This document shows, piece after piece, positions 1-64,000 of a stretch of 64,000 nt of DNA. Under the pieces are notes generated by a model that saw only the letters and a list, made by a program, of their open reading frames with translations, did not search any database and had not been told where the DNA came from. The DNA is from Caldisericia bacterium (GTDB lineage: Bacteria > Caldisericota > Caldisericia > JAAYUI01), in contig OY771555.1 of NCBI GenBank assembly GCA_963674785.1, forward strand, positions 2,112,001-2,176,000. The letters are read 5' to 3'. Positions within the stretch are counted from its first letter, which is position 1, and each line of letters begins with the position of its first letter. The position numbers and the translations under genes were made by a program.

Positions 1-1683
1 CTGCTCAGAGAGGTTTTTCCCAAGGAGACCCGAAACCCATCTTCCAAAGTCTTCGATTGGTGCAACTACACTATTTTCCCACCAGTTTGCAAACTTTGTC
101 CAAGGATTTCCAATTGAAACATCAATCTGTCCGCGTTTTTCTGAAAGCCAGTTTGACTCAAATTCATTCTTTTTCAAAATGAGAATGTCATTTTTTACCT
201 GATCTTTTACATCCTCAAACGAAAGCTTTGTGGCTGGTCTATAATCAATCTTTTTAACAATAACCCATGAATCAGATGTTCTGACTGGCTCTGAAACCTG
301 TCCATTGGTCAAATCATAAGCTTTGCTTATAACTGTGGACTCAAATGGATACATTCCCTGACCTTCATATTTAACAGCATCTTCCAAGTTTGCCCAGAAG
401 TATCCACTTGCATCAGAGGCCATCATTGATGGAATCTCTCCACCGTTATCTTTTGTAAATTGGTCGATTGAGTACCTTGATGCAGCATCAGCAAATGAAA
501 GCTTACCTGATTTGATCTGCTTGATGATATCGTCAGCTTCTGCTTTTACCTTATTCCACTCTTCCTCGGTTGCAGGTGCAGCATTTTCATCAGTTACATT
601 GCCTACTGTAAGTCTGATGATTCCAACTCTAACACCTTCCTGGAGGTCATAATTTACGCTATTATTTCTGACCTCAGTGCATTTGATGATATGGAAGCCA
701 AACTGAGTCTGAACAATATCTGAAACCTCTCCTGGTTCAAGTGTGAGAGCCATTTTTTCAAACTCTTCGACCAAACCTGCTGTTCCGGCTTCGTTGATAA
801 GTTTTCCATTCTGGATGTTATACCAACCAAGATCGCCACCACTTCCTTTTTGGTCTTCTGTACTTTCATTTGCTGCATCAGCAAATGAAATTTCACCATT
901 AACAATCCTGTCGTGGATCTCTGAAAGCTTTTCTCTTTGGGTTTTTGCTTTCTCTGGTTCATCATTGATAACATCATACGAAAGCAATATATGTGAAAGT
1001 CTCATTGCACCCTTTTGGTTATACCACTCTCTTGCTTCTTCATCTGTTGCTTCCATTCCATCAAGAGTGTCACCGATTGCCTTCTGTCTGTGAGTTTTAA
1101 ACTCAATCTCGCCTGCAAACCTAGATCGAATAAAATCTCTTAGCTGGACTTCGTTTTCATACCCTGCATCAGTCATCCAATCTTCCCAGGTTTTTTTATC
1201 TTCTTCAGTCCAGTCCTCTTCTGGTTTCTGGACAACCTGAAGCTTAACCTCAGAATCAAGTTTATCTTGAGCAACCATGTTGTAGTCATCTTCGGTTACT
1301 GCAACATTTTCTTTCTTTGCCGCTTCAATATAAATCTTTTCCTGAATCAAACGCTGAAGAGTTGTGTCTCTTTCACCTTCAAGCTGCTGCTGAAACTCTG
1401 CTGACTGGTAATCCAACTGGTCAGATGGCAACTGTGCTGCGAGAGAATCAAATGCTCGGGATTCAACTTCATTAGTTGTGATAACCTGAGAGCCAACTCT
1501 GGCAGCTACATCTCTACCATTATATGCCCAAATTCCCATAACGATTAAAACGAGTGCAATGGCCACGATTGACCAAATTGTGATCTTCCAACCTTTTGAC
1601 AAAGGTCTCTTCTCACCCCTCTGTTTTACCTCAGGGATAATTTTTAATCTTCTAAGTTTGCGAATCTTACTTTCTCGGCCCAT
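1..1683 (-). CDS. PrsA/SurA-like membrane-anchored peptidyl-prolyl isomerase (foldase), 3' end outside window
   Basis: Not in the ORF track because it runs off the window edge. Manual translation: GGAGG SD, then MGRESKIRKL..., TM segment (WKITIWSIVAIALVLIVMGIWAY), VAARVGSQVITTNEV, and parvulin motifs SHILL, GGDLGW, GEVSDIVQTQFGFHII. A second parvulin-like domain follows. Confidence 0.85.
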   Translation of the reverse strand, partial: MGRESKIRKLRRLKIIPEVKQRGEKRPLSKGWKITIWSIVAIALVLIVMGIWAYNGRDVAARVGSQVITTNEVESRAFDSLAAQLPSDQLDYQSAEFQQQLEGERDTTLQRLIQEKIYIEAAKKENVAVTEDDYNMVAQDKLDSEVKLQVVQKPEEDWTEEDKKTWEDWMTDAGYENEVQLRDFIRSRFAGEIEFKTHRQKAIGDTLDGMEATDEEAREWYNQKGAMRLSHILLSYDVINDEPEKAKTQREKLSEIHDRIVNGEISFADAANESTEDQKGSGGDLGWYNIQNGKLINEAGTAGLVEEFEKMALTLEPGEVSDIVQTQFGFHIIKCTEVRNNSVNYDLQEGVRVGIIRLTVGNVTDENAAPATEEEWNKVKAEADDIIKQIKSGKLSFADAASRYSIDQFTKDNGGEIPSMMASDASGYFWANLEDAVKYEGQGMYPFESTVISKAYDLTNGQVSEPVRTSDSWVIVKKIDYRPATKLSFEDVKDQVKNDILILKKNEFESNWLSEKRGQIDVSIGNPWTKFANWWENSVVAPIEDFGRWVSGLLGKNLSEQ

Positions 1684-1818
1684 TTTTCCTCCAATACCTA
1701 ACGGCATTCTAACTTTCTATCAAACGGTTAGTTTAGACACACATCCTAAGAGTGTAAAGAAAAACTCTAACGAGTCTGACGCAAACCCATACAAGAAAAA
1801 GGTAAAAGTAGTTCTCAA

Positions 1819-2404
<586 letters not shown>

Positions 2405-2428
2405 TAATAGAATCTATTTGTAAATCAG

Positions 2429-2462
2429 ACCCTGGCATTTTTAACAGCCAGGGTTTTTTTTT
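2429..2462 (+). terminator. Intrinsic terminator/attenuator between pyrR and pyrB
   Basis: ACCCTGGC...GCCAGGGT stem followed by a run of T's. Confidence 0.8.
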
Positions 2463-2477
2463 GAAAAAAAATGCTGA

Positions 2478-2494
2478 TTAGTCAAGGAGGCTAA
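2478..2494 (+). promoter_or_regulatory. Candidate PyrR-binding hairpin overlapping the pyrB SD
   Basis: TTAGTC-AAGGA-GGCTAA hairpin resembles the PyrR binding loop AGUC-CAGAGA-GGCU and contains AAGGAGG. Confidence 0.45.
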
Positions 2495-2499
2495 CGATT

Positions 2500-3426
2500 A
2501 TGGGTTTAAAGAGAAAACACCTGCTTGGACTCAAGGACGTAAACAAGGATGAGATAAAACTCATTCTTGATTCCGCAGAGAGTTTTAAAGAGCTACTTGG
2601 TAGAGAAATCAAGAAAGCTCCAGTTCTAAGGGGCAAGACCGTTGTAAACCTTTTCATGGAACCCTCAACCAGAACCAGAACAAGTTTCGAACTCGCCGCA
2701 AAAACTCTTTCTGCAAATGTTATCAATATCAATGCCTCAACATCAGCAGTTCAGAAAGGCGAATGCCTTAAAGACACAGTGTTAACCCTGACCGCTCTTG
2801 GCGCAGACTACATTGTTATCAGAACCTCTATGTGTGGTGCACCACATTTCATTTCGACCTTTTTTGGTGGACACGTTCTTAACGCAGGTGACGGAATCAA
2901 CGAACACCCTACACAAGCTCTTCTCGACCTCTACACAATAAGAGAAAAACTCGGAAAAATTGAAGGGAAGAAAGTTCTTATTCTCGGTGATATTAGGCAT
3001 TCTCGAGTTGCAAGATCAAATATCTTCGGTTTACAGACAATGGGTGCAACAGTTGGAGTATGTGCTCCCCCAACACTAATCCCTAAAAACATTGAGGAAC
3101 TTGGAGTAAATGTTCACTACAACCTCGACGAAGCTCTCCCAGAATATGACATCGTTAACATCCTCAGAATCCAGCTCGAAAGACAAAAACAGGGTCTTTT
3201 TTCCAGTGCTCATGAATACTTTGAGCAGTTCGGAATGACAGACGATAGGCTCGCAAGACATCCTGATCTTATGATTATGCACCCCGGTCCAATGAACAGA
3301 GGAATCGAGATTGACCCCGGTGTTGCTGAGTCACCAAACGCAACCATAACAGATCAGGTAACAAACGGAGTTGCTGTAAGAATGGCAGTTCTATATCTCC
3401 TGCTTGGAGGTGAAGCAAATGAGTAA
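2500..3426 (+). CDS. pyrB: Aspartate carbamoyltransferase catalytic subunit
   Basis: EPSTRTRTSFE, HPTQALLD and MHPGPMNRG motifs. Confidence 0.97.
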   Translation: MGLKRKHLLGLKDVNKDEIKLILDSAESFKELLGREIKKAPVLRGKTVVNLFMEPSTRTRTSFELAAKTLSANVININASTSAVQKGECLKDTVLTLTALGADYIVIRTSMCGAPHFISTFFGGHVLNAGDGINEHPTQALLDLYTIREKLGKIEGKKVLILGDIRHSRVARSNIFGLQTMGATVGVCAPPTLIPKNIEELGVNVHYNLDEALPEYDIVNILRIQLERQKQGLFSSAHEYFEQFGMTDDRLARHPDLMIMHPGPMNRGIEIDPGVAESPNATITDQVTNGVAVRMAVLYLLLGGEANE

Positions 3427-4717
3427 ATCCATAGTACTTAAGAATGGCAAAATTGTTGACGTCGAAAAGATTGAAAGCTATATCGGAGATGTACTGATTG
3501 AAGATGGTATCATTAAAAAAGTCGGTAAAGACTTATCTGCCGATGAAACAATTGATTGTACCGGAAAACTAGTCAGCCCTGGTCTTATCGACATCCATAC
3601 ACATCTGAGAGAGCCCGGGTTTGAGTACAAAGAGACCATCGCAACAGCAACAAGGGCGGCAGCCGCTGGAGGTTTTACAACCATTTTTGCAATGCCAAAT
3701 ACAAACCCTCCATGTGATAACGAAGCCACGGCTATCTACATCAGACGAAGAAACGAAACAACAGGAATAATAAACGTTGAACCGGTTGGTTGTGTTTCAA
3801 AAAACCGTGAAGGGAAACTACTTGCTGAGATGGGTGGGCTTTCAAGAGCTGGTGTAAAGATGGTCACCGACGATGGATCACCAATCTCTTCTGCTAATCT
3901 GATGCTTCTTGCTCTCAAATACTCAAAAGCATACAACCTTCTCGTTGCAAACCATTGTGAAGATACAAGTCTATCGGGAATAGGGGTATGTAGTGAAGGG
4001 TATTACTCAACCCTTTATGGACTGACACCAATACCAAAATCCGCAGAAGAAACAATGGTTGCAAGGGACTTAATCCTTGCCCATGAAGCTGATGCAAGGA
4101 TTCATATCCTTCATATCTCAACCTCCTGGTCTGTTGAATTGATTAGACAGAGCAAATCACAGGGGACAAAGGTTACGTGTGAGGTCACACCACACCACCT
4201 AACTCTAACTGACGAAATGCTTGGTTCATACAATCCTAACTGTAAAGTGAACCCACCCCTGAGATCAAAAAAAGATGTCGAGGCCTGTAGAAAAGCCCTT
4301 CTTGACGGCACAATTGACTGCATCGCAACAGACCATGCACCACATGCAAGACAAGACAAAGAGGTTGAAATTGACCTTGCACCTCCAGGAATCAGCGGAC
4401 TAGAAACTGCTCTTGGACAACTGTTTGCAGAGCTTGTCCACACTGGCATAGCACCAGCCGAATTGATTCTTTCAAAACTCACTGCAGGTCCTGCAAAGGT
4501 TATTGGTATGGATGCTCCAATAATTAAAGAAGGAGCAAAAGCCGACTTAACAATAATTGACCCCGAAAAAGAATGGACAGTTGACCCTGAGAATTTCTAC
4601 TCAAAAGGTAAAAACACCCCTCTTAAAGGTAGAAAACTTAAGGGAAAAGTATTCGCCACAATAGTCTCCGGAAGGACAATTTATCTTGATGGAAAGATTA
4701 AAGAAGAAGTTTGCTAA
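3419..4717 (+). CDS. pyrC: Dihydroorotase
   Basis: DIHTHLREPG, KVNPPLR and IATDHAPH motifs; ATG at 3419 follows a GGAGG SD. Confidence 0.95.
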   Translation: MSKSIVLKNGKIVDVEKIESYIGDVLIEDGIIKKVGKDLSADETIDCTGKLVSPGLIDIHTHLREPGFEYKETIATATRAAAAGGFTTIFAMPNTNPPCDNEATAIYIRRRNETTGIINVEPVGCVSKNREGKLLAEMGGLSRAGVKMVTDDGSPISSANLMLLALKYSKAYNLLVANHCEDTSLSGIGVCSEGYYSTLYGLTPIPKSAEETMVARDLILAHEADARIHILHISTSWSVELIRQSKSQGTKVTCEVTPHHLTLTDEMLGSYNPNCKVNPPLRSKKDVEACRKALLDGTIDCIATDHAPHARQDKEVEIDLAPPGISGLETALGQLFAELVHTGIAPAELILSKLTAGPAKVIGMDAPIIKEGAKADLTIIDPEKEWTVDPENFYSKGKNTPLKGRKLKGKVFATIVSGRTIYLDGKIKEEVC

Positions 4718-5453
4718 AGTAGAGATCATCACAAATTGTGAGATACCAGGAAGCGAACTAAAACTGCTTTCATTTTTCGAGCCTACAATTGCCCTCACAT
4801 CAAAACCTGGGCAATTTGTTGAAATAGGAATTCCTGGCTGTGCTCTACCAAAACCCTTTTCAATAATGAATACTCAAAAGTTTGGTATCGTTGAGATTCT
4901 TTATCAGGTTGTTGGAGTTGGTACAACCATTCTTTCAAAAATGAAAGAGGGTGAAGAGATAACAGTACTTGGTCCACTCGGAAATGGTTTTTCCATCGAT
5001 GAGGAGACTGAGAATTGCTACTTGATAGGTGGTGGAACAGGAATTGCCCCGGTTCTTTTCTTCGCAAACTACTACGAAGATAAAATAAAATCCAAGCTAT
5101 TCCTTGGTGCAAGAACTAAAAACTTGCTACCCGATACAAGTCTTTTGCCAGAAGGCGTGGAGATTTCTACAGACGATGGAACACTAGGTTTTAGTGGAAA
5201 TGTCGTTGAACTTATGGCCGGAAAACTGCTCGCTCCTGCCCCAGTTTATTCATGTGGACCAAAACCAATGCTCAAATCAATTTTGGATTTTACTAACACA
5301 TGGAAAACAAAAATCGAGTTTAGCCTCGAAACTTATATGGGATGTGGAATCGGTGGATGTTTAGGTTGCCAAATTGAAACAAAATCTGGACAAAAACATG
5401 TATGCACGGACGGCCCCGTTTTCCCTGCAAGCGAGGTATCAGATGTCCTTTAG
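4689..5453 (+). CDS. pyrK: Dihydroorotate dehydrogenase electron transfer subunit
   Basis: PFS, GPLGNGF, GGGTGIAP, CGPKPM and MGCGIGGCLGC...VCTDGPVF (2Fe-2S) motifs. Confidence 0.92.
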   Translation: MERLKKKFAKVEIITNCEIPGSELKLLSFFEPTIALTSKPGQFVEIGIPGCALPKPFSIMNTQKFGIVEILYQVVGVGTTILSKMKEGEEITVLGPLGNGFSIDEETENCYLIGGGTGIAPVLFFANYYEDKIKSKLFLGARTKNLLPDTSLLPEGVEISTDDGTLGFSGNVVELMAGKLLAPAPVYSCGPKPMLKSILDFTNTWKTKIEFSLETYMGCGIGGCLGCQIETKSGQKHVCTDGPVFPASEVSDVL

Positions 5454-6363
5454 TCCAGCAATCACTTTCCTCGATAAAGAATATTCAAGCCCAATTCTTG
5501 GTGCATCTGGGACTTTTGGTAACGGGGATATATACAAAGATTTGTTGAATTATTCCAAAATCGGTGGTTTCGTAACAAAGGCTGTCACTGCACAACCAAG
5601 AGCAGGAAACCCCGGTCAAAGGATTTTTGAGACCTCTGGCGGTGTTTTAAATTCAATTGGCTTAGAAAATGATGGGCTTGCCAATTTCATCGAACAGAAG
5701 CTTCCAGAGTTTGAAAAATACGACTGTCATATCTGGGTAAATGTATCCGGAAATAGTCCTGAAGAGTATATCAATATCATCGAAACCATCGGAGAACACG
5801 ATTTTATTGCTGGTTTTGAGATAAATGTTTCCTGTCCTAACGTCGCTCATGGTGGCATGAGGTTTGGGGCATCAGCCGATCAGGTTCGATCTCTGACATC
5901 AAGGATTCGAGTTCGGACAAATAAACCCATCACTATCAAACTCAACCCAAATGTCATAGATATTGTGGAAATTGCGAAGGCTGCCAAAGACGGAAAAGCA
6001 CATGCAATCACTGTATCAAACACTTTCCTTGGCATGGAGATTGATGTCCACAAAAAACAACCTGTTCTTGGAAATGTTACTGGTGGATACTCTGGAAAAC
6101 CAATTTTCCCTCTAGCTCTCAGGTGCGTGTGGCAAATCAGAAAAGAAATTGATATTCCAATTATAGGCTGTGGCGGAATAACATCAGGACTAGACGGCAT
6201 AAAGATGCTTATGGCTGGTGCAAGTCTCCTGCAAGTTGGAACATCAACCCTAAAAAATCCAAGGGCTCTTGAGGACATTTCAAATGAGATGTCTGATTGG
6301 GCAGAGAAGAATGGATACTCGAGTTTCTCAGAAATCATAGGAGTAGCGCAGAAAAATGATTAA
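5443..6363 (+). CDS. pyrD: Dihydroorotate dehydrogenase, class 1B catalytic subunit
   Basis: ASGTFG, NSIGLEN, EINVSCPN and GGYSG motifs. Confidence 0.95.
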   Translation: MSFSPAITFLDKEYSSPILGASGTFGNGDIYKDLLNYSKIGGFVTKAVTAQPRAGNPGQRIFETSGGVLNSIGLENDGLANFIEQKLPEFEKYDCHIWVNVSGNSPEEYINIIETIGEHDFIAGFEINVSCPNVAHGGMRFGASADQVRSLTSRIRVRTNKPITIKLNPNVIDIVEIAKAAKDGKAHAITVSNTFLGMEIDVHKKQPVLGNVTGGYSGKPIFPLALRCVWQIRKEIDIPIIGCGGITSGLDGIKMLMAGASLLQVGTSTLKNPRALEDISNEMSDWAEKNGYSSFSEIIGVAQKND

Positions 6364-7078
6364 GGCAGCAGAACGGCTGATTGTTGGTCTCGATGTTTCA
6401 AGAGAGAAAGCAATTGAACTTTCAAAAGAGCTACCAAAAGATGTGATGGTTAAAGTTGGATTGAAACTCTTCGATTCAAATGGCCCAGACATTGTTAAAG
6501 AGATTGCTGAAACTGGAAGAAAGATATTTCTTGATCTGAAGTTTTTTGATATTTCAAATCAAGTCGCTGACGCTTGTGAGGTTGTCAGTTCGTTCGGTGG
6601 TGTCTCCATGTTTAATCTCCATGCCCTTGGAGGATCTGAGATGATTCAGAAATCACGAGAAAGACTTGAACTGACAGCTCAAAATCTTGGCATAAAAAGA
6701 CCAAAACTTCTCGGAGTAACAATTCTTACATCACTAGATGTTGATCTCTTAAACGAGATTGGAATCTCGGATGATACTGTCGAAAAAGCTGTTTTAAGAC
6801 TTGCAAAAGTTGCTCTGAATAATGGATGTGATGGACTTGTTTGCTCTGCAAAAGAGCTTCCAGTTTTAAGAAAAACTTTCGGCGATGAGTTCATTACAGT
6901 CACACCGGGAATAAGAAGAGCAACAGATGCTGCAGGTGATCAAAAAAGAATTGTAACACCGGAAACAGCCATCAAAACAGGTGCAACCCATATTGTTGTT
7001 GGAAGACCTATCTACAATAGTGAAAATCCTGTTATTGAAGCAACCGAAATAATCAAGGAGATTGAAAATGCAAAATAA
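6356..7078 (+). CDS. pyrF: Orotidine-5'-phosphate decarboxylase
   Basis: FLDLKFFDI, VTILTS, VTPGIR, DQKRI and VVGRPI motifs. Confidence 0.95.
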   Translation: MIKAAERLIVGLDVSREKAIELSKELPKDVMVKVGLKLFDSNGPDIVKEIAETGRKIFLDLKFFDISNQVADACEVVSSFGGVSMFNLHALGGSEMIQKSRERLELTAQNLGIKRPKLLGVTILTSLDVDLLNEIGISDDTVEKAVLRLAKVALNNGCDGLVCSAKELPVLRKTFGDEFITVTPGIRRATDAAGDQKRIVTPETAIKTGATHIVVGRPIYNSENPVIEATEIIKEIENAK

Positions 7079-7643
7079 CGACCCATTTGAAATTTTAAAA
7101 TCAACAGATGCCCTTCTTGATGGGCATTTCAAACTCTCATCTGGTCTACATTCAAAAAAATATATTCAATGCGCAAAAGTTTTTCAGTACCCAGAAAAGA
7201 GTCAACTTCTCTGTGAAATGTTAAAGGAAAAGCTTGCTGGACTTGAGATTGAAACGGTCATAGGGCCAGCAATTGGTGGGATTATCTTTGCGTACGAGAT
7301 GAGTAGAGCTTTGGGCATCAAAAACATTTTTGCTGAAAGAAAAGACGGAGAAATGACTTTCAGAAGAGGATTTGAAATCAAAAAAGGTGAAAAGGTTTTA
7401 CTCGCAGAGGATGTTGTCACAACTGGTGGCTCAGTTCTTGAGGTAGGAAAGCTTGCAGAATCTTTGGGTGCAGAAGTTGTTGGAATCACATCACTTGTCG
7501 ATAGATCAGGTGGGAAAGCAAAATTCCCATGGAAATTTGTTCCGTTAATTGAACTCGAAGTTGAAACATTTGACCCCGACGACTGCCCACTATGCAAGGA
7601 AAATGTCCCAATATATTCCCCTGGCTCAAGATTTTCAAAGTAA
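7068..7643 (+). CDS. pyrE: Orotate phosphoribosyltransferase
   Basis: GHFKLSSGLHS and EDVVTTGGS motifs. Confidence 0.95.
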   Translation: MQNNDPFEILKSTDALLDGHFKLSSGLHSKKYIQCAKVFQYPEKSQLLCEMLKEKLAGLEIETVIGPAIGGIIFAYEMSRALGIKNIFAERKDGEMTFRRGFEIKKGEKVLLAEDVVTTGGSVLEVGKLAESLGAEVVGITSLVDRSGGKAKFPWKFVPLIELEVETFDPDDCPLCKENVPIYSPGSRFSK

Positions 7644-7660
7644 GCAAAAAAATGTGATGC

Positions 7661-8134
7661 TTAGGATTTAATAATCTCTGTTAGTCTTTTACTTGAGAGT
7701 GCATACCATGCGACAACAGGTATAAGGACAGGAGTTGTTGCAATAAAAAAACTTGTAATATTAAGCATCATATCCGACATTGAATTTGATACCGCCATAT
7801 ATACCGCATAGTACTGCCCAAGTATTGTGAAACCAAGAAGTAGAACGCAAACAACAGTTGACCAAAGAATCAAGTTCCAATTAATTTTTTTATCTTTATA
7901 GACAAAACTGATACCCCAAGTGCCAATCATAAGAATCAAAAATGGGATCAATGGGCTAAGTAGTGATGTTGATACACTTGACGATCTCTCAACGTAATAC
8001 CCAGCATTCCAAACCATTCCGGCAACAACGTTATCTACGAAAAGAGCATACTGCTTTGCGATAAATGACCAGACAACAAAAACAAGAACTGTTGTCAAAA
8101 GAAGTCTCAATAAAAAGGCTTTTTTTGGAGTCAT
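7661..8134 (-). CDS. Exosortase-associated membrane protein (about 4 TM)
   Basis: Hydrophobic protein overlapping the exosortase stop by 4 nt; no catalytic Cys motif. Confidence 0.6.
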   Translation of the reverse strand: MTPKKAFLLRLLLTTVLVFVVWSFIAKQYALFVDNVVAGMVWNAGYYVERSSSVSTSLLSPLIPFLILMIGTWGISFVYKDKKINWNLILWSTVVCVLLLGFTILGQYYAVYMAVSNSMSDMMLNITSFFIATTPVLIPVVAWYALSSKRLTEIIKS

Positions 8135-8730
8135 TTTGTTTTCTTCGGGTTATCTTTTACAATCCATGTAACAAAAAGCCAGAACAGAAGAATAAGAAAA
8201 CCAATCATCATAAGCTGCCAAAGATAGGCATGCACAAAATCAAAGGCATTTGGCCAGTACGCGCCAAAAAGTCCGAGAACAATAAAACGGATCAAGTTCA
8301 CAAGATATATCGCAGGAATTCCAAATAAAAATCCCCAAATATTCTTCAAATAGTTGCCTGTCGGATAAGCAAGTACAGCAGCGGAGTAAACAATCCAAGC
8401 ATAAATACCAGTGCATTCATAAACAACTTCCATTCTAAATCCGGAAAGGTTTATAAAGGCTCCATTTATTCCTGCAAATACAGTTTCAAATGTGGCTGTG
8501 ATCCCAAACAATTTCATTATAAGAATCAACGGAGTGGATACAGAAAGAGTTAAGGCTTTTTGAATTGGATTAAGATATATCTCTCTACCACCCATCACGT
8601 TATACGTAGGTATGTTTAAATGCGTGACTATCTGGAGTACTACTGCGATAACAACGCTAAACAAAACCCACAGAATTACAGACTTATACTCTTTTAGAGT
8701 TTTCATCGATTTATCAAAAAAATTGCTCAT
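8131..8730 (-). CDS. Exosortase/archaeosortase-family transpeptidase (XrtH-like)
   Basis: Multi-TM protein with VVYECTG (Cys), NLIR (Arg) and FVH (His), the exosortase triad; adjacent to an IPTL-CTERM-like substrate. Confidence 0.85.
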   Translation of the reverse strand: MSNFFDKSMKTLKEYKSVILWVLFSVVIAVVLQIVTHLNIPTYNVMGGREIYLNPIQKALTLSVSTPLILIMKLFGITATFETVFAGINGAFINLSGFRMEVVYECTGIYAWIVYSAAVLAYPTGNYLKNIWGFLFGIPAIYLVNLIRFIVLGLFGAYWPNAFDFVHAYLWQLMMIGFLILLFWLFVTWIVKDNPKKTK

Positions 8731-8801
8731 GTTCCACCCTTCACTACATTGCCATACACAACAACTATTCTTAAAGTTTTTAAGAGTTTTTCAAGGACAA
8801 T

Positions 8802-8832
8802 AAAAAAGGAGACCACAGACTTGTGGTCTCCT
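8802..8832 (-). terminator. Intrinsic terminator after the subtilase gene
   Basis: AGGAGACCACA-loop-TGTGGTCTCCT followed by a T-run on the minus strand. Confidence 0.85.
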
Positions 8833-8865
8833 GGTAAAGTTTAATCAAACAAGCAAGATGTTACT

Positions 8866-11800
8866 CTATGCAACTACCATTGCTTTCCTTCTGATGATGA
8901 AGAATACACCAACACAAAGAAGTCCGATTACGAGAAGTATGAGTGCAGGAGTTGAAAGTGCTGGTACTTCAGGAGCTGGAGCAACTGAGGCCTTAAGCTG
9001 TCCACCTGAAACAAGGAAAGCATAAAGCTGTGGGATGTTTGTTGATGACTGTTCAACACGAGCACCTGAGATTGAAACAGTCCATCTTCCCTCTTTAATC
9101 ATGCTTGGAGGGACAACAACTCTCTCTACGTTGTTTCTTCTGTCAAACTCTGTTCCACCTGGATTTGCAGCTGAAACTCTTCCCCATGATTCATAAAGGT
9201 TTGTGTGCTCATCAACATGTGGATCAGATGTATAGATGTTTCCATGGTATTCTGTTCCACCTGGATCGATGACAATAAGGTCGAGGTCATTTGCAAGAGC
9301 AACCTGTGGATTTGGAAGTTTAGGCATGTCTGTATAAACAAGAGTTGCTTCAAATGGGACTGAACTGTCATTTACATCATAGTAGAAGTAATGTTTTTCA
9401 CCAGTTGTAATACCACTGTCATGGTCTTCGAATAGTGTGTATGTTGGTGGATCTGGGTAAAGGGATCTCTTAATATCGAGTCTTCCGAAGCCCTGTGAGT
9501 AACTTGGTTTTGCGGAAAGCCATTCCCATGCACCATAACCTGCACCTGGTGCCTGAGCATCATAATTTGTTTCTCCACCAAGGTTTCTTGCACCATGAAT
9601 CAATGTTGCTTTGATGAGAGCAGAGGATGGATTTGGATACATATAGAGTCCTCTGTTTTCATAGTACTGTCTTGTTACAGCAGCAGCACCAGCGACAAAA
9701 CCTGTTGCACATGATGTACCTTCCATAAGTGCATAATGTTTGTAAAGTTCGCCATTACTAACACCTGATGGATTTGATGTTGATGGATGTCTTCCTACAT
9801 ATGGTCCACCCTGTTCATTACTACCAACCTGTCTCTGACCATTGTACTGGTTACCTGTATATCGTCGACCATTTCTTGTTGGATCATAATAACCGATTTC
9901 GTTGAGTGTAAGATATGAAGCGCTAGACATAATCTGGGTTCCTGGAGCAACGATGTCTGGTTTGAATCTTCCGGCAGTTTCCCATTTTGTTGGGTCAGCA
10001 TCACTGTGTGAATAATCGAGGTCAGGTGTTGGGCCTCTTCCTGAGAAGGCAGCAACCTGTCCGTAACCATTTTCAATTCCACCTGGGAGGTTCACTACAT
10101 TTGGATTATATTCAAATTCGTTTGCTGCACCCTGTGGCATCCACCAATCACTTCTATTGATTGTGTTTCCATCAATATCTACATCATACGGTGAATCGGA
10201 ATCAGCTGTGTTGTCGTCAAAGAGTGGAGATAATGGGAACCATGGAAGTCCGTTAACTTCGCTATATGCGTTTCCATATGTCCATGGACCCCTGTCTGTG
10301 TAAACCTGTGGAAGTGGTCCTGCTGTTGGGTTTGTTGGCATCGAGGTTCGAATGACCTGAATGTTTCTGTATGATTCTGATGCACCAACAGTAATTGGGT
10401 TCTTTGCAGTTGCAGGTGAAAGACATGAAGTTCCAAAATCAGCCTTACCATCGGCGTTACCTGTTGGCCAAGAAGACTGCTCGGTTGTTGGCGGCTGAGT
10501 CAAGTTCTGATAATAATAGTTGAATTCAACGGGAAGGTTCTGGGAAGTATCGCCAATCGGTGGATAGTACACACCGACATTCGGAGTAAGCACTGGATAT
10601 GTGATTCCATTGTACCACTCATGTGTTGGAGGCGTGGTATAGCACCATGGGGAACTGTAGTACTGTCCACCACTATCTGTCCAGCCATATGAACCATCTG
10701 GAAGTCCAGAGTCTACATAGTTGTACCACTCATAGTCATAGATAAATGGGGCAGCGAACCTTGTGTTTGTTGTTCCTGCCTGAACAAGAAGCATATCTTT
10801 CTGTTCCCATGTGAATCTATCCATCTGAGTACAGAAAAAGTTGTATTCGTTTGCATTATAAACAGCTGAGTCGTAAGAGATTTCTCTGTCACCTGGTGAA
10901 TTTGGATACCCATAAGAATTTGACATTCCTCTGTGAGGAACAACCCACGCATTGACCTGGATTCTTGCACCAACAATATAAGCATCGTTGACGATCGAGA
11001 ACATGGAATCTGGGGCTCTAAGATAATAAGTTGTAGGGTTAATATTCTGATAAAGACCAAGATAGGTTGGTCTTCCAGCATAATGCCAGAAGTAATATGT
11101 TCTGTTTCCGGCCTGACCTGAACCAGAATCGTATGCTCTTGTGAAGTTGTTGTTTGTGACTCTCTGTACAACGAGACCAGCCCTGTAAGCAACACCTCTA
11201 TAATCCCACTGACCTGTTGGATGTGGAGCGGTCTGGTATGGGTCTTCAAGGTTTGGAGGCATATGTGGAATACCTGGGACACCATCACCGGCAACAGGGT
11301 TTGCAATTGTTGGATCTACATATGGCTGACGTCCATCTGCTGACCAATCATCATCTGGTGTGTGACCAATTGACCAGAAACCATCACCAAATCCTGAACC
11401 AGTAACATGTGTCTCGTGTCCATCCCAGTCCATCCAAGGATAACCACGTGATCCAATAAGACCACTTGTTCTTGTTTCTGAGTAATAAGAGCTGATTGTA
11501 ACCCAATGAGCTCTCTGGACTCTGGTACCACTACCATTTGTTGGATTCCAACGCCATCTGGAATCACCACTAGTATTGTAGTATGAGGATGTCGGACGAA
11601 CATATGCAATATGGTCAACAACTCTACCTGCAAAGTCACCTACGGGGTTTGTGGAATACTGAGTTGAAATATAATATGAGCTGCCAACATCACCAGTATC
11701 AAGACCAGTACCAACGATTGCAACAATCTGTCTGTAGTGATCATAGTTGTTTCTGTCTGAGACAGTTGGGAGATAACATCTTGTTGGAAGGAATGATTCA

Positions 11801-13014
11801 CCATGAAGACCAAAATGGTCAAGTCTATCGTGTGGAAGTGCGTCTGTTGGGTTGGTTACGATTCCTGTTGACTCGTTTGCTGCCCAAGCTGCATATGAAC
11901 CGATCTGCCAGTTTGCAAGATCGTTCTGTGCCTCTGGTGCGCTGAACATATCGATATCGATTACCCATGGAAGCTCAGCAATTCGTGCAATTGCATTCAT
12001 CGGGCAAACAACTCTTACAAATGCGGCTTCATATGGACCTTCGTCCTTCTCAGATGCTCCGAGTGGACTTGTTGACCCAATTGTTCCAAACTTAATTACC
12101 TTGGCCTGATCCCTTATTCTTGCACCGGAATCATCCACTGGTGAATTATAATATTCTTCAAGAGATTTTCTCTCTTCGTTCCAAATCTTGAAGAGTTCCT
12201 GGTATTCTTCATCAGACATTCCCTCGGGTTTTGTTGGACCTAAATCGTTATCAAACTTCTCAATCTTTGTCTGAAGGAAAGTTTTGCAACCTAAATTTTT
12301 AAGCTCTCCAGAGATTGTCTCAAGCTCACTGTATGGAAGGTTACCTGCAATCGTGATGTTCACAGACTGCATGTGGCTATCGCTTTCATCAGTTGGCCAA
12401 AGATTAGTCTTGTAAAGAGGGGCATAATCACCGGTTGCTCTTACGAAATCAAGGTTTCTGAGTTCTGCATATTTATCCTGATCAATTCGGACAAGATATG
12501 TCTGTTCGAATATTGGGTATGAATCCATGATGTATCCACCCATATTCGTGATCTTGTCAATCCATGCTCTTTTGAGTGGACCAACAAAATCGACAAGATA
12601 GTATGCAAAATCGTAACCTGAGTAATCTGCAGTTGCATACTTGCTGTACCAGCCATCAACTTTGTCGACCATCTTCAACTCTTTGTTTTCGATTCTCATC
12701 TCAACGCCGTTGATGTTGCGATAGTCAGCACTACCAATAACAATATACTCAATATTCTTATCAGTAAGTACTTCCATCTGGCTTTCTGTTGCTTCAGTAA
12801 GAATAGAACCTGATGCATAATGAGTAAGATCTGGGAGCTTCATGCTCTCAAATGTGTTTCTTTCACTTGGGGTTGTAACGTAAACGAGGAGTTCATAAAG
12901 TGGACCATCGTTTGCAACAACATCGTTTGTAACAACACCCATACCTAGTCCTGCCACCATTGGGAGAACCATTACTACGGCAAGCAATACGGATAAAAGC
13001 TTAACCTTTCTCAT
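8866..13014 (-). CDS. Large secreted S8 (KP-43-like) subtilase homolog with C-terminal IPTL-CTERM-like sorting signal
   Basis: Signal peptide; GHETHVTGS, SPATAKNPITVGA, FSGRGP, KPDIVAPG, GTSCAT, QGFGR and NDLDL...NNVE motifs; tail VPALSTPALILL-TM-RRK. Start taken at ATG 13014. Confidence 0.88.
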   Translation of the reverse strand: MRKVKLLSVLLAVVMVLPMVAGLGMGVVTNDVVANDGPLYELLVYVTTPSERNTFESMKLPDLTHYASGSILTEATESQMEVLTDKNIEYIVIGSADYRNINGVEMRIENKELKMVDKVDGWYSKYATADYSGYDFAYYLVDFVGPLKRAWIDKITNMGGYIMDSYPIFEQTYLVRIDQDKYAELRNLDFVRATGDYAPLYKTNLWPTDESDSHMQSVNITIAGNLPYSELETISGELKNLGCKTFLQTKIEKFDNDLGPTKPEGMSDEEYQELFKIWNEERKSLEEYYNSPVDDSGARIRDQAKVIKFGTIGSTSPLGASEKDEGPYEAAFVRVVCPMNAIARIAELPWVIDIDMFSAPEAQNDLANWQIGSYAAWAANESTGIVTNPTDALPHDRLDHFGLHGESFLPTRCYLPTVSDRNNYDHYRQIVAIVGTGLDTGDVGSSYYISTQYSTNPVGDFAGRVVDHIAYVRPTSSYYNTSGDSRWRWNPTNGSGTRVQRAHWVTISSYYSETRTSGLIGSRGYPWMDWDGHETHVTGSGFGDGFWSIGHTPDDDWSADGRQPYVDPTIANPVAGDGVPGIPHMPPNLEDPYQTAPHPTGQWDYRGVAYRAGLVVQRVTNNNFTRAYDSGSGQAGNRTYYFWHYAGRPTYLGLYQNINPTTYYLRAPDSMFSIVNDAYIVGARIQVNAWVVPHRGMSNSYGYPNSPGDREISYDSAVYNANEYNFFCTQMDRFTWEQKDMLLVQAGTTNTRFAAPFIYDYEWYNYVDSGLPDGSYGWTDSGGQYYSSPWCYTTPPTHEWYNGITYPVLTPNVGVYYPPIGDTSQNLPVEFNYYYQNLTQPPTTEQSSWPTGNADGKADFGTSCLSPATAKNPITVGASESYRNIQVIRTSMPTNPTAGPLPQVYTDRGPWTYGNAYSEVNGLPWFPLSPLFDDNTADSDSPYDVDIDGNTINRSDWWMPQGAANEFEYNPNVVNLPGGIENGYGQVAAFSGRGPTPDLDYSHSDADPTKWETAGRFKPDIVAPGTQIMSSASYLTLNEIGYYDPTRNGRRYTGNQYNGQRQVGSNEQGGPYVGRHPSTSNPSGVSNGELYKHYALMEGTSCATGFVAGAAAVTRQYYENRGLYMYPNPSSALIKATLIHGARNLGGETNYDAQAPGAGYGAWEWLSAKPSYSQGFGRLDIKRSLYPDPPTYTLFEDHDSGITTGEKHYFYYDVNDSSVPFEATLVYTDMPKLPNPQVALANDLDLIVIDPGGTEYHGNIYTSDPHVDEHTNLYESWGRVSAANPGGTEFDRRNNVERVVVPPSMIKEGRWTVSISGARVEQSSTNIPQLYAFLVSGGQLKASVAPAPEVPALSTPALILLVIGLLCVGVFFIIRRKAMVVA

Positions 13015-13165
13015 CACCTTTTCCTTTCCAGGCAACAAAAGCTGTCACCATGTGAGGATTTTTTCAACGCACCGGCGAGTACACCGGGTCGGGCATAAAT
13101 TCCCTAAATAAATAAACTCAATCAGCACGTCTCTCAGATCCAGAATCTACTTCTGAAACGTTTGA

Positions 13166-13193
13166 ATTATAGCAAACGTGGAAGGGTTGTCAA
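13166..13193 (-). promoter_or_regulatory. Consensus sigma70 promoter (TTGACA-N16-TATAAT, extended TG) for the subtilase gene
   Basis: Minus strand reads TTGACAacccttccacgttTGcTATAAT, about 150 nt upstream of the start. Confidence 0.8.
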
Positions 13194-13329
13194 GAAGTTG
13201 TAAACAAGAAAATCGAACACTCACATTTTGATATACCATACACAAAAATACTTCAAAAGATAAAAAATGGGACTTTTTTTGAAATATGAGAAAACTTGGC
13301 ACAATAAGATTTTGGTTTCGAAAAAAAAG

Positions 13330-13404
13330 TGGCAGCCCCAAGGAGAATCGAACTCCTGCCTACACCTTGAAAGAGTGTCATCCTAACCGTTAGACCATGG
13401 GGCC
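13330..13404 (-). tRNA. tRNA-Glu (TTC), CCA encoded
   Basis: GGCCCCATGGTCTAACGGTTAGGATGACACT-CTTTCAA-GGTGTAGGCAGGAGTTCGATTCTCCTTGGGGCTGCCA. Confidence 0.95.
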
Positions 13405-13425
13405 ACACAAAATCAATTTTCAATA

Positions 13426-13498
13426 TGAGTCGTGCTGGACTCGAACCAGCGACCCTCTGCTTAAAAGGCAGATGCTCTACCACCTGAGCTAACGACCC
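13426..13498 (-). tRNA. tRNA-Lys (TTT), CCA not encoded
   Basis: GGGTCGTTAGCTCAGGTGGTAGAGCATCTGC-CTTTTAA-GCAGAGGGTCGCTGGTTCGAGTCCAGCACGACTCA. Confidence 0.95.
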
Positions 13499-13549
13499 AC
13501 GCTCGAGGCAATTATCATATAAAATCAGAATCATCTGTCAAGGAAATTC

Positions 13550-13577
13550 TTGACCATTTCGTTAATGTAATTAGACT
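13550..13577 (+). promoter_or_regulatory. Promoter of prfA operon (TTGACC-N16-TAGACT)
   Basis: The -10 ends 8 nt before the ATG; no SD. Confidence 0.55.
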
Positions 13578-13585
13578 GCCCTCAT

Positions 13586-14671
13586 ATGATTCGAAAAGCA
13601 GAGAAACTAATTAATAGATACAACGAACTTATTGAACTCTTGAGCAATCCTGATGTTATCAAGGATAACAATAAATTCCGAAAGCTCTCAAAGGAACAGT
13701 CAGAGCTTGCAGAAATTGTAAATGTCGCAAACAGGTACGAAGAGCTTGAGACAGAAATCGAAAACACAAAATCACTCCTTAGCACATCTGATCTGGAGAT
13801 GAAAGAATTGGCAGCTGCAGAATTAGAGGAGCTTGAAGCTGAACTTAAGAGGACTGACAATAAGCTTAACCGATTGCTAATTCCAAAAGACCCTCGGGAT
13901 GAAAAATCCGTAATCATGGAGATTAGATCAGCTGCCGGTGGCGAGGAGTCTGCACTTTTTGCGGCAGAACTTTTCAGAGCATACAAACAATTCGCCATAT
14001 CTAGGAATTGGGAAGTTGAAATAATCAACTCTCACGCAACAGATATTGGTGGTTTCAAAGAAATCATTTTTTCAATTGAAGGAAAAAATGTTTTTAGGTA
14101 TATGAAGTACGAATCGGGCGTTCACAGGGTGCAACGAGTACCAGAAACAGAATCTGGTGGAAGAATCCACACAAGTACCATAACTGTAGCGGTCATGCAG
14201 GAAGCCGAAGAGGTCGACCTACAGATAAAACCTGAAGATATAAGAATTGATGTTTATAGATCATCTGGTCACGGCGGACAGTGCGTTCAAACATGTGATT
14301 CCGCAGTAAGAATAACCCATTTACCAACAGGCATGATTGTGACTTGCCAGGATGAACGTTCGCAATTCCAAAACAAAGAACGTGCAATGAAAGTTCTTCG
14401 TTCAAGGCTTTACGAAATCGAACAAGCCAAGAAAGATAAAGAACATGCGGAAACAAGACGTGTTCAGGTTGGATCAGGAGACAGAGCTGAAAAAATCAGG
14501 ACGTACAACTACCCTCAAACAAGAATTTCAGACCATAGGATAAACTTAACTATATATAAACTCCCAGAAGTAATGCTTGGTAATCTTGATCTAGTCGTTC
14601 AGCCACTTATTCAAGCAGAAGAGCAGAAAAAACTTGATGAACTCGCAAAATCTGCATCAACTGGTAAATGA
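13586..14671 (+). CDS. prfA: Peptide chain release factor 1
   Basis: ESGVHRVQRVPETES (PxT) and GGQ motifs, RTYNYPQ; followed by prmC. Confidence 0.96.
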   Translation: MIRKAEKLINRYNELIELLSNPDVIKDNNKFRKLSKEQSELAEIVNVANRYEELETEIENTKSLLSTSDLEMKELAAAELEELEAELKRTDNKLNRLLIPKDPRDEKSVIMEIRSAAGGEESALFAAELFRAYKQFAISRNWEVEIINSHATDIGGFKEIIFSIEGKNVFRYMKYESGVHRVQRVPETESGGRIHTSTITVAVMQEAEEVDLQIKPEDIRIDVYRSSGHGGQCVQTCDSAVRITHLPTGMIVTCQDERSQFQNKERAMKVLRSRLYEIEQAKKDKEHAETRRVQVGSGDRAEKIRTYNYPQTRISDHRINLTIYKLPEVMLGNLDLVVQPLIQAEEQKKLDELAKSASTGK

Positions 14672-15473
14672 TTTAACCAAGATTCTCTCAAACAGACCCT
14701 CAGCCAGATGGGATGCTGAAGAAATCGTATGTGCTCATCTTCGACTATCTAGAGAAGAGATGATCTCTTCTCTGTCTGAAATCGTTGAAAGTGAAGTCAT
14801 TGAAAAATGTGTTGATGTAGCTGGCAGAATATCTGGTGGTTACCCACTTGAGTATGCTCTCGGCTACACATATTTCCTGGGGATAAAATTAAAAGTTACT
14901 CAAGACGTATTGATCCCTCGACCCGATACAGAGCTTCTGGTTATCGAAGCTGAAAAAATAGAGCTAACGTGTAAAACCAAAGTCCTTGATCTCTGCACAG
15001 GTTCTGGGTGTATCGCAATCTCCTTAAAGAAAAGAAATCCAAAAATATCAGTTACTGCAAGTGATATTTCAAAAAAAGCCTTAGAGATTGCAAGAGAAAA
15101 TTCAAACAAAAATAAAACTGAAATTCAGTTCATAAAGTCAAACATTTTTGATTCGATAGAAGAAAAATTTGACATAATTGTAAGTAATCCACCTTACATC
15201 ATGACTGATCTTATCACTAAACTCGAAAGAGAGATTTCTCACGAACCAATGCTGGCTCTGGACGGTGGAGCTGACGGAATGGGTATCTATCGTAGGATAG
15301 AAGAAAAACTCAAAAACCATTTGAGTGAAAATGGTTCACTTCTGCTTGAGATTGAAAGGCAAAATGAATATACTATTCCGATGTTAAAAGATATTTTCCA
15401 AGAATGGAGCTTTGAAATAATCAATGACCTTTCTGGAAGACCAAGAGTTGCCATAATAAGGAGAGCGAGGTAA
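14637..15473 (+). CDS. prmC: Release factor glutamine methyltransferase
   Basis: VLIPRPDTE, DLCTGSG, SNPPY and ALDGGADG motifs. Confidence 0.95.
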   Translation: MNSQNLHQLVNDLTKILSNRPSARWDAEEIVCAHLRLSREEMISSLSEIVESEVIEKCVDVAGRISGGYPLEYALGYTYFLGIKLKVTQDVLIPRPDTELLVIEAEKIELTCKTKVLDLCTGSGCIAISLKKRNPKISVTASDISKKALEIARENSNKNKTEIQFIKSNIFDSIEEKFDIIVSNPPYIMTDLITKLEREISHEPMLALDGGADGMGIYRRIEEKLKNHLSENGSLLLEIERQNEYTIPMLKDIFQEWSFEIINDLSGRPRVAIIRRAR

Positions 15474-16414
15474 TGGAAAAAAACGAGTTTGATATTTTGA
15501 TAATAGGTGGCGGTCCTGCTGGAATGGCCGCAGGAATATATAGCGGAAGATCACTTCTTAAAACGGCAATCATTGAAAAAGTTGGAACAGGTGGACAACT
15601 CAACATCACGGACAAGATAGCCAACTATCCAGGCTTCCCAGATGAGGTTGCAGGATACGAACTTGGTTCAAAAATGCTCACACAAGCAAGTAAATTTGGT
15701 GCCGAAATCATCTACGATGAGGTTAAGAGTATCTCAAAAAGTGGGGATTGGTACATCGTGCAATGCATCGCCGAAACATACAAAGCCAAATCCATCATCA
15801 TCGCAACTGGTGCATCATATAGACCCCTTGGAGTTCATGGAGAAGCAAGATTAAGAGGCAGGGGGGTTTCATATTGTGCCACATGTGACGGTGCATTTTT
15901 CAAGGATAAAGTTATAACAGTCATAGGCGGAGGGGATACTGCTCTTGAAGAGGCAGAGTATCTAACTCAATTTGGCTCTGAAGTATTTATTATTCACAGA
16001 AGACAGGAATTCCGTGCCGTTCCAAAAAACATTGAAAAAGCAATAAACAACCCAAAGATTACTTTTATTCTCGACACAGTAGTTGAGTCAATCGAAGGGG
16101 AAGATAAAGTCGAAAAAGTTATACTTAAAAATAAAGTAACAGGCGAAACAACTGAACATAAAACAGATGCTGTTTTTATATTTATCGGATACATTCCAAA
16201 CACCGACTTCCTCAAAGATTTCATTCAACTCGATGATAGTGGATACATAATCACAGACAGGACAATGGCAACAAATGAACCAGGAGTATTTGTCGCGGGA
16301 GATGTGTCAGTAAAAGAACACAGACAGGTTGTGACAGCAGTTTCAGACGGAGCCATTGCAGCAATGAACGCGTGGAAATACATCTCCGAACATAAAGGAA
16401 GTGGAAATGAATAA
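15473..16414 (+). CDS. trxB: Thioredoxin reductase
   Basis: GGGPAG, GVSYCATCDG and GGGDTA motifs. Confidence 0.95.
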   Translation: MEKNEFDILIIGGGPAGMAAGIYSGRSLLKTAIIEKVGTGGQLNITDKIANYPGFPDEVAGYELGSKMLTQASKFGAEIIYDEVKSISKSGDWYIVQCIAETYKAKSIIIATGASYRPLGVHGEARLRGRGVSYCATCDGAFFKDKVITVIGGGDTALEEAEYLTQFGSEVFIIHRRQEFRAVPKNIEKAINNPKITFILDTVVESIEGEDKVEKVILKNKVTGETTEHKTDAVFIFIGYIPNTDFLKDFIQLDDSGYIITDRTMATNEPGVFVAGDVSVKEHRQVVTAVSDGAIAAMNAWKYISEHKGSGNE

Positions 16415-17501
16415 CAATCTCAATGCAATTAGAGAAAAAATGTCTGAAAAGAATATTGATGCGCTATTTTTACAGACAAACGAACACAGACTATCAAGAA
16501 ATATATTCTATTTATCTGGTTTTTCAGGGGAAGATGGGTTTCTGATAATCACAAAAGACGAGGCCATCCTACTTGTTGACGGAAGATACCCCGAACAGGC
16601 TCGTGAGGAAGCAAAAGACGGAATCGAAGTACGACTTCACAAAAGACCAATGATTGAAAACATGACAAATATTCTGGGTGGTTTGACTATCAAAAATGTT
16701 GGCCTTGAAGAAGCAATCCTTTCCCATGCTTTCTACAAATCGTTCACCTCAGAGCTTTCAAATATTGAACCAATCAAAGCCGATGGAATCGTTGAGGAAC
16801 TCAGAATTATTAAATCAAACGAAGAAATCGAATATTTAAGAAATGCCTGCAAATGCTCCGACGATGCATTTAAAGCAACACTTGAACACATGAAGGTTGG
16901 AGCAACTGAACGAGACATCGCAACCGAACTTGAATACCAGATGAAACGAAGGGGAGCATCAAAGGCATCATTCCCAATAATCGTCGCCTCAGGTTTCAGA
17001 GGTGCAATGGCACACGGACTTGCATCCGATAAAAAGCTTGAAAATGGAGATTTCGTTGTGATTGATTTTGGTGCAACCGTTGATTTTTACAACTCCGACT
17101 GCACAAGAACTATCGTTGTTGGTGAACCAACCCAAAAACACAAAGAGATATATGATACAGTAAGAAACTCTCAGGAGAATGCGATGCATTTCTTCAAGCC
17201 TGGGGAGATGTGTAAAACTCCAGACCTGGTAGCAAGAGAAATAATTGAAAAAGCAGGATATGGAGAAAACTTTAACCATTCATTAGGTCACGGAATCGGT
17301 CTGGATGTTCACGAAGCTCCTGGAATTTCATACCTTTCACCAGATGAAAACATCTTAAAAACTGGAATGATAGCAAGTAACGAACCAGGAATCTATCTCG
17401 AAGGATGGGGCGGAGTAAGAATTGAAGATACAGTGGTTGTAAGAGAAAATGGTGGCGAACCACTCACACTTTTAACAAAAGATATGATCGTCGTTGAATA
17501 A
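16401..17501 (+). CDS. Xaa-Pro aminopeptidase (M24B)
   Basis: DFGA, SDCTRT, HSLGHGIGLDVHE, EPGIY and GVRIED motifs. Confidence 0.93.
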   Translation: MEMNNNLNAIREKMSEKNIDALFLQTNEHRLSRNIFYLSGFSGEDGFLIITKDEAILLVDGRYPEQAREEAKDGIEVRLHKRPMIENMTNILGGLTIKNVGLEEAILSHAFYKSFTSELSNIEPIKADGIVEELRIIKSNEEIEYLRNACKCSDDAFKATLEHMKVGATERDIATELEYQMKRRGASKASFPIIVASGFRGAMAHGLASDKKLENGDFVVIDFGATVDFYNSDCTRTIVVGEPTQKHKEIYDTVRNSQENAMHFFKPGEMCKTPDLVAREIIEKAGYGENFNHSLGHGIGLDVHEAPGISYLSPDENILKTGMIASNEPGIYLEGWGGVRIEDTVVVRENGGEPLTLLTKDMIVVE

Positions 17502-17520
17502 AAATTTTCCCATAAAAATG

Positions 17521-17556
17521 AAAAAGACCCCACAATACTGTGGGGTCTTTTTTTTG
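17521..17556. terminator. Bidirectional intrinsic terminator
   Basis: AAAAAGACCCCACA-loop-TGTGGGGTCTTTTTTT between convergent genes. Confidence 0.9.
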
Positions 17557-17572
17557 ATTATAGGGCGTCAGT

Positions 17573-17791
17573 TTACTTTTTGTAAACTGTAATAGCAATA
17601 TCTGGACAGATAAGCGCACATGAAGCACATGCAATACATGAATCTTCATCGGTACAGTTTACAGGATGATAACCCTTTGAATTAATCTTGTCTGATAATG
17701 CCAAAATATTTTTTGGACAAACCTCGACACAGAGTCCGCAGGCTTTGCATCTTTCGTCGTTAACTTTAATCATTCCTTGTGCTATAGGCAT
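17573..17791 (-). CDS. 2x[4Fe-4S] ferredoxin (2-oxoacid:ferredoxin oxidoreductase delta-like)
   Basis: CKACGLCVEVCP and CIACASCALICP motifs; NSKGYHP; SD AAGGGGTG before ATG 17791. Confidence 0.9.
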   Translation of the reverse strand: MPIAQGMIKVNDERCKACGLCVEVCPKNILALSDKINSKGYHPVNCTDEDSCIACASCALICPDIAITVYKK

Positions 17792-17925
17792 GTTCACCCC
17801 TTTCCACTTCCAGATGTTAACGATTAGATTTATAAGTTTCAAGGCTACCCACAGAAAATTTAATACTTACTTTGACAAAGAGGCAAATGACAATAGAATG
17901 TATAAATAATTATTAGGAGGCTGTT

Positions 17926-19035
17926 ATGAACACAGAGTTCTTGATTCTGGCGGTTAATCCCGGTAGCACATCCACGAAAATGGCGTTGTTTAATAATGAA
18001 GAGAAAGTCTTTGAAGAGACCCTTAGGCATGACAGCGATGAGTTAAAAAAATACAAAGGAATCTGGGATCAGTTCGATTTTAGAAAAAATGTTATCGTTG
18101 ATTTCTTGAGAAATCATCCTTCAGGCATCAAGACTCTCTCTGCAGTTGTTGGGAGAGGCGGAATATTCAAACCAATCATCTCAGGCACATATGCTGTTAA
18201 CGAAGAGATGCTTGATGATGCAACAACAAACAAATATGGCGAACACGCATCAAACCTTGGATGTGCACTTGCAAAAGAAATATCAAAAGAATTTGGGAAT
18301 TGTCCATCTTTTATCGTTGATCCAACAACAACATGTGAATATCAGAGATTGTCTTTCTACTCAGGACATCCGGAGATACCAAGGAAATCTATCGCTCACG
18401 TTTTAAATATTCATGCAACAGCAAGAAAAGCAGCAACCGATCTTAAAATACCATATGAAAAATCTAGATTCATAGTTGTTCATATGGGTGGTGGAATTAC
18501 AGTGTCTGCCGTTGTTGGCGGAAAGATGATCGACAATAATAATGCAACCTGTGAGGGGCCATTTACTCCTGAACGAACTGGAAGTCTGCCCTCAACTCAG
18601 CTTGCAGAACTCTGTTTTTCTGGAAAATATACACTCCCCGAAATCAAGAAAATGATAATGGGTAAGGGTGGATTTGTTGCATATCTTGGCACAAACTCTG
18701 CTGCCAAAGTTCAGGAAATGGCAAATTCCGGGGATGAAAAAGCAAAAGAGATATATGAAGCACTAGTTTATCAGGTAGCCAAAGAAATCGGTGCATACTC
18801 AACAGTTCTCTGTGGAGAACTCGATGCAATTGTTTTAACCGGTGGACTTGCATACTCAGACATGATGATTGAGATGATAAAACCAAGAATCTCATTCCTT
18901 GGAAAAATTGTGAGATACCCGGGGGAAGATGAACTTGAAGCACTATCAGCTGGTGCCTTAAGGGTTTTATCCGGAAAAGAAGAAGCATTACCATACCCAA
19001 CATATGGTGAAAAGGAACCAGAATGGAATATCTAG
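17926..19035 (+). CDS. buk: Butyrate (branched-chain) kinase
   Basis: NPGSTSTK, GRGG, HASNLG, HMGGGI, GPFTPER and LTGGLA motifs. Confidence 0.93.
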   Translation: MNTEFLILAVNPGSTSTKMALFNNEEKVFEETLRHDSDELKKYKGIWDQFDFRKNVIVDFLRNHPSGIKTLSAVVGRGGIFKPIISGTYAVNEEMLDDATTNKYGEHASNLGCALAKEISKEFGNCPSFIVDPTTTCEYQRLSFYSGHPEIPRKSIAHVLNIHATARKAATDLKIPYEKSRFIVVHMGGGITVSAVVGGKMIDNNNATCEGPFTPERTGSLPSTQLAELCFSGKYTLPEIKKMIMGKGGFVAYLGTNSAAKVQEMANSGDEKAKEIYEALVYQVAKEIGAYSTVLCGELDAIVLTGGLAYSDMMIEMIKPRISFLGKIVRYPGEDELEALSAGALRVLSGKEEALPYPTYGEKEPEWNI

Positions 19036-19787
19036 GAATTCAAACAGACCTAACAGATTCAATCTTCACAATAACTTTCAACAGACCTGAGAGACTCAAC
19101 GCTCTCGATAGAAAAACACTCGAAGAACTTAACGATATCATAGACACTATTGAAAAAACTCCTGAGGTTAAAGTCGTAGTTGTTAAGGGGTCTGGAAAAG
19201 CATTTATAGCTGGTGCTGATATTTCAGCAATGGTGAATATGACAGGTGAACAGGCGGAAGAATTCTCAAGATACGGACAGGGAGTATTCCTTAGACTTGA
19301 AAATCTGGATATTCCCGTGATCGCCTCCATTAATGGATTCTGTCTTGGTGGTGGTTGCGAGCTTGCCATGGCTTGCGACATCAGGATTGCATCAGAAAAA
19401 GCAAAATTTGGTCAACCTGAGGTCAACCTTGGAGTCATCCCTGGTTTTGGTGGCACTCAAAGACTACCTCAACTTGTTGGCATTGGCAATGCAATAGACC
19501 TTCTCACAACTGGTCGCATAATCAAGGCAAAAGAAGCCATCAAGATGGGTCTGCTCCAAAAAGTTGTAGAACCAGAAGAACTCGATCAATTTGTTCTAGA
19601 TATGGCAAAACTCCTGACATCAAAATGTAGAAATGCGGCTGTCATAAACAAAAAGGCTGCAATGGCGAGCCAGCATGAACTGGATTATGAATATGAAGCT
19701 GAACAGTTTGGAGCGTGTTTTGAAAGAGGGGATGCAAAGATTGGAATGCAGGCATTCCTTGACAAAAAAGAACCTGAATGGAGGTAG
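19023..19787 (+). CDS. Enoyl-CoA hydratase (crotonase family)
   Basis: AFIAGADI, GGGCELAMACD and FGQPEVNLGVIPGFGGTQRL motifs. Confidence 0.93.
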   Translation: MEYLGIQTDLTDSIFTITFNRPERLNALDRKTLEELNDIIDTIEKTPEVKVVVVKGSGKAFIAGADISAMVNMTGEQAEEFSRYGQGVFLRLENLDIPVIASINGFCLGGGCELAMACDIRIASEKAKFGQPEVNLGVIPGFGGTQRLPQLVGIGNAIDLLTTGRIIKAKEAIKMGLLQKVVEPEELDQFVLDMAKLLTSKCRNAAVINKKAAMASQHELDYEYEAEQFGACFERGDAKIGMQAFLDKKEPEWR

Positions 19788-19790
19788 ATA

Positions 19791-20333
19791 TTGGATCTTC
19801 CATCAAATTTAAGGGAAACTACATTAGCGGAACTCATTCAAATCGTTGAGGTATCTGGAAGAAGCGGAAGATTACAGATTCAAACACTTGAGTCTGATGA
19901 ACTCTCTTCAATCTACTTCAGCAAGGGACAGATCGTTCACGCCACAACAAATAGGAGTCAAGGGATCGACGCAATATGGGAGCTTTTTTCTTGGATTAGG
20001 GGACGTGTGATGTTTAATGATGGTGTTACTATGCCACCTCAAACAATAAAGCATGACAATTTTTTCCTTATCACAGAAGGATTGAAAAAAGCCATGAAGT
20101 CTCATGAGATAATGATCAACCTTCCACCGTTGGAGACGAAGCTCATTGTAAACAAGACTGGTCTTGAGACTCAAGATAAGTTAAGTCTTGATTCAACCGA
20201 TTGGAACTTCCTTATTCTTGTTGACGGCTCGAGAACTATCCAACAATTGATTGACGACAGCCAGATGAGTGCTTCAGTAACAGGTCAGCTCATAATGAAG
20301 CTTCTGCAACAGAAGGTGATTATACCAGCATGA
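19791..20333 (+). CDS. DUF4388/PATAN-like domain protein
   Basis: LAELIQ...SGRL...IYFSKGQIVHA...GIDAIWELFSW pattern; C-terminal wHTH-like segment (VDGSRTIQQL). Confidence 0.7.
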   Translation: MDLPSNLRETTLAELIQIVEVSGRSGRLQIQTLESDELSSIYFSKGQIVHATTNRSQGIDAIWELFSWIRGRVMFNDGVTMPPQTIKHDNFFLITEGLKKAMKSHEIMINLPPLETKLIVNKTGLETQDKLSLDSTDWNFLILVDGSRTIQQLIDDSQMSASVTGQLIMKLLQQKVIIPA

Positions 20334-22741
20334 TTAAAAATAAGTTTTTTGTCATATTGTCAATAATTATATCCCTGATTTTTGTAACGCTATTTGTAGG
20401 AATTCAAGCTCAAACATCCGAAACAGATATTATTGGAATGCTCTCGGACAGAGCTCATTTCAAATATCCTAGATCAATTTTTGTTGATGATGATGAAAAA
20501 AAAATGATTGTTGCTGATACCGGAAATGGACTGATCAAGATACTCAATAAAGAGGGTGAATACATTGGTTCTTTTGGGGAAGACTTCTCGATGTACCCCA
20601 CAAAAGTTATCAAGGATTCTGGCTCAAGATACATCGTATGTGACCCAGAAAACGGAAGGATTTCGTTCTTTGACCGACGTGGTGAATTCATTGATAACAT
20701 GCATTTTTCAGAAAACCCAGAATGCGGTGTCATCAGGCCAATCTCCCTGACATACAATTCAAAGGGTGAGATGCTTGTTTTAGACAACGAAACCTCCCAA
20801 GTTAAGGTTTTTGGCTCAACAGGAATGTTTCTCTTCTCGGTAAGCCGGGAAGGTTCAGAAGATGGTGAGCTTTTAAAACCTGTTGATTTAACAACAGATA
20901 CAAACGATGATGTTTACGTTGTTGACAACGGCAACAACAGGATTTGTGTTTTTAATTCAGTCGGTAATTTCATAAAAAACATTGGAAGTGGAGAGCTCAG
21001 TTCTCCCTCCGCAATTTGTGTTACCGGAAACAATGTCTATGTGTCTGACACAGGAAACTCACAGATTAAGGTTTTCTCAAAAAGTGGTAGCATAACAAAA
21101 ACAATAGGTGAGTTTGGAATCGAGAGTGGACAATACAGATATCCAACAGGTTTTGTTGTTGAAGATGATGGCTCGATATGGGTATCAGATACTGGAAATA
21201 GCAGAATACAAAAAATCAAGAATGACAAGCACATTCTGACTGTTGGACTGGAAGGTTCGGCTCTATGGCCAAAGGGCTTAAAAGCGACAGATAATTACAT
21301 CTTTGTAGCCGAATCAAGCTCTGATGCTGTAAACGTTTACTCCGCTGAAACTGGAGAGCATATCATAAGTGTTGGATCACAGGGAACAAGTTCAACAAAT
21401 CTCAAAAAACCTGAGGACTGCGATATTTCTACAAGAGGTGATCTTGTTGTTTGCGACACTGGAAACAGTCGAATTCAAATCTACTCACTTGATGGGGATC
21501 ACCTTTTTGGATTTGGTGGTGAAGGAGATGGTCCAGGTGAATTCAGAAATCCTGGAGGAATCGGAATTGACAGAGATTCTGGCAACATCTATGTGGCAGA
21601 TACAGGTAATTCAAGGATTGTTTCAGTTTCAATGAGTGGAACGTGGATAGACTCTATTGATGAGAAACTAACAAAACCGACTGATGTTGCAATCGACACC
21701 CAAGGAAATGTTTGGGTAGTTGATGAAGAACTCGGAGAGGTCTTAATCTTTAACCCAGAGGGTGATTTTGAAAAATCACTTACCGATGAAGCCTTTTCAA
21801 AACCTACCTCAATCACAATCGATGAATTTGGAAGAGTGTTCATTTGTGATGCTGGGGTTTCTAATATCAGAGTCTTCTCAGAAAGCGGAATCGAACTTGG
21901 AAGCTTTGGTGAATACGGTGGTCCTCTGACAGACTTAAATGCTTTCTCAGAGGAGAAAAACACCGAACTCTTAAACAAACCAAATGGAATCTCTATTCAT
22001 GGAACACACGCATATATTTCCGACACGGCAAACAGTAGAATTGTAAGAGTTCCACTTTCAAAGTTTGGTGGACTCCCAAGGCTGTTTGTTGACACCGAGG
22101 AAATCACTTTCAGTAAAGTCCCACTTTCAACAAAAAGGTCTCAGATAATTCATGTTATAAACAATGGAAACGGCACCATTAGCGGAACAATTGAAGCTGA
22201 CCAAGATTGGGTTGAAATTACACCTAATGAATTTGATGGTGAAGCAGAAATCACAGTTTGGGTCAATGGTGAGAAAGCTCGGGAAGGATTGAGAGAGGCT
22301 GAGATCACTGTGATTTCAAATGGTGGAATCTTCAAAATACCTGTTTCTTCAAACTTCTTTTCGGGTACAGTAAAACGAATAGTCATGATGGATGGTCACA
22401 ACAACATAGAAGCAAACGGTAAAGAAATATACGTTTATCCATCCATGTATATTGATAAAAACTACTTCAGACGCTACGTTCATTTTAGGTTTATTGGTGA
22501 AGAGCTCGGAGCAAAAGTTACATATGACGGTAGATATATTAATTACTTCCTTGAAGGAAAAACCTTAAAACTAAAAATAGACTCGAAAGAAGCAGTCATC
22601 AATGGCGAAAAGACCCAAGCTAACTCTCCCGCGTACCTTTTCAATAAAAAGTATCCAGTTGTCCCACTAAGGTTTGTTGTCGAATCACTCGGGGCATCCT
22701 TGATGAATGTAGAAGATAAATTCATCGTTGAATATCCATAA
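20330..22741 (+). CDS. Secreted NHL-repeat beta-propeller protein with Ig/BACON-like and C-terminal copper-amine-oxidase-N (stalk) domain
   Basis: Signal peptide; many P-x-x-I...YV(A/S)DTGNxRI repeats; C-terminal VVPLRFVVESLGA. Confidence 0.85.
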   Translation: MIKNKFFVILSIIISLIFVTLFVGIQAQTSETDIIGMLSDRAHFKYPRSIFVDDDEKKMIVADTGNGLIKILNKEGEYIGSFGEDFSMYPTKVIKDSGSRYIVCDPENGRISFFDRRGEFIDNMHFSENPECGVIRPISLTYNSKGEMLVLDNETSQVKVFGSTGMFLFSVSREGSEDGELLKPVDLTTDTNDDVYVVDNGNNRICVFNSVGNFIKNIGSGELSSPSAICVTGNNVYVSDTGNSQIKVFSKSGSITKTIGEFGIESGQYRYPTGFVVEDDGSIWVSDTGNSRIQKIKNDKHILTVGLEGSALWPKGLKATDNYIFVAESSSDAVNVYSAETGEHIISVGSQGTSSTNLKKPEDCDISTRGDLVVCDTGNSRIQIYSLDGDHLFGFGGEGDGPGEFRNPGGIGIDRDSGNIYVADTGNSRIVSVSMSGTWIDSIDEKLTKPTDVAIDTQGNVWVVDEELGEVLIFNPEGDFEKSLTDEAFSKPTSITIDEFGRVFICDAGVSNIRVFSESGIELGSFGEYGGPLTDLNAFSEEKNTELLNKPNGISIHGTHAYISDTANSRIVRVPLSKFGGLPRLFVDTEEITFSKVPLSTKRSQIIHVINNGNGTISGTIEADQDWVEITPNEFDGEAEITVWVNGEKAREGLREAEITVISNGGIFKIPVSSNFFSGTVKRIVMMDGHNNIEANGKEIYVYPSMYIDKNYFRRYVHFRFIGEELGAKVTYDGRYINYFLEGKTLKLKIDSKEAVINGEKTQANSPAYLFNKKYPVVPLRFVVESLGASLMNVEDKFIVEYP

Positions 22742-23445
22742 TGAGCTCGTTTAAAATCCTAAACTCCAAGAATTGGTTTCTTGGTTCAGTTGATGATCTG
22801 ATTGAAGAGATTAGGTGTTCAGGTAAGCAGCTTTTTATAGTCACAGCCAACCTTGAGACAATCTCAAAATGCAATAGAGACGATGGGTTTTTAAGTATTT
22901 GTCTATCCGCCGATATAATCATCCCAGATGGGATCGGTTCGGTTCTTATGTTGAAAAGAATCGGTAAAAAACCAGAAGAAAAGGTTCCTGGATTTGAACT
23001 TGCATCGAAACTTCTTGAGAGATCAACCCAAGAAACAAAGGTTTTTTTGTTCGGTTCGTCTTCTGAGGTACTGGAAAAAGCTTCAGAGCATATAAAAGGG
23101 AACATTACAGTTGCAGGCACAAACCCTGGCTTCAGATTTACTTCAGCAGACGTTGTAAAAAAAATCAATGATTCGGAAGCTGAACTTCTTTATGTCGCAC
23201 TCGGAATACCCAAACAAGAAAAGTGGATTTATAATAACCATGATAAACTTTCAAAAGTAAAGGTCTTAATGGGAGTGGGGGGAACTTTTGATATCTGGGC
23301 TGGAACAAAAAAACGTGCTCCAAAATGGATTTGTAAAATTGGTTTTGAATGGTTATGGAGAATACTTTCTGAACCATTTGCTAGAATCCCACGGTTTATG
23401 AAAAGTTTCGGGACATTTATAAGGATAATGATTTTCGGAAAATGA
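22741..23445 (+). CDS. tagA: WecB/TagA/CpsF-family glycosyltransferase (ManNAc transferase)
   Basis: VTAN, PDGIG, VALGIPKQE, GVGGTFD and RAPKW...EWLWR motifs. Confidence 0.88.
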   Translation: MSSFKILNSKNWFLGSVDDLIEEIRCSGKQLFIVTANLETISKCNRDDGFLSICLSADIIIPDGIGSVLMLKRIGKKPEEKVPGFELASKLLERSTQETKVFLFGSSSEVLEKASEHIKGNITVAGTNPGFRFTSADVVKKINDSEAELLYVALGIPKQEKWIYNNHDKLSKVKVLMGVGGTFDIWAGTKKRAPKWICKIGFEWLWRILSEPFARIPRFMKSFGTFIRIMIFGK

Positions 23446-24497
23446 AGCATCTGTCAGTCTGGGGGTATTACGGGTTTGGAAATGTCGGCGATGAAGCACT
23501 TTTATCAGCGCTTGCAAGAAACCTTCAAACCGAAAGGCTTTCGATTTTTTCGGGCAACACTAATTCAGTTCTAGACCATAAACATTTTGCATTTGAATCA
23601 AGAAATCCAAAAAACCTTTTTTCAGTGATCAAAAAAACAGATGGTTTCGTTCTTGGTCCCGGTGGTCTTCTTCACGAGAGAAAAAACGCAAAGGGAACGT
23701 GGTATCATCTTGCTGGAGCATTTGCTTCGCAGCTTTACAAAAAACCTTACTGTGCAGTTGGCCAACAAATCGGTTCATTTTCCAGAAGCTCAACAAAACT
23801 CCTCGTTAAGCAGGGACTTAGAAAAGCAAGCTTTATTTCGGTAAGGGATGAAAAATCATTTTCTGAAGCCAAGACATTAAATCTTAAGCCAACGCTTTCC
23901 GCCGATTTTGCATTCCTTCTCGAATCAGATGAACCATCAAAGGAAATCGCAGAAAAAATAAGAAAACTACCTAAACCAAGATTTATATTCGCACCAGCAA
24001 TTTCTGAAAACTTCACACCAGACATCAAGGCAACATCGAACATGCTTAACCAGATACTTGAAAAAACAAGCGGATCGCTGGTAATGATTCCATTTTTTCA
24101 AAGGAAAGATGACAAGACTATTTCTGAAATTTCCCCACTAATAAAATCAAGAAATCTCTTGTCTCTTGTTAGTCCAATCTCCTGGCAAGACGCTTTTGGG
24201 GTTTTTAGAATGGTCAATTTCTCAATACCAATAAGACTTCACTCCATGATAGCGTCAGCCCTTTCTGGTATTCCATTTCTTCCAATTGTTTACCACGAAA
24301 AAATCAAATCGATCGGATGCGATCTTGGTTGTGGTTATTTTATTGAAGACTTAGGTAACATCGAGAATACGTTTGATGAGTTTTACAAAAAAATTGGCGA
24401 ATCAAAAAAAGAAATACCCAAAATGGTTTTAAAAATGAGAGAGCGTGCAGGTATTTCAGTTAAACTGCTCAGAGCATTCATTGATGAAATTGATTGA
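23442..24497 (+). CDS. csaB: Polysaccharide pyruvyl transferase (CsaB-like)
   Basis: GYYGFGNVGDEA, GGLL, SVRD and RLHS motifs; adjacent to tagA. Confidence 0.8.
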   Translation: MKHLSVWGYYGFGNVGDEALLSALARNLQTERLSIFSGNTNSVLDHKHFAFESRNPKNLFSVIKKTDGFVLGPGGLLHERKNAKGTWYHLAGAFASQLYKKPYCAVGQQIGSFSRSSTKLLVKQGLRKASFISVRDEKSFSEAKTLNLKPTLSADFAFLLESDEPSKEIAEKIRKLPKPRFIFAPAISENFTPDIKATSNMLNQILEKTSGSLVMIPFFQRKDDKTISEISPLIKSRNLLSLVSPISWQDAFGVFRMVNFSIPIRLHSMIASALSGIPFLPIVYHEKIKSIGCDLGCGYFIEDLGNIENTFDEFYKKIGESKKEIPKMVLKMRERAGISVKLLRAFIDEID

Positions 24498-25148
24498 TGA
24501 CATACTTGATTTCATCTACCCACCAGTTTGTGTTATCTGCGAAAAACCTGGAAAACACGCTCTCTGTAATGACTGTCTCATCCAGCTTGAACCAAAACCC
24601 GAAATCTACTCTCTAAGATTGTTCAATGTTTTAACGATTCTTCCTTATGAAAACGTGGTAAGAGACCTAATCCACAAAATGAAATTTGAGAGCCACGACC
24701 GACTTGGGATTTTACTTGCAGAACTTGCAGCCCCATACCTTCAAAACCTCGGTGAAAGAATACTAATTCCTGTTCCAATTCACCCACTGAGGCTCAGGAA
24801 ACGAGGGTTTAATCATTCCGAAGTGATTGCAAAACGAATTGCAAAGATTCTGGGCTGGAAATGCAATAGCAGACTTCTGAAAAGGACAAAAAATACAAAT
24901 CCACAATTCCAAACAAATCTTGAAGACAGAGCTGAAAACGTTAAAAATGCTTTCAGTTTAAACCGGTTTCAAAAATTGATAAAGACAAGCATTACATGCT
25001 TGCCGATGATATTATGACAACATCTTCAACATTGCAAAGCTGTGCAGCGACCCTTTTTAAAGCAGGGATAACCAGACTTGATGCTCTTGCCATAACAAAT
25101 GCTACTGCATCTCCCTCAATTATTGTTGATTCGGATTACTTCATGTGA
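24484..25148 (+). pseudogene. comF: ComF-family phosphoribosyltransferase split by a -1 frameshift near 24960
   Basis: Frame 1 has CxxC...CxxC, PVP and RGFNHS, and stops at 25017. The PRPP motif MLADDIMTTSST lies in the -1 frame, which ends at TGA 25146-25148. Confidence 0.8.
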
Positions 25149-25189
25149 TAGCTTCACTGCCATTGACGAAGATTCGGAGGATTTAAGAG

Positions 25190-25747
25190 TTGAACACAAT
25201 AAAAGAGATGATTAAACGACCCTTCACATCGTTTGGAATATCTGTCATTGGAGTAATGACAGCCATGGCGATTATTGTTACAAGGTTCTTATCATATTTT
25301 CCAGTACAACATATTCGAGTCGACCCAGCTGGTCCTGCAATAATAATGATGGCTGGGATGTTTCTTGGACCAATCGGAGGAGCACTCGTTGGAGGTTTAT
25401 CTGACATAGTGGGAATACTCATTTTTAACCCAACACCAGGAGCCTGGAACCCATTAATCTTTTCGGGTCAGGTAGCTTATGGATTTGTCGCAGGTCTACT
25501 CTTCATGAAAAAATGGAATCCAAAAGACTCAAAGAGCGTTTTCCAGATCATTACAACTGTTGCCTCAGCACAATTGGTTGGCTCCACACTAATCACTCTT
25601 GGCGTTTGCTTTCTATATGGATTACCTTTTGTGGGAACATTTTTGACGAGATTGTCAATGCAACCTTTATTTATTGGCTTATATGCAATGATCTGTATTT
25701 TGGTAGTCCAACCTGTCGAATCAATCCTTCCATGGAGTAGAAAATAA
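25190..25747 (+). CDS. ECF transporter S-component (folate/FolT-like)
   Basis: Multi-TM protein with AMAII, GMFLGPIGGALVGGLSDIVG and YGFVAG motifs. Confidence 0.75.
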   Translation: MNTIKEMIKRPFTSFGISVIGVMTAMAIIVTRFLSYFPVQHIRVDPAGPAIIMMAGMFLGPIGGALVGGLSDIVGILIFNPTPGAWNPLIFSGQVAYGFVAGLLFMKKWNPKDSKSVFQIITTVASAQLVGSTLITLGVCFLYGLPFVGTFLTRLSMQPLFIGLYAMICILVVQPVESILPWSRK

Positions 25748-26154
25748 TGAAAGTTATTCTTAAAAATAAACGTTGCATGTGACCAGCCTGTGCCTTACAG
25801 GTAGAGGAATCGGTTCGATTCTTAAATGGTGTTGAGAAGGTGGAAAAGCTCCTTTTTGGAGCATTTGAAATTGCTTTTGATGATCAAGCAGTTAAGGTTT
25901 CTGAACTTGAAAGTCGAATGTCAATCGCAGGATTTCCTCCGGAGGATGAAATGAGAGTAGAATTATCAGTTCCTGGAATTATGTGTGAAGTTTGTGCTGG
26001 AAAAGTCAAAGATAATCTATCAGTACTTTCAGGTATTGAAACAGTCAATATAAACATAAAAAATAAAACTGTAGCAGTCGATTTCGACAAATCAAAATTG
26101 ACTGTTGACGATATCAAAAATAAACTCTCAGAGATTGGTTATCCAGCAGATTAA
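25747..26154 (+). CDS. Two-domain heavy-metal-associated (CopZ-like) protein, putative selenoprotein (UxxC + CxxC)
   Basis: ATG 25747 overlaps the upstream TAA. Reads MKVILKNKRCM-UGA-PACALQVEESVRFLNGV, in frame with the tracked ORF that contains GIMCEVC. Confidence 0.8.
25805..25823 (+). promoter_or_regulatory. Candidate bacterial SECIS hairpin
   Basis: AGGAATCG-GTT-CGATTCTT; the apical loop starts with G, 30 nt after the in-frame UGA. Confidence 0.55.
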
Positions 26155-27500
26155 CTAGAGTAACTGGTTACCTTTTGGGCACCAATTGAATATGTGTGGT
26201 CAACATATAATTTAACGAACTTTTTTGTGTCTGATATTGTCCTAAAACATGACCTTCCAGACATAGTGCTATTTTGATGAAGTGCTTGAGCAACACATCC
26301 GCCCCCACAAATTGGGAGGAGAACACAATTTTTTTCTGCGCATTCAAGGATTTTTTGTTTTCCTCCTGCCAACCAATTTTTCTCTTTTTTGGTATCAAAG
26401 AATGATTTGCCGTTTATATTTCCTACGCAAAAAGTCTGGTTATTGATATGCTCCCAACAATGATTTATCTCACCTTTTGGCCCAATTGCAAAAAACCCTT
26501 TTGAGTATGCCCCACACAGCATTGGAGCAATCAAGTACTTGAAATAACTTCTTTTATCTCCACCACAGAATCCATTTTCAACAATCTTTTGCGTCCACTG
26601 ACCAATCTCTGAAAAATACTTTTTACTTGATATACAATCAACCTCATACTTCTCGGAGCTCTCTGTCATTTTGGTTATTGGATAGGTATAAACAGATAGA
26701 TTCCTGAGATTTGATAAACCTTCTTTTTTCAAATCGTCCAGTAACTCATCAATTGAGCCTTCATTTTCTGAATCAACATTAATTCTTATTTCTATGTTTT
26801 TGATTCCAATATCTACAGCCTTTTTTATCCCCGTTATTACATCTGAGTATGATGCAGATCCATCTGAATATGGTCTCTCCTTGTTATGAAATCTTTTTGC
26901 TCCATGCAAGGTAACTTGCAATCGATTTAAACAAATTTCAGAATGTAGTCTTTCAAGTTCCTTTTCAATAAGAGATCCATTTGAAATTATTCCCCAATAC
27001 TGATTGATATCTGGAAAAGCATTATCAATGAATTTCTTTAAATCTATGAAATATTCAGGATACATTAGTGGTTCACCACCATAGCAATTGATGGTAATCT
27101 TCTTGACATCCAACCTAACAACTTGATCTTTAATGAAATCCTTGAGCCTATTAAAGGACTCTTGACTTATTGGTTCAATGTTGGTCCGACTTTCATAACA
27201 ATATGGGCAGCCAAAATTACAATCCATTGATAGCGCAAAAACAATATCAAGTGTCCCGGGGTTTTCAAATCTATTCAAAAATCTCTCAACAACCCATTTT
27301 TTTTCATCAAAACCGTCATCAACAAGAAAACCGGTCTTTTTTAAGTCAGCCAAAATATTTAAGTTCGAATGAAATCGATCTTCTTCAATAGCCCTAACAA
27401 CTTCATTCGATAAAATAATCACAGAGCCAGAAAGTGTTGAAAAAAGAATCATATTCTCATTATTATATTTGACCTTCAATAAGTAATTTGTAAATCTCAT
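26151..27500 (-). CDS. Radical SAM/SPASM peptide maturase with N-terminal RRE-like region
   Basis: CNFGCPYC and YGGEP motifs; SPASM C-x13-G-x4-C...CxxxxC-x5-C-x3-C...C; SD GGAGGAG before ATG 27500. Confidence 0.9.
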   Translation of the reverse strand: MRFTNYLLKVKYNNENMILFSTLSGSVIILSNEVVRAIEEDRFHSNLNILADLKKTGFLVDDGFDEKKWVVERFLNRFENPGTLDIVFALSMDCNFGCPYCYESRTNIEPISQESFNRLKDFIKDQVVRLDVKKITINCYGGEPLMYPEYFIDLKKFIDNAFPDINQYWGIISNGSLIEKELERLHSEICLNRLQVTLHGAKRFHNKERPYSDGSASYSDVITGIKKAVDIGIKNIEIRINVDSENEGSIDELLDDLKKEGLSNLRNLSVYTYPITKMTESSEKYEVDCISSKKYFSEIGQWTQKIVENGFCGGDKRSYFKYLIAPMLCGAYSKGFFAIGPKGEINHCWEHINNQTFCVGNINGKSFFDTKKEKNWLAGGKQKILECAEKNCVLLPICGGGCVAQALHQNSTMSGRSCFRTISDTKKFVKLYVDHTYSIGAQKVTSYSS

Positions 27501-27517
27501 TGCTCCTCCACTAAAAT

Positions 27518-27547
27518 ACTGGGGTGGAAACATGTTTCCACCCCAGT
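27518..27547. terminator. Perfect 30-bp palindrome between precursor and maturase (terminator/RNA-stabilising hairpin)
   Basis: ACTGGGGTGGAAACATGTTTCCACCCCAGT, followed by ATTTT on the minus strand. Confidence 0.75.
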
Positions 27548-27560
27548 CCCCAACATTAAC

Positions 27561-27752
27561 CTACTCCATCGTGCTACCATTTTGCCAGCATCTGTAGTTC
27601 GGGCATCCACATAGCTCCATCTGATTTGGATCAAAAACCTGTTGATCCATCCAAACTACTCTAAGCTCCGGAATCAACTCCATTATCTCTGGATCCACCT
27701 TTGACTGATCCAAAGACACCTTAATTGAGTCTGGGTTGTGTTCGTATGGCAT
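27561..27752 (-). CDS. Putative RiPP precursor peptide (63 aa; acidic leader, C-terminal CGCPNYRCWQNG core)
   Basis: Strong SD AGGAGG; co-oriented and directly upstream of the rSAM/SPASM gene; all three Cys are clustered at the C-terminus. Confidence 0.75.
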   Translation of the reverse strand: MPYEHNPDSIKVSLDQSKVDPEIMELIPELRVVWMDQQVFDPNQMELCGCPNYRCWQNGSTME

Positions 27753-27889
27753 AACATTACCTCCTCTCTCACCTGATAAAACAACAATATCACGGAGGCA
27801 AGTTTACAAAAAATAATTTTAATTTATGGACAGATTAATTTTGTCGATTCTTTTATATTTGTAGCATCATCAACAGGATCTTCAAAAAT

Positions 27890-28873
27890 CTATTTAATTA
27901 GATTAAAAACCAACAACATCAATCCACCAAATACGGCTGATGCAAACCAGAACCAGAACACAATTTTTTTCTCACTCCATCCAAGAAGCTCAAAGTGATG
28001 GTGGATTGGTGTCATCAAAAACACTCTTTTCCCTGTTCCGGTTTTTCTTTTTGTGTATTTGAAATAGCTCGTTTGAATCATAGTTGAGAGCGCCTCAAAG
28101 AAGAAAACAAATCCGCCAATCAAAAATAACCAGATATGACCGGAATAGATTGCTGTTATTGCAAGCACTCCACCAAGTGCATTTGACCCAGTATTGCCCA
28201 TCCAAACCTTTGCAGGATGAAAATTAAAAACCAGAAATCCGACAGTTGCACCAATCAGAGCCAAGGGCAAAATTGCCAAACCTTTATCAACGATAAAAAG
28301 CATTGGAATGTATGAAATCAGAGTTATCGTGTTTGCACCTCCTGCCAACCCATCAAGACCATCAGCAAGATTAACTGCATTAACTATCCCAATAATAGCA
28401 ACAACATATACCATCGCTGAAATTGATTCTGGTGTTCCAGCACCAAAAACAGGCGTCAAAATCTGGTAATGAATTAAAATGAATGGGAATGTAATAAGAA
28501 GCTGAAGGGCGATTGTCCATCTTCCCGGTAAACCCTGTGGTGAATTTGTGAAGATTTTTATGGCATCGTCAATGAAACCAATGAGTCCAAATCCCCACAT
28601 CGCATAAAGTCCCCACATCAAATAATGAGGAGCAAAACCAGTCATTAGGTCTGTAAAACGAGAGAAAATAAGGGCGGAGGCAGTAGCAGCAATCATAAAA
28701 ATAAACCCGCCCATGCAAGGTGTGCCAGCTTTTTTTTGATGACGTTCAGGTGATTCTGCACGAACTTTTTGACCAGTGCCAAGTGTTTTTAATAAAAGAA
28801 TTATTGGATACCCGATGACTAGACTGATGGCAAATGCCGATCCTGTCAGCAAAAAGATATTATTCATAATCAC
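27890..28873 (-). CDS. mraY: Phospho-N-acetylmuramoyl-pentapeptide transferase
   Basis: HQKKAGTPCMGG, FIDD, NAVNLADGLDGL and MTPIHHHFEL motifs. Confidence 0.9.
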   Translation of the reverse strand: MIMNNIFLLTGSAFAISLVIGYPIILLLKTLGTGQKVRAESPERHQKKAGTPCMGGFIFMIAATASALIFSRFTDLMTGFAPHYLMWGLYAMWGFGLIGFIDDAIKIFTNSPQGLPGRWTIALQLLITFPFILIHYQILTPVFGAGTPESISAMVYVVAIIGIVNAVNLADGLDGLAGGANTITLISYIPMLFIVDKGLAILPLALIGATVGFLVFNFHPAKVWMGNTGSNALGGVLAITAIYSGHIWLFLIGGFVFFFEALSTMIQTSYFKYTKRKTGTGKRVFLMTPIHHHFELLGWSEKKIVFWFWFASAVFGGLMLLVFNLIK

Positions 28874-28981
28874 CTCACTTACAAACAGGGAATTATAACG
28901 GATATTGACTTTATGACAAGATTTTTAGTTTTCTAGTGTGTCAAATAAAATAGAATAAGTTTAGCAAAAAAGGAGGATATT

Positions 28982-30406
28982 ATGTCCGAAAAGAAAAAAG
29001 AAACATTAAACGATAAATTAGGTTATAAAACCAATCTTATATGGGAAAACGAAAAACTCCACAAGGAGATCATGGATTTCGCAGAACCGTACAAGAAATT
29101 CCTAACTGACAACAAAACTGAGCGTGAAGTTGCAAAATGGGCAATTGATCTTCTTGAAAAAGATGGCTTCAAAAAAGACAGCAAAGATGAGAAGAATTAC
29201 TCAGTAAACAGAGGAAAATCAGTGATTGCTGCAAGAATGGGTAAAAAGCCAATCACTGAAGGTTTTACACTCGTTATCGCGCATACCGACTCACCAAGAA
29301 TTGACCTTAAACAGGTTCCACTCTATGAAGATTCAGGCAATGCAATGCTTGACACACATTACTATGGTGGAATCAAAAAATGGCAGTGGACAAACATCCC
29401 ACTTTCAATTCATGGAACAATTGTCAAAAAAGATGGAACAAAAATTGATGTCTCTTGGGGCGAGGAAGACGATAAGGAATTTGGACCAGTATTGATCAGT
29501 GACATCCTCATTCACCTTTCAAAAGACCAGATGAGTCAGCCTGCAAGAAACATTATCACAGGTGAAAACCTTAACGCTATGGCAGGAACAATCCCACTTA
29601 CCGGAGAAGACTACAAGGATGAAAAAGATAAAGTTAAGCTTTATCTACTCAAGATTCTCAACGACAAATACGGAATCACCGAGGCTGATTTCCTCTCATC
29701 AGAGCTTGAACTCGTTCCAGCAATCAAGGCAAGAGACATCGGAATGGACAAATCCTTGGTAATGGGTTATGGTCACGATGACAGAATCTGCTCATACACT
29801 GCCCTCCGTGGACTTCTCGATCTTGACGAACAACCAGAGCTTACTGCAATCGTTTATCTTGTTGACAAAGAAGAGATTGGTTCAATGGGTACAACAGGCG
29901 CAGCAAACCAGTTCCTCGAGTATTTCGTTTCAAATCTTGCAGGTGGAGTTCCACTTTGGCCAATCATGCAGAAATCCTACTGTCTCAGTGCAGACGTTAA
30001 TGCCGCATACGATGTAAACTTCAAAGACAGATTTGAGTCAAAAAATGCTTCGTTCCTCGGTAAAGGTATCACCCTCACCAAATTCACAGGTAGTGGTGGA
30101 AAAGGTGGCGCAAGTGATGCGTCAGCAGAATTCGTCGCATCAGTAAGAATGCTTCTTGAAGACGAAAAGATTGATTTCCAGACAGCAGAACTTGGTTCTG
30201 TTGACATCGGTGGTGGTGGAACAGTCGCATACTTACTTGCAGACCGTGGAATCGACACCCTTGACGCAGGTCCAGCAGTGGTTGGAATGCACGCACCAAA
30301 CGAAACAATCAGCAAAGCTGACCTCTACAACACATACCTTGCATACAAAGCCTTCCTCCAGAAATTTGGCGGAAAATACATCAAGGTTGCAAAAAACACT
30401 GATTGA
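28982..30406 (+). CDS. M18-family aminopeptidase
   Basis: AHTDSPR, HYYGGIKKWQW, GHDDR, DKEEIGS and MHAP motifs. Confidence 0.92.
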   Translation: MSEKKKETLNDKLGYKTNLIWENEKLHKEIMDFAEPYKKFLTDNKTEREVAKWAIDLLEKDGFKKDSKDEKNYSVNRGKSVIAARMGKKPITEGFTLVIAHTDSPRIDLKQVPLYEDSGNAMLDTHYYGGIKKWQWTNIPLSIHGTIVKKDGTKIDVSWGEEDDKEFGPVLISDILIHLSKDQMSQPARNIITGENLNAMAGTIPLTGEDYKDEKDKVKLYLLKILNDKYGITEADFLSSELELVPAIKARDIGMDKSLVMGYGHDDRICSYTALRGLLDLDEQPELTAIVYLVDKEEIGSMGTTGAANQFLEYFVSNLAGGVPLWPIMQKSYCLSADVNAAYDVNFKDRFESKNASFLGKGITLTKFTGSGGKGGASDASAEFVASVRMLLEDEKIDFQTAELGSVDIGGGGTVAYLLADRGIDTLDAGPAVVGMHAPNETISKADLYNTYLAYKAFLQKFGGKYIKVAKNTD

Positions 30407-30858
30407 TGAAATTTAAACGAATAGTCAAAGAAGCAGAGCTTCCAAGACAAGCTCACGTAGGGGACGCCGGATACGATTTGGTTTCTTATAAACCAATCAA
30501 TCTGGCACCCCTGCAAAGGGTTCAAGTTATGTTGGGGTTTTCCATGGAAATCCCAGATGGACACGTTGGTCTTGTTTGTCCAAGATCCGGACTTGCTTCA
30601 AAACTTGGACTCACTGTTTTGAACTCACCTGGAATTATTGACTCCGGTTATCGTGGCGAAGTGGGAGTCATCATTATAAATCTTTCCAACCAGAATGTTT
30701 CACTCCCAGAAAAATCTCGGATTGCCCAACTTGTTATTGTTAAATTCTATTCAGAAAAAGCTGTTTGGTCGGAATCTTTGAATCAAACAGACAGAGGAGA
30801 AAAAGGCTTCGGATCATCCGGAGAAGTCATTTTTGAATCTGAAAAAGATATTATCTAA
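30406..30858 (+). CDS. dut: dUTP diphosphatase
   Basis: DAGYDL, PRSGLA, GIIDSGYRGE, RIAQL and RGEKGFGSSG motifs. Confidence 0.96.
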   Translation: MKFKRIVKEAELPRQAHVGDAGYDLVSYKPINLAPLQRVQVMLGFSMEIPDGHVGLVCPRSGLASKLGLTVLNSPGIIDSGYRGEVGVIIINLSNQNVSLPEKSRIAQLVIVKFYSEKAVWSESLNQTDRGEKGFGSSGEVIFESEKDII

Positions 30859-30953
30859 ACAAACCCTTTTCCATATTTTTGAAAATTTTTCATTGTATGT
30901 TATCATGTACGCAATTGGTGGTTAGATTTTTTCTGTAGTCACGAAGGAGAAAT

Positions 30954-31961
30954 ATGAAATACGGTCCGATTGGTATTCATCTTGGTTCAGAGAAAGTTAA
31001 GATTTCACAGGTTTTTTCTGATGATATACAATTAAGAATGGTTGAGATGATTAGTCTTCCAACACCCGAAGGGTGTATCTCTGATGGTTATATAAAGACA
31101 CCGCGGGTACTCGGTGATTCAATTGGACGTGCAATAAAATCTTCGAAGTTCTTCGGCAATAGAGTAATGATTGCTATTCCAAGTGAAATATTAAGTATCA
31201 AGCTCATTACAACCAAAGAGGCAGCGAATCTAGATAGGGCTATCGCATCGAGATTATCTCAAATGGCATTCGAACATCCCGAAGACCTGACCTTTGATTA
31301 CAAGATTGCCAAAAAAGAAGATGACGACGTTACAGCAATTGTTGCCGTCACAAATAAGAAACACATCGCAAGAATAAGAGAAATGGCAGCCGAGGCAGAT
31401 TTAAGACTTGTTGGCACAGACCTTGAAATGCTTGCTATCTACAGATTGTCCAGTAAGTGTTACAAGACAAAAGATAAACCTGTTATGATTGCTCTTTTCA
31501 CTCCTCCAAAACTCAAATTGGCAATGTTTTCTAATACTGTCTTGAGTCAATTGGAAACAACAAATTTCCATGTTACAAGTGATCCAGAATACAACGATAT
31601 GCTCAAGCAAGAATTTGAGTCATTTCTGGAGAAGTATCGAAAAAACAACATCGTAACCGAACCTCCAACAATTTTCCTGGCGGGACTACCCAAACCAAGC
31701 ATCTCTCTTGAACATAATCTATGGAGGGATTTAGGTTTAAAAACAACTTCAATAAGGTGGAGTGAGCTTTTCAACATATCAAAAACATACACTAACATGA
31801 ATGAGTTAATAAACCGATTCGGTGCATTTTCATGTTCACTAGGTTTATCAATTGCAGACACTTCCATCCCAACCAGATTTAAAAGTCCGATTATTCCAGA
31901 TGGTCGAATAACAGAAATTGACCCAAAACTATTGGAATTCCCACAAAGGATTGAGCTATGA
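30954..31961 (+). CDS. PilM-like (actin-fold type IV pilus assembly) protein
   Basis: IGIHLGSEKVK, PTPEGCISDGYI, FDY, IFLAG and SLGLS pattern typical of PilM, but divergent. Confidence 0.6.
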   Translation: MKYGPIGIHLGSEKVKISQVFSDDIQLRMVEMISLPTPEGCISDGYIKTPRVLGDSIGRAIKSSKFFGNRVMIAIPSEILSIKLITTKEAANLDRAIASRLSQMAFEHPEDLTFDYKIAKKEDDDVTAIVAVTNKKHIARIREMAAEADLRLVGTDLEMLAIYRLSSKCYKTKDKPVMIALFTPPKLKLAMFSNTVLSQLETTNFHVTSDPEYNDMLKQEFESFLEKYRKNNIVTEPPTIFLAGLPKPSISLEHNLWRDLGLKTTSIRWSELFNISKTYTNMNELINRFGAFSCSLGLSIADTSIPTRFKSPIIPDGRITEIDPKLLEFPQRIEL

Positions 31962-32575
31962 TTTTACTACTTTATTATTGCATCGGTGGATATATTTTGG
32001 GAAGCATCCCTTTTGGACTTATTATCGGAAAACTCAAAGGGGTTGATGTAAGAGATGTCGGTTCAGGTAATATTGGTGCTACAAACGTTTTAAGATCAGT
32101 TGGGTGGCTACCAGGAGCTTTGACAACACTTCTTGACGTTGCAAAAGGATTCGTTCCGGTTTTTATTGCTGGAATAGTTGGATTTGATCCTTGGCAAATG
32201 GCGTTGCTAGGTTTAGTGATATTTCTCGGTCACTGTTGGTCAGTCTTTTTATTGTTTAAAGGTGGAAAAGGGATCTCAACTAGTCTTGGCATTGTCTTAG
32301 CGTTAGACTGGAGATTGGCAATTGCTGCCGCAATTGTTTGGCTAATAATTGTTCTCATGTGGAGGTTTGTGAGCCTTGCATCTGTTATGACAATTTCACT
32401 TGTCCCATTCGGCTTTCTGCTTGCTCATTTTGATCTCTTGGAGTTTGCTGTGTTAATAGGAATTGCTGTATTAGCGGTTTTAAAGCATATCCCCAACATA
32501 AAAAGATTATCTGCTGGGGAAGAGTACAAAATCGGAGAAAGGGCACTTGCAAATGTTGATACGGGTGGATCCTGA
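31958..32575 (+). CDS. plsY: Glycerol-3-phosphate acyltransferase PlsY
   Basis: GSIPFG, GSGNIGATN, GH...FKGGKG and HIPNIKRL motifs. Confidence 0.95.
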   Translation: MILLLYYCIGGYILGSIPFGLIIGKLKGVDVRDVGSGNIGATNVLRSVGWLPGALTTLLDVAKGFVPVFIAGIVGFDPWQMALLGLVIFLGHCWSVFLLFKGGKGISTSLGIVLALDWRLAIAAAIVWLIIVLMWRFVSLASVMTISLVPFGFLLAHFDLLEFAVLIGIAVLAVLKHIPNIKRLSAGEEYKIGERALANVDTGGS

Positions 32576-33197
32576 AAAACCAGATGTTGGATTGATTGGG
32601 GCTGCTGCAAATATGGCCAGAATAGGTCAACTGATAGTATTTCAAACCGACACAATATATGGTGTTGGAACCTCGGCACAGTCTGAGGCCGGTGTAGAAA
32701 GGCTTTTCTCAAGAAAAAACCGATCAACTGATAAGCCCTTGGGAGTTTTCTTAAGCTCGATTAATGAGGCACAAAACTACTGCATCATCAACGACAAACA
32801 CATTAAGTTTCTGGAAAACATCTGGCCGGGACCAGTTACATGCGTCTTCAAAAGAAGAAAAAGCACCTCTTTATGGGTTACACCAAAAGCTGAACAACCC
32901 CCAACAATCGCTGTAAGAATACCCAAGTCAAATGTTGTACATCATCTTCTTGATGAACTAAATGTGCCACTACTTCAAACCTCCGTAAATGTTTCCGGTC
33001 AAAGACATCTTTCACACAAAGAGCTTGTTAGCGAGTACCGCAGATTTGGTGACGTAATGATTGATTCTGGTCCAGAAAAATCCCTGCAACCCTCAACCGT
33101 GATAAGCCTGATTGGCGACGAAGTGAAGCTTATTCGCGAGGGGTCAACACCGTGGAACAGTATCTCAATGAGCCTTGAGATGTCTGGGGCAATTTAA
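32553..33197 (+). CDS. tsaC: Threonylcarbamoyl-AMP synthase (Sua5/YrdC family)
   Basis: TDTIYG, KNR...KPL, WPGP, AVRIP, TSVNVSG and PSTVI...REG motifs. Confidence 0.85.
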   Translation: MLIRVDPEKPDVGLIGAAANMARIGQLIVFQTDTIYGVGTSAQSEAGVERLFSRKNRSTDKPLGVFLSSINEAQNYCIINDKHIKFLENIWPGPVTCVFKRRKSTSLWVTPKAEQPPTIAVRIPKSNVVHHLLDELNVPLLQTSVNVSGQRHLSHKELVSEYRRFGDVMIDSGPEKSLQPSTVISLIGDEVKLIREGSTPWNSISMSLEMSGAI

Positions 33198-33297
33198 CTT
33201 ACTAAGCTCATAAAAGACTTAATTCACTTGACGAATACCCATTTATAGGTTATTTTTGAGTTCAAGTACACACAAACCAAGTGTAAAGGAGGGTGCA

Positions 33298-34797
33298 ATG
33301 AGTAAAATGCGTTATCTCGCATTAGCCCTTGTTATTGTGATTCTGATTTCAGGTTGTTCTGTTAATGGGGACGAACTAAAACAGACAAACATCATAAGTG
33401 TAACAAACTGTGAAAACGTAATTATTGTTTCAGATTATACAATGGAATACCTTGAACAAGACCCTGAAAAATGGTTCCTCAATGATGAAAATTTCGATTG
33501 GGATAATCCTGATCCATCAATCACCGACTGGGATAACCTGAACATGGAGCTTGATAATCTGCCGTGGGATGCCGAACAATGGATGCAGGGAAACTGGAAT
33601 CAGGTTTCATTGATAGACAGAAATGAAATTCAAGTAGTTTTAGGTCAGGGAAATTGGACAGACCTATACAACCATAAAGCTGATTGGATTTATTATCTTG
33701 AACACCCCTACACATGGAACGAACTTGAATTCCCAGAAAACAAAAGAACCCTGCTCAAAGGCGTGAATCAAAACATCATTGATTCATCTTGGCTTCCAAG
33801 CATATACAGACAGTTTTTTACCCTTAAAAAAGCTTCATCTGGCACACTTACGATTTGGGTAATTGGAAGCGTTGATGTTTATATGGATCCACCATTTGGC
33901 ACAAGGTTGCTTTCAAATCAAGGTGAAAAACCCAGATGTTTCGTTGGAAGAGGAGTTGGAGACAAAAACAAACCAACAAAAATCACGATAAGTATCCCAG
34001 AAATCAAGAGTGGAACACACTGTCTTTATTTCGTTCACAGAGCAGCCCCACAAGCTGAAGAATTTTGTATGCTACACACACTTGCCATCAGACCTTTTGC
34101 AAGCCAGACAACAAGAGGCGGATGGACTGTTGACGAATGTGATTGCTCATGCCTTTCAAGCAACGAAACTGCAGAATACCTCGTCCATGATGTAAATATC
34201 ACAAATAATGCAGGAAACACAGTACCGTGGGAGCCAATCGAAAACCACGGTGTTGATTATGTCCTAGGGAAATGGGCACCAGTATCAGTCATCCCACATC
34301 ATTCAGCTGATATGATGGCATGGGGAAAAGACTATAGAGGAACCCCATGGCACACTCTGTACAACAAATGTGCAAACTGGGTATACACAACCTCTGATCC
34401 TATGGACGGTTGGAATCACTGTCGGGCATGGGAAACGAATATTTACAGGCAGGTTTTTTCTGTTGACAAAGACACAAATGCAAATCTGATTGTATACACA
34501 AACGATCTTGTTGATGTGTATGTTGACCCATTTATTGACCTTTTAAATCCAATTGATTCAACTCCACTCATCAATGATCCACCACCAAACTCTAATCCAT
34601 ATCACGTTGGAAGCTCTGTAAACATGAAGGGCGGAAGACTTTTAACAATCCCACTTTTCCTCACAAAAGGAACCCACACTCTTTATTTTGTTCATAAAAA
34701 CCAGGACTTCCCTGCAAGCTCAACGAAGGCGTATGACTACTATGGCCTTATCTATTCGCTTTGTTGCAAGGAAGAATGCGTTTGTGACGATGAATAG
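33298..34797 (+). CDS. Hypothetical lipoprotein with two homologous beta-sandwich domains
   Basis: SD AAGGAGG; lipobox ISGC; internal repeat IYRQxF...VDVY(M/V)DP...HxLYFVH. Confidence 0.75.
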   Translation: MSKMRYLALALVIVILISGCSVNGDELKQTNIISVTNCENVIIVSDYTMEYLEQDPEKWFLNDENFDWDNPDPSITDWDNLNMELDNLPWDAEQWMQGNWNQVSLIDRNEIQVVLGQGNWTDLYNHKADWIYYLEHPYTWNELEFPENKRTLLKGVNQNIIDSSWLPSIYRQFFTLKKASSGTLTIWVIGSVDVYMDPPFGTRLLSNQGEKPRCFVGRGVGDKNKPTKITISIPEIKSGTHCLYFVHRAAPQAEEFCMLHTLAIRPFASQTTRGGWTVDECDCSCLSSNETAEYLVHDVNITNNAGNTVPWEPIENHGVDYVLGKWAPVSVIPHHSADMMAWGKDYRGTPWHTLYNKCANWVYTTSDPMDGWNHCRAWETNIYRQVFSVDKDTNANLIVYTNDLVDVYVDPFIDLLNPIDSTPLINDPPPNSNPYHVGSSVNMKGGRLLTIPLFLTKGTHTLYFVHKNQDFPASSTKAYDYYGLIYSLCCKEECVCDDE

Positions 34798-34806
34798 GAG
34801 ATAAGT

Positions 34807-36213
34807 ATGAATACTCTTCCATTTTATTCAGGTGGAAGGAAGACTACTGAAAAAATGTTAGAAGTAAGAGACAAATACACGGGCGAGACCTTCGCCCGTG
34901 TTTCAATTTCTGACAAAAGCGACATTCAGAAATCATATGAAATCTTAAAAAAGTCAGAAACTCTTCCATCCCACAAAAGAGCAGAAATCCTTGATAAAAC
35001 CGCAGAAATCGTTTTATCAAAAAAGAATAAACTCGCAGAAATCATTTGCTGTGAAGCTGGAAAACCAATCAAACTTGCAAGAGGAGAAGTTGAAAGATGT
35101 ATTCAAACACTCAAATTCTCAGCATCGGTAGCAAGAACAATTTCTGGTGAAACGGTCAATTTTCCAGCACATCCCGGGGGAGAAGGGAGAAGAGGCTACG
35201 TTTCCTATGAGCCAGTAGGTGTTGTTGCAGCAATCTCACCATTCAACTTTCCACTCAACCTCTTTGCTCATAAGGTCGCGCCGGCAATTGCTGCAGGCTG
35301 CCCAATAATTTCAAAACCCGCAAGCACAACACCAGTTTCAGCACTCAAGCTTGCTGAATGTCTCTTTGAAGCAGGACTTCCAGAAAACCAGCTTTCCGTT
35401 CTGGTGGGTTCCGGCAGTGAAATTGGCACTGGAATTGTTTCACACCCTGATTGTGCACATATCAGTTTCACAGGAAGCCCAGAGGTCGGATGGAATCTAC
35501 TCAATGTAAATCCAAAAATTGGAAGGACACTTGAACTTGGTTCAAACTCAGCGATGGTCATTGATTCAAGTTGGGATGTTTCAGATGCAGCCAAAAAAGC
35601 GGTTTCTGCATCAATGGCATATTCTGGACAGGTTTGTATTTCTCTTCAAAGAGTGTATGTCACAGAAGATATTTTTGATGAGCTTTGCTCAAAAATTAAA
35701 GAAAACGCCTCACAGCTCATAATCGGAAATCCACACGATGAAGCAACAACAATTGGTCCAATGATTTCAGAATATGAGGCAGACCGAGTAAGAGATTGGG
35801 TAAGAAAAGCGAGGAATGCCGGAGCGAGTGTTTTAGTATCTGAGGATAAAGGTAAATCATTACTTGGTCCACAGATTCTTACGAATGTTCCAGAAAACTG
35901 CGAGATTATCTCAAATGAGGTTTTTGGCCCAGTTGTATCGATAAACCCAATTAGGAAAATTGATGATGCAGTTGAGTTAATCAACCAAACAGAATATGGG
36001 CTTCAAGCAGGAATACTCATTAAGGATTTCCAAAAAGCTATAAGGCTCTCTGAAAAACTTGATGTTGCTGGTGTCATCATTGGAGACAGCCCAATCTTCA
36101 GGGTAGACCAGATGCCATATGGTGGAATAAAAAAATCGGGAATCGGAAGAGAAGGCCCAAAATGGGCAATCAGGGACTTAGTCAAAGAAAAACTTACCGT
36201 CTTTACACTCTGA
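34807..36213 (+). CDS. Aldehyde dehydrogenase family protein
   Basis: ISPFNFP, FTGS, LELG, GQVCIS, EVFGP and PYGGIKKSGIGREG motifs. Confidence 0.93.
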   Translation: MNTLPFYSGGRKTTEKMLEVRDKYTGETFARVSISDKSDIQKSYEILKKSETLPSHKRAEILDKTAEIVLSKKNKLAEIICCEAGKPIKLARGEVERCIQTLKFSASVARTISGETVNFPAHPGGEGRRGYVSYEPVGVVAAISPFNFPLNLFAHKVAPAIAAGCPIISKPASTTPVSALKLAECLFEAGLPENQLSVLVGSGSEIGTGIVSHPDCAHISFTGSPEVGWNLLNVNPKIGRTLELGSNSAMVIDSSWDVSDAAKKAVSASMAYSGQVCISLQRVYVTEDIFDELCSKIKENASQLIIGNPHDEATTIGPMISEYEADRVRDWVRKARNAGASVLVSEDKGKSLLGPQILTNVPENCEIISNEVFGPVVSINPIRKIDDAVELINQTEYGLQAGILIKDFQKAIRLSEKLDVAGVIIGDSPIFRVDQMPYGGIKKSGIGREGPKWAIRDLVKEKLTVFTL

Positions 36214-36268
36214 TTTTAAGATTCCCTTCACCTTGAAATCACTTACGAAAAAAACTAATATAGTTTTG

Positions 36269-36724
36269 ATGATTACAAAGAAAGTTTCAATTGCATCCGA
36301 TCATGGCGGATTTGAGCTGAAAGAAAAAATAATCCTATTCCTAAATGAAATTGGTATTTCGACGGTAGACCTCGGAACAAATTCAACCGAGAGCGTTGAT
36401 TACCCGGATTTTGCAAAAAAACTCACTGATAACATCGCATCTGGTGAAACTGATTTTGGAATCCTTATCTGCGGAACGGGTATCGGAATGGAGATTTCTG
36501 CCAACAAAGCAAAAGGGATTCGGGCTGCTAACTGCACAAACTCAACAATGGCAAAATTGACAAGACAGCACAATAACGCAAACGTGCTTTGCATGGGTGA
36601 GAGGATTGTTGGTTTTGAACTCGCAAAAGATATAGTGTCCACCTTCTTAAAGACAGAATTTGAAGGTGGAAGACACCAAAGAAGAATAGAAAAAATAAAA
36701 GATATGGAGGAATCCCATGGGTAA
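36269..36724 (+). CDS. rpiB: Ribose-5-phosphate isomerase B
   Basis: SDHGG, DYPD, CGTGIG, HNNAN and GGRHQRR motifs; start reassigned to ATG 36269. Confidence 0.95.
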
Positions 36725-37967
36725 CTTAAACAAAATTGATCCAGAAGTTGCAAGCTCACTTGAGCAGGAATTGAATCGTCAAAGAGGAAATATCGAGTTA
36801 ATCGCCTCTGAAAACTTCGTCAGCCCCGCTGTTCTTGAAGCACTCGGCTCAATGGCAACAAACAAATACGCCGAAGGGTATCCTGGAAAAAGATACTACG
36901 GTGGATGTGAGTTCCTTGATATCGCAGAAAAACTTGCCATGAAACGCGCAAGAGAGATTTTTGGTGCTGAGTACGCAAACGTTCAACCACATTCCGGTGC
37001 ACAGGCAAACATGGCTGCATTTTTCTCCATGCTTAATCCGGGTGATACATTCATGGGAATGAAGCTTGACCACGGTGGTCATCTCACACACGGTCACCCA
37101 ATCACTATGTCTGGAAAATGGTTCAATGCTGTTTCATATGGGGTCAATAAAGAAACCGAAACCCTTGATTACGATGAACTCGAAACAATGGCAACTGAGG
37201 TTAAACCAAAACTCATCGTTGCAGGAGCTTCCGCTTACCCAAGATTCTTTGATTTTGAAAGACTTGGAAAAATTGCAAAATCAGTTGGTGCAAAACTCAT
37301 GGTCGATATGGCTCATATCGCAGGACTTGTCGCTGCAGGGGTTCATCCATCACCAATTCCACACGCAGATGTTGTCACAACAACAACACATAAAACCCTC
37401 AGAGGTCCTCGAGGTGGAATGATTCTTTCCACAAAAGACATGAGGAAAGAAGTCAAAAAGGCAGTATTCCCTGGAATTCAGGGTGGCCCACTCATGCATG
37501 TTATCGCAGCAAAAGCAGTTTGCTTCAAAGAAGCCATGGGCGAGGAGTTCAAAGAGTATCAGAAACAGACAATCAAAAATGCAGCAACCCTTGCAAAATC
37601 ACTTGCCGCAAACGGCTTCAGAATTGTCTCTGGTGGAACTGATAACCATCTGATGCTCGTTGATCTCAGACCAAAAGATATTGGCGGTTCAGAAATGGAA
37701 GACCTTTCAGAGTCAATCGGAATTACAATCAACAAAAACGCAATCCCGTTTGATCCAGCTCCTCCAATGAACCCATCTGGAATGAGACTTGGAACACCAT
37801 CACTTACAACCCGCGGCATGAAAGAACCTGAAATGGAACAGATTGCAAGCATCATCACAAAAGCAGTCGCAAACAGAAACGACGAGAAAGCTCTTGAGTC
37901 ATTGAAAAATGAGGTTAAGGAACTTACAGGTAAATTCCCTCTCTATGAAGGTGTCACCTATCTGTAA
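36717..37967 (+). CDS. glyA: Serine hydroxymethyltransferase
   Basis: [22 protein letters not shown] and [13 protein letters not shown] motifs. Confidence 0.98.
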
Positions 37968-38926
37968 TGAACCAAAACCTTTTACTTATAATCGGGTTTC
38001 TTATATCCGGAATATCAAGCATGCTTTTGACTCCTGCCTCAATCTGGTTGGGTCACAGGCTAGGAATTGTTGATAATTCAGGAGAAAAAACTCCCTCAGG
38101 ACAAACAAAAATAACAACAAAAAAAACTCCCAGGACTGGCGGTCTTGGGATTTTTTTTGCGACATTCATTCCATTCCTGATTCTATCGGGATTTGATATT
38201 TCGTCTTGGAGCATAATCCTTGGTGCATTTATTATCACTCTATTCATGCTCATCGATGATAAATACAACTTGTCTCCGTGGATGAAGTTTCTCGGGCAGA
38301 TTATCGCAGCAACACCACCAATTCTTGCTGGTTTCAGGATTTCGTATCTTACAAATATAGTAAGCTCAGGATGGTTTTCAGTTGGTTGGCTTGCGATTCC
38401 ACTGACATACCTTTGGATAATCCTTGTTACCAACGCGGTTAATTTCATCGATGGGCTCGATGGTCTTGCAAGTGGAATAACTTTTTTTGTGTGTGTTGCC
38501 GGAGCTTTGGCATCTCTTTCGAGAGGCCCAGAGATGATCATACCAGCTCTTCTTCTGATCTGTCTTGCTGGGGCATCCGCTGGGTTTTTGCCATATAACT
38601 TTGAACCGGCAAAAATTTACCTTGGCGATAATGGTGCACATTTCATTGGTTATGTTATCGCAGTAACTGCAATCTGGGGAACAGCAAAGGCAACAACCGC
38701 CGCTGTCCTCGGAGTTTTATTCCTTGCAATGTTTATTCCAATGGCTGATGTTTTCTATTCATCACTTCGGAGACTTAAAAATAAAAAATCCCCATTCTCG
38801 GGAGACATGGACAATATCCATTACCAGATGATTAAAAAGGGATGGTCTGTGAAATCTGTCGTTTTAATCTTCTACGGGATAACAATAATTGTATCCGTTC
38901 TGGCATTGTTTATATTTGTCTATTAG
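37967..38926 (+). CDS. Undecaprenyl-phosphate GlcNAc-1-phosphate transferase (WecA/TagO)
   Basis: PRTGG, IDD, NAVNFIDGLDGLA and PAKIYLGDNGA motifs. Confidence 0.88.
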   Translation: MNQNLLLIIGFLISGISSMLLTPASIWLGHRLGIVDNSGEKTPSGQTKITTKKTPRTGGLGIFFATFIPFLILSGFDISSWSIILGAFIITLFMLIDDKYNLSPWMKFLGQIIAATPPILAGFRISYLTNIVSSGWFSVGWLAIPLTYLWIILVTNAVNFIDGLDGLASGITFFVCVAGALASLSRGPEMIIPALLLICLAGASAGFLPYNFEPAKIYLGDNGAHFIGYVIAVTAIWGTAKATTAAVLGVLFLAMFIPMADVFYSSLRRLKNKKSPFSGDMDNIHYQMIKKGWSVKSVVLIFYGITIIVSVLALFIFVY

Positions 38927-38935
38927 GATGTATCT

Positions 38936-40048
38936 ATGAAAGTAATGTTGATATTTGGGACGAGGCCGGAAGCCATTAAAATGGCACCCCTCGTGAAAGC
39001 TTTTGAATCTGACTCAGATTTTGAGACAGTTGTGACTGTGACTGCTCAACACCGTGAAATGCTCGACCAGGTTCTTGATTTGTTCTCAATCGAGCCAAAA
39101 TATGACCTCAAAATAATGAAAAAGGCACAGAGCTTGTCTGATGTAACAACAAGGGTTCTGCTTGGTCTTGAAAAAATCTTGAAAGACGAAAAGCCAGATT
39201 TAGTGCTTGTTCATGGTGACACCACAACAACATTTGCAGGGGCTTTGGCATCGTTTTATTCAACTCCACCCATCCCATGTGGTCATGTTGAAGCCGGTCT
39301 TAGAAGCTTTGATAAAATGAATCCATACCCTGAAGAGGTAAACCGAATACTAACTGATCACCTCTGTAAATACTACTTTGCACCAACAAAAAACGCACAA
39401 AAAAACCTTCTCTCTGAAGGCATAAAAGAAGAAGACATAACCATCACAGGAAACACTGTTGTTGATGCCCTGAAACAGATTCAAAAAATAAATAAGGATC
39501 TTCCATTACCTGTTGAAGTAGGGAAAAATGAAAAGCTTGTAACTATTACAATGCACCGCAGGGAAAGCTGGGGCAAACCTCTTGAATCAGTTTGTAGAGC
39601 AATACTAAGACTGCACACTGAGATAACAAATGTAAGATTCATATTCCCATGGCACATGAATCCAAAGGTAAGGGAAATCATCTCTCCGATTCTTTCAGGA
39701 CTTAAAAGGGTTCATCTGGTTGAGCCACTTGATTATCAAAACTTCTTAAACCTAATGGATAAGTCCTATTTGATAATGTCTGATTCTGGAGGAATCCAGG
39801 AAGAAGCCGCCTCTCTTTCAGTTCCTGTACTTCTTCTCAGACATGTAACCGAAAGACCAGAAGCTCTTGATTGCGGTATCTGCAAACTTGTTGGGACGGA
39901 TGAACAAAAAGTATTCGATGAGGCAAGAGAGATACTCACAAATGAAGAAAAAAAGAATGCCATGATTCCAGATGTAAATCCATTTGGTGATGGCACTGCA
40001 TCCATAAGAATTAAAAACTTCATTGCTAAAAAGTGGGGTTTAAATTGA
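38936..40048 (+). CDS. wecB: UDP-N-acetylglucosamine 2-epimerase (non-hydrolysing)
   Basis: GTRPEAIKMAP, HGDTTT, HVEAGLRS, DSGGIQEEA and PFGDG motifs. Confidence 0.96.
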   Translation: MKVMLIFGTRPEAIKMAPLVKAFESDSDFETVVTVTAQHREMLDQVLDLFSIEPKYDLKIMKKAQSLSDVTTRVLLGLEKILKDEKPDLVLVHGDTTTTFAGALASFYSTPPIPCGHVEAGLRSFDKMNPYPEEVNRILTDHLCKYYFAPTKNAQKNLLSEGIKEEDITITGNTVVDALKQIQKINKDLPLPVEVGKNEKLVTITMHRRESWGKPLESVCRAILRLHTEITNVRFIFPWHMNPKVREIISPILSGLKRVHLVEPLDYQNFLNLMDKSYLIMSDSGGIQEEAASLSVPVLLLRHVTERPEALDCGICKLVGTDEQKVFDEAREILTNEEKKNAMIPDVNPFGDGTASIRIKNFIAKKWGLN

Positions 40049-41301
40049 GTAAATACATAATCAAAGGTGGAAACCCCCTAAAAGGATCAGTAGAAATAAA
40101 GGGTGCGAAAAACTCTGCAATGCCGATTATTACTGCTTGTTGCCTCATAAAAGACAAGGTTGTTTTAAGAAATATCCCAACAAAAAATGATCCGATTCAC
40201 CTCATCCATATGCTAGAAGATATCGGCGTAAAAGTCACAAGGTTGGATGAAAACTCCTGGGAAATAAACGCAAAAGGAAAACTTGAATCAGACATCAATG
40301 GGGACAAAGAAAACAGAATCAGGGGAAGTCAAACGATGCTTGGTGCGATGCTTGCCAGAAATGGAGAGGTCACACTCAAATCTCCCGGAGGATGCAACAT
40401 CGGTTCAAGACCAATGGATATCCACCTTAAAGGTTTTGAAGCTCTCGGAACAGAGGTAACCACATGCCCCGATAGAATCCAAATCAAAGCAGCAAATGGC
40501 TTAAAGGGAACAGACATAAAACTCGGGTTTCCATCTGTTGGGGCAACCGAAAATCTCATGATTGCTGCAAGCATGGCAAACGGACAAACAATCCTTTCAA
40601 ATTGTGCAAGAGAACCAGAAATAACAGATTTGGCAGATTTCTTAAATTCATGTGGTGCAAAAATCGCGGGAGCTGGAACAGACACAATCAAAATTGAAGG
40701 TGTCGACAGTTTCCATTCAACTGATTACACAATTATTTCTGACCGGATAGAGGCTGGAACATACGTTATCGCAGCAGCAATAACTAAGGGAGATGTTTCA
40801 ATTCACGGAGTTGACCCATCATTCGTCGACGCATTGATAATAAAACTCCAAGAAATAGGTGTAAAAGTCAAAACAAACAATAAAGAAATTAAGGTTCAAG
40901 GCATCGAAAAAGTTCAATCAATCAACATAAAAACGCTTCCTTACCCTGGGTTTCCAACTGATCTGCAACCACAGATGGCAAGCCTACTATCACTTGCTAA
41001 CGGTACTTCAATCATGACCGAAACCATCTTTGAAAACAGGTTTGCAGCTGTCCCCGAACTCAACAAGATGGGTGCAAACATAAAACTCGACGGAAAAACA
41101 ATCCGAATCGAGGGTGCAAAAAAACTGACTGGAACGACAGTAAAAGCTCACGACCTTAGAGGCGGAGCAAGTCTTGTGTTGGCAGCACTTGTTGCCGATG
41201 GTGAAACAATTGTTGAGGATGTGGAACATATTGAGCGAGGATATGACGGATTCCACGAAAAACTGCTCTCTCTTGGGGCAGATATCAGAAGGGTTGAATA
41301 A
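40045..41301 (+). CDS. murA: UDP-N-acetylglucosamine 1-carboxyvinyltransferase
   Basis: GAKNS, PGGCNIGSRP, SVGATEN, YPGFPTD and DLRGG motifs. Confidence 0.96.
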   Translation: MSKYIIKGGNPLKGSVEIKGAKNSAMPIITACCLIKDKVVLRNIPTKNDPIHLIHMLEDIGVKVTRLDENSWEINAKGKLESDINGDKENRIRGSQTMLGAMLARNGEVTLKSPGGCNIGSRPMDIHLKGFEALGTEVTTCPDRIQIKAANGLKGTDIKLGFPSVGATENLMIAASMANGQTILSNCAREPEITDLADFLNSCGAKIAGAGTDTIKIEGVDSFHSTDYTIISDRIEAGTYVIAAAITKGDVSIHGVDPSFVDALIIKLQEIGVKVKTNNKEIKVQGIEKVQSINIKTLPYPGFPTDLQPQMASLLSLANGTSIMTETIFENRFAAVPELNKMGANIKLDGKTIRIEGAKKLTGTTVKAHDLRGGASLVLAALVADGETIVEDVEHIERGYDGFHEKLLSLGADIRRVE

Positions 41302-41304
41302 ACC

Positions 41305-42735
41305 ATGAAATTATCGGAGCTTCCAAAGAAATCAAAAATTCACATGATCGCAATTGGTGGGACAGGGATGAGAGCATTGGCAATAATCCTTCACCAGATG
41401 GGACACATCGTCTCAGGATCAGATATAAATACTGAAAATGATTCTGTCAGAAATCTTAGAGAGCTAGGAATAAACGTATATCATGGGCACGATGAAAAAA
41501 ATCTTGATAACCCAGATATCGTAATAAGGTCTGCAATCATCCCCGACAATAATCCAGAGGTTTCAAAAGCAACAGAGCTTAAAATCCCAGTTATCAATCG
41601 AACAGATGCGGTTACAGAGCTTGCAAACACAAAAAGAATCTTTGCAGTAGCCGGATCACATGGAAAATCAACGGCAACAAGTATGCTCGTCCATATCCTG
41701 AAAAAAGAGAATATTCCATTCTCCTGGTACTACGGCTCACAACTAAAAGACGGTTCTGCTGAAGCATATTGGGATAGTAATTCTGAGTGGCTTATACTGG
41801 AAACCGATGAATCCGATCATGGTTTCATTAGATACAATACTACAATTGGAACAGTTTTATGTATCGACCCTGAACATATGGAGTTCTATGATTTTGATTT
41901 CAACAATCTCCTCGGGGAGTTCAGTGACTTCATCGAGAAATCTGTAAGCAATCATGGTGTCCAAATTCTCTCTTTCGACGACCTGAACACAAACAAGATT
42001 TTTGATAAGTGTCAAAACCTAATCACGTTTGGCAAACAAGATGGTGCCGACCTTAGGTTTGATGGCCCAGTTTTCAAAATTATTGATGGGAAGATGGGTT
42101 CATCGTCAAAAATCTCCTTCAAAGGCAGAGAATTCGGAATGCTTGAATTAACTGTACCTGGTGAACATAACATCCAAAACGCACTATCAGCGGTTGCAGG
42201 GGCAGCACAATTTGGAATATCCCTTCTGGACTCAATCTCTGACCTGAAAGACTACCCGGGTCTCAAAAGAAGAATTGAGCAGCTTGGTAATACTAACGAG
42301 CACATCATGTTTGATGATGATGCAGGACATCCAAGTGAGCTTTCTGCAGGAATAAAAACACTGAAACAATATTTTCCTGACAGACCATTGTGTATCATTC
42401 ATCAACCAGTCAGGTTCTCAAGGGTTTATTACCTTGCAGATGAATATGCAAAAGTCATTAATGAATTGCTTGATAAAAATGACAGGTATATCGCCTCACC
42501 AGCACACGCTTCTGATGAGAATAAATGGGGAGTTGATAAAAACGGCATCTCAAACACAGTAAAGAACCTGAATCCACAGTGCCACGTTGAGGTTTTGGAT
42601 AGTTCTGACGAGATAATACCTACCATAAACAGAGACCTTAAAAAAGGTGAGATAATCTTCTTCTCCGGTCATCCACCAAACATCATAAGAAATAAAGCAT
42701 TTGAGTTTTGTGACGATTTGAAAAATAATAAATAA
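41305..42735 (+). CDS. murC: UDP-N-acetylmuramate--amino acid ligase (MurC-like, divergent)
   Basis: IGGTGM, GSD, GSHGKST, ETDESD, GEHNIQNA and KRR motifs. Confidence 0.75.
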   Translation: MKLSELPKKSKIHMIAIGGTGMRALAIILHQMGHIVSGSDINTENDSVRNLRELGINVYHGHDEKNLDNPDIVIRSAIIPDNNPEVSKATELKIPVINRTDAVTELANTKRIFAVAGSHGKSTATSMLVHILKKENIPFSWYYGSQLKDGSAEAYWDSNSEWLILETDESDHGFIRYNTTIGTVLCIDPEHMEFYDFDFNNLLGEFSDFIEKSVSNHGVQILSFDDLNTNKIFDKCQNLITFGKQDGADLRFDGPVFKIIDGKMGSSSKISFKGREFGMLELTVPGEHNIQNALSAVAGAAQFGISLLDSISDLKDYPGLKRRIEQLGNTNEHIMFDDDAGHPSELSAGIKTLKQYFPDRPLCIIHQPVRFSRVYYLADEYAKVINELLDKNDRYIASPAHASDENKWGVDKNGISNTVKNLNPQCHVEVLDSSDEIIPTINRDLKKGEIIFFSGHPPNIIRNKAFEFCDDLKNNK

Positions 42736-42747
42736 AGGAGTGTTGTT

Positions 42748-43965
42748 GTGATCAATTTTGAATTTACTGAGGAACAGAAGATGGTTGCAAAAATGGTTCG
42801 CGACCTCGCCGCAAGAGAGTTTGCCCCACACATCAAAGAATGGGATGAGCAGGCACAATGGCAACCGATAGTTGCAAAAAAACTCGCCGAACAGGGAATC
42901 ATGGGTCTGTGTACTCCTGAAAAATACGGCGGATCAGGTTTTGATTACATCTCTCTTGGGCTTGCATGTGAAGAGCTTGAATATGTTGACACCGCAATGA
43001 GAGTCACTCTTTCTGTACACATTGGTCTCGTCCAGATGCCAATCCTCACATGGGGAACAGAAGAACAACGACAGAAGTATCTGCCACCACTTGCATCCGG
43101 TGAAAAAATTGGAGCATTTGGTCTTACTGAACCAAACGCTGGCACAGACGTTGTAGCCCTTGAAACAAAAGCAGTCAAAGATGGAAATGATTGGCTCATC
43201 TCTGGTGAAAAAATGTGGATTTCTCTTTCAGACGTCGCTGACACATTCGTAATCATCGCCTGGACTGATCTTGAAAAAATGAAAAAGCGTGACCACTCTG
43301 GGGTATCTGCATTTATTCTCGAACGCGAAATGGACGGACTCGAAACTGCATCAATTCACGGAAAACTTGGTGTTAGGGCTGGAAATACTGGTTCAATCTC
43401 AATGAACCAGGTCAGAGTTCCACAGGAAAATATGCTGGGTGTTGAAGGTGAAGGATTCAAAATCGCAATGTTCTGCCTTGACCAGGGAAGATATACAGTT
43501 GGATGGGGCGCAACAGGACTTGTTAAAGCATGTCTTGATGCATCAGTGACATATGCAAATTCAAGAAATACATTTGGTGTTCCGATTGGGCATCACCAGC
43601 TTGTGAAATCAATGATTGCAAACATGAAAGCAAATTATGAAGCCTCGATGCTTCTCAATCTTAAAGCTGGATGGTTGAAAAATGCTGGCAAACGCTGCAC
43701 CAAAGAAACAGCACTTGCAAAATGGTTTGCATGTGATGCATCAGAAAAAGCCGCATCTGATTGCGTACAGGTTCACGGAGCATATGGATACTCAAACGAA
43801 TTCCCAGCAGAACGCTTCTACAGGAATGCTAAGGGTGCAGTAATATATGAAGGATCAAGAGAGGTGCAGCAGCTTATCGCAGCCGACTATGAACTCGGTT
43901 ACAGAAAAGATAAACCTCTGAGAAAATCAATGCCTCCTCACCCATTTCCAGAGAACTGGGATTGA
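42748..43965 (+). CDS. Acyl-CoA dehydrogenase (glutaryl/butyryl-CoA type)
   Basis: FGLTEPNAGTD, GEKMWIS, QVHGAYGY and IYEGS motifs. Confidence 0.93.
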   Translation: MINFEFTEEQKMVAKMVRDLAAREFAPHIKEWDEQAQWQPIVAKKLAEQGIMGLCTPEKYGGSGFDYISLGLACEELEYVDTAMRVTLSVHIGLVQMPILTWGTEEQRQKYLPPLASGEKIGAFGLTEPNAGTDVVALETKAVKDGNDWLISGEKMWISLSDVADTFVIIAWTDLEKMKKRDHSGVSAFILEREMDGLETASIHGKLGVRAGNTGSISMNQVRVPQENMLGVEGEGFKIAMFCLDQGRYTVGWGATGLVKACLDASVTYANSRNTFGVPIGHHQLVKSMIANMKANYEASMLLNLKAGWLKNAGKRCTKETALAKWFACDASEKAASDCVQVHGAYGYSNEFPAERFYRNAKGAVIYEGSREVQQLIAADYELGYRKDKPLRKSMPPHPFPENWD

Positions 43966-43977
43966 TTTAAATTTTGC

Positions 43978-44400
43978 ATGAAAAAGAGGGTTTTGTTTCT
44001 CTGTGTTGCAAACTCGGCCAGATCGCAGATGTCGGAGGGACTCTTAAAGTCACTTGACACAAATGGTGAGTTTGAAGTTTTTAGTGCTGGCTCAAAACCC
44101 TCAAAACTCAACCCTCACGCTGTAGATGTCTTGTCTGAAATCGGCATAGATATCGGTGGTCATTATTCAAAACACTGGAAAGAACTAGACACCACAGAAG
44201 GTTTTGATTATGTGATTTCAGTTTGTTCTGACTCTGAAGCCGAATGTCCTGTATTTACAGGAAATGTTGGACAGAGGTTGAGATGGGTCTTTGATGACCC
44301 AGCAGATTGCTTTGATAAAGATAATTGTATAGAAAAATTCAGATCAATAAGAGACCAGATTAAAATAAGAATTATTGATTGGCTGAAAACTGGGTCTTAA
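43978..44400 (+). CDS. arsC: Thioredoxin-coupled arsenate reductase / LMW-PTP family
   Basis: FLCVANSARSQM, SAGS, C...CP and FDDP motifs. Confidence 0.85.
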   Translation: MKKRVLFLCVANSARSQMSEGLLKSLDTNGEFEVFSAGSKPSKLNPHAVDVLSEIGIDIGGHYSKHWKELDTTEGFDYVISVCSDSEAECPVFTGNVGQRLRWVFDDPADCFDKDNCIEKFRSIRDQIKIRIIDWLKTGS

Positions 44401-45314
44401 TCGTCAAGACCCAGTAATTTTTTTATTTCGGTTTCGGCAATTCCTGGAGTTTCTGGTGAATATCCATCATGTTGCCAAACGATCAATCCATCTTTATTAA
44501 CGAGTGTCATATTAGGAACACCCAACCCACCCCATGAATAATAAGTTTCTGCCATGGGATCGAGTGGAACAGGATACTCGACACCCAGTGTCTCTATAAG
44601 TTCAGCTCTTTCTTCATCAAGATGACTTGAGTCTGTACAAACACCCAAAACTAGAAGTCCCTGATCCTTATATTTATTGTAAAGCTCCACAAGCGCGGGG
44701 AGTTCCTTGTTGCAAGGAAGACATCTTGTTGACCAGAAGTTGATTAAAATACATTTCACATCACCCCTTGCAAGCTCTTCATGGAAGTTAATTGTCCCAC
44801 CAGATTGAGTTTCGAGAGTGAAGCCTGGTGCATGAGGAAGAAGCCTGTTTTCGTCTATCTCCATTAAAAGATGATAACCACCATCTTCTGGTTCTATTTC
44901 TTTGGTTTGTAATGCCAATTCCTCAGAAATAAAACTGGTATCAATAAGCATCCTATCTCTAAGGATTATCGGGATATTATCGAACAATCTCTTTTCACCA
45001 AGAGATTCATATTCTCGTTCACCGTACCATATCTTGATGTTTCTTCCCTGTCCTCTAACAAGGACTGATTTTTCATGGTCAAGCCATAGCACCCTATGTC
45101 CCATAAATTCGGCAAGAAACCTGAGTGGGAAGAAATATGTGCCTTCGACAAGTTGTGGACCAACATCTGTGCTGTAGGTCTTCTCACCAATTTTCACATT
45201 TCGCCAATCATCCTTCCAAAGAATTCTTACATTAGCTGCCAGAACGAGCGGGACAAAGACTGCACTAATCAGTAATACCGCACAAATCCTTAACCATGTT
45301 TTCGAGTTTTTCAT
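44397..45314 (-). CDS. Secreted copper-amine-oxidase-N domain + TlpA-like redoxin
   Basis: Signal peptide from MKNSKTW; FPLRFLAEFMG; NFWSTRCLPC and GVP motifs. Confidence 0.8.
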   Translation of the reverse strand: MKNSKTWLRICAVLLISAVFVPLVLAANVRILWKDDWRNVKIGEKTYSTDVGPQLVEGTYFFPLRFLAEFMGHRVLWLDHEKSVLVRGQGRNIKIWYGEREYESLGEKRLFDNIPIILRDRMLIDTSFISEELALQTKEIEPEDGGYHLLMEIDENRLLPHAPGFTLETQSGGTINFHEELARGDVKCILINFWSTRCLPCNKELPALVELYNKYKDQGLLVLGVCTDSSHLDEERAELIETLGVEYPVPLDPMAETYYSWGGLGVPNMTLVNKDGLIVWQHDGYSPETPGIAETEIKKLLGLDD

Positions 45315-46173
45315 TGGCCTCATCTGAATACCTTTCATGGAACCATGTAACACATTTTTCTCCAGGTGTCAAAAGAAAGAAGTTCGGAAAAATTGGATCA
45401 AACCAGGTAGCCTGAGTTGAATAGTTTTCATCGTGACAAATTGGAAAGTCAACTTTTAATCTATCGAGCAGGTCTTCTCTATCTGCCTCAAGATTTGGCC
45501 CATCTGTGCAAACACCAAGCACCTCAAGTCCATCATTGTTATATTTTCTGTGAAGTTCTCCTAAAAACTCAAGCTGGTCATGGCAGGGAATGCACTCGGT
45601 ATACCAAATCTGGACAATAACGGCCTTTGTTTCGGATTTATTCATGTAATCAGAAAGCTTAAGAGTTTTGGATGGATCATTATGTACAGGAAATTCAAAA
45701 TCTACCCATCTGTAGCAAATGTGGTCAGAATCTACCTTCATCGAAACATTCTTACCATCCACCGCAAGTGAAGTATCAAGAATAAGATTCAATCCATTTG
45801 TGGAGATCATTGTTCGAGAGTCTTTTATGATTGGTGAGATGGTAAGGGAGTGTGTTTGTTCATTCTTGATTAGCTTAGTATCATTTATCCAAAGTTGGAT
45901 TTGTGTATCAGTGTTGTTCAGTTTTACAGACTTCTCCTCAGAAATCCATTCAACATCAAATCCCATCCACTCAGAAATAACTCTCAGTGGAATATATGTG
46001 CTTGAACCCTCCTGCATAGGGGCAACATCCATCTTGTATTTTTTCCCATCAACAGCGATAAGCTTTGAGCCAACCCTCCAATCAATGGATACTTCTTCTG
46101 CAAAGATGCTTTTAACAAGAATAGGTGAAATCGCAAGAATTGCTACAAGAAGGCAAATTGATATTTTCTTCAT
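45265..46173 (-). CDS. Secreted copper-amine-oxidase-N domain + TlpA-like redoxin (paralog)
   Basis: Signal peptide; MDVAP...YIPLRVISEWMG; WYTECIPC motif. Confidence 0.8.
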   Translation of the reverse strand: MKKISICLLVAILAISPILVKSIFAEEVSIDWRVGSKLIAVDGKKYKMDVAPMQEGSSTYIPLRVISEWMGFDVEWISEEKSVKLNNTDTQIQLWINDTKLIKNEQTHSLTISPIIKDSRTMISTNGLNLILDTSLAVDGKNVSMKVDSDHICYRWVDFEFPVHNDPSKTLKLSDYMNKSETKAVIVQIWYTECIPCHDQLEFLGELHRKYNNDGLEVLGVCTDGPNLEADREDLLDRLKVDFPICHDENYSTQATWFDPIFPNFFLLTPGEKCVTWFHERYSDEANEKLENMVKDLCGITD

Positions 46174-46261
46174 TTTTCACATCCTTTCATTCTGACTACA
46201 TTTTCACATCCATCTTTTTTTAATGCAAGTGCTTATAAGTTACACAAAAATGAAATTTCAT

Positions 46262-46290
46262 TTGACATATTGCTTATTAAACAATAAAAT
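46262..46290 (+). promoter_or_regulatory. Promoter TTGACA-N17-TAAAAT for nif3 operon
   Basis: Near-consensus; ends 8 nt before ATG 46299. Confidence 0.7.
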
Positions 46291-46298
46291 AGTCTAGA

Positions 46299-47093
46299 AT
46301 GACTGTACAGAATAGAGATGATATGGGAAAACTTATGCCAAGTGCGGTCGCAGGTTTTTTGGATAAACTTCTGAGGGAGTCCGCCGATCCTGCGGATAAA
46401 TCCCTTAATGGACTACAGGTTGACTCAGGCAATCCGATTAGAAAGGTTGGGTATGCTGTTGATGCTTGCCTTGAGGCATTCGAAGAGGCCAAGGAACAAC
46501 GCTGTGATATGGTCATCACCCACCACGGTTTATATTGGTCAGGTGATGAACATCGTATTATCGGTCTCATGAGAGATCGAGTGGGTTTTCTTATCAAAAA
46601 CAACATCTCTCTATGGTCGTGTCATATCCCACTTGATAGAGATATGAAGTTTGGAAATAACATCGGTTTATCAAAAATTGTTGGCATCAAGGATCCAAAA
46701 GGCTTTGCTGATTATCACGGTATGCCTATAGGACTCTATGGTAGTCTTGCAGAAACAACCACTATCCTGAATATTAACAATATCCTTGAAAAGAACCTTC
46801 CCGAATGTAAACCTTTCGTGTGGGATTTTGGGGTAAAAACCATAAAAACAATTGGAGTAGTATCGGGCGGTGGTTCTTTTGCGATATCAGAGGCTGCTGA
46901 GCTTGGATTGGATTTACTTGTAACTGGTGAAGTATCGCATTCGGATTATCATGTTGCACTTGAAAACAAAATCAATGTTCTGGCAGCAGGACACTGGTCA
47001 ACAGAAACTGTTGGAATTGGATTAATCGCAAAAGAGATCACAGACAAACTGGGAATTGAAACTGTTTTTATTTCAATTCCTACCAGAATGTAG
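46299..47093 (+). CDS. Nif3-like dinuclear metal center protein (YbgI)
   Basis: NGLQV, ITHHG, HIPLD, SGGG, TGE and GHWSTE motifs. Confidence 0.92.
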   Translation: MTVQNRDDMGKLMPSAVAGFLDKLLRESADPADKSLNGLQVDSGNPIRKVGYAVDACLEAFEEAKEQRCDMVITHHGLYWSGDEHRIIGLMRDRVGFLIKNNISLWSCHIPLDRDMKFGNNIGLSKIVGIKDPKGFADYHGMPIGLYGSLAETTTILNINNILEKNLPECKPFVWDFGVKTIKTIGVVSGGGSFAISEAAELGLDLLVTGEVSHSDYHVALENKINVLAAGHWSTETVGIGLIAKEITDKLGIETVFISIPTRM

Positions 47094-47105
47094 CAGGAGG
47101 CACAT

Positions 47106-48059
47106 ATGGATGCACTTGTAAAAGTTAAAAACTTGACCAAAAGCTTTGGTAGTAACAAGGTTCTCGAAAATCTTAATTTCGAGATTGCCGATGGTGAAAG
47201 CTTTGGAATCCTTGGTCCTGCTGGTTCGGGGAAGACAACCCTCATAAATACTCTTGCTGGTATTCTCAAACCATCCGAAGGAAGCGTCACAATTGCTGGA
47301 AACGATCTTTACGCTATGTCTGGTCCTAAAGCCAGGAGATTGATTTCTCTCGTTCCACAAACATTAGCACTATATCCAGATTTTAATGCACACGATAACC
47401 TTAGATTCTTCGGCAGTTTTAATAATATAAAAAAACGTAGACTAAATGAGATTATGCTTGAAGCCCTAGACCTTTTTGAGCTTACTCCAGAGGCACATGT
47501 TCCGATAAACAAACTCCCTTATTCCTACTCAAAAAGACTTTCTGTTGCAATTTCGATGCTTTCAGATCCAAAAATCATAATGCTTGAGTCTCCAACTGAA
47601 GGACTCGATGATAGATCTGCGAGGATTATCACCGATGGATTAAATCTTCTCTCAAATAGAGGAAAAACCATTATTGTTGCAACAACTTACACAAGAGAGA
47701 TTACCAGTGTCTGCAGAAAAGTTGGAATAATGCATCAGGGGACACTCCTTGCACTTGATTATCTTGAAAATATTTTGAACTGCTTTGGTGAACAGAATCA
47801 GATTGAACTTGAGGCTGATGGACTCGAAAATATTCCAACTGATGTAATAAGGAAACAGCTCTTCTGCTCAGTTCCGATCGAAAGCCTTGAGAAATTTGGC
47901 TCAACACTCCTCATCAAACTAGAATCAACAACTGAGGTTCTTTCAATAATTCTTGAAGCTCTGGGTGATTCCGGAATCCCAGTAAAAAATATCAGACTCA
48001 GTGAGGGTAGCCTTGAAAATGTCTTCTATAAACTCGCTGGTCGTGAGTTGAGGGATTGA
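47106..48059 (+). CDS. ABC-2-type ATP-binding protein with degenerate motifs
   Basis: Walker A GPAGSGKTT and C-terminal SLENVF present; signature, Walker B and H-loop are altered. Confidence 0.8.
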   Translation: MDALVKVKNLTKSFGSNKVLENLNFEIADGESFGILGPAGSGKTTLINTLAGILKPSEGSVTIAGNDLYAMSGPKARRLISLVPQTLALYPDFNAHDNLRFFGSFNNIKKRRLNEIMLEALDLFELTPEAHVPINKLPYSYSKRLSVAISMLSDPKIIMLESPTEGLDDRSARIITDGLNLLSNRGKTIIVATTYTREITSVCRKVGIMHQGTLLALDYLENILNCFGEQNQIELEADGLENIPTDVIRKQLFCSVPIESLEKFGSTLLIKLESTTEVLSIILEALGDSGIPVKNIRLSEGSLENVFYKLAGRELRD

Positions 48060-48077
48060 GGAAAGAGAGGGATATAA

Positions 48078-48635
48078 ATGGGTAAAAGCGCACTTACTAG
48101 CTGGCTTGTTATTGCAGGAAAAGATTTCAAAATACTATTCAAGAATCGCTCTCTCTTTTTGATTTTTATGGGTGTTTTGGCAGCTCTGATAACTCTTGCA
48201 ATCATACAGGGAACATTTATAAAGGAGACTATTTATACTTGGCTTGATGCCGACAAATATCTTCCAATGCTCCCAAACTACATGATATATTTTGTAATTT
48301 TTACATCCACACTATATATGATGAATCAAGGACCAGCTTCTTTCACCAATGAATATCAGACAGGAACAATTGATAGATTAAAAATTCAGAATGTGAGTAT
48401 TTTTTCACTTTCAGCCGGTAAAATTGTGTTCTTCTATTTGATCGCAATAATCTTGACACTGATATTCAATGGTCTTGCAACATACTTTTTCTGGGACAAA
48501 GGGATCACTCCAATGAACTGGACAGTATCAAATGCATTAGTCCATATTCTCTTATGGCCGCTAGGAATGGTCCTCGGAGCATACATCGTTTATTTGATCA
48601 TCTCACTCATAAATTTTTACAGTAAAAAAAGATAG
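48078..48635 (+). CDS. ABC-2-type permease-like membrane protein
   Basis: About 4 TM segments; KDFKIL and EYQTGTIDRL...GK pattern. Confidence 0.65.
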   Translation: MGKSALTSWLVIAGKDFKILFKNRSLFLIFMGVLAALITLAIIQGTFIKETIYTWLDADKYLPMLPNYMIYFVIFTSTLYMMNQGPASFTNEYQTGTIDRLKIQNVSIFSLSAGKIVFFYLIAIILTLIFNGLATYFFWDKGITPMNWTVSNALVHILLWPLGMVLGAYIVYLIISLINFYSKKR

Positions 48636-48647
48636 CTAAAACTGTTT

Positions 48648-49109
48648 ATGAAAAGGCTGTATAAATCCAGAGGTGATAGAGTTATTTCAGGTGTATGTGG
48701 TGGCATTGCTAAATACTTTGGTATCGACTCTACTCTGATAAGGGTTATCTGGGTAATCTCGTTTCTAATCGGTGGAGTCGGTTTGTTTGGTTACGTAATT
48801 GCAATGATAATTATTCCAACTGAACCATATGATCAAAAAAAATCTGATAGGAAAGTTGATGTTTTTCAATCGAATACAAGTTCATCTTTTGACAAAGAAT
48901 TCGACACTGATTCAGATTTCCTAAACATTGACAAGAATAAGGTAAAAAACAACTTACCAATAATTCTCGGTGCAGCCCTGATTGGGTTCGGAATTCTTGT
49001 TCTGGCATCAACACTTGGATTCTTTGATTTTAGGATAATCGGAAAAATTATTGTCCCCGTGATCATAATTGGGCTTGGGTTATTCTTTGTATTAAACAGC
49101 AGAAAATAA
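48648..49109 (+). CDS. PspC domain membrane protein
   Basis: RLYKS...GVCGGIAKYFGID...IIIP motif plus C-terminal TMs. Confidence 0.88.
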   Translation: MKRLYKSRGDRVISGVCGGIAKYFGIDSTLIRVIWVISFLIGGVGLFGYVIAMIIIPTEPYDQKKSDRKVDVFQSNTSSSFDKEFDTDSDFLNIDKNKVKNNLPIILGAALIGFGILVLASTLGFFDFRIIGKIIVPVIIIGLGLFFVLNSRK

Positions 49110-49123
49110 CTAGTAAAAGTCGA

Positions 49124-49199
49124 TGGTGGAGCAGAGGAGACTCGAACTCCCTACCTCATCCTTGCGAAGGATGCGCTCTGCCAGATGAGCTACTGCCCC
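49124..49199 (-). tRNA. tRNA-Ala (CGC), CCA encoded
   Basis: GGGGCAGTAGCTCATCTGGCAGAGCGCATCC-TTCGCAA-GGATGAGGTAGGGAGTTCGAGTCTCCTCTGCTCCACCA. Confidence 0.95.
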
Positions 49200-49313
49200 T
49201 AACACCCACGGTATTCTATGTCTTTAATGAAACAACTCAAGGTTTTGTTTTGTATTGTTGTATGAAAATCGATTATCGCTAACATTGTATTTGAAATTGG
49301 AGGAATGGACTCT

Positions 49314-50462
49314 ATGAAAAAAATTGGATTATTTATCACAGTCATAACAGTTGTAGCAATTTTTGGGTCGTGTGGATTTTCACAAGGTGTTACAGGCAAC
49401 ATATATGATTCTATATATGGAACAAAAATTACCCGAGACAGCGGTGTAACAATTGTTCTGAAAAACCTTGATAACACAAGACTCCCAGAAGTTGAAGTGA
49501 CTCCATCAAAAGACGGCACATACAAGATAGAGGCAAAACCTGGTCGATACAGAATTGAAACCGATGATCCAGACCTCAACTACAAAAGGTTTATTCAGCC
49601 AATCGAGATTGGTGAAGGCGTGATGGAGTTCGATATTCCCACTGAACCAATTGTCAAAACCTGGATTCACGGTCTGATTGCCGAAGTTCAACCAGGGAAA
49701 ACTGCTGAAGAAGATTATAAAACACTCATTGAGGGTGCAGTTATTGAGATTGACGGAAAATCTTCTATAACAGACGAAAATGGAAGTTTTGAGATTAAGT
49801 ATATCAAGTCTGGTTTGAAAAAGGTCACAATCAAAGCTGATGGATACAAACCATACAATAAAGCATATAACCTCTCAAAGGGTGAAACAATCGAATATTT
49901 TGAGCTTGAACCAGTTATCGATAAAGACCAGAGCCTGGTGTCATCGGTTACAAATCTTATCTCATTCAAGTCTGAGATTCTTTCTGGCACATCAAGTAAA
50001 AACATAACAGACTCATATGTATCCACTCTAATCACCTCACCATACACACTTGAAGTCGAAAATGCGAACAAAAAATTAAAGATGGTCTTGGGTGAGATTC
50101 ATCATTTCGACGAATCAACCAACGAGTACATAAGATCTGACTCTCATGATTCAGAAACCATAAATTTTGTGAAGTCAAGTTTTCAAATCTTGACTGATAT
50201 TGGTAAATTCGTATCCAATTCCAATGATTTAAAAATTGGAGAGACTATCGGAAATCTCAGTGGATATAGTTGTTCCCCATATGAATTCATATACGTTGAC
50301 AATGAAGGACTCGAATACGACGCAAAGCTTTGGGTTATTATCGATGGACAATTTGAGACGTATCCAATAAAACTTACTCTGTTCAACAAAAAGAATAATG
50401 AGTATCTTGAGATAAATCTCTTTGGGTTCAACAGTCCAGAAAACAATGTGATTCTTAACTAA
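49314..50462 (+). CDS. Putative lipoprotein with carboxypeptidase-regulatory-like domains
   Basis: Lipobox-like FGSC; DGTY...PGRY and TDENGSF...ADGY repeats. Confidence 0.7.
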   Translation: MKKIGLFITVITVVAIFGSCGFSQGVTGNIYDSIYGTKITRDSGVTIVLKNLDNTRLPEVEVTPSKDGTYKIEAKPGRYRIETDDPDLNYKRFIQPIEIGEGVMEFDIPTEPIVKTWIHGLIAEVQPGKTAEEDYKTLIEGAVIEIDGKSSITDENGSFEIKYIKSGLKKVTIKADGYKPYNKAYNLSKGETIEYFELEPVIDKDQSLVSSVTNLISFKSEILSGTSSKNITDSYVSTLITSPYTLEVENANKKLKMVLGEIHHFDESTNEYIRSDSHDSETINFVKSSFQILTDIGKFVSNSNDLKIGETIGNLSGYSCSPYEFIYVDNEGLEYDAKLWVIIDGQFETYPIKLTLFNKKNNEYLEINLFGFNSPENNVILN

Positions 50463-50487
50463 AAAGAGTCCTTAATCTTTACAAGAT

Positions 50488-50607
50488 TGACAACACGAAT
50501 TGTAATTGTATCCTAGTTGTTACCTGCTCTTGGAGAGGTAGCGGGTCTCATCTATGACCACATCGGTCAAAAAAAGCACTCCCAAACCTAAATCCTCTCC
50601 TCCCCTT
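50488..50607 (+). ncRNA. Candidate small RNA with its own promoter
   Basis: TTGACA-N16-TATCCT, then hairpins and a CU-rich tract; no plus-strand CDS follows. Confidence 0.3.
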
Positions 50608-50627
50608 GATACTTTCAGTAGATATTT

Positions 50628-50649
50628 AAGATTAAATTAATTTAATCTT
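50628..50649. repeat. Perfect 22-bp AT-rich palindrome at the lspA 3' end
   Basis: AAGATTAAATTAATTTAATCTT. Confidence 0.7.
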
Positions 50650-51131
50650 CACTGGTCATTAGTGTCGGGTTGAGTTTCAAGGAAAAACATGATTATCACA
50701 AGAAGAACCGCAGCGACAACAATCCCCATGTCTGCAACGTTGAAGACCGGAAAATCGATAAAATCGACATGAATAAAATCGACAACGAATCCTCTTGTAA
50801 TTCTATCGAGAAGATTACCGACAGCCCCACCCAAAATCATACCAATCGTTACACTCGTCCATTTATCCTTAACGATCTTCGGTATGAAAATAATAATCAG
50901 AACGATGATTAGAACTGCCAATCCAGCAAAAATCATGTTACTGCCCTGTGCAAGCCCCCAAATAGTTCCATAGTTGTGAACTTTCACAGCAGAAACAACA
51001 CCAGGAATCAAAGGAAAACTCTGTCCGAGTTTCAATCCGTGTGAGACAATTATCTTTGACAGTTGATCAAGAAAAAGTACAATTCCACAAGATATTACTA
51101 ACCTCAAAAAAAGATTTTTCGGGATTTTCAT
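50649..51131 (-). CDS. lspA: Lipoprotein signal peptidase
   Basis: DQLSK, NYG, GGAVGNLLDR, VVDFI and FNVAD motifs. Confidence 0.95.
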   Translation of the reverse strand: MKIPKNLFLRLVISCGIVLFLDQLSKIIVSHGLKLGQSFPLIPGVVSAVKVHNYGTIWGLAQGSNMIFAGLAVLIIVLIIIFIPKIVKDKWTSVTIGMILGGAVGNLLDRITRGFVVDFIHVDFIDFPVFNVADMGIVVAAVLLVIIMFFLETQPDTNDQ

Positions 51132-51152
51132 ATTATTTAATAATTTGTTCTA

Positions 51153-51665
51153 TTATTCAACAGATTCAGCTTCAGTATCTGAAATAGAAGTGTCTATTGG
51201 GGTTGATGTAGAATCAATATGTTCCTGTGTTTTTTCCTGAAGTGAAGAGTCCATATTATCAAGCAGATTCAAAAAGGTTGAGAGATACGCTCGAAACTCA
51301 CTTTTAAACTCAAGATATGCACCGGATATAGATCTCATCATCTGCTTTGTTTCCGTCAACTGCTGTTCAGCCTTTGACTTCGCATTCAGAACAATCAAGT
51401 CAGCTTCAGCCCGGGCATTGTTTTTTACTTCTTCAGCAGTTTTTTGAGCAAGAGTTAAAGCTTGTTCAAGCTGTCTTCCAGTTGATCTATATCTATCAAC
51501 CTCCTCGGTAAGCCTTTCGACTTTTTCCTGGAGCTCTTTATTATCTCTATAAAGCTGAGAAAAATCCTTTTCAACCTGCATCAGAAATTCCTGAACTTCC
51601 TGCTTGTTGAAACCAGATACACCGCTTTTAAACGTCTTATGTTGTATATCAAGAGGTACTAGCAT
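51153..51665 (-). CDS. divIVA: DivIVA-family cell division protein
   Basis: PLDIQHKTF...GFNKQEVQEFL, coiled coil, LTLAQKTAEEVK. Confidence 0.88.
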   Translation of the reverse strand: MLVPLDIQHKTFKSGVSGFNKQEVQEFLMQVEKDFSQLYRDNKELQEKVERLTEEVDRYRSTGRQLEQALTLAQKTAEEVKNNARAEADLIVLNAKSKAEQQLTETKQMMRSISGAYLEFKSEFRAYLSTFLNLLDNMDSSLQEKTQEHIDSTSTPIDTSISDTEAESVE

Positions 51666-51733
51666 TTTTTATTTAAACCCCCTTATCCATAATTATTCTA
51701 TACACGTGAGAAATACTGTCAAGTGGCTGATTT

Positions 51734-53053
51734 CTAGATTTTCAGCTTCGGGTCAAGTGCATCTCTTAATCCATCACCCAAGAAATTGAATGCCAGAACA
51801 ACAAGTGCAATCACAATTCCAGGGACAAGCCAAACATGTGGCGAATCAAGAGCATGTTGAAATCCATCGTTGATCATTGAGCCCCAAGAAGGCATAGGTG
51901 GTCTAACACCGATCCCAAGAAACGATAATCCAGCTTCAGACATAATTGCACCAGCAATTCCAAGTGAAACATATACAATTATTGGCGCAAGCATATTTGG
52001 TAAGAGGTGTCTAAGAATTATTCGTTTGTTTTTTGCACCAATTGCCTTTGCAGCCTCAACAAATTCTGATTCCTTAAGAGCAACTACCTCGCCACGAATA
52101 ATCCTTACAATCGGAGGCCATCCAACAAGACCCAGTGCAATAAAAACGTTAAACAAGTCTCGACCAAGAACAGCCATAACGGCAATCGCAAAAAGTAATC
52201 CCGGGAATGCAAACATTATATCAGTAAACCTCGATATAACAGAATCGATCCAGCCACCATAAAAACCTGCCAATGCGCCAAGCGTAATGCCGATAATCAA
52301 TGAGATCAATATTACAACGATACCAACATAAAGAGAAATCCTCGCTCCATGAACTAGTCTTTGGGCAATATCTCGTCCTGCGTTATCAGTCCCAAGAATT
52401 GGTCTTTTCATTGGTCCAGATTCTATTTCAGTTGAGATTAAATCAGATGCTCCTTTTGGGTGAAGTCTCTTGTTTCCAGACTCAACATCAACAACGACAT
52501 ATGCAACACCTAAATCTTCCCACTCGACATCAACGAGCTCACCTGAGACAACTTCTTTAGAGTTCTTTGTATGTTTTCCAAGGGAATCATATCTATACCA
52601 ATGTTCCATCACAAGAACGGATTTTGTTGATCTGAACGTATATAAATCATCAGCTTCACCAATAATCTCATAACCAGGTGGAAGCGACTTACTATTCAAG
52701 GGAACAAATTCAGTTTTTCCATCAGGAAGTTTTATCTCAAGAGCATTTCCAAGTTTTTCGAACAATACATTTTCTGATCTCTTGCCAACAATTTTATAAT
52801 ACGATTCTTCAGAATCAGATACTTCATAGATATATTTTTTAGTTTCAAATTGATCCTTTGATTTTGCAGCATAAACCTGTTTCATTGGAGGAATTAATGT
52901 TGCATCAAGATTCATTGAATATGGATCAGGTGCAATGACGTCTGCAAAAAGAGAAACAATAATCATTAAAAGGATTATAGATAATCCGATAACCGCCAAC
53001 TTATGTCTGAAAAGTCGTCTAAAAACAGTTCTATTGAATTTCTTTTGCGTCAT
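51734..53053 (-). CDS. Peptide ABC permease (OppC/DppC) with large extracytoplasmic insertion
   Basis: LGTDNAGRD, EAA loop (FVEAAKAIGA) and GDGLRDALDP motifs. Confidence 0.9.
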   Translation of the reverse strand: MTQKKFNRTVFRRLFRHKLAVIGLSIILLMIIVSLFADVIAPDPYSMNLDATLIPPMKQVYAAKSKDQFETKKYIYEVSDSEESYYKIVGKRSENVLFEKLGNALEIKLPDGKTEFVPLNSKSLPPGYEIIGEADDLYTFRSTKSVLVMEHWYRYDSLGKHTKNSKEVVSGELVDVEWEDLGVAYVVVDVESGNKRLHPKGASDLISTEIESGPMKRPILGTDNAGRDIAQRLVHGARISLYVGIVVILISLIIGITLGALAGFYGGWIDSVISRFTDIMFAFPGLLFAIAVMAVLGRDLFNVFIALGLVGWPPIVRIIRGEVVALKESEFVEAAKAIGAKNKRIILRHLLPNMLAPIIVYVSLGIAGAIMSEAGLSFLGIGVRPPMPSWGSMINDGFQHALDSPHVWLVPGIVIALVVLAFNFLGDGLRDALDPKLKI

Positions 53054-53989
53054 TTATTTCAACCTCACTCTCGGGTCAATATACGCATAAGAAATATCAA
53101 CGATAAGATTTGTTACAACAAACACGAGTGCCATAAACAAAACAACACCCATCACGACGGGCATATCTCTTTTTTCGATCGCTGTGATCATTGTTGTTCC
53201 AAGTCCAGGCCAACTAAAGACTTTTTCGGTAATAATCGCACCAGCCATAAGAGAGGCAAAGTAGTTACCAATAACGGTCACAATAGGAATCAGGGCATTT
53301 TTAAGGGCATGCTTATAGACGACAACGATCTCCTTGACCCCTTTTGATCTTGCTGTTCTTACATGGTCAGACTTCATTTGTTCAAGAAGGGTTGACCTTG
53401 TCATCCTTGAGATCATGGCGAGAGGAATTGTTCCAAGTGCAATTGTTGGTAGAATCAAATGCTTAAACGATGCCCATCCACCTGGGCCATAACCAACTCC
53501 AGGGATCACCCCCAGATATCTAATAAATACAAGTTGAAGGATAAGACCGAGAACGAAAATGGGCGTTGAAACACCCAGCAAAGCCATGAACATGAAAGCA
53601 TTGTCAGCAAATGAGTATTGCCGAGTAGCAGAAACAATTCCTGCAGGAATACCAAAAAAAACTGCAAATATCATCGCAGATGTCGCAAGTTTAAGTGTCG
53701 CAGGAAACGCCTCTAAGATTCTTTTTGTAACTGGTTCGCTCGTTTCGATAGATTTTCCCAAATCACCTTGAACGGCATTCCAAAGATACTTTCCGTATCT
53801 TACAGGCCATGGCAAATCCATGCCAAGTTCGTGTCTAATTCGTTCCTGGAGTGCAGGGTCAGGATGCTGACCCAATGAAACCCTTACGGGGTCTCCTGGG
53901 ACAACAAGAAACAACATAAATGTGATAAACGTGATACCAATTATTACGGGAATCAACTGGATTACTCTTTTTATTATATACTGGAACAT
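53054..53989 (-). CDS. Peptide ABC permease (OppB/DppB)
   Basis: PGDP, RTARSKG, HALKNA and DPRVR motifs. Confidence 0.92.
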   Translation of the reverse strand: MFQYIIKRVIQLIPVIIGITFITFMLFLVVPGDPVRVSLGQHPDPALQERIRHELGMDLPWPVRYGKYLWNAVQGDLGKSIETSEPVTKRILEAFPATLKLATSAMIFAVFFGIPAGIVSATRQYSFADNAFMFMALLGVSTPIFVLGLILQLVFIRYLGVIPGVGYGPGGWASFKHLILPTIALGTIPLAMISRMTRSTLLEQMKSDHVRTARSKGVKEIVVVYKHALKNALIPIVTVIGNYFASLMAGAIITEKVFSWPGLGTTMITAIEKRDMPVVMGVVLFMALVFVVTNLIVDISYAYIDPRVRLK

Positions 53990-53995
53990 AATATG

Positions 53996-54033
53996 AAAAA
54001 AGCAGGAACACAGCTAAAAGCTGCATTCCTGCT
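53996..54033 (-). terminator. Hairpin/terminator after the substrate-binding protein gene
   Basis: AGCAGGAATGCAGCT-loop-AGCTGTGTTCCTGCT followed by T's on the minus strand. Confidence 0.75.
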
Positions 54034-54057
54034 CAAATTATTTCTTATCCTTCCTTA

Positions 54058-55680
54058 TTAATGGATCTCAACATAGTTATGTGGGAGTGTTCCCATTGCA
54101 GTGATTCGGAATCCTTTTACGTTGCTCTTTAAAAGATACCATTCAGTTCCGAAATTAACCGGCATCCAAACAGCATCATCCATCGCAATCTTTTCAGCCT
54201 GCTTGTAAAGCTCCATTCTTGATTTAAGATCAGTTAACCTCTGGGCATCTCTAACAAATGAGTCGAACTCAGGGTTATTATAGAATGCGGCTCCACCATT
54301 TGGACCAGCATTTGCCGAATCAAGAAGAACCCAAAGGAAGTTATCAGGATCGGGGTAATCAGCAACCCAACCAAGTCTAAACATTGGGAACTCGCCATTG
54401 TCAATCTTGTCAAGATATGTTGCCCATTCAAACTCTTCCAAAACTAGGTTGATACCGAGATTATTCTTGATCTGATTCTGGATAAACTCTGCGACATTTT
54501 TATGTGTCGCAGTTCCCTTATTGTATGCAAATGTTATTGTCTCCGGAAGAACAAGACCCTCTGAGACGGCTTCATCAAGGAGTTTTTTTGCCATCTGTGG
54601 GTCGTATGGGTAAGCATCAGTTGCACTCTCATAATTTGGCATTGCGGTTGGGATGATTCCAGTTGCAAGAGCAAAACGACTATGATAAATCTCATCAATT
54701 ATCTGATTTCTATCAACAGCATAACAGAATGCTTGTCTCAGTTTCAAATTATCAAATGGCTCAGAGTTTGTTCTAAAACCCATATACTGAATACTAAGCA
54801 GCTCAATTTTATCAAGTTCAGAAAAAAGCGTTTCATCATCCTTTATTCTGTCAAAATCAGCATCAGCAACAACATTGTAGTCAATATTTCCAGCTTCATA
54901 TTCCTGCTGTCTTACTGTATCTTCTTTGTGAATATAGTACTCAAGTCGATCGATTCTTGGCTTATCACCCCAATAGTTTTCATTTGGAAGGAGTACAAGC
55001 TTCTGGTTTCGAACCCAATCAGAAAGAATAAATGGACCTGAGCCAACTGGATTATTCTCATACCAGAGTTCGTCATCTTCATCGATTGAAGCAGAGTTGA
55101 TAATCCAGGCTGAGCTATATGTGAGTTTGTGGAGGAAAACCGGTGAAATCTCTTTTATTGTTATTTCAACAGTTTTATCATCAATTACTTTAATTCCTTT
55201 AACTTCAGTTTCAATACTATCCATGAAGTCATCAGAACCAGCAATCTCCTCAAGAATCCACGTTCTTGGAGATTTTGTTTCAGGATCAAGAATTCTTTCG
55301 AAGCTAAGTTTTACATCGTTTGCGGTAACAGGATCACCGTTGTTGAATTTTGCATCTCTGAGGTTGAAGGTGTATACGGTTCCATCCTCAGAAATTTCCC
55401 ATGATTTCGCAAGACATGGCACGATATTCAGATCAACATCGTATGTTACAAGTCCTTCAAAAATCTGCTTTCCGACCTCATGGCTAGTTGTATCGGTTAG
55501 TTGAGCAGGGTCGATTGTTGGAACAGGTTGGGCAAGCGGAAATCTGAAAACACCACCATAAACTATCTCATCCGTTGTTCCACCATTATCAGTTGTATCC
55601 GGTGTTTTTTCGGCACCACATGCCAGAGCTAAACCAGAAACCAACAAAACTACCAGCAACAATGTAAAAAATTTCTTCAT
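54058..55680 (-). CDS. Peptide ABC substrate-binding lipoprotein (family 5)
   Basis: Lipobox LALAC; IFEGLV, LAKSW, VGSGPF and GWVADYPDP motifs. Confidence 0.92.
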   Translation of the reverse strand: MKKFFTLLLVVLLVSGLALACGAEKTPDTTDNGGTTDEIVYGGVFRFPLAQPVPTIDPAQLTDTTSHEVGKQIFEGLVTYDVDLNIVPCLAKSWEISEDGTVYTFNLRDAKFNNGDPVTANDVKLSFERILDPETKSPRTWILEEIAGSDDFMDSIETEVKGIKVIDDKTVEITIKEISPVFLHKLTYSSAWIINSASIDEDDELWYENNPVGSGPFILSDWVRNQKLVLLPNENYWGDKPRIDRLEYYIHKEDTVRQQEYEAGNIDYNVVADADFDRIKDDETLFSELDKIELLSIQYMGFRTNSEPFDNLKLRQAFCYAVDRNQIIDEIYHSRFALATGIIPTAMPNYESATDAYPYDPQMAKKLLDEAVSEGLVLPETITFAYNKGTATHKNVAEFIQNQIKNNLGINLVLEEFEWATYLDKIDNGEFPMFRLGWVADYPDPDNFLWVLLDSANAGPNGGAAFYNNPEFDSFVRDAQRLTDLKSRMELYKQAEKIAMDDAVWMPVNFGTEWYLLKSNVKGFRITAMGTLPHNYVEIH

Positions 55681-55695
55681 CCTTCCTCCTTATGC

Positions 55696-56679
55696 TTATT
55701 CTTGAATATGTGGGCAAGCAGTCATATGACCACCACCAACATCGATTAATGGATATTCACCTTTATCACACTTAAATGTGTCTTTATTTTTTGCGTAGTA
55801 TTCACATCTTGTATGGAATCTACAACCTGAAGGTGGATTGATTGGGGATGGAATGTCGCCCTCAAGGAGAGCATGGTCTTTACGTTTTTCTGGATCAGGG
55901 ACAGGAATAGCATGAAGGAGAGCTTTTGTATATGGGTGTAGAGGTCTTCTAAATAGCTCATTGCCATCTGCAATTTCTACAATTTTACCAAGATACATAA
56001 CAGCAATTCTATCTGACATATGTCTTACAACAGCAAGGTCGTGTGCAATGAAGAGATATGTAAGTTTTAGCTTTTCCTGAAGCTCTTGCATAAGGTTGAT
56101 GATCTGTGATTGAATCGAAACATCAAGTGCTGAAACAGGTTCATCACATACAATGAACTTTGGATTGAGAATAATTGATCTTGCGATTCCAACTCTTTGT
56201 CTCTGACCACCGGAGAATTCATGAGGATATCTGTGAAGATACTCAGGTCTAAGTCCAACAACTTCCATAAGTTCTTGAACAATTCTTTCTCTTTCTTTCT
56301 TTTCGGCAAGGCCATGAATTACAAGTGGTTCACCAATAATATCACCAACAGGCATTCTTTTATTAAGTGATCCAAACGGATCCTGGAAGATGATCTGCAT
56401 TTCGCGTCTTTGTCTTCTGAGGGTTTCACCTCTCATTTTTGCAACATCTTTTCCGTCAAAAAGGACTTGTCCACCGGTTGGCTCATAAAGCTTGAGGATG
56501 GTTTTTCCGGTTGTTGTTTTTCCAGAACCAGATTCACCAACGAGGGAGAATGTTTCACCTTCATTGATTGTAAAGGTAAGATCATCAACAGCTTTGACGT
56601 TTGCGATTGTTCTTGATAAAAGACCACCGGTAATCGGGAAATATTTTTTAAGACCTGTTACTTTGACCAATTCCTTCAT
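55696..56679 (-). CDS. Peptide ABC ATP-binding protein (OppF/DppF)
   Basis: GESGSGKTT, FSGGQRQR, CDEPVSALD and CRFHTRC motifs. Confidence 0.94.
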   Translation of the reverse strand: MKELVKVTGLKKYFPITGGLLSRTIANVKAVDDLTFTINEGETFSLVGESGSGKTTTGKTILKLYEPTGGQVLFDGKDVAKMRGETLRRQRREMQIIFQDPFGSLNKRMPVGDIIGEPLVIHGLAEKKERERIVQELMEVVGLRPEYLHRYPHEFSGGQRQRVGIARSIILNPKFIVCDEPVSALDVSIQSQIINLMQELQEKLKLTYLFIAHDLAVVRHMSDRIAVMYLGKIVEIADGNELFRRPLHPYTKALLHAIPVPDPEKRKDHALLEGDIPSPINPPSGCRFHTRCEYYAKNKDTFKCDKGEYPLIDVGGGHMTACPHIQE

Positions 56680-57716
56680 TACTTACCCCCTTCCTTTGTG
56701 ATTGGGAACCAGCAACGAAGTTTCCTTCCGTCTTCCATTGTCTGAAGTGGTGGTTCTTCTTCTCTGCATTTTTGACCAGCATTAAAACATCTTGGATGAA
56801 ATTTACATCCTACGGGAAGGTTATATGGGCTTGGAACCATACCTTCGATTGTTGGAAGTTTTTCATCTTTCTTTTCCTGGTCAACTCTTGGAATTGAGTG
56901 AAGAAGACCCCAAGTATATGGATGCCTTGGGTCTTTAAATATCTGATTTGCAGTCGTATACTCAACAATCTTTCCAGCGTACATAACTGCAATTGTATCA
57001 GCCATTTCGGCAACAACAGCGAGGTTGTGGGTAATCAAAATAATTGACATCCCAAAACGTCTTCTGAGGTCTTTCATGAGTTCAAGAATCTGAGCCTGGA
57101 TTGTAACATCAAGAGCCGTTGTAGCCTCATCCGCAATAAGGATTTCTGGGTTACAAGCCATCGCCATAGCGATCATAACTCTCTGTCTCATTCCACCAGA
57201 CATTTGATGTGGATAGTTTAGAACACGTTTTTCTGGGTCAGGAATACCAACAAGCTTGAGCATCTCTGTTGCTCTTCTCCAAGCTGGAGTATCGAGTCTT
57301 TTGATTCTTGAAAACCAATTTCTCCAAGAATAACCCTTCAAACCCTGATGAAGTGTGAGCGATTCCGCAATCTGATCACCAACCATAAAAACAGGATTAA
57401 GTGAGGTCATTGGTTCCTGGAAAATCATGGAAATATTTGAACCTCTGATCTGTCGAACCTTTCTCATTGGCATCTTTACAAGATCGTCCCCATGATAAAG
57501 TATCTGACCGTTCACAATTTTTCCTGGTGGTTGTGGAATAAGTCTCATAATTGAAAGTGAGGTAACTGATTTACCGCAGCCAGATTCACCAACAATTCCT
57601 AATGTTTCGCCTTTATGAACTGTGAAACTCACATCATCAACAGCAGGAACAACACCATCAGACATATAGAAATATGTCTTCAGATTTTTAACATCAAGTA
57701 TTACTTCTTTTTCCAT
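56679..57716 (-). CDS. Peptide ABC ATP-binding protein (OppD/DppD)
   Basis: GESGCGKS, MSGGMRQR and ADEATTALD motifs; start at MEKEV (57716). Confidence 0.94.
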   Translation of the reverse strand: MEKEVILDVKNLKTYFYMSDGVVPAVDDVSFTVHKGETLGIVGESGCGKSVTSLSIMRLIPQPPGKIVNGQILYHGDDLVKMPMRKVRQIRGSNISMIFQEPMTSLNPVFMVGDQIAESLTLHQGLKGYSWRNWFSRIKRLDTPAWRRATEMLKLVGIPDPEKRVLNYPHQMSGGMRQRVMIAMAMACNPEILIADEATTALDVTIQAQILELMKDLRRRFGMSIILITHNLAVVAEMADTIAVMYAGKIVEYTTANQIFKDPRHPYTWGLLHSIPRVDQEKKDEKLPTIEGMVPSPYNLPVGCKFHPRCFNAGQKCREEEPPLQTMEDGRKLRCWFPITKEGGK

Positions 57717-57726
57717 GTTCACCACC

Positions 57727-59076
57727 TTAAATCTTCTGCCTTGGATCAAGTGCATCTCGGAGTCCATCACCCAAGAAGAAGAAGGAAACAACAACCAAGA
57801 AAATCAAGAAACCTGCAAAAAGTCCAGGCCATGGGTACTCGAGGAAATACACGTTGGCTTCACTGATAAGTGCTCCCCAAGTTGGAGTCGTAATTGGGTT
57901 AACACCAAGGCCAAGGAAGGAAAGACCAGATTCTGAAAGAACTGTTGATCCAACTCTCATCGAAAGCTGAGTAATAACGGGTGCAACAGAGTTTGGAAGA
58001 ACATGCTTGAATATAATTCTCATGTTTCCGGCACCAATAGCTTTTGCAGCTTCAGTGTATTCTTTTGATCTTTCTGCAAGGAACTGTCCTCTGGTCATCC
58101 TTGCATTTCCAGACCATCCAAATACAGAGAATATCATAATAATAACAAAAACAGAGTTTCCTCCAGGTAACGATGCAGTAAGAACCATATAAAGCGGGAG
58201 GGTGGGGATTGTACCCATAAGTTCGATCGTTCTCATAAGAACGGCATCAGCAAATCCGCCAAAATAACCGCCGATTGACCCAAAGAAAATTCCAAGGAAA
58301 CCACAGATAAGGGTAACTGAAAATCCAATTGTCAAAGAGACTCTACCACCATATGCAAGTCTTGGAAGAATATCATGACCAGAATTATCAGTGCCAAGGA
58401 GATGTCTCTTGGCCTCACCACGATCAACTTCCCTTGGTTTTCCTTCGTTTTTACCAGAGGTAATAATCTGATCATCAAGAACATCAAATGGAGGGTTATG
58501 CTCAATAATCTGACCGGTCTGGGTTACAAGTTTTGTATGTGATTTTCCAACAAAAAATTCCTTTAAAACGCGTGGACCATCGGATTCAACTTCGATTGGC
58601 ATTCCACGACTGTCAAAGGCTTTTTCTTTTACAATATCAAGTTCTTCAACATACCCGTAAGACTTTACAGTGTATGAGTAAAAATCTCTATATCTGGGAT
58701 CCTTGAAGGTTTCCATATTGATTGTCGCCGTACCAGTTTCCATATCAATATCAGTAAACCAGAAACCCTCTGGATATTTTTCTGGATCATTCCAGTCAGA
58801 GTCGGTGATAGAAACAGCAATACCCGGGAAAGAACCTGGTTTTGCTTTCATATGTAAACTTGTGTAGTTAAACTGATACCCTGTTGCAGACTCAATTATT
58901 GGGGCAACCATCGTAAACACAAAGAGCATAATAAATATTATGAGACCAGTAACAGCAAGTTTGTGCCTACTGAATCTCTCCCAAATAGCTTTTCCAAGGG
59001 AGTAACTTGAGGCATCTAGGATCTCTTTCTGATTCGGATTATCAATAACTGTGATTTTTTTCTTTTTTGTAGCCAT
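57727..59076 (-). CDS. Peptide ABC permease (OppC-like) with large insertion
   Basis: HLLGTD, YTEAAKAIGA and GDGLRDALDP motifs. Confidence 0.9.
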   Translation of the reverse strand: MATKKKKITVIDNPNQKEILDASSYSLGKAIWERFSRHKLAVTGLIIFIMLFVFTMVAPIIESATGYQFNYTSLHMKAKPGSFPGIAVSITDSDWNDPEKYPEGFWFTDIDMETGTATINMETFKDPRYRDFYSYTVKSYGYVEELDIVKEKAFDSRGMPIEVESDGPRVLKEFFVGKSHTKLVTQTGQIIEHNPPFDVLDDQIITSGKNEGKPREVDRGEAKRHLLGTDNSGHDILPRLAYGGRVSLTIGFSVTLICGFLGIFFGSIGGYFGGFADAVLMRTIELMGTIPTLPLYMVLTASLPGGNSVFVIIMIFSVFGWSGNARMTRGQFLAERSKEYTEAAKAIGAGNMRIIFKHVLPNSVAPVITQLSMRVGSTVLSESGLSFLGLGVNPITTPTWGALISEANVYFLEYPWPGLFAGFLIFLVVVSFFFLGDGLRDALDPRQKI

Positions 59077-59093
59077 CTTTTATACCCCCTTTC

Positions 59094-60062
59094 CTATGAA
59101 TACCTTATTCTTGGATCGACAACAGCATACAGGATATCCTGAAGAAGAAGCGAGATCAGAGTAAGCATTGAGAAGAATGTCAAAACACCCATTGAAACAG
59201 GAATATCACTCTTTAAAACGGCATCAAACATGAGTTTACCCATTCCATTGATATTAAACATTTTTTCAACAATAACTGAGCCACCAAACAGCATTCTCAA
59301 TGTGAAAGCAAAAATTGTAACAATTGGAATTAAAGCATTTCTGAGTGCATGTTTGTAGATAACTCTATTTTCAGCGAGACCTTTTGATCTTGCTGTTCTC
59401 ACATAGTCCTGCCTGATGACCTCGAGCATAGATGTCCTCATGTATCTTGAAAGTGACGCAATAGATCCCAATACACCCATACCCACAGGAAGAATGAGGT
59501 TTCTAGCCTGATCTAAAAACCGCATCACAATATTTAAGGAGTCGTGGTTGTCCCACAAGCTCCACCCAATCGGAAGCCATTTAAGTAGAGCTCCAAATAT
59601 AAGCATCAATATCAAACCAAACCAAAATGTCGGAAGTGATATACCTATATACGAGAAGAAAGTGAGTGTATAGTCCGCTGTGGAGTATTGCCGCCGTGCA
59701 GAGAATATTCCAAGAGGAAGACCAGCGAGAAGTCCAATAATCAAAACGGATGCTTGGATTTTCATCGTAATCGGCAACCGCATAGCAACCAAATCCCACA
59801 CAGGTTTCTTACTGTAAATTGATTTTCCCCAATCCCACTCAAATAAAACTTTGCTGATCCATTTGAAGTATCCGATATACCAAGGGTCATTAAACCCCGA
59901 CCATTCACGCATTCGGTTAATTGCGTCAATATTCCTCGGATTCAGAACCTCCATTTGTTTAAAAGGATCGCCAGGCAATCTCAGCATGAAATAAATGAGC
60001 CCAGTGATCAAAAACAGCATCAGTACAAAAATAATCAATCGTCTTATAATGTAGTTGCCCAC
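59094..60062 (-). CDS. Peptide ABC permease (OppB-like)
   Basis: PGDP, DYVRTARSKG and DPRIRY motifs. Confidence 0.92.
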   Translation of the reverse strand: MGNYIIRRLIIFVLMLFLITGLIYFMLRLPGDPFKQMEVLNPRNIDAINRMREWSGFNDPWYIGYFKWISKVLFEWDWGKSIYSKKPVWDLVAMRLPITMKIQASVLIIGLLAGLPLGIFSARRQYSTADYTLTFFSYIGISLPTFWFGLILMLIFGALLKWLPIGWSLWDNHDSLNIVMRFLDQARNLILPVGMGVLGSIASLSRYMRTSMLEVIRQDYVRTARSKGLAENRVIYKHALRNALIPIVTIFAFTLRMLFGGSVIVEKMFNINGMGKLMFDAVLKSDIPVSMGVLTFFSMLTLISLLLQDILYAVVDPRIRYS

Positions 60063-60113
60063 ATCCGTTCACCTTTCTGGGTCACAAACAAATGAACCCA
60101 TAACCTTTCACCT

Positions 60114-60150
60114 AAAAAAAGCCCCTGGTATTTTCGAAACCAGGGGCTTT
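60114..60150 (-). terminator. Intrinsic terminator after the SBP gene
   Basis: AAAGCCCCTGGT-loop-ACCAGGGGCTTT with a T-run on the minus strand. Confidence 0.85.
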
Positions 60151-60163
60151 ATTTCTTAACCTA

Positions 60164-62326
60164 TTAATTCTCCAGATACCAGAACTCGCAGTTCCAGTTT
60201 GGTGGAGCTTGAGCGCCTGTTGGAAGGTAGTTCTCAAGATTATATTTTGTTACGTCAACATTGTATCTGTTATAGAGCGGAAGTGCTGGAAGCTCTTCTG
60301 CCCAGATGGCAAACTCTCTATTGAAAAGTTCCTGAAGTTCATCATCAGGTCTTTCACCAAGAATCTTTTCAACAAGTTCCTGATGCTCGTCATCTCCATA
60401 CCAGCCACCCATGTTCTGACCGACCCAACCATTATCTTCGGCTGGGATCTGCTCTCTTGAGAAAAGGTTGCAGTTTGGTCTGATTGGATTTGATACCCAA
60501 GCAAACTCAACTGCTTCAAACTGGTGTCTTCTGAGGTAATCACCACCAAAAAGAACAGTTGCTGATTTGAAATCTGATGTAGCATTGATTCCAACAGCAT
60601 CCCACATCTTAATGATGTTTTCAACGGATGCAGTTCTAAATGGCTGACCAGATGCAGTTGCAAGTGAGAATTTAAATTTCTTCACTTCCCCATTTATTTC
60701 CTTTTCTCTGACGCCATCTTTGCCGATTACCCAACCGGCTTCTTCAAGAAGCTGTTCGGCTTTTGCAGGATTGTATTCATACTTTTTGAAAGCATCCATC
60801 TCTTCTGCTTTTTTGTAGTATTTTGATCTTCTTGTTAACCAGAGATGTGATGGTGAGAAAACACCCTGTGAAACAAGCTTGCAAAGTTTTTCACGATCAA
60901 GTGCGTAAAGAAGAGCCTGTCTTACACGTTTGTCTCCAAAAAGATATTCAAGACCGAGATCATCTTCATTTTCTGGATCATCTGCAAACTGGTTGAGGTC
61001 GATATGTTCCCAACCTGTGCTTTCGACATAGTGGAATTTGTAAGTACCACTCAGGTCATCTTCAATTTCTTTTGCATCAAGTGGTGAGAAAGCATTGTAG
61101 ACCATGTCAATATCACCGGCTCTGAGATTGAGTTTGATTGTGTTTGCATCAGACATAAATTTGACTCTGATTTTTGGAATGAGTGGCTGAGCATAAGCAG
61201 AATATGGGTTTGGTTCGAAGTCAAAATAGTTACCTTCATTCCATTCGGTCATTTTGTATGGACCAAACATGTAATCATAATAATCCTGTCTTACATTATG
61301 ATTATCAGGATCAGTGATTAATTCGGTTTCGTACATTGCTTTATATGAGAGTCCGGGAAGAGACCAAGTCGCATATGTGTATTCTTCATTAAACTGAACT
61401 GAAACAGTGTATTTGTCAAGCTTTGTAACTTTGTCAACCTTCCAGTCTCCCGATCTTGAGGTTGCCTGGAGAATTGGACACATACCTTCTCTGACACCAT
61501 AGATAACATCATCAGCTGTTACTTCGTGATATCTGCTTCCCTCTGGCTCATCTGGAAGTGGTGGCCAGTAGATTCCTGGTCTGAGTTCATATGTAACAGT
61601 CATTTTGTCTTTTCCGGTAATTTCATCATGGAAAAGATCAACTGCACCGTTTTCAAGTGAAGGGACTCTCTTAAGTGCTTTCGGGAAAAGAATTGATTCG
61701 TTACCATATTCAATACCGCCAGTTCCCATAAATCTGACAAGGAATGTTCTAGACATTGAACTGCTAACAAACGGATTAAGTGTGTCTGGTTCTTGCTGTG
61801 TGACACAGGTGAGAACCTGTTCTGGGTCTGTGTTTGGTGGGAACTGTGTTCTGTAGAGAAGGAAGGCAGCTTCTGCATATGATGGTGCTTCTGCCCAAGC
61901 TGTTTCTCTGTATCTGTATGTGAGAAGATTATAAAGTGGTCTTGCTGCCATGTTGAAATATGGGACATATTCTTCTGGAATTGTTTCTTCATCAAGAGCG
62001 AGACACCATGCTGGGAAGTCATATTCTGAAACATTGTCTTTGATTGCGTCATTGTTATCGATTGCAAACTTAAACATTTCAGCTCTTGTGAAATCTTCGC
62101 CAGTGTATTCAAGGTCTTTACCAAGAACAAGGCTCAATCCTGCTGCAAATGTATCTGCTGGAATAGCATCGTCAGGGTTTTCTACTCCCGGTAGAATTGA
62201 CTCTTCAGTGACATAGTTTATGTACTTCTGAAGTGAATGTTCTTCTTCAGCACCCACTGGTGCGATAGATGCGAATAGCATCAAAACCATTGATAAAGAC
62301 AGTAAAATAGACAAGAATCTTCTCAT
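60164..62326 (-). CDS. Peptide ABC substrate-binding protein (family 5) with N-terminal SLH-like extension
   Basis: SPase I signal (VGA-EE); TRAEM and YAEAA motifs; QEPDTLNP, GPY, VRQALLYALDR and LPLY motifs. Confidence 0.85.
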   Translation of the reverse strand: MRRFLSILLSLSMVLMLFASIAPVGAEEEHSLQKYINYVTEESILPGVENPDDAIPADTFAAGLSLVLGKDLEYTGEDFTRAEMFKFAIDNNDAIKDNVSEYDFPAWCLALDEETIPEEYVPYFNMAARPLYNLLTYRYRETAWAEAPSYAEAAFLLYRTQFPPNTDPEQVLTCVTQQEPDTLNPFVSSSMSRTFLVRFMGTGGIEYGNESILFPKALKRVPSLENGAVDLFHDEITGKDKMTVTYELRPGIYWPPLPDEPEGSRYHEVTADDVIYGVREGMCPILQATSRSGDWKVDKVTKLDKYTVSVQFNEEYTYATWSLPGLSYKAMYETELITDPDNHNVRQDYYDYMFGPYKMTEWNEGNYFDFEPNPYSAYAQPLIPKIRVKFMSDANTIKLNLRAGDIDMVYNAFSPLDAKEIEDDLSGTYKFHYVESTGWEHIDLNQFADDPENEDDLGLEYLFGDKRVRQALLYALDREKLCKLVSQGVFSPSHLWLTRRSKYYKKAEEMDAFKKYEYNPAKAEQLLEEAGWVIGKDGVREKEINGEVKKFKFSLATASGQPFRTASVENIIKMWDAVGINATSDFKSATVLFGGDYLRRHQFEAVEFAWVSNPIRPNCNLFSREQIPAEDNGWVGQNMGGWYGDDEHQELVEKILGERPDDELQELFNREFAIWAEELPALPLYNRYNVDVTKYNLENYLPTGAQAPPNWNCEFWYLEN

Positions 62327-62558
62327 ATTGCTCCTTTCGAGGATGGCATGGAACACACCATCATAGCAAGTAAACACATGTTTGGATTAAACATACAATC
62401 TCTCATTTGCTCTATTCTAGCAATATACAAATCAAAAGGCAAGTCCTCAAAACTTATCCAACATGTCATATGAAGCACATTAAGAAGATTCAGTATCATT
62501 CCACACATTCCCAAATTATCTAACAAAGCAATATTTTCCCATATAGCTTAATCTGGTG

Positions 62559-64000
62559 TTACTGTTCCAAATACCAAAAAACACAGTTCCAATTGTGAGG
62601 CGCGATTGATCCAGTTGGTTTATAGTTTTCCAAATTATACTTTGTTACATCAACAGAATATCTATTGTAGAGTGGAAGTGCCGGAAGCTCTTCTGCCCAG
62701 ATGGCAAACTCTCTATTGAAAAGCTCCTGAAGTTCATCATCAGGTTGCTCCATCTGAATAGCTTCAACAAGCTCTTCATGTTCATCGTCACCATACCAAC
62801 CACCCATGTTCTGTCCCGACCAGCCGTTTTCCTCAACCGGCATCTGTTCTCTTGAGAAAAGGTCACAATTTGGCCTTATGGGATTTGAAGTCCATGCAAA
62901 CTCAACCGCTTCAAATTGATGTCTTCTTAAGTAGTCACCACCAAAAAGAACGGTTGATGACTTGAAATCAGAGGTTACCCTAACTCCAATAGCATCCCAC
63001 ATCTTAATGATGTTTTCAACAGATGCAGTTCTAAATGGCTGACCAGATGCTGTTGCAAGAAAAAATTTGAGCTGAGTCTTCTTGCCATCTTCAATAGTTT
63101 TTGTTCGAATTCCATCTTCAAGTTTCCAACCGGCATCTTCAAGAAGCTGTTCGGCTTTTGCAGGATTGTATTCATACTTTTTGAAAGCATCCATCTCTTC
63201 GGCTTTTTTGTAGTATTTTGAGAGCCTTGATAACCAAAGATGGGATGTTGTAAAAATCCCCTTAGAAACCATTTTACAAAGCTTTTCACGATCAAGTGCA
63301 TAAAGAAGAGCCTGTCTTACATGTTTGTCTCCAAAAAGATATTCAAGACCGAGATCATCTTCATTTTCTGGATCATCTGCAAACTGGTTAAGGTCGATGT
63401 GTTCCCAACCTGTGCTTTCGACATAGTGGAATTTATATGTACCGTTCAAATCATCTTCAATCTCTTTTGCATCAAGTGGTGAAAAAGCGTTGTAAACAAC
63501 ATCAATCTCTCCGGCTTTGAGGTTCAATTTAATCGTATTTGCATCTGACATGAATTTGACTCTGATATTCGGTATCAATGGTTGTGCAAACACCGAATAA
63601 GGATTAGGTTCAAAGTCAATGAAATTACCCTCGTTCCATTCTTTGATTCTGTACGGTCCAAAATAAGTATCGATAAAGTCCTGTCTTACATTATGATTGT
63701 CAGGATCAGTGATTAATTCAGTTTCGTACATTGCTTTATATGAGAGACCCGGCAACCCCCATGCCGCATAAGCATACATTTCGTTGAACTGAATTTCGAC
63801 AGTATATTTATCAATCTTAATTACCTTATCGATCTTCCAGTCTCCCGATCTTGTTATTGCCTGAAGAATTGGACACATTCCTTCTCTAACACCATAAAGG
63901 ACATCATCAGCTGTGATTTCATGAATTTTACTTCCTTCTGGTTCACCAGGAAGTGCTGGCCAATAGAGAGATGATCTTAATCTATAAACAACCTTCATCT
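62559..64000 (-). CDS. Paralogous peptide ABC substrate-binding protein (5' end outside window)
   Basis: Closely similar to the 60164-62326 protein; open to the window edge. Confidence 0.88.
   Translation of the reverse strand, partial: MKVVYRLRSSLYWPALPGEPEGSKIHEITADDVLYGVREGMCPILQAITRSGDWKIDKVIKIDKYTVEIQFNEMYAYAAWGLPGLSYKAMYETELITDPDNHNVRQDFIDTYFGPYRIKEWNEGNFIDFEPNPYSVFAQPLIPNIRVKFMSDANTIKLNLKAGEIDVVYNAFSPLDAKEIEDDLNGTYKFHYVESTGWEHIDLNQFADDPENEDDLGLEYLFGDKHVRQALLYALDREKLCKMVSKGIFTTSHLWLSRLSKYYKKAEEMDAFKKYEYNPAKAEQLLEDAGWKLEDGIRTKTIEDGKKTQLKFFLATASGQPFRTASVENIIKMWDAIGVRVTSDFKSSTVLFGGDYLRRHQFEAVEFAWTSNPIRPNCDLFSREQMPVEENGWSGQNMGGWYGDDEHEELVEAIQMEQPDDELQELFNREFAIWAEELPALPLYNRYSVDVTKYNLENYKPTGSIAPHNWNCVFWYLEQ

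Follow-up and report, generated by a model that had tools for sequence, protein, structure and literature searches.

The described systems closest to the locus studied here are pairs of a radical SAM (rSAM) enzyme with a SPASM domain and a Cys-bearing peptide. SCIFF, with six Cys in forty-five residues, is a ranthipeptide system, and its maturase CteB forms thioethers; SCIFF pairs are minimal and their role is unclear. The sulphur of Cys is joined to a beta or gamma carbon in ranthipeptides and to an alpha carbon in sactipeptides. The Cys-to-side-chain links made by PapB and NxxcB are of the ranthipeptide type. Systems of the CefB type are, as far as can be told, bioinformatic definitions without a solved product, and our literature search on CefB, Cys-every-fifth, TIGR04463 and NF038107 found nothing relevant among the papers listed. 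Caldisericota are a poorly studied phylum, mostly uncultured; a search on the phylum together with radical SAM and RiPP found, among the papers listed, none linking it to RiPPs, and one on OhkG/FlmE together with radical SAM found none. Passages of one article (PMC10288494) touch briefly on the reactions of PapB and NxxcB.

Here we analyse a stretch of 64,000 nucleotides of a Caldisericia bacterium (the window). A preliminary description, made from its letters, had proposed a minimal and probably novel RiPP system in it, composed of a 63-aa precursor and a maturase combining RRE, radical SAM and SPASM domains. We read the pair as an uncharacterised RiPP family that is rare, unnamed and of a kind familiar in bacteria.

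Results

The precursor gene and the hairpin that follows it

Three features describe the first half of the locus:

27561..27752, minus strand, precursor peptide gene, 63 aa (ORF, orthologs and core codon comparison)
27760..27764, minus strand, Shine-Dalgarno GGAGG of the precursor, 7 nt 5' of the ATG (read from the sequence)
27518..27547, minus strand, intergenic hairpin between precursor and maturase genes, 13-bp stem and 4-nt loop, then AUUUUAG (fold)

The short ORF and its strong Shine-Dalgarno had been pointed out before, and both are present, with the peptide sequence as it was quoted. The leader spans about residues 1-44; it is acidic, contains no signal-peptide-like hydrophobic stretch, and has M1, Y3, S9, M24, V32, W34 and D36 as conserved positions. 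The core (about residues 45-63, MELCGCPNYRCWQNGSTME) carries Cys48, Cys50 and Cys55 and includes N-Y-R-C, an NxxC pattern, plus C-W-Q-N. The peptide matched no Pfam or NCBIfam model (NCBIfam at E up to 1), and no NCBIfam peptide model matched any of the precursors at E up to 10. Orthologs are 71% and 56% identical to the window peptide with the core conserved, and the pattern ME[LV]CxCPNYRCWxN is kept down to 37% enzyme identity, where CPNYRCW is still identical. Comparison of codons with the nearest ortholog (L006) yields 10 identical, 11 synonymous and 2 non-synonymous codons in the core, and 11 synonymous and 16 non-synonymous changes in the leader. This synonymous excess suggests selection on the core.

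The palindrome reported after the short ORF is a perfect 13-bp stem with a 4-nt loop. Its minimum free energy is -24.2 kcal/mol (z = -3.0; equally good folding in 2 of 200 shuffles) and it is the sole terminator-like site within 26000-28000. L006 (z -4.0) and L082 (z -3.8) also have hairpins at this position, of other sequence, and the one in L082 is followed by a U tract. The window hairpin is probably a leaky terminator, or else an element stabilising the transcript, through which the ratio of precursor to enzyme is set.

The maturase and its predicted leader-binding domain

The second gene and its parts are as follows:

26151..27500, minus strand, radical SAM/SPASM peptide maturase, 449 aa (PF04055, NCBIfam, AF2, Foldseek)
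27503..27509, minus strand, Shine-Dalgarno GGAGGAG of the maturase, preceding the 449-aa start (read from the sequence)
27261..27500, minus strand, N-terminal RRE-like domain, aa 1-80, predicted leader-binding site (topology and co-fold)
27198..27221, minus strand, CxxxCxxC radical SAM cluster motif, C94/C98/C101 (homolog alignment)
26247..26516, minus strand, SPASM domain with seven invariant Cys, aa 329-418 (homolog alignment)

Counted from the first in-frame ATG, at 27533, the ORF has 460 aa. We rejected this start for the one at 27500 (MRFTNY...), giving 449 aa, because GGAGGAG lies just upstream of it and the N-termini of homologs align there. The CxxxCxxC motif and the seven-Cys SPASM domain (C329, C348, C387, C392, C398, C402, C418) that had been assigned to this protein are borne out, each of these Cys being invariant in 61/61 aligned homologs; an eighth, C289, is invariant only inside a five-member Caldisericota clade. 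PF04055 (Radical_SAM) matches the maturase at 64.9 bits (cut-off 29.5, 1.3e-17), and TIGR04085 (SPASM) matches a paralogous enzyme of the same genome at 52.8 bits (cut-off 27). The overall fold matches the SPASM enzymes CteB and anSME. Indeed, CteB is the best PDB match both by sequence (5WGG, 1.6e-23) and by fold (5WHY/5WGG, Foldseek E 4e-19, TM 0.67-0.71), and the cyclophane synthase ChlB (9GM3, TM 0.62/0.73) is also among the top structural matches.

The N-terminal region of about 80 residues, previously called RRE-like, folds as beta-beta-beta-alpha-alpha-alpha (residues 1-80) in an AF2 model of mean pLDDT 94, a beta3-alpha3 topology with pLDDT above 90, as in the PqqD-like winged helix of an RRE. 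Pfam PqqD itself did not match the maturase; in its place there is just a weak match to HTH_56 (17.8 bits). When precursor and maturase were folded together the score was 0.65 (runs 0.63-0.69) against 0.00 for the best control, a mark that 58/80 solved complexes and 2/110 mismatched pairs reach. The solved structures of CteB-CteA and SuiB-SuiA, if the model had learnt them, may have raised this score. The runs have at least 65% of contacts in common; the input was small alignments of our own, and the pLDDT of the peptide is low (about 43). In the model, the conserved leader strand VVWMD is placed on the N-terminal RRE domain, leader residues 28-40 touch maturase residues 18-34, 49-57 and 69 (beta3 and helices), and Cys55 comes near residues 321/329, C329 being a SPASM Cys. 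The co-fold thus points to binding of the precursor leader by the RRE.

Peptide and enzyme occur together

Orthologs of the maturase (E<1e-90) are found in G000, G068, G060, G061 and G062, and the peptide is adjacent in each. In all, it lies upstream of every close ortholog, in four other genomes and across two genera of one Caldisericota family. The preliminary description had allowed that homologous rSAMs might lack a conserved upstream peptide; its presence at 5/5 orthologous loci and at the paralog locus supports instead the proposed minimal system of precursor and RRE-rSAM-SPASM maturase. A leader profile matched 3/80 genome-contig loci, exactly those with an rSAM at least 36% identical, and gave 0 matches at the other 77, where the rSAMs are at most 32% identical. 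It likewise gave 0 matches at 80 metagenome loci (rSAMs at most 32% identical, among the matches listed), hence 0/157 at loci with distant rSAMs, the metagenome share again being among the matches listed. Scanning metagenome contigs with the enzyme alignment recovered no orthologs among the matches listed, all at most 32% identical. Within the phylum the leader was found in 8/93 genomes, all of one family (f1), and a profile search of 1.84 billion proteins returned only 13 relatives. The five Caldisericota enzymes are monophyletic (support 0.999) on a stem of length 0.72.

Within the genus of the window, two of the three further genomes (G066, G067) have no copy of the pair, and in genus g2 it is missing from one of four (G059). 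In G066 and G067 the flanking synteny is whole, the gene for a heavy-metal-associated (HMA) protein abutting the MraY-like gene, and both genes of the pair are absent; in g2 the pair is present in a different gene context. Peptide and enzyme form a genuine precursor-maturase module that behaves as a unit. That the small ORF arose by chance, or is a neighbour of an rSAM acting on something else, has in its favour only the want of a Pfam or NCBIfam match. We give this idea hardly any weight, and the conservation data already contradict it. The ORF is kept at all five orthologous loci with a synonymous excess in its core, it disappears together with the enzyme gene, it has a strong Shine-Dalgarno, and it co-folds with the enzyme where controls do not.

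A paralog locus with four precursors

Elsewhere in the genome a paralogous rSAM (32% identity) follows an array of four tandem precursors, whose leader is the same and whose cores are of the C-x4-C-x4-C ("Cys-every-fifth") kind. Literal C-x4-C-x4-C cores are also found in the relatives P0139, P0141 and P0142, and in cores of the paralog type an aromatic residue (Y or F) precedes a core Cys in 17/50 cases. Distant relatives of the enzyme, at 25-30% identity, also have Cys-rich precursors alongside, for example Clo7bot-type arrays in L010, L011, L021, L022, L025 and L036.

The leader domain has a further occurrence: in a sister genus without the maturase it appears twice in tandem at the N-terminus of beta-solenoid (bactofilin-like) proteins of 228-400 aa.

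Genomic surroundings and the role of the product

The pair had been described as visibly AT-rich. The shift is real and its size modest: GC is 35.9%, where the window averages 40.0% (sd 1.8%), which places the pair within the lowest 1.9% of 1602-bp windows. As to further signs of horizontal transfer, neither repeats on its flanks nor mobility genes were found. By Pfam, the neighbours are an HMA protein, an ECF S-component, a family 4 glycosyltransferase (MraY-like), an M18 aminopeptidase and a dUTPase. The M18 aminopeptidase was considered as a part of the system and rejected: it is syntenic in L006 and in the pair-less L119/L120, and is not counted because it is present in all three congeners compared, with or without the pair. 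The HMA metal-binding gene, convergent with the pair, was rejected as a linked partner since it stays in genomes without the pair.

As the preliminary description stated, no protease, transporter or immunity gene accompanies the pair among the neighbours checked with Pfam, and no dedicated protease is adjacent. Neither exporter nor protease adjoins the window locus or the paralog locus, and Peptidase_C39 is absent from the entire genome (92% complete); a secreted product is therefore unsupported. The pair might instead make a modified peptide that acts inside the cell, for example in redox reactions or metal binding, in signalling or as the precursor of a cofactor, a role of the sort proposed for SCIFF, PQQ and mycofactocin. 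Besides the missing export and immunity functions at both loci, this would agree with an acidic leader devoid of a hydrophobic signal-like stretch, with the convergent HMA neighbour, and with a core highly conserved across two genera, bacteriocin cores being typically hypervariable. Against it, the pair is dispensable (absent from G066, G067 and G059), as would be expected of an accessory trait more than of a cofactor, the HMA gene persists where the pair does not, and the four diversified cores of the paralog locus look more like a natural-product array. On balance we hold an intracellular role to be possible, if somewhat unlikely. It concerns role and not chemistry, so that it and the formation of Cys thioethers can hold together.

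Family assignment and the nature of the cross-link

The preliminary description recognised no precursor family for the pair and suggested that it may be a new class. The first point agrees with the NCBIfam scores, which lie far below the cut-offs, and with the unmatched peptide. The best score of the maturase is to CefB (NF038107; 205.6 bits, cut-off 600), a model to which the paralog enzyme scores 176.7 bits and P0001 190 bits. There follow TIGR04463, an rSAM/SPASM RiPP maturase (183.8 bits, cut-off 525), Clo7bot (TIGR04334; 159 of 600), geopeptide (TIGR04280; 154 of 400), PapB (NF047865; 92.2 bits, cut-off 340, with relatives at 115-127 bits), the SCIFF maturase ScfB (TIGR03974; 53.6 bits, cut-off 425) and the cyclophane maturase YhhB (49 bits), FxsB, GrrM and AmcB being lower or not listed (cut-offs of these four 310-445). 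Among the 61 nearest homologs, 51 belong to no named NCBIfam family at E<=1e-100. The second point holds only in that no characterised family claims the pair; the enzyme falls inside the broad clade of rSAM/SPASM maturases of Cys-rich peptides (CefB, TIGR04463, Clo7bot, geopeptide, PapB, CteB), and we consequently speak of a new family of a familiar kind, not of a new class.

The core itself would admit two chemistries. Cys is the single residue type common to the cores of both precursor subtypes, and one Cys column, C55, is invariant in 8/8 aligned precursors. All 5/5 distinct cores of the window subtype (window, L006, L082, L007, P0147) retain the Y, R, W and N of YRCWxN. P0147, a divergent relative, has Ser where PNYRC has Asn, and strict conservation of an NxxC thioether is thereby excluded. 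The W-x-N of the window core would fit omega-x-x, the motif at which three-residue cyclophanes form. As an alternative, the maturase could make carbon-carbon links (cyclophane- or triceptide-like), or aromatic cross-links of another sort, at Y-R-C or W-x-N, alone or together with thioethers, the Cys serving as disulfides or as cluster or metal ligands and not as cross-link donors. The invariant Y, W and N would suit an aromatic link, as would the Y or F before a core Cys in 17/50 paralog-type cases and the place of ChlB among the structural matches. Furthermore, the accessible part of PMC10288494 describes sactisynthases as sequence-divergent and paraphyletic with rSAMs forming C-O and C-C bonds, so that overall similarity does not predict the reaction type and likeness to CteB or PapB does not fix it. 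We nevertheless find aromatic cross-linking unlikely: YhhB scores 49 bits against 184-206 for maturases of Cys-rich peptides and 92 for PapB, the residue shared by both subtypes is Cys, invariant at position 55, and the precursors of relatives are rich in Cys, not in aromatics. The best NCBIfam models for the enzyme are all Cys-rich peptide maturases, and the comparative data lean towards Cys thioethers over a cyclophane.

Discussion

The reading that we hold to be the probable one, with some reserve, is that two genes make up a self-contained RiPP module, which belongs to an uncharacterised family of the Cys-thioether type and is known so far from one Caldisericota family. The 63-aa precursor would be translated from its strong ribosome site while the hairpin probably passes part of the transcripts into the maturase gene. 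In the model the leader segment P28-F40, with V32-V33-W34-M35-D36 at its centre, joins beta3 of the RRE as an added strand, and the C-terminal tail of the enzyme clamps it there. The core would then be threaded into the radical SAM barrel, where the 5'-deoxyadenosyl radical, helped by two auxiliary 4Fe-4S clusters of the SPASM domain, would link C48, C50 and C55 to carbons of nearby residues. These links would most likely be ranthipeptide- or sactipeptide-type thioethers, yielding a compact small peptide of several rings built round the invariant YRCWxN. Should the leader be removed and the product exported at all, functions encoded elsewhere may serve, as with SCIFF; otherwise the product may act within the cell.

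A more unusual combination, which we regard as distinctly improbable, would join a new cross-link pattern on C-x4-Y-R-C-W-x-N (for instance mixed thioether and aromatic) to a leader that is an autonomous small domain predating the RiPP, with its recognition by the RRE recruited later and a product that acts inside the cell and is no secreted antibiotic. The leaders of Nif11 and NHLP type offer a parallel for such recruitment of a protein domain that was already there.

Together with its four-precursor paralog, the pair makes a compact and experimentally tractable RiPP family whose whole pathway consists of two genes in about 1.6 kb. The two genes, the short constrained core and the clear leader motif make it convenient for heterologous co-expression, which could reveal the cross-links made by a large unnamed branch of rSAM/SPASM enzymes. 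How such modules originate and move may be learnt in part from the clean split between genomes with and without the pair, and from the larger proteins that reuse the leader domain. It opens no new category, many orphan rSAM/SPASM pairs with Cys-rich peptides being in existence.

Among known systems, CteB/CteA (SCIFF) of Clostridia shares with the window the N-terminal RRE, the radical SAM barrel and the seven-Cys SPASM domain, as well as the minimal two-gene arrangement, a short Cys-bearing precursor, the lack of a linked protease or exporter, and a core conserved within its lineage. In contrast, the two enzymes are only 17-20% identical in the structural alignment, the window precursor has 63 aa, three core Cys, an unrelated leader and no NCBIfam match, and the window pair is distributed in one Caldisericota family and not in Clostridia. 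CefB/CefA, TIGR04463, Clo7bot and geopeptide score best of all models against the window enzyme, and likewise against its ortholog and its paralog, and all are defined as partners of Cys-rich peptides; the literal C-x4-C-x4-C cores of the paralog locus and of P0139, P0141 and P0142 add to the likeness with CefB/CefA. The window enzyme nevertheless reaches about a third of their cut-offs, and the five Caldisericota enzymes form a clade of their own on a long stem. PapB/freyrasin is the best-scoring model of an experimentally studied maturase and, like NxxcB/NxxC, makes short-range Cys-to-side-chain links in small motifs, as the window enzyme may do. The window core differs from the PapB precursor in having no repeated CxxxD/E motifs, and its family differs from NxxC in that P0147 has Ser in place of the Asn of NYRC; the leaders of both systems are unrelated to that of the window.

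The precursor and maturase genes form a conserved pair

The precursor, palindrome and radical SAM (rSAM) gene reported in the preliminary description are borne out by the open reading frames, the ribosome-binding sites and the hairpin on the minus strand. The precursor ATG is preceded at 7 nt by GGAGG. The features are as follows:

25840-26154, plus strand: HMA-domain gene, convergent, its end overlapping the maturase stop region by 4 nt (26151-26154)
ATG at 27500, minus strand: rSAM gene, enzyme of 449 aa, GGAGGAG just upstream
27518-27547, minus strand: intergenic hairpin, perfect 13-bp stem, starting 13 bases past the precursor stop
27561-27752, minus strand: precursor gene, 63 aa, MPYEHNPDSIKVSLDQSKVDPEIMELIPELRVVWMDQQVFDPNQMELCGCPNYRCWQNGSTME

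A longer reading of the enzyme (460 aa, from 27533) was set aside, since GGAGGAG precedes 27500 and this start fits the N-termini of all close homologs; the length of 449 aa proposed earlier is hence correct. The 4-nt overlap leaves no space for a terminator between the HMA-domain gene and the maturase gene. GC content is 35.9% for the pair versus 40.0% for the window, within the lowest 1.9% of equal-length windows. The neighbours on the HMA side encode the HMA-domain protein, an ECF S-component, a double-zinc-ribbon protein, a polysaccharide pyruvyl transferase and a WecG-type transferase, and those at the opposite end a glycosyltransferase-4 (MraY-like) protein, an M18 aminopeptidase and a dUTPase. 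As had been noted before, none of the genes neighbouring the pair is an exporter, a dedicated protease or an immunity gene.

A word-indexed search with the precursor returned a single other peptide, P0122 (71% identical), whose gene at locus L006 lies directly upstream of that for P0001, the closest enzyme homolog (60%). We then ran a leader profile on all small ORFs of 80 genome-contig loci encoding enzyme relatives. It matched L006, L007 and L082, exactly the loci with an enzyme at least 36% identical, and 0/77 others; it matched none of the 80 metagenome loci listed, where the enzymes are all at most 32% identical. The peptides from Caldisericales/Caldisericota MAGs read MPYQHNINSIKVSVESGLVNTEIMEPISGLSVVWIDQQNYNPATMEVC[SA]CPNYRCWTNNAMV, so the core C-x-C-P-N-Y-R-C-W-x-N is retained even at 37% enzyme identity. 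Between the window and L006, the 23 core codons comprise 10 identical, 11 synonymous and 2 non-synonymous ones, and the 40 leader codons 13, 11 and 16, respectively. This pattern supports selection on the precursor core, and indicates that the ORF is translated and that the C-terminus is its most constrained part.

Looking for a conserved peptide upstream of homologous rSAM genes, as previously suggested, we found one adjoining every ortholog with E<1e-90, that is, in the window's own genome (G000), in G068 of the same genus and in G060, G061 and G062 of genus g2, where the pair sits in an unrelated gene context. A six-frame profile scan detected the leader in 8 of 93 genomes of the phylum, all belonging to the window's family (G000 and 7 of the 10 others), and of 1.84 billion representative proteins searched with a profile, no more than 13 proved to be relatives at E<=1e-3. 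The flanking gene order is fully preserved in two congeners of at least 95% completeness each, G066 and G067, and the pair is missing there: the HMA gene abuts the MraY-like gene, the gaps measuring about 70 and 24 bp (G066:C1:400500-408500 and G067:C7:47000-55000, compared with window 25840-28873). At this junction the window and L006 carry a 1.7-kb two-gene cassette. The synteny of the congeners without either gene thus indicates that both genes were gained or lost together; inspection of the junctions in these loci brought neither repeats nor mobility genes to notice. Strict pairing, core codon conservation and joint presence or absence together support the original reading of the genes as precursor and maturase.

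The intergenic hairpin (MFE -24.2 kcal/mol; 2/200 shuffles fold equally well) is the sole terminator-like site in 26000-28000. A strong hairpin separates the two genes in 3/3 loci tested (z -3.0 in the window, -4.0 in L006 and -3.8, with a U tract, in L082), with unrelated sequences. Conservation of its presence and not of its sequence fits a structural role; we take the hairpin to stop part of the transcription or to stabilise the transcript, and so to hold the precursor above the level of the enzyme. Elements of this sort are frequent in RiPP operons.

A paralogous locus with diversified cores

The same genome holds a second RiPP locus of this family, L002, outside the window (G000:C1:946463-950791):

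L002:1468-2832, minus strand: rSAM gene, 454-aa paralog, 32% identity to the enzyme, E 1.8e-83
L002:2847-3050, 3062-3265, 3275-3484 and 3496-3702, minus strand: four tandem precursors of 67-69 aa, preceding the rSAM gene

Among the 93 genomes scanned, the four-precursor array is confined to G000. These precursors have the window-type leader, M-x-Y-x-[HK]-[ND]...S...M...V-x-W-x-D, of which M1, Y3, S9, M24, V32, W34 and D36 are invariant in 8/8 aligned precursors. Their cores differ from that of the window and are diversified (...SLCDIYCQATYCCP..., ...TCCQPLCAQTFCEG..., ...SCVATYCHSTYCSG..., ...GYCQSNFCNIGFCDS...), with a Cys every fifth residue. Two metagenomic relatives link both subtypes: P0139 joins a window-type start, ELCGC, to the every-fifth repeats AKTFC-PGTYC, and P0147, with a divergent leader, keeps C-x4-C and YRCWSNGS. 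Across 15 distinct precursors, position +5 from a core Cys is Cys in 20/50 cases, +3 is Thr or Asn in 20/50 and -1 is Tyr or Phe in 17/50. The L002 locus is flanked by a hybrid histidine kinase and lipoproteins; it has no protease or transporter, and no Peptidase_C39 domain was found in the whole G000 genome (92% complete).

Further rSAM/SPASM paralogs of 25-30% identity occur in genomes of the window's Caldisericota family (among others G068:C4:29975-31210, G068:C14:25332-26564, G067:C52:5750-7057 and G059:C33:153534-154586) and may mark additional RiPP loci.

In the sister genus g3, which is without an orthologous maturase, proteins of 228-400 aa (P0143, 228 aa; P0144, 400 aa) begin with two tandem copies of a leader-like domain; they are encoded next to glutamine synthetase at L091:943-1647 (minus strand) in G064, at L093:1501-2187 (plus strand) in G063, and also in G065. 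Towards the C-terminus these proteins are repetitive beta-solenoids, matching Bactofilin only weakly (E 0.011, below cut-off). The shared domain suggests a relationship between the RiPP leader and an autonomous protein domain.

The enzyme and its predicted binding of the leader

Pfam assigns Radical_SAM and Fer4_12 to the enzyme, which falls far under every curated NCBIfam cut-off tested:

NCBIfam scores of the enzyme (bits; cut-off in brackets)
CefB: 205.6 (600)
TIGR04463: 183.8 (525)
Clo7bot: 159 (600)
geopeptide: 154 (400)
FlmE/OhkG: 140 (500)
PapB: 92 (340)
ScfB: 54 (425)
YhhB, cyclophane: 49 (445)

No model of Pfam or of NCBIfam release 20 covers the precursor. CxxxCxxC (C94/98/101) and seven SPASM cysteines (C329, 348, 387, 392, 398, 402 and 418) are invariant in an alignment with 60 homologs. 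The five Caldisericota enzymes are a single clade in the tree built from all 61 sequences (support 0.999, stem 0.72 substitutions per site), in which the L002 paralog branches off before the window and g2 orthologs. Orphan pairs of an rSAM/SPASM enzyme and a peptide are common: a named family is assigned at E<=1e-100 to only 10/61 nearest homologs (Clo7bot 6, geopeptide 2, TIGR04463 2).

In an AlphaFold2 model of the enzyme (mean pLDDT 94, pTM 0.91), residues 7-79 are predicted to form three strands and then three helices, the topology of an RRE. The closest solved structure is CteB, the SCIFF thioether synthase. It ranks first in sequence (5WGG, E 1.6e-23) and also in fold (5WHY/5WGG, with TM 0.67-0.71 across the full length and E about 1e-18), and TigE, anSME, ChlB and SuiB are next in fold.

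Co-folding of the full enzyme (61-row alignment) with the full precursor (8-row alignment) scored 0.65 (three runs, 0.63-0.69; best control 0.00), a mark that 58/80 solved complexes and 2/110 mismatched pairs attain in calibration. At least 65% of contacts were common to the runs, with a pLDDT of only about 43 for the precursor itself. The confident interface joins leader residues 28-40 (PELRVVWMDQQVF) to enzyme residues 18-34, 49-57 and 69 (RRE beta3 and helices) and the C-terminal tail 441-448, and core Cys55 is placed close to SPASM-region residues 321/329. The model supports leader binding by the RRE. Since leader-bound structures exist for CteB, SuiB and ChlB, resemblance to those complexes may account for part of the score.

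Proposed chemistry and relation to known systems

In the mechanism we propose, the leader of the ribosomal precursor would be captured by the RRE, the core would pass into the active site of the radical SAM domain, and cross-links would be made from core cysteines to residues close by. Thioethers are the most probable form of link, either to an alpha carbon (sacti) or to a beta or gamma carbon (ranthi). This reading is favoured on indirect grounds: the best-matching family models are all partners of Cys-rich peptides, arrays of Cys-rich precursors occur at the loci of distant relatives, CteB as the nearest structure makes thioethers, and Cys is the single core feature common to both subtypes. 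Overall similarity is an unreliable predictor of rSAM chemistry, according to PMC10288494. In view of this warning we consider thioethers fairly probable, and an aromatic cross-link unlikely.

At seven Paraclostridium and Clostridium loci with distant enzyme relatives (27-30% identity; L010, L011, L021, L022, L025, L036 and L048), arrays of 3-5 short Cys-rich precursors starting with MKYIIKP or MKFIKKP precede the enzyme. They may be Clo7bot-type, since 6/61 protein homologs, a set separate from these loci, match the Clo7bot maturase model; to our knowledge none of them has a characterised product.

That congeners can dispense with the pair, and that the cores of the paralog array are diversified, suggests an accessory natural product, and the missing export and protease genes together with the strongly conserved core recall a SCIFF-like intracellular or signalling peptide. 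Our literature search found no publication on this pair or on Caldisericota RiPPs. Of the view that the precursor matches no recognised family and that the system may be a new class, the first part holds, the peptide having no Pfam or NCBIfam model, and the second is unsupported: the pair is a new, rare, lineage-restricted family within a well-known kind of system. It would function as minimal ranthipeptide pairs of the SCIFF/CteB or PapB type do. In sequence it is nearest to the CefB, TIGR04463, Clo7bot and geopeptide maturases, themselves bioinformatically defined; it misses every cut-off tested, and its precursor is outside the Pfam and NCBIfam models.
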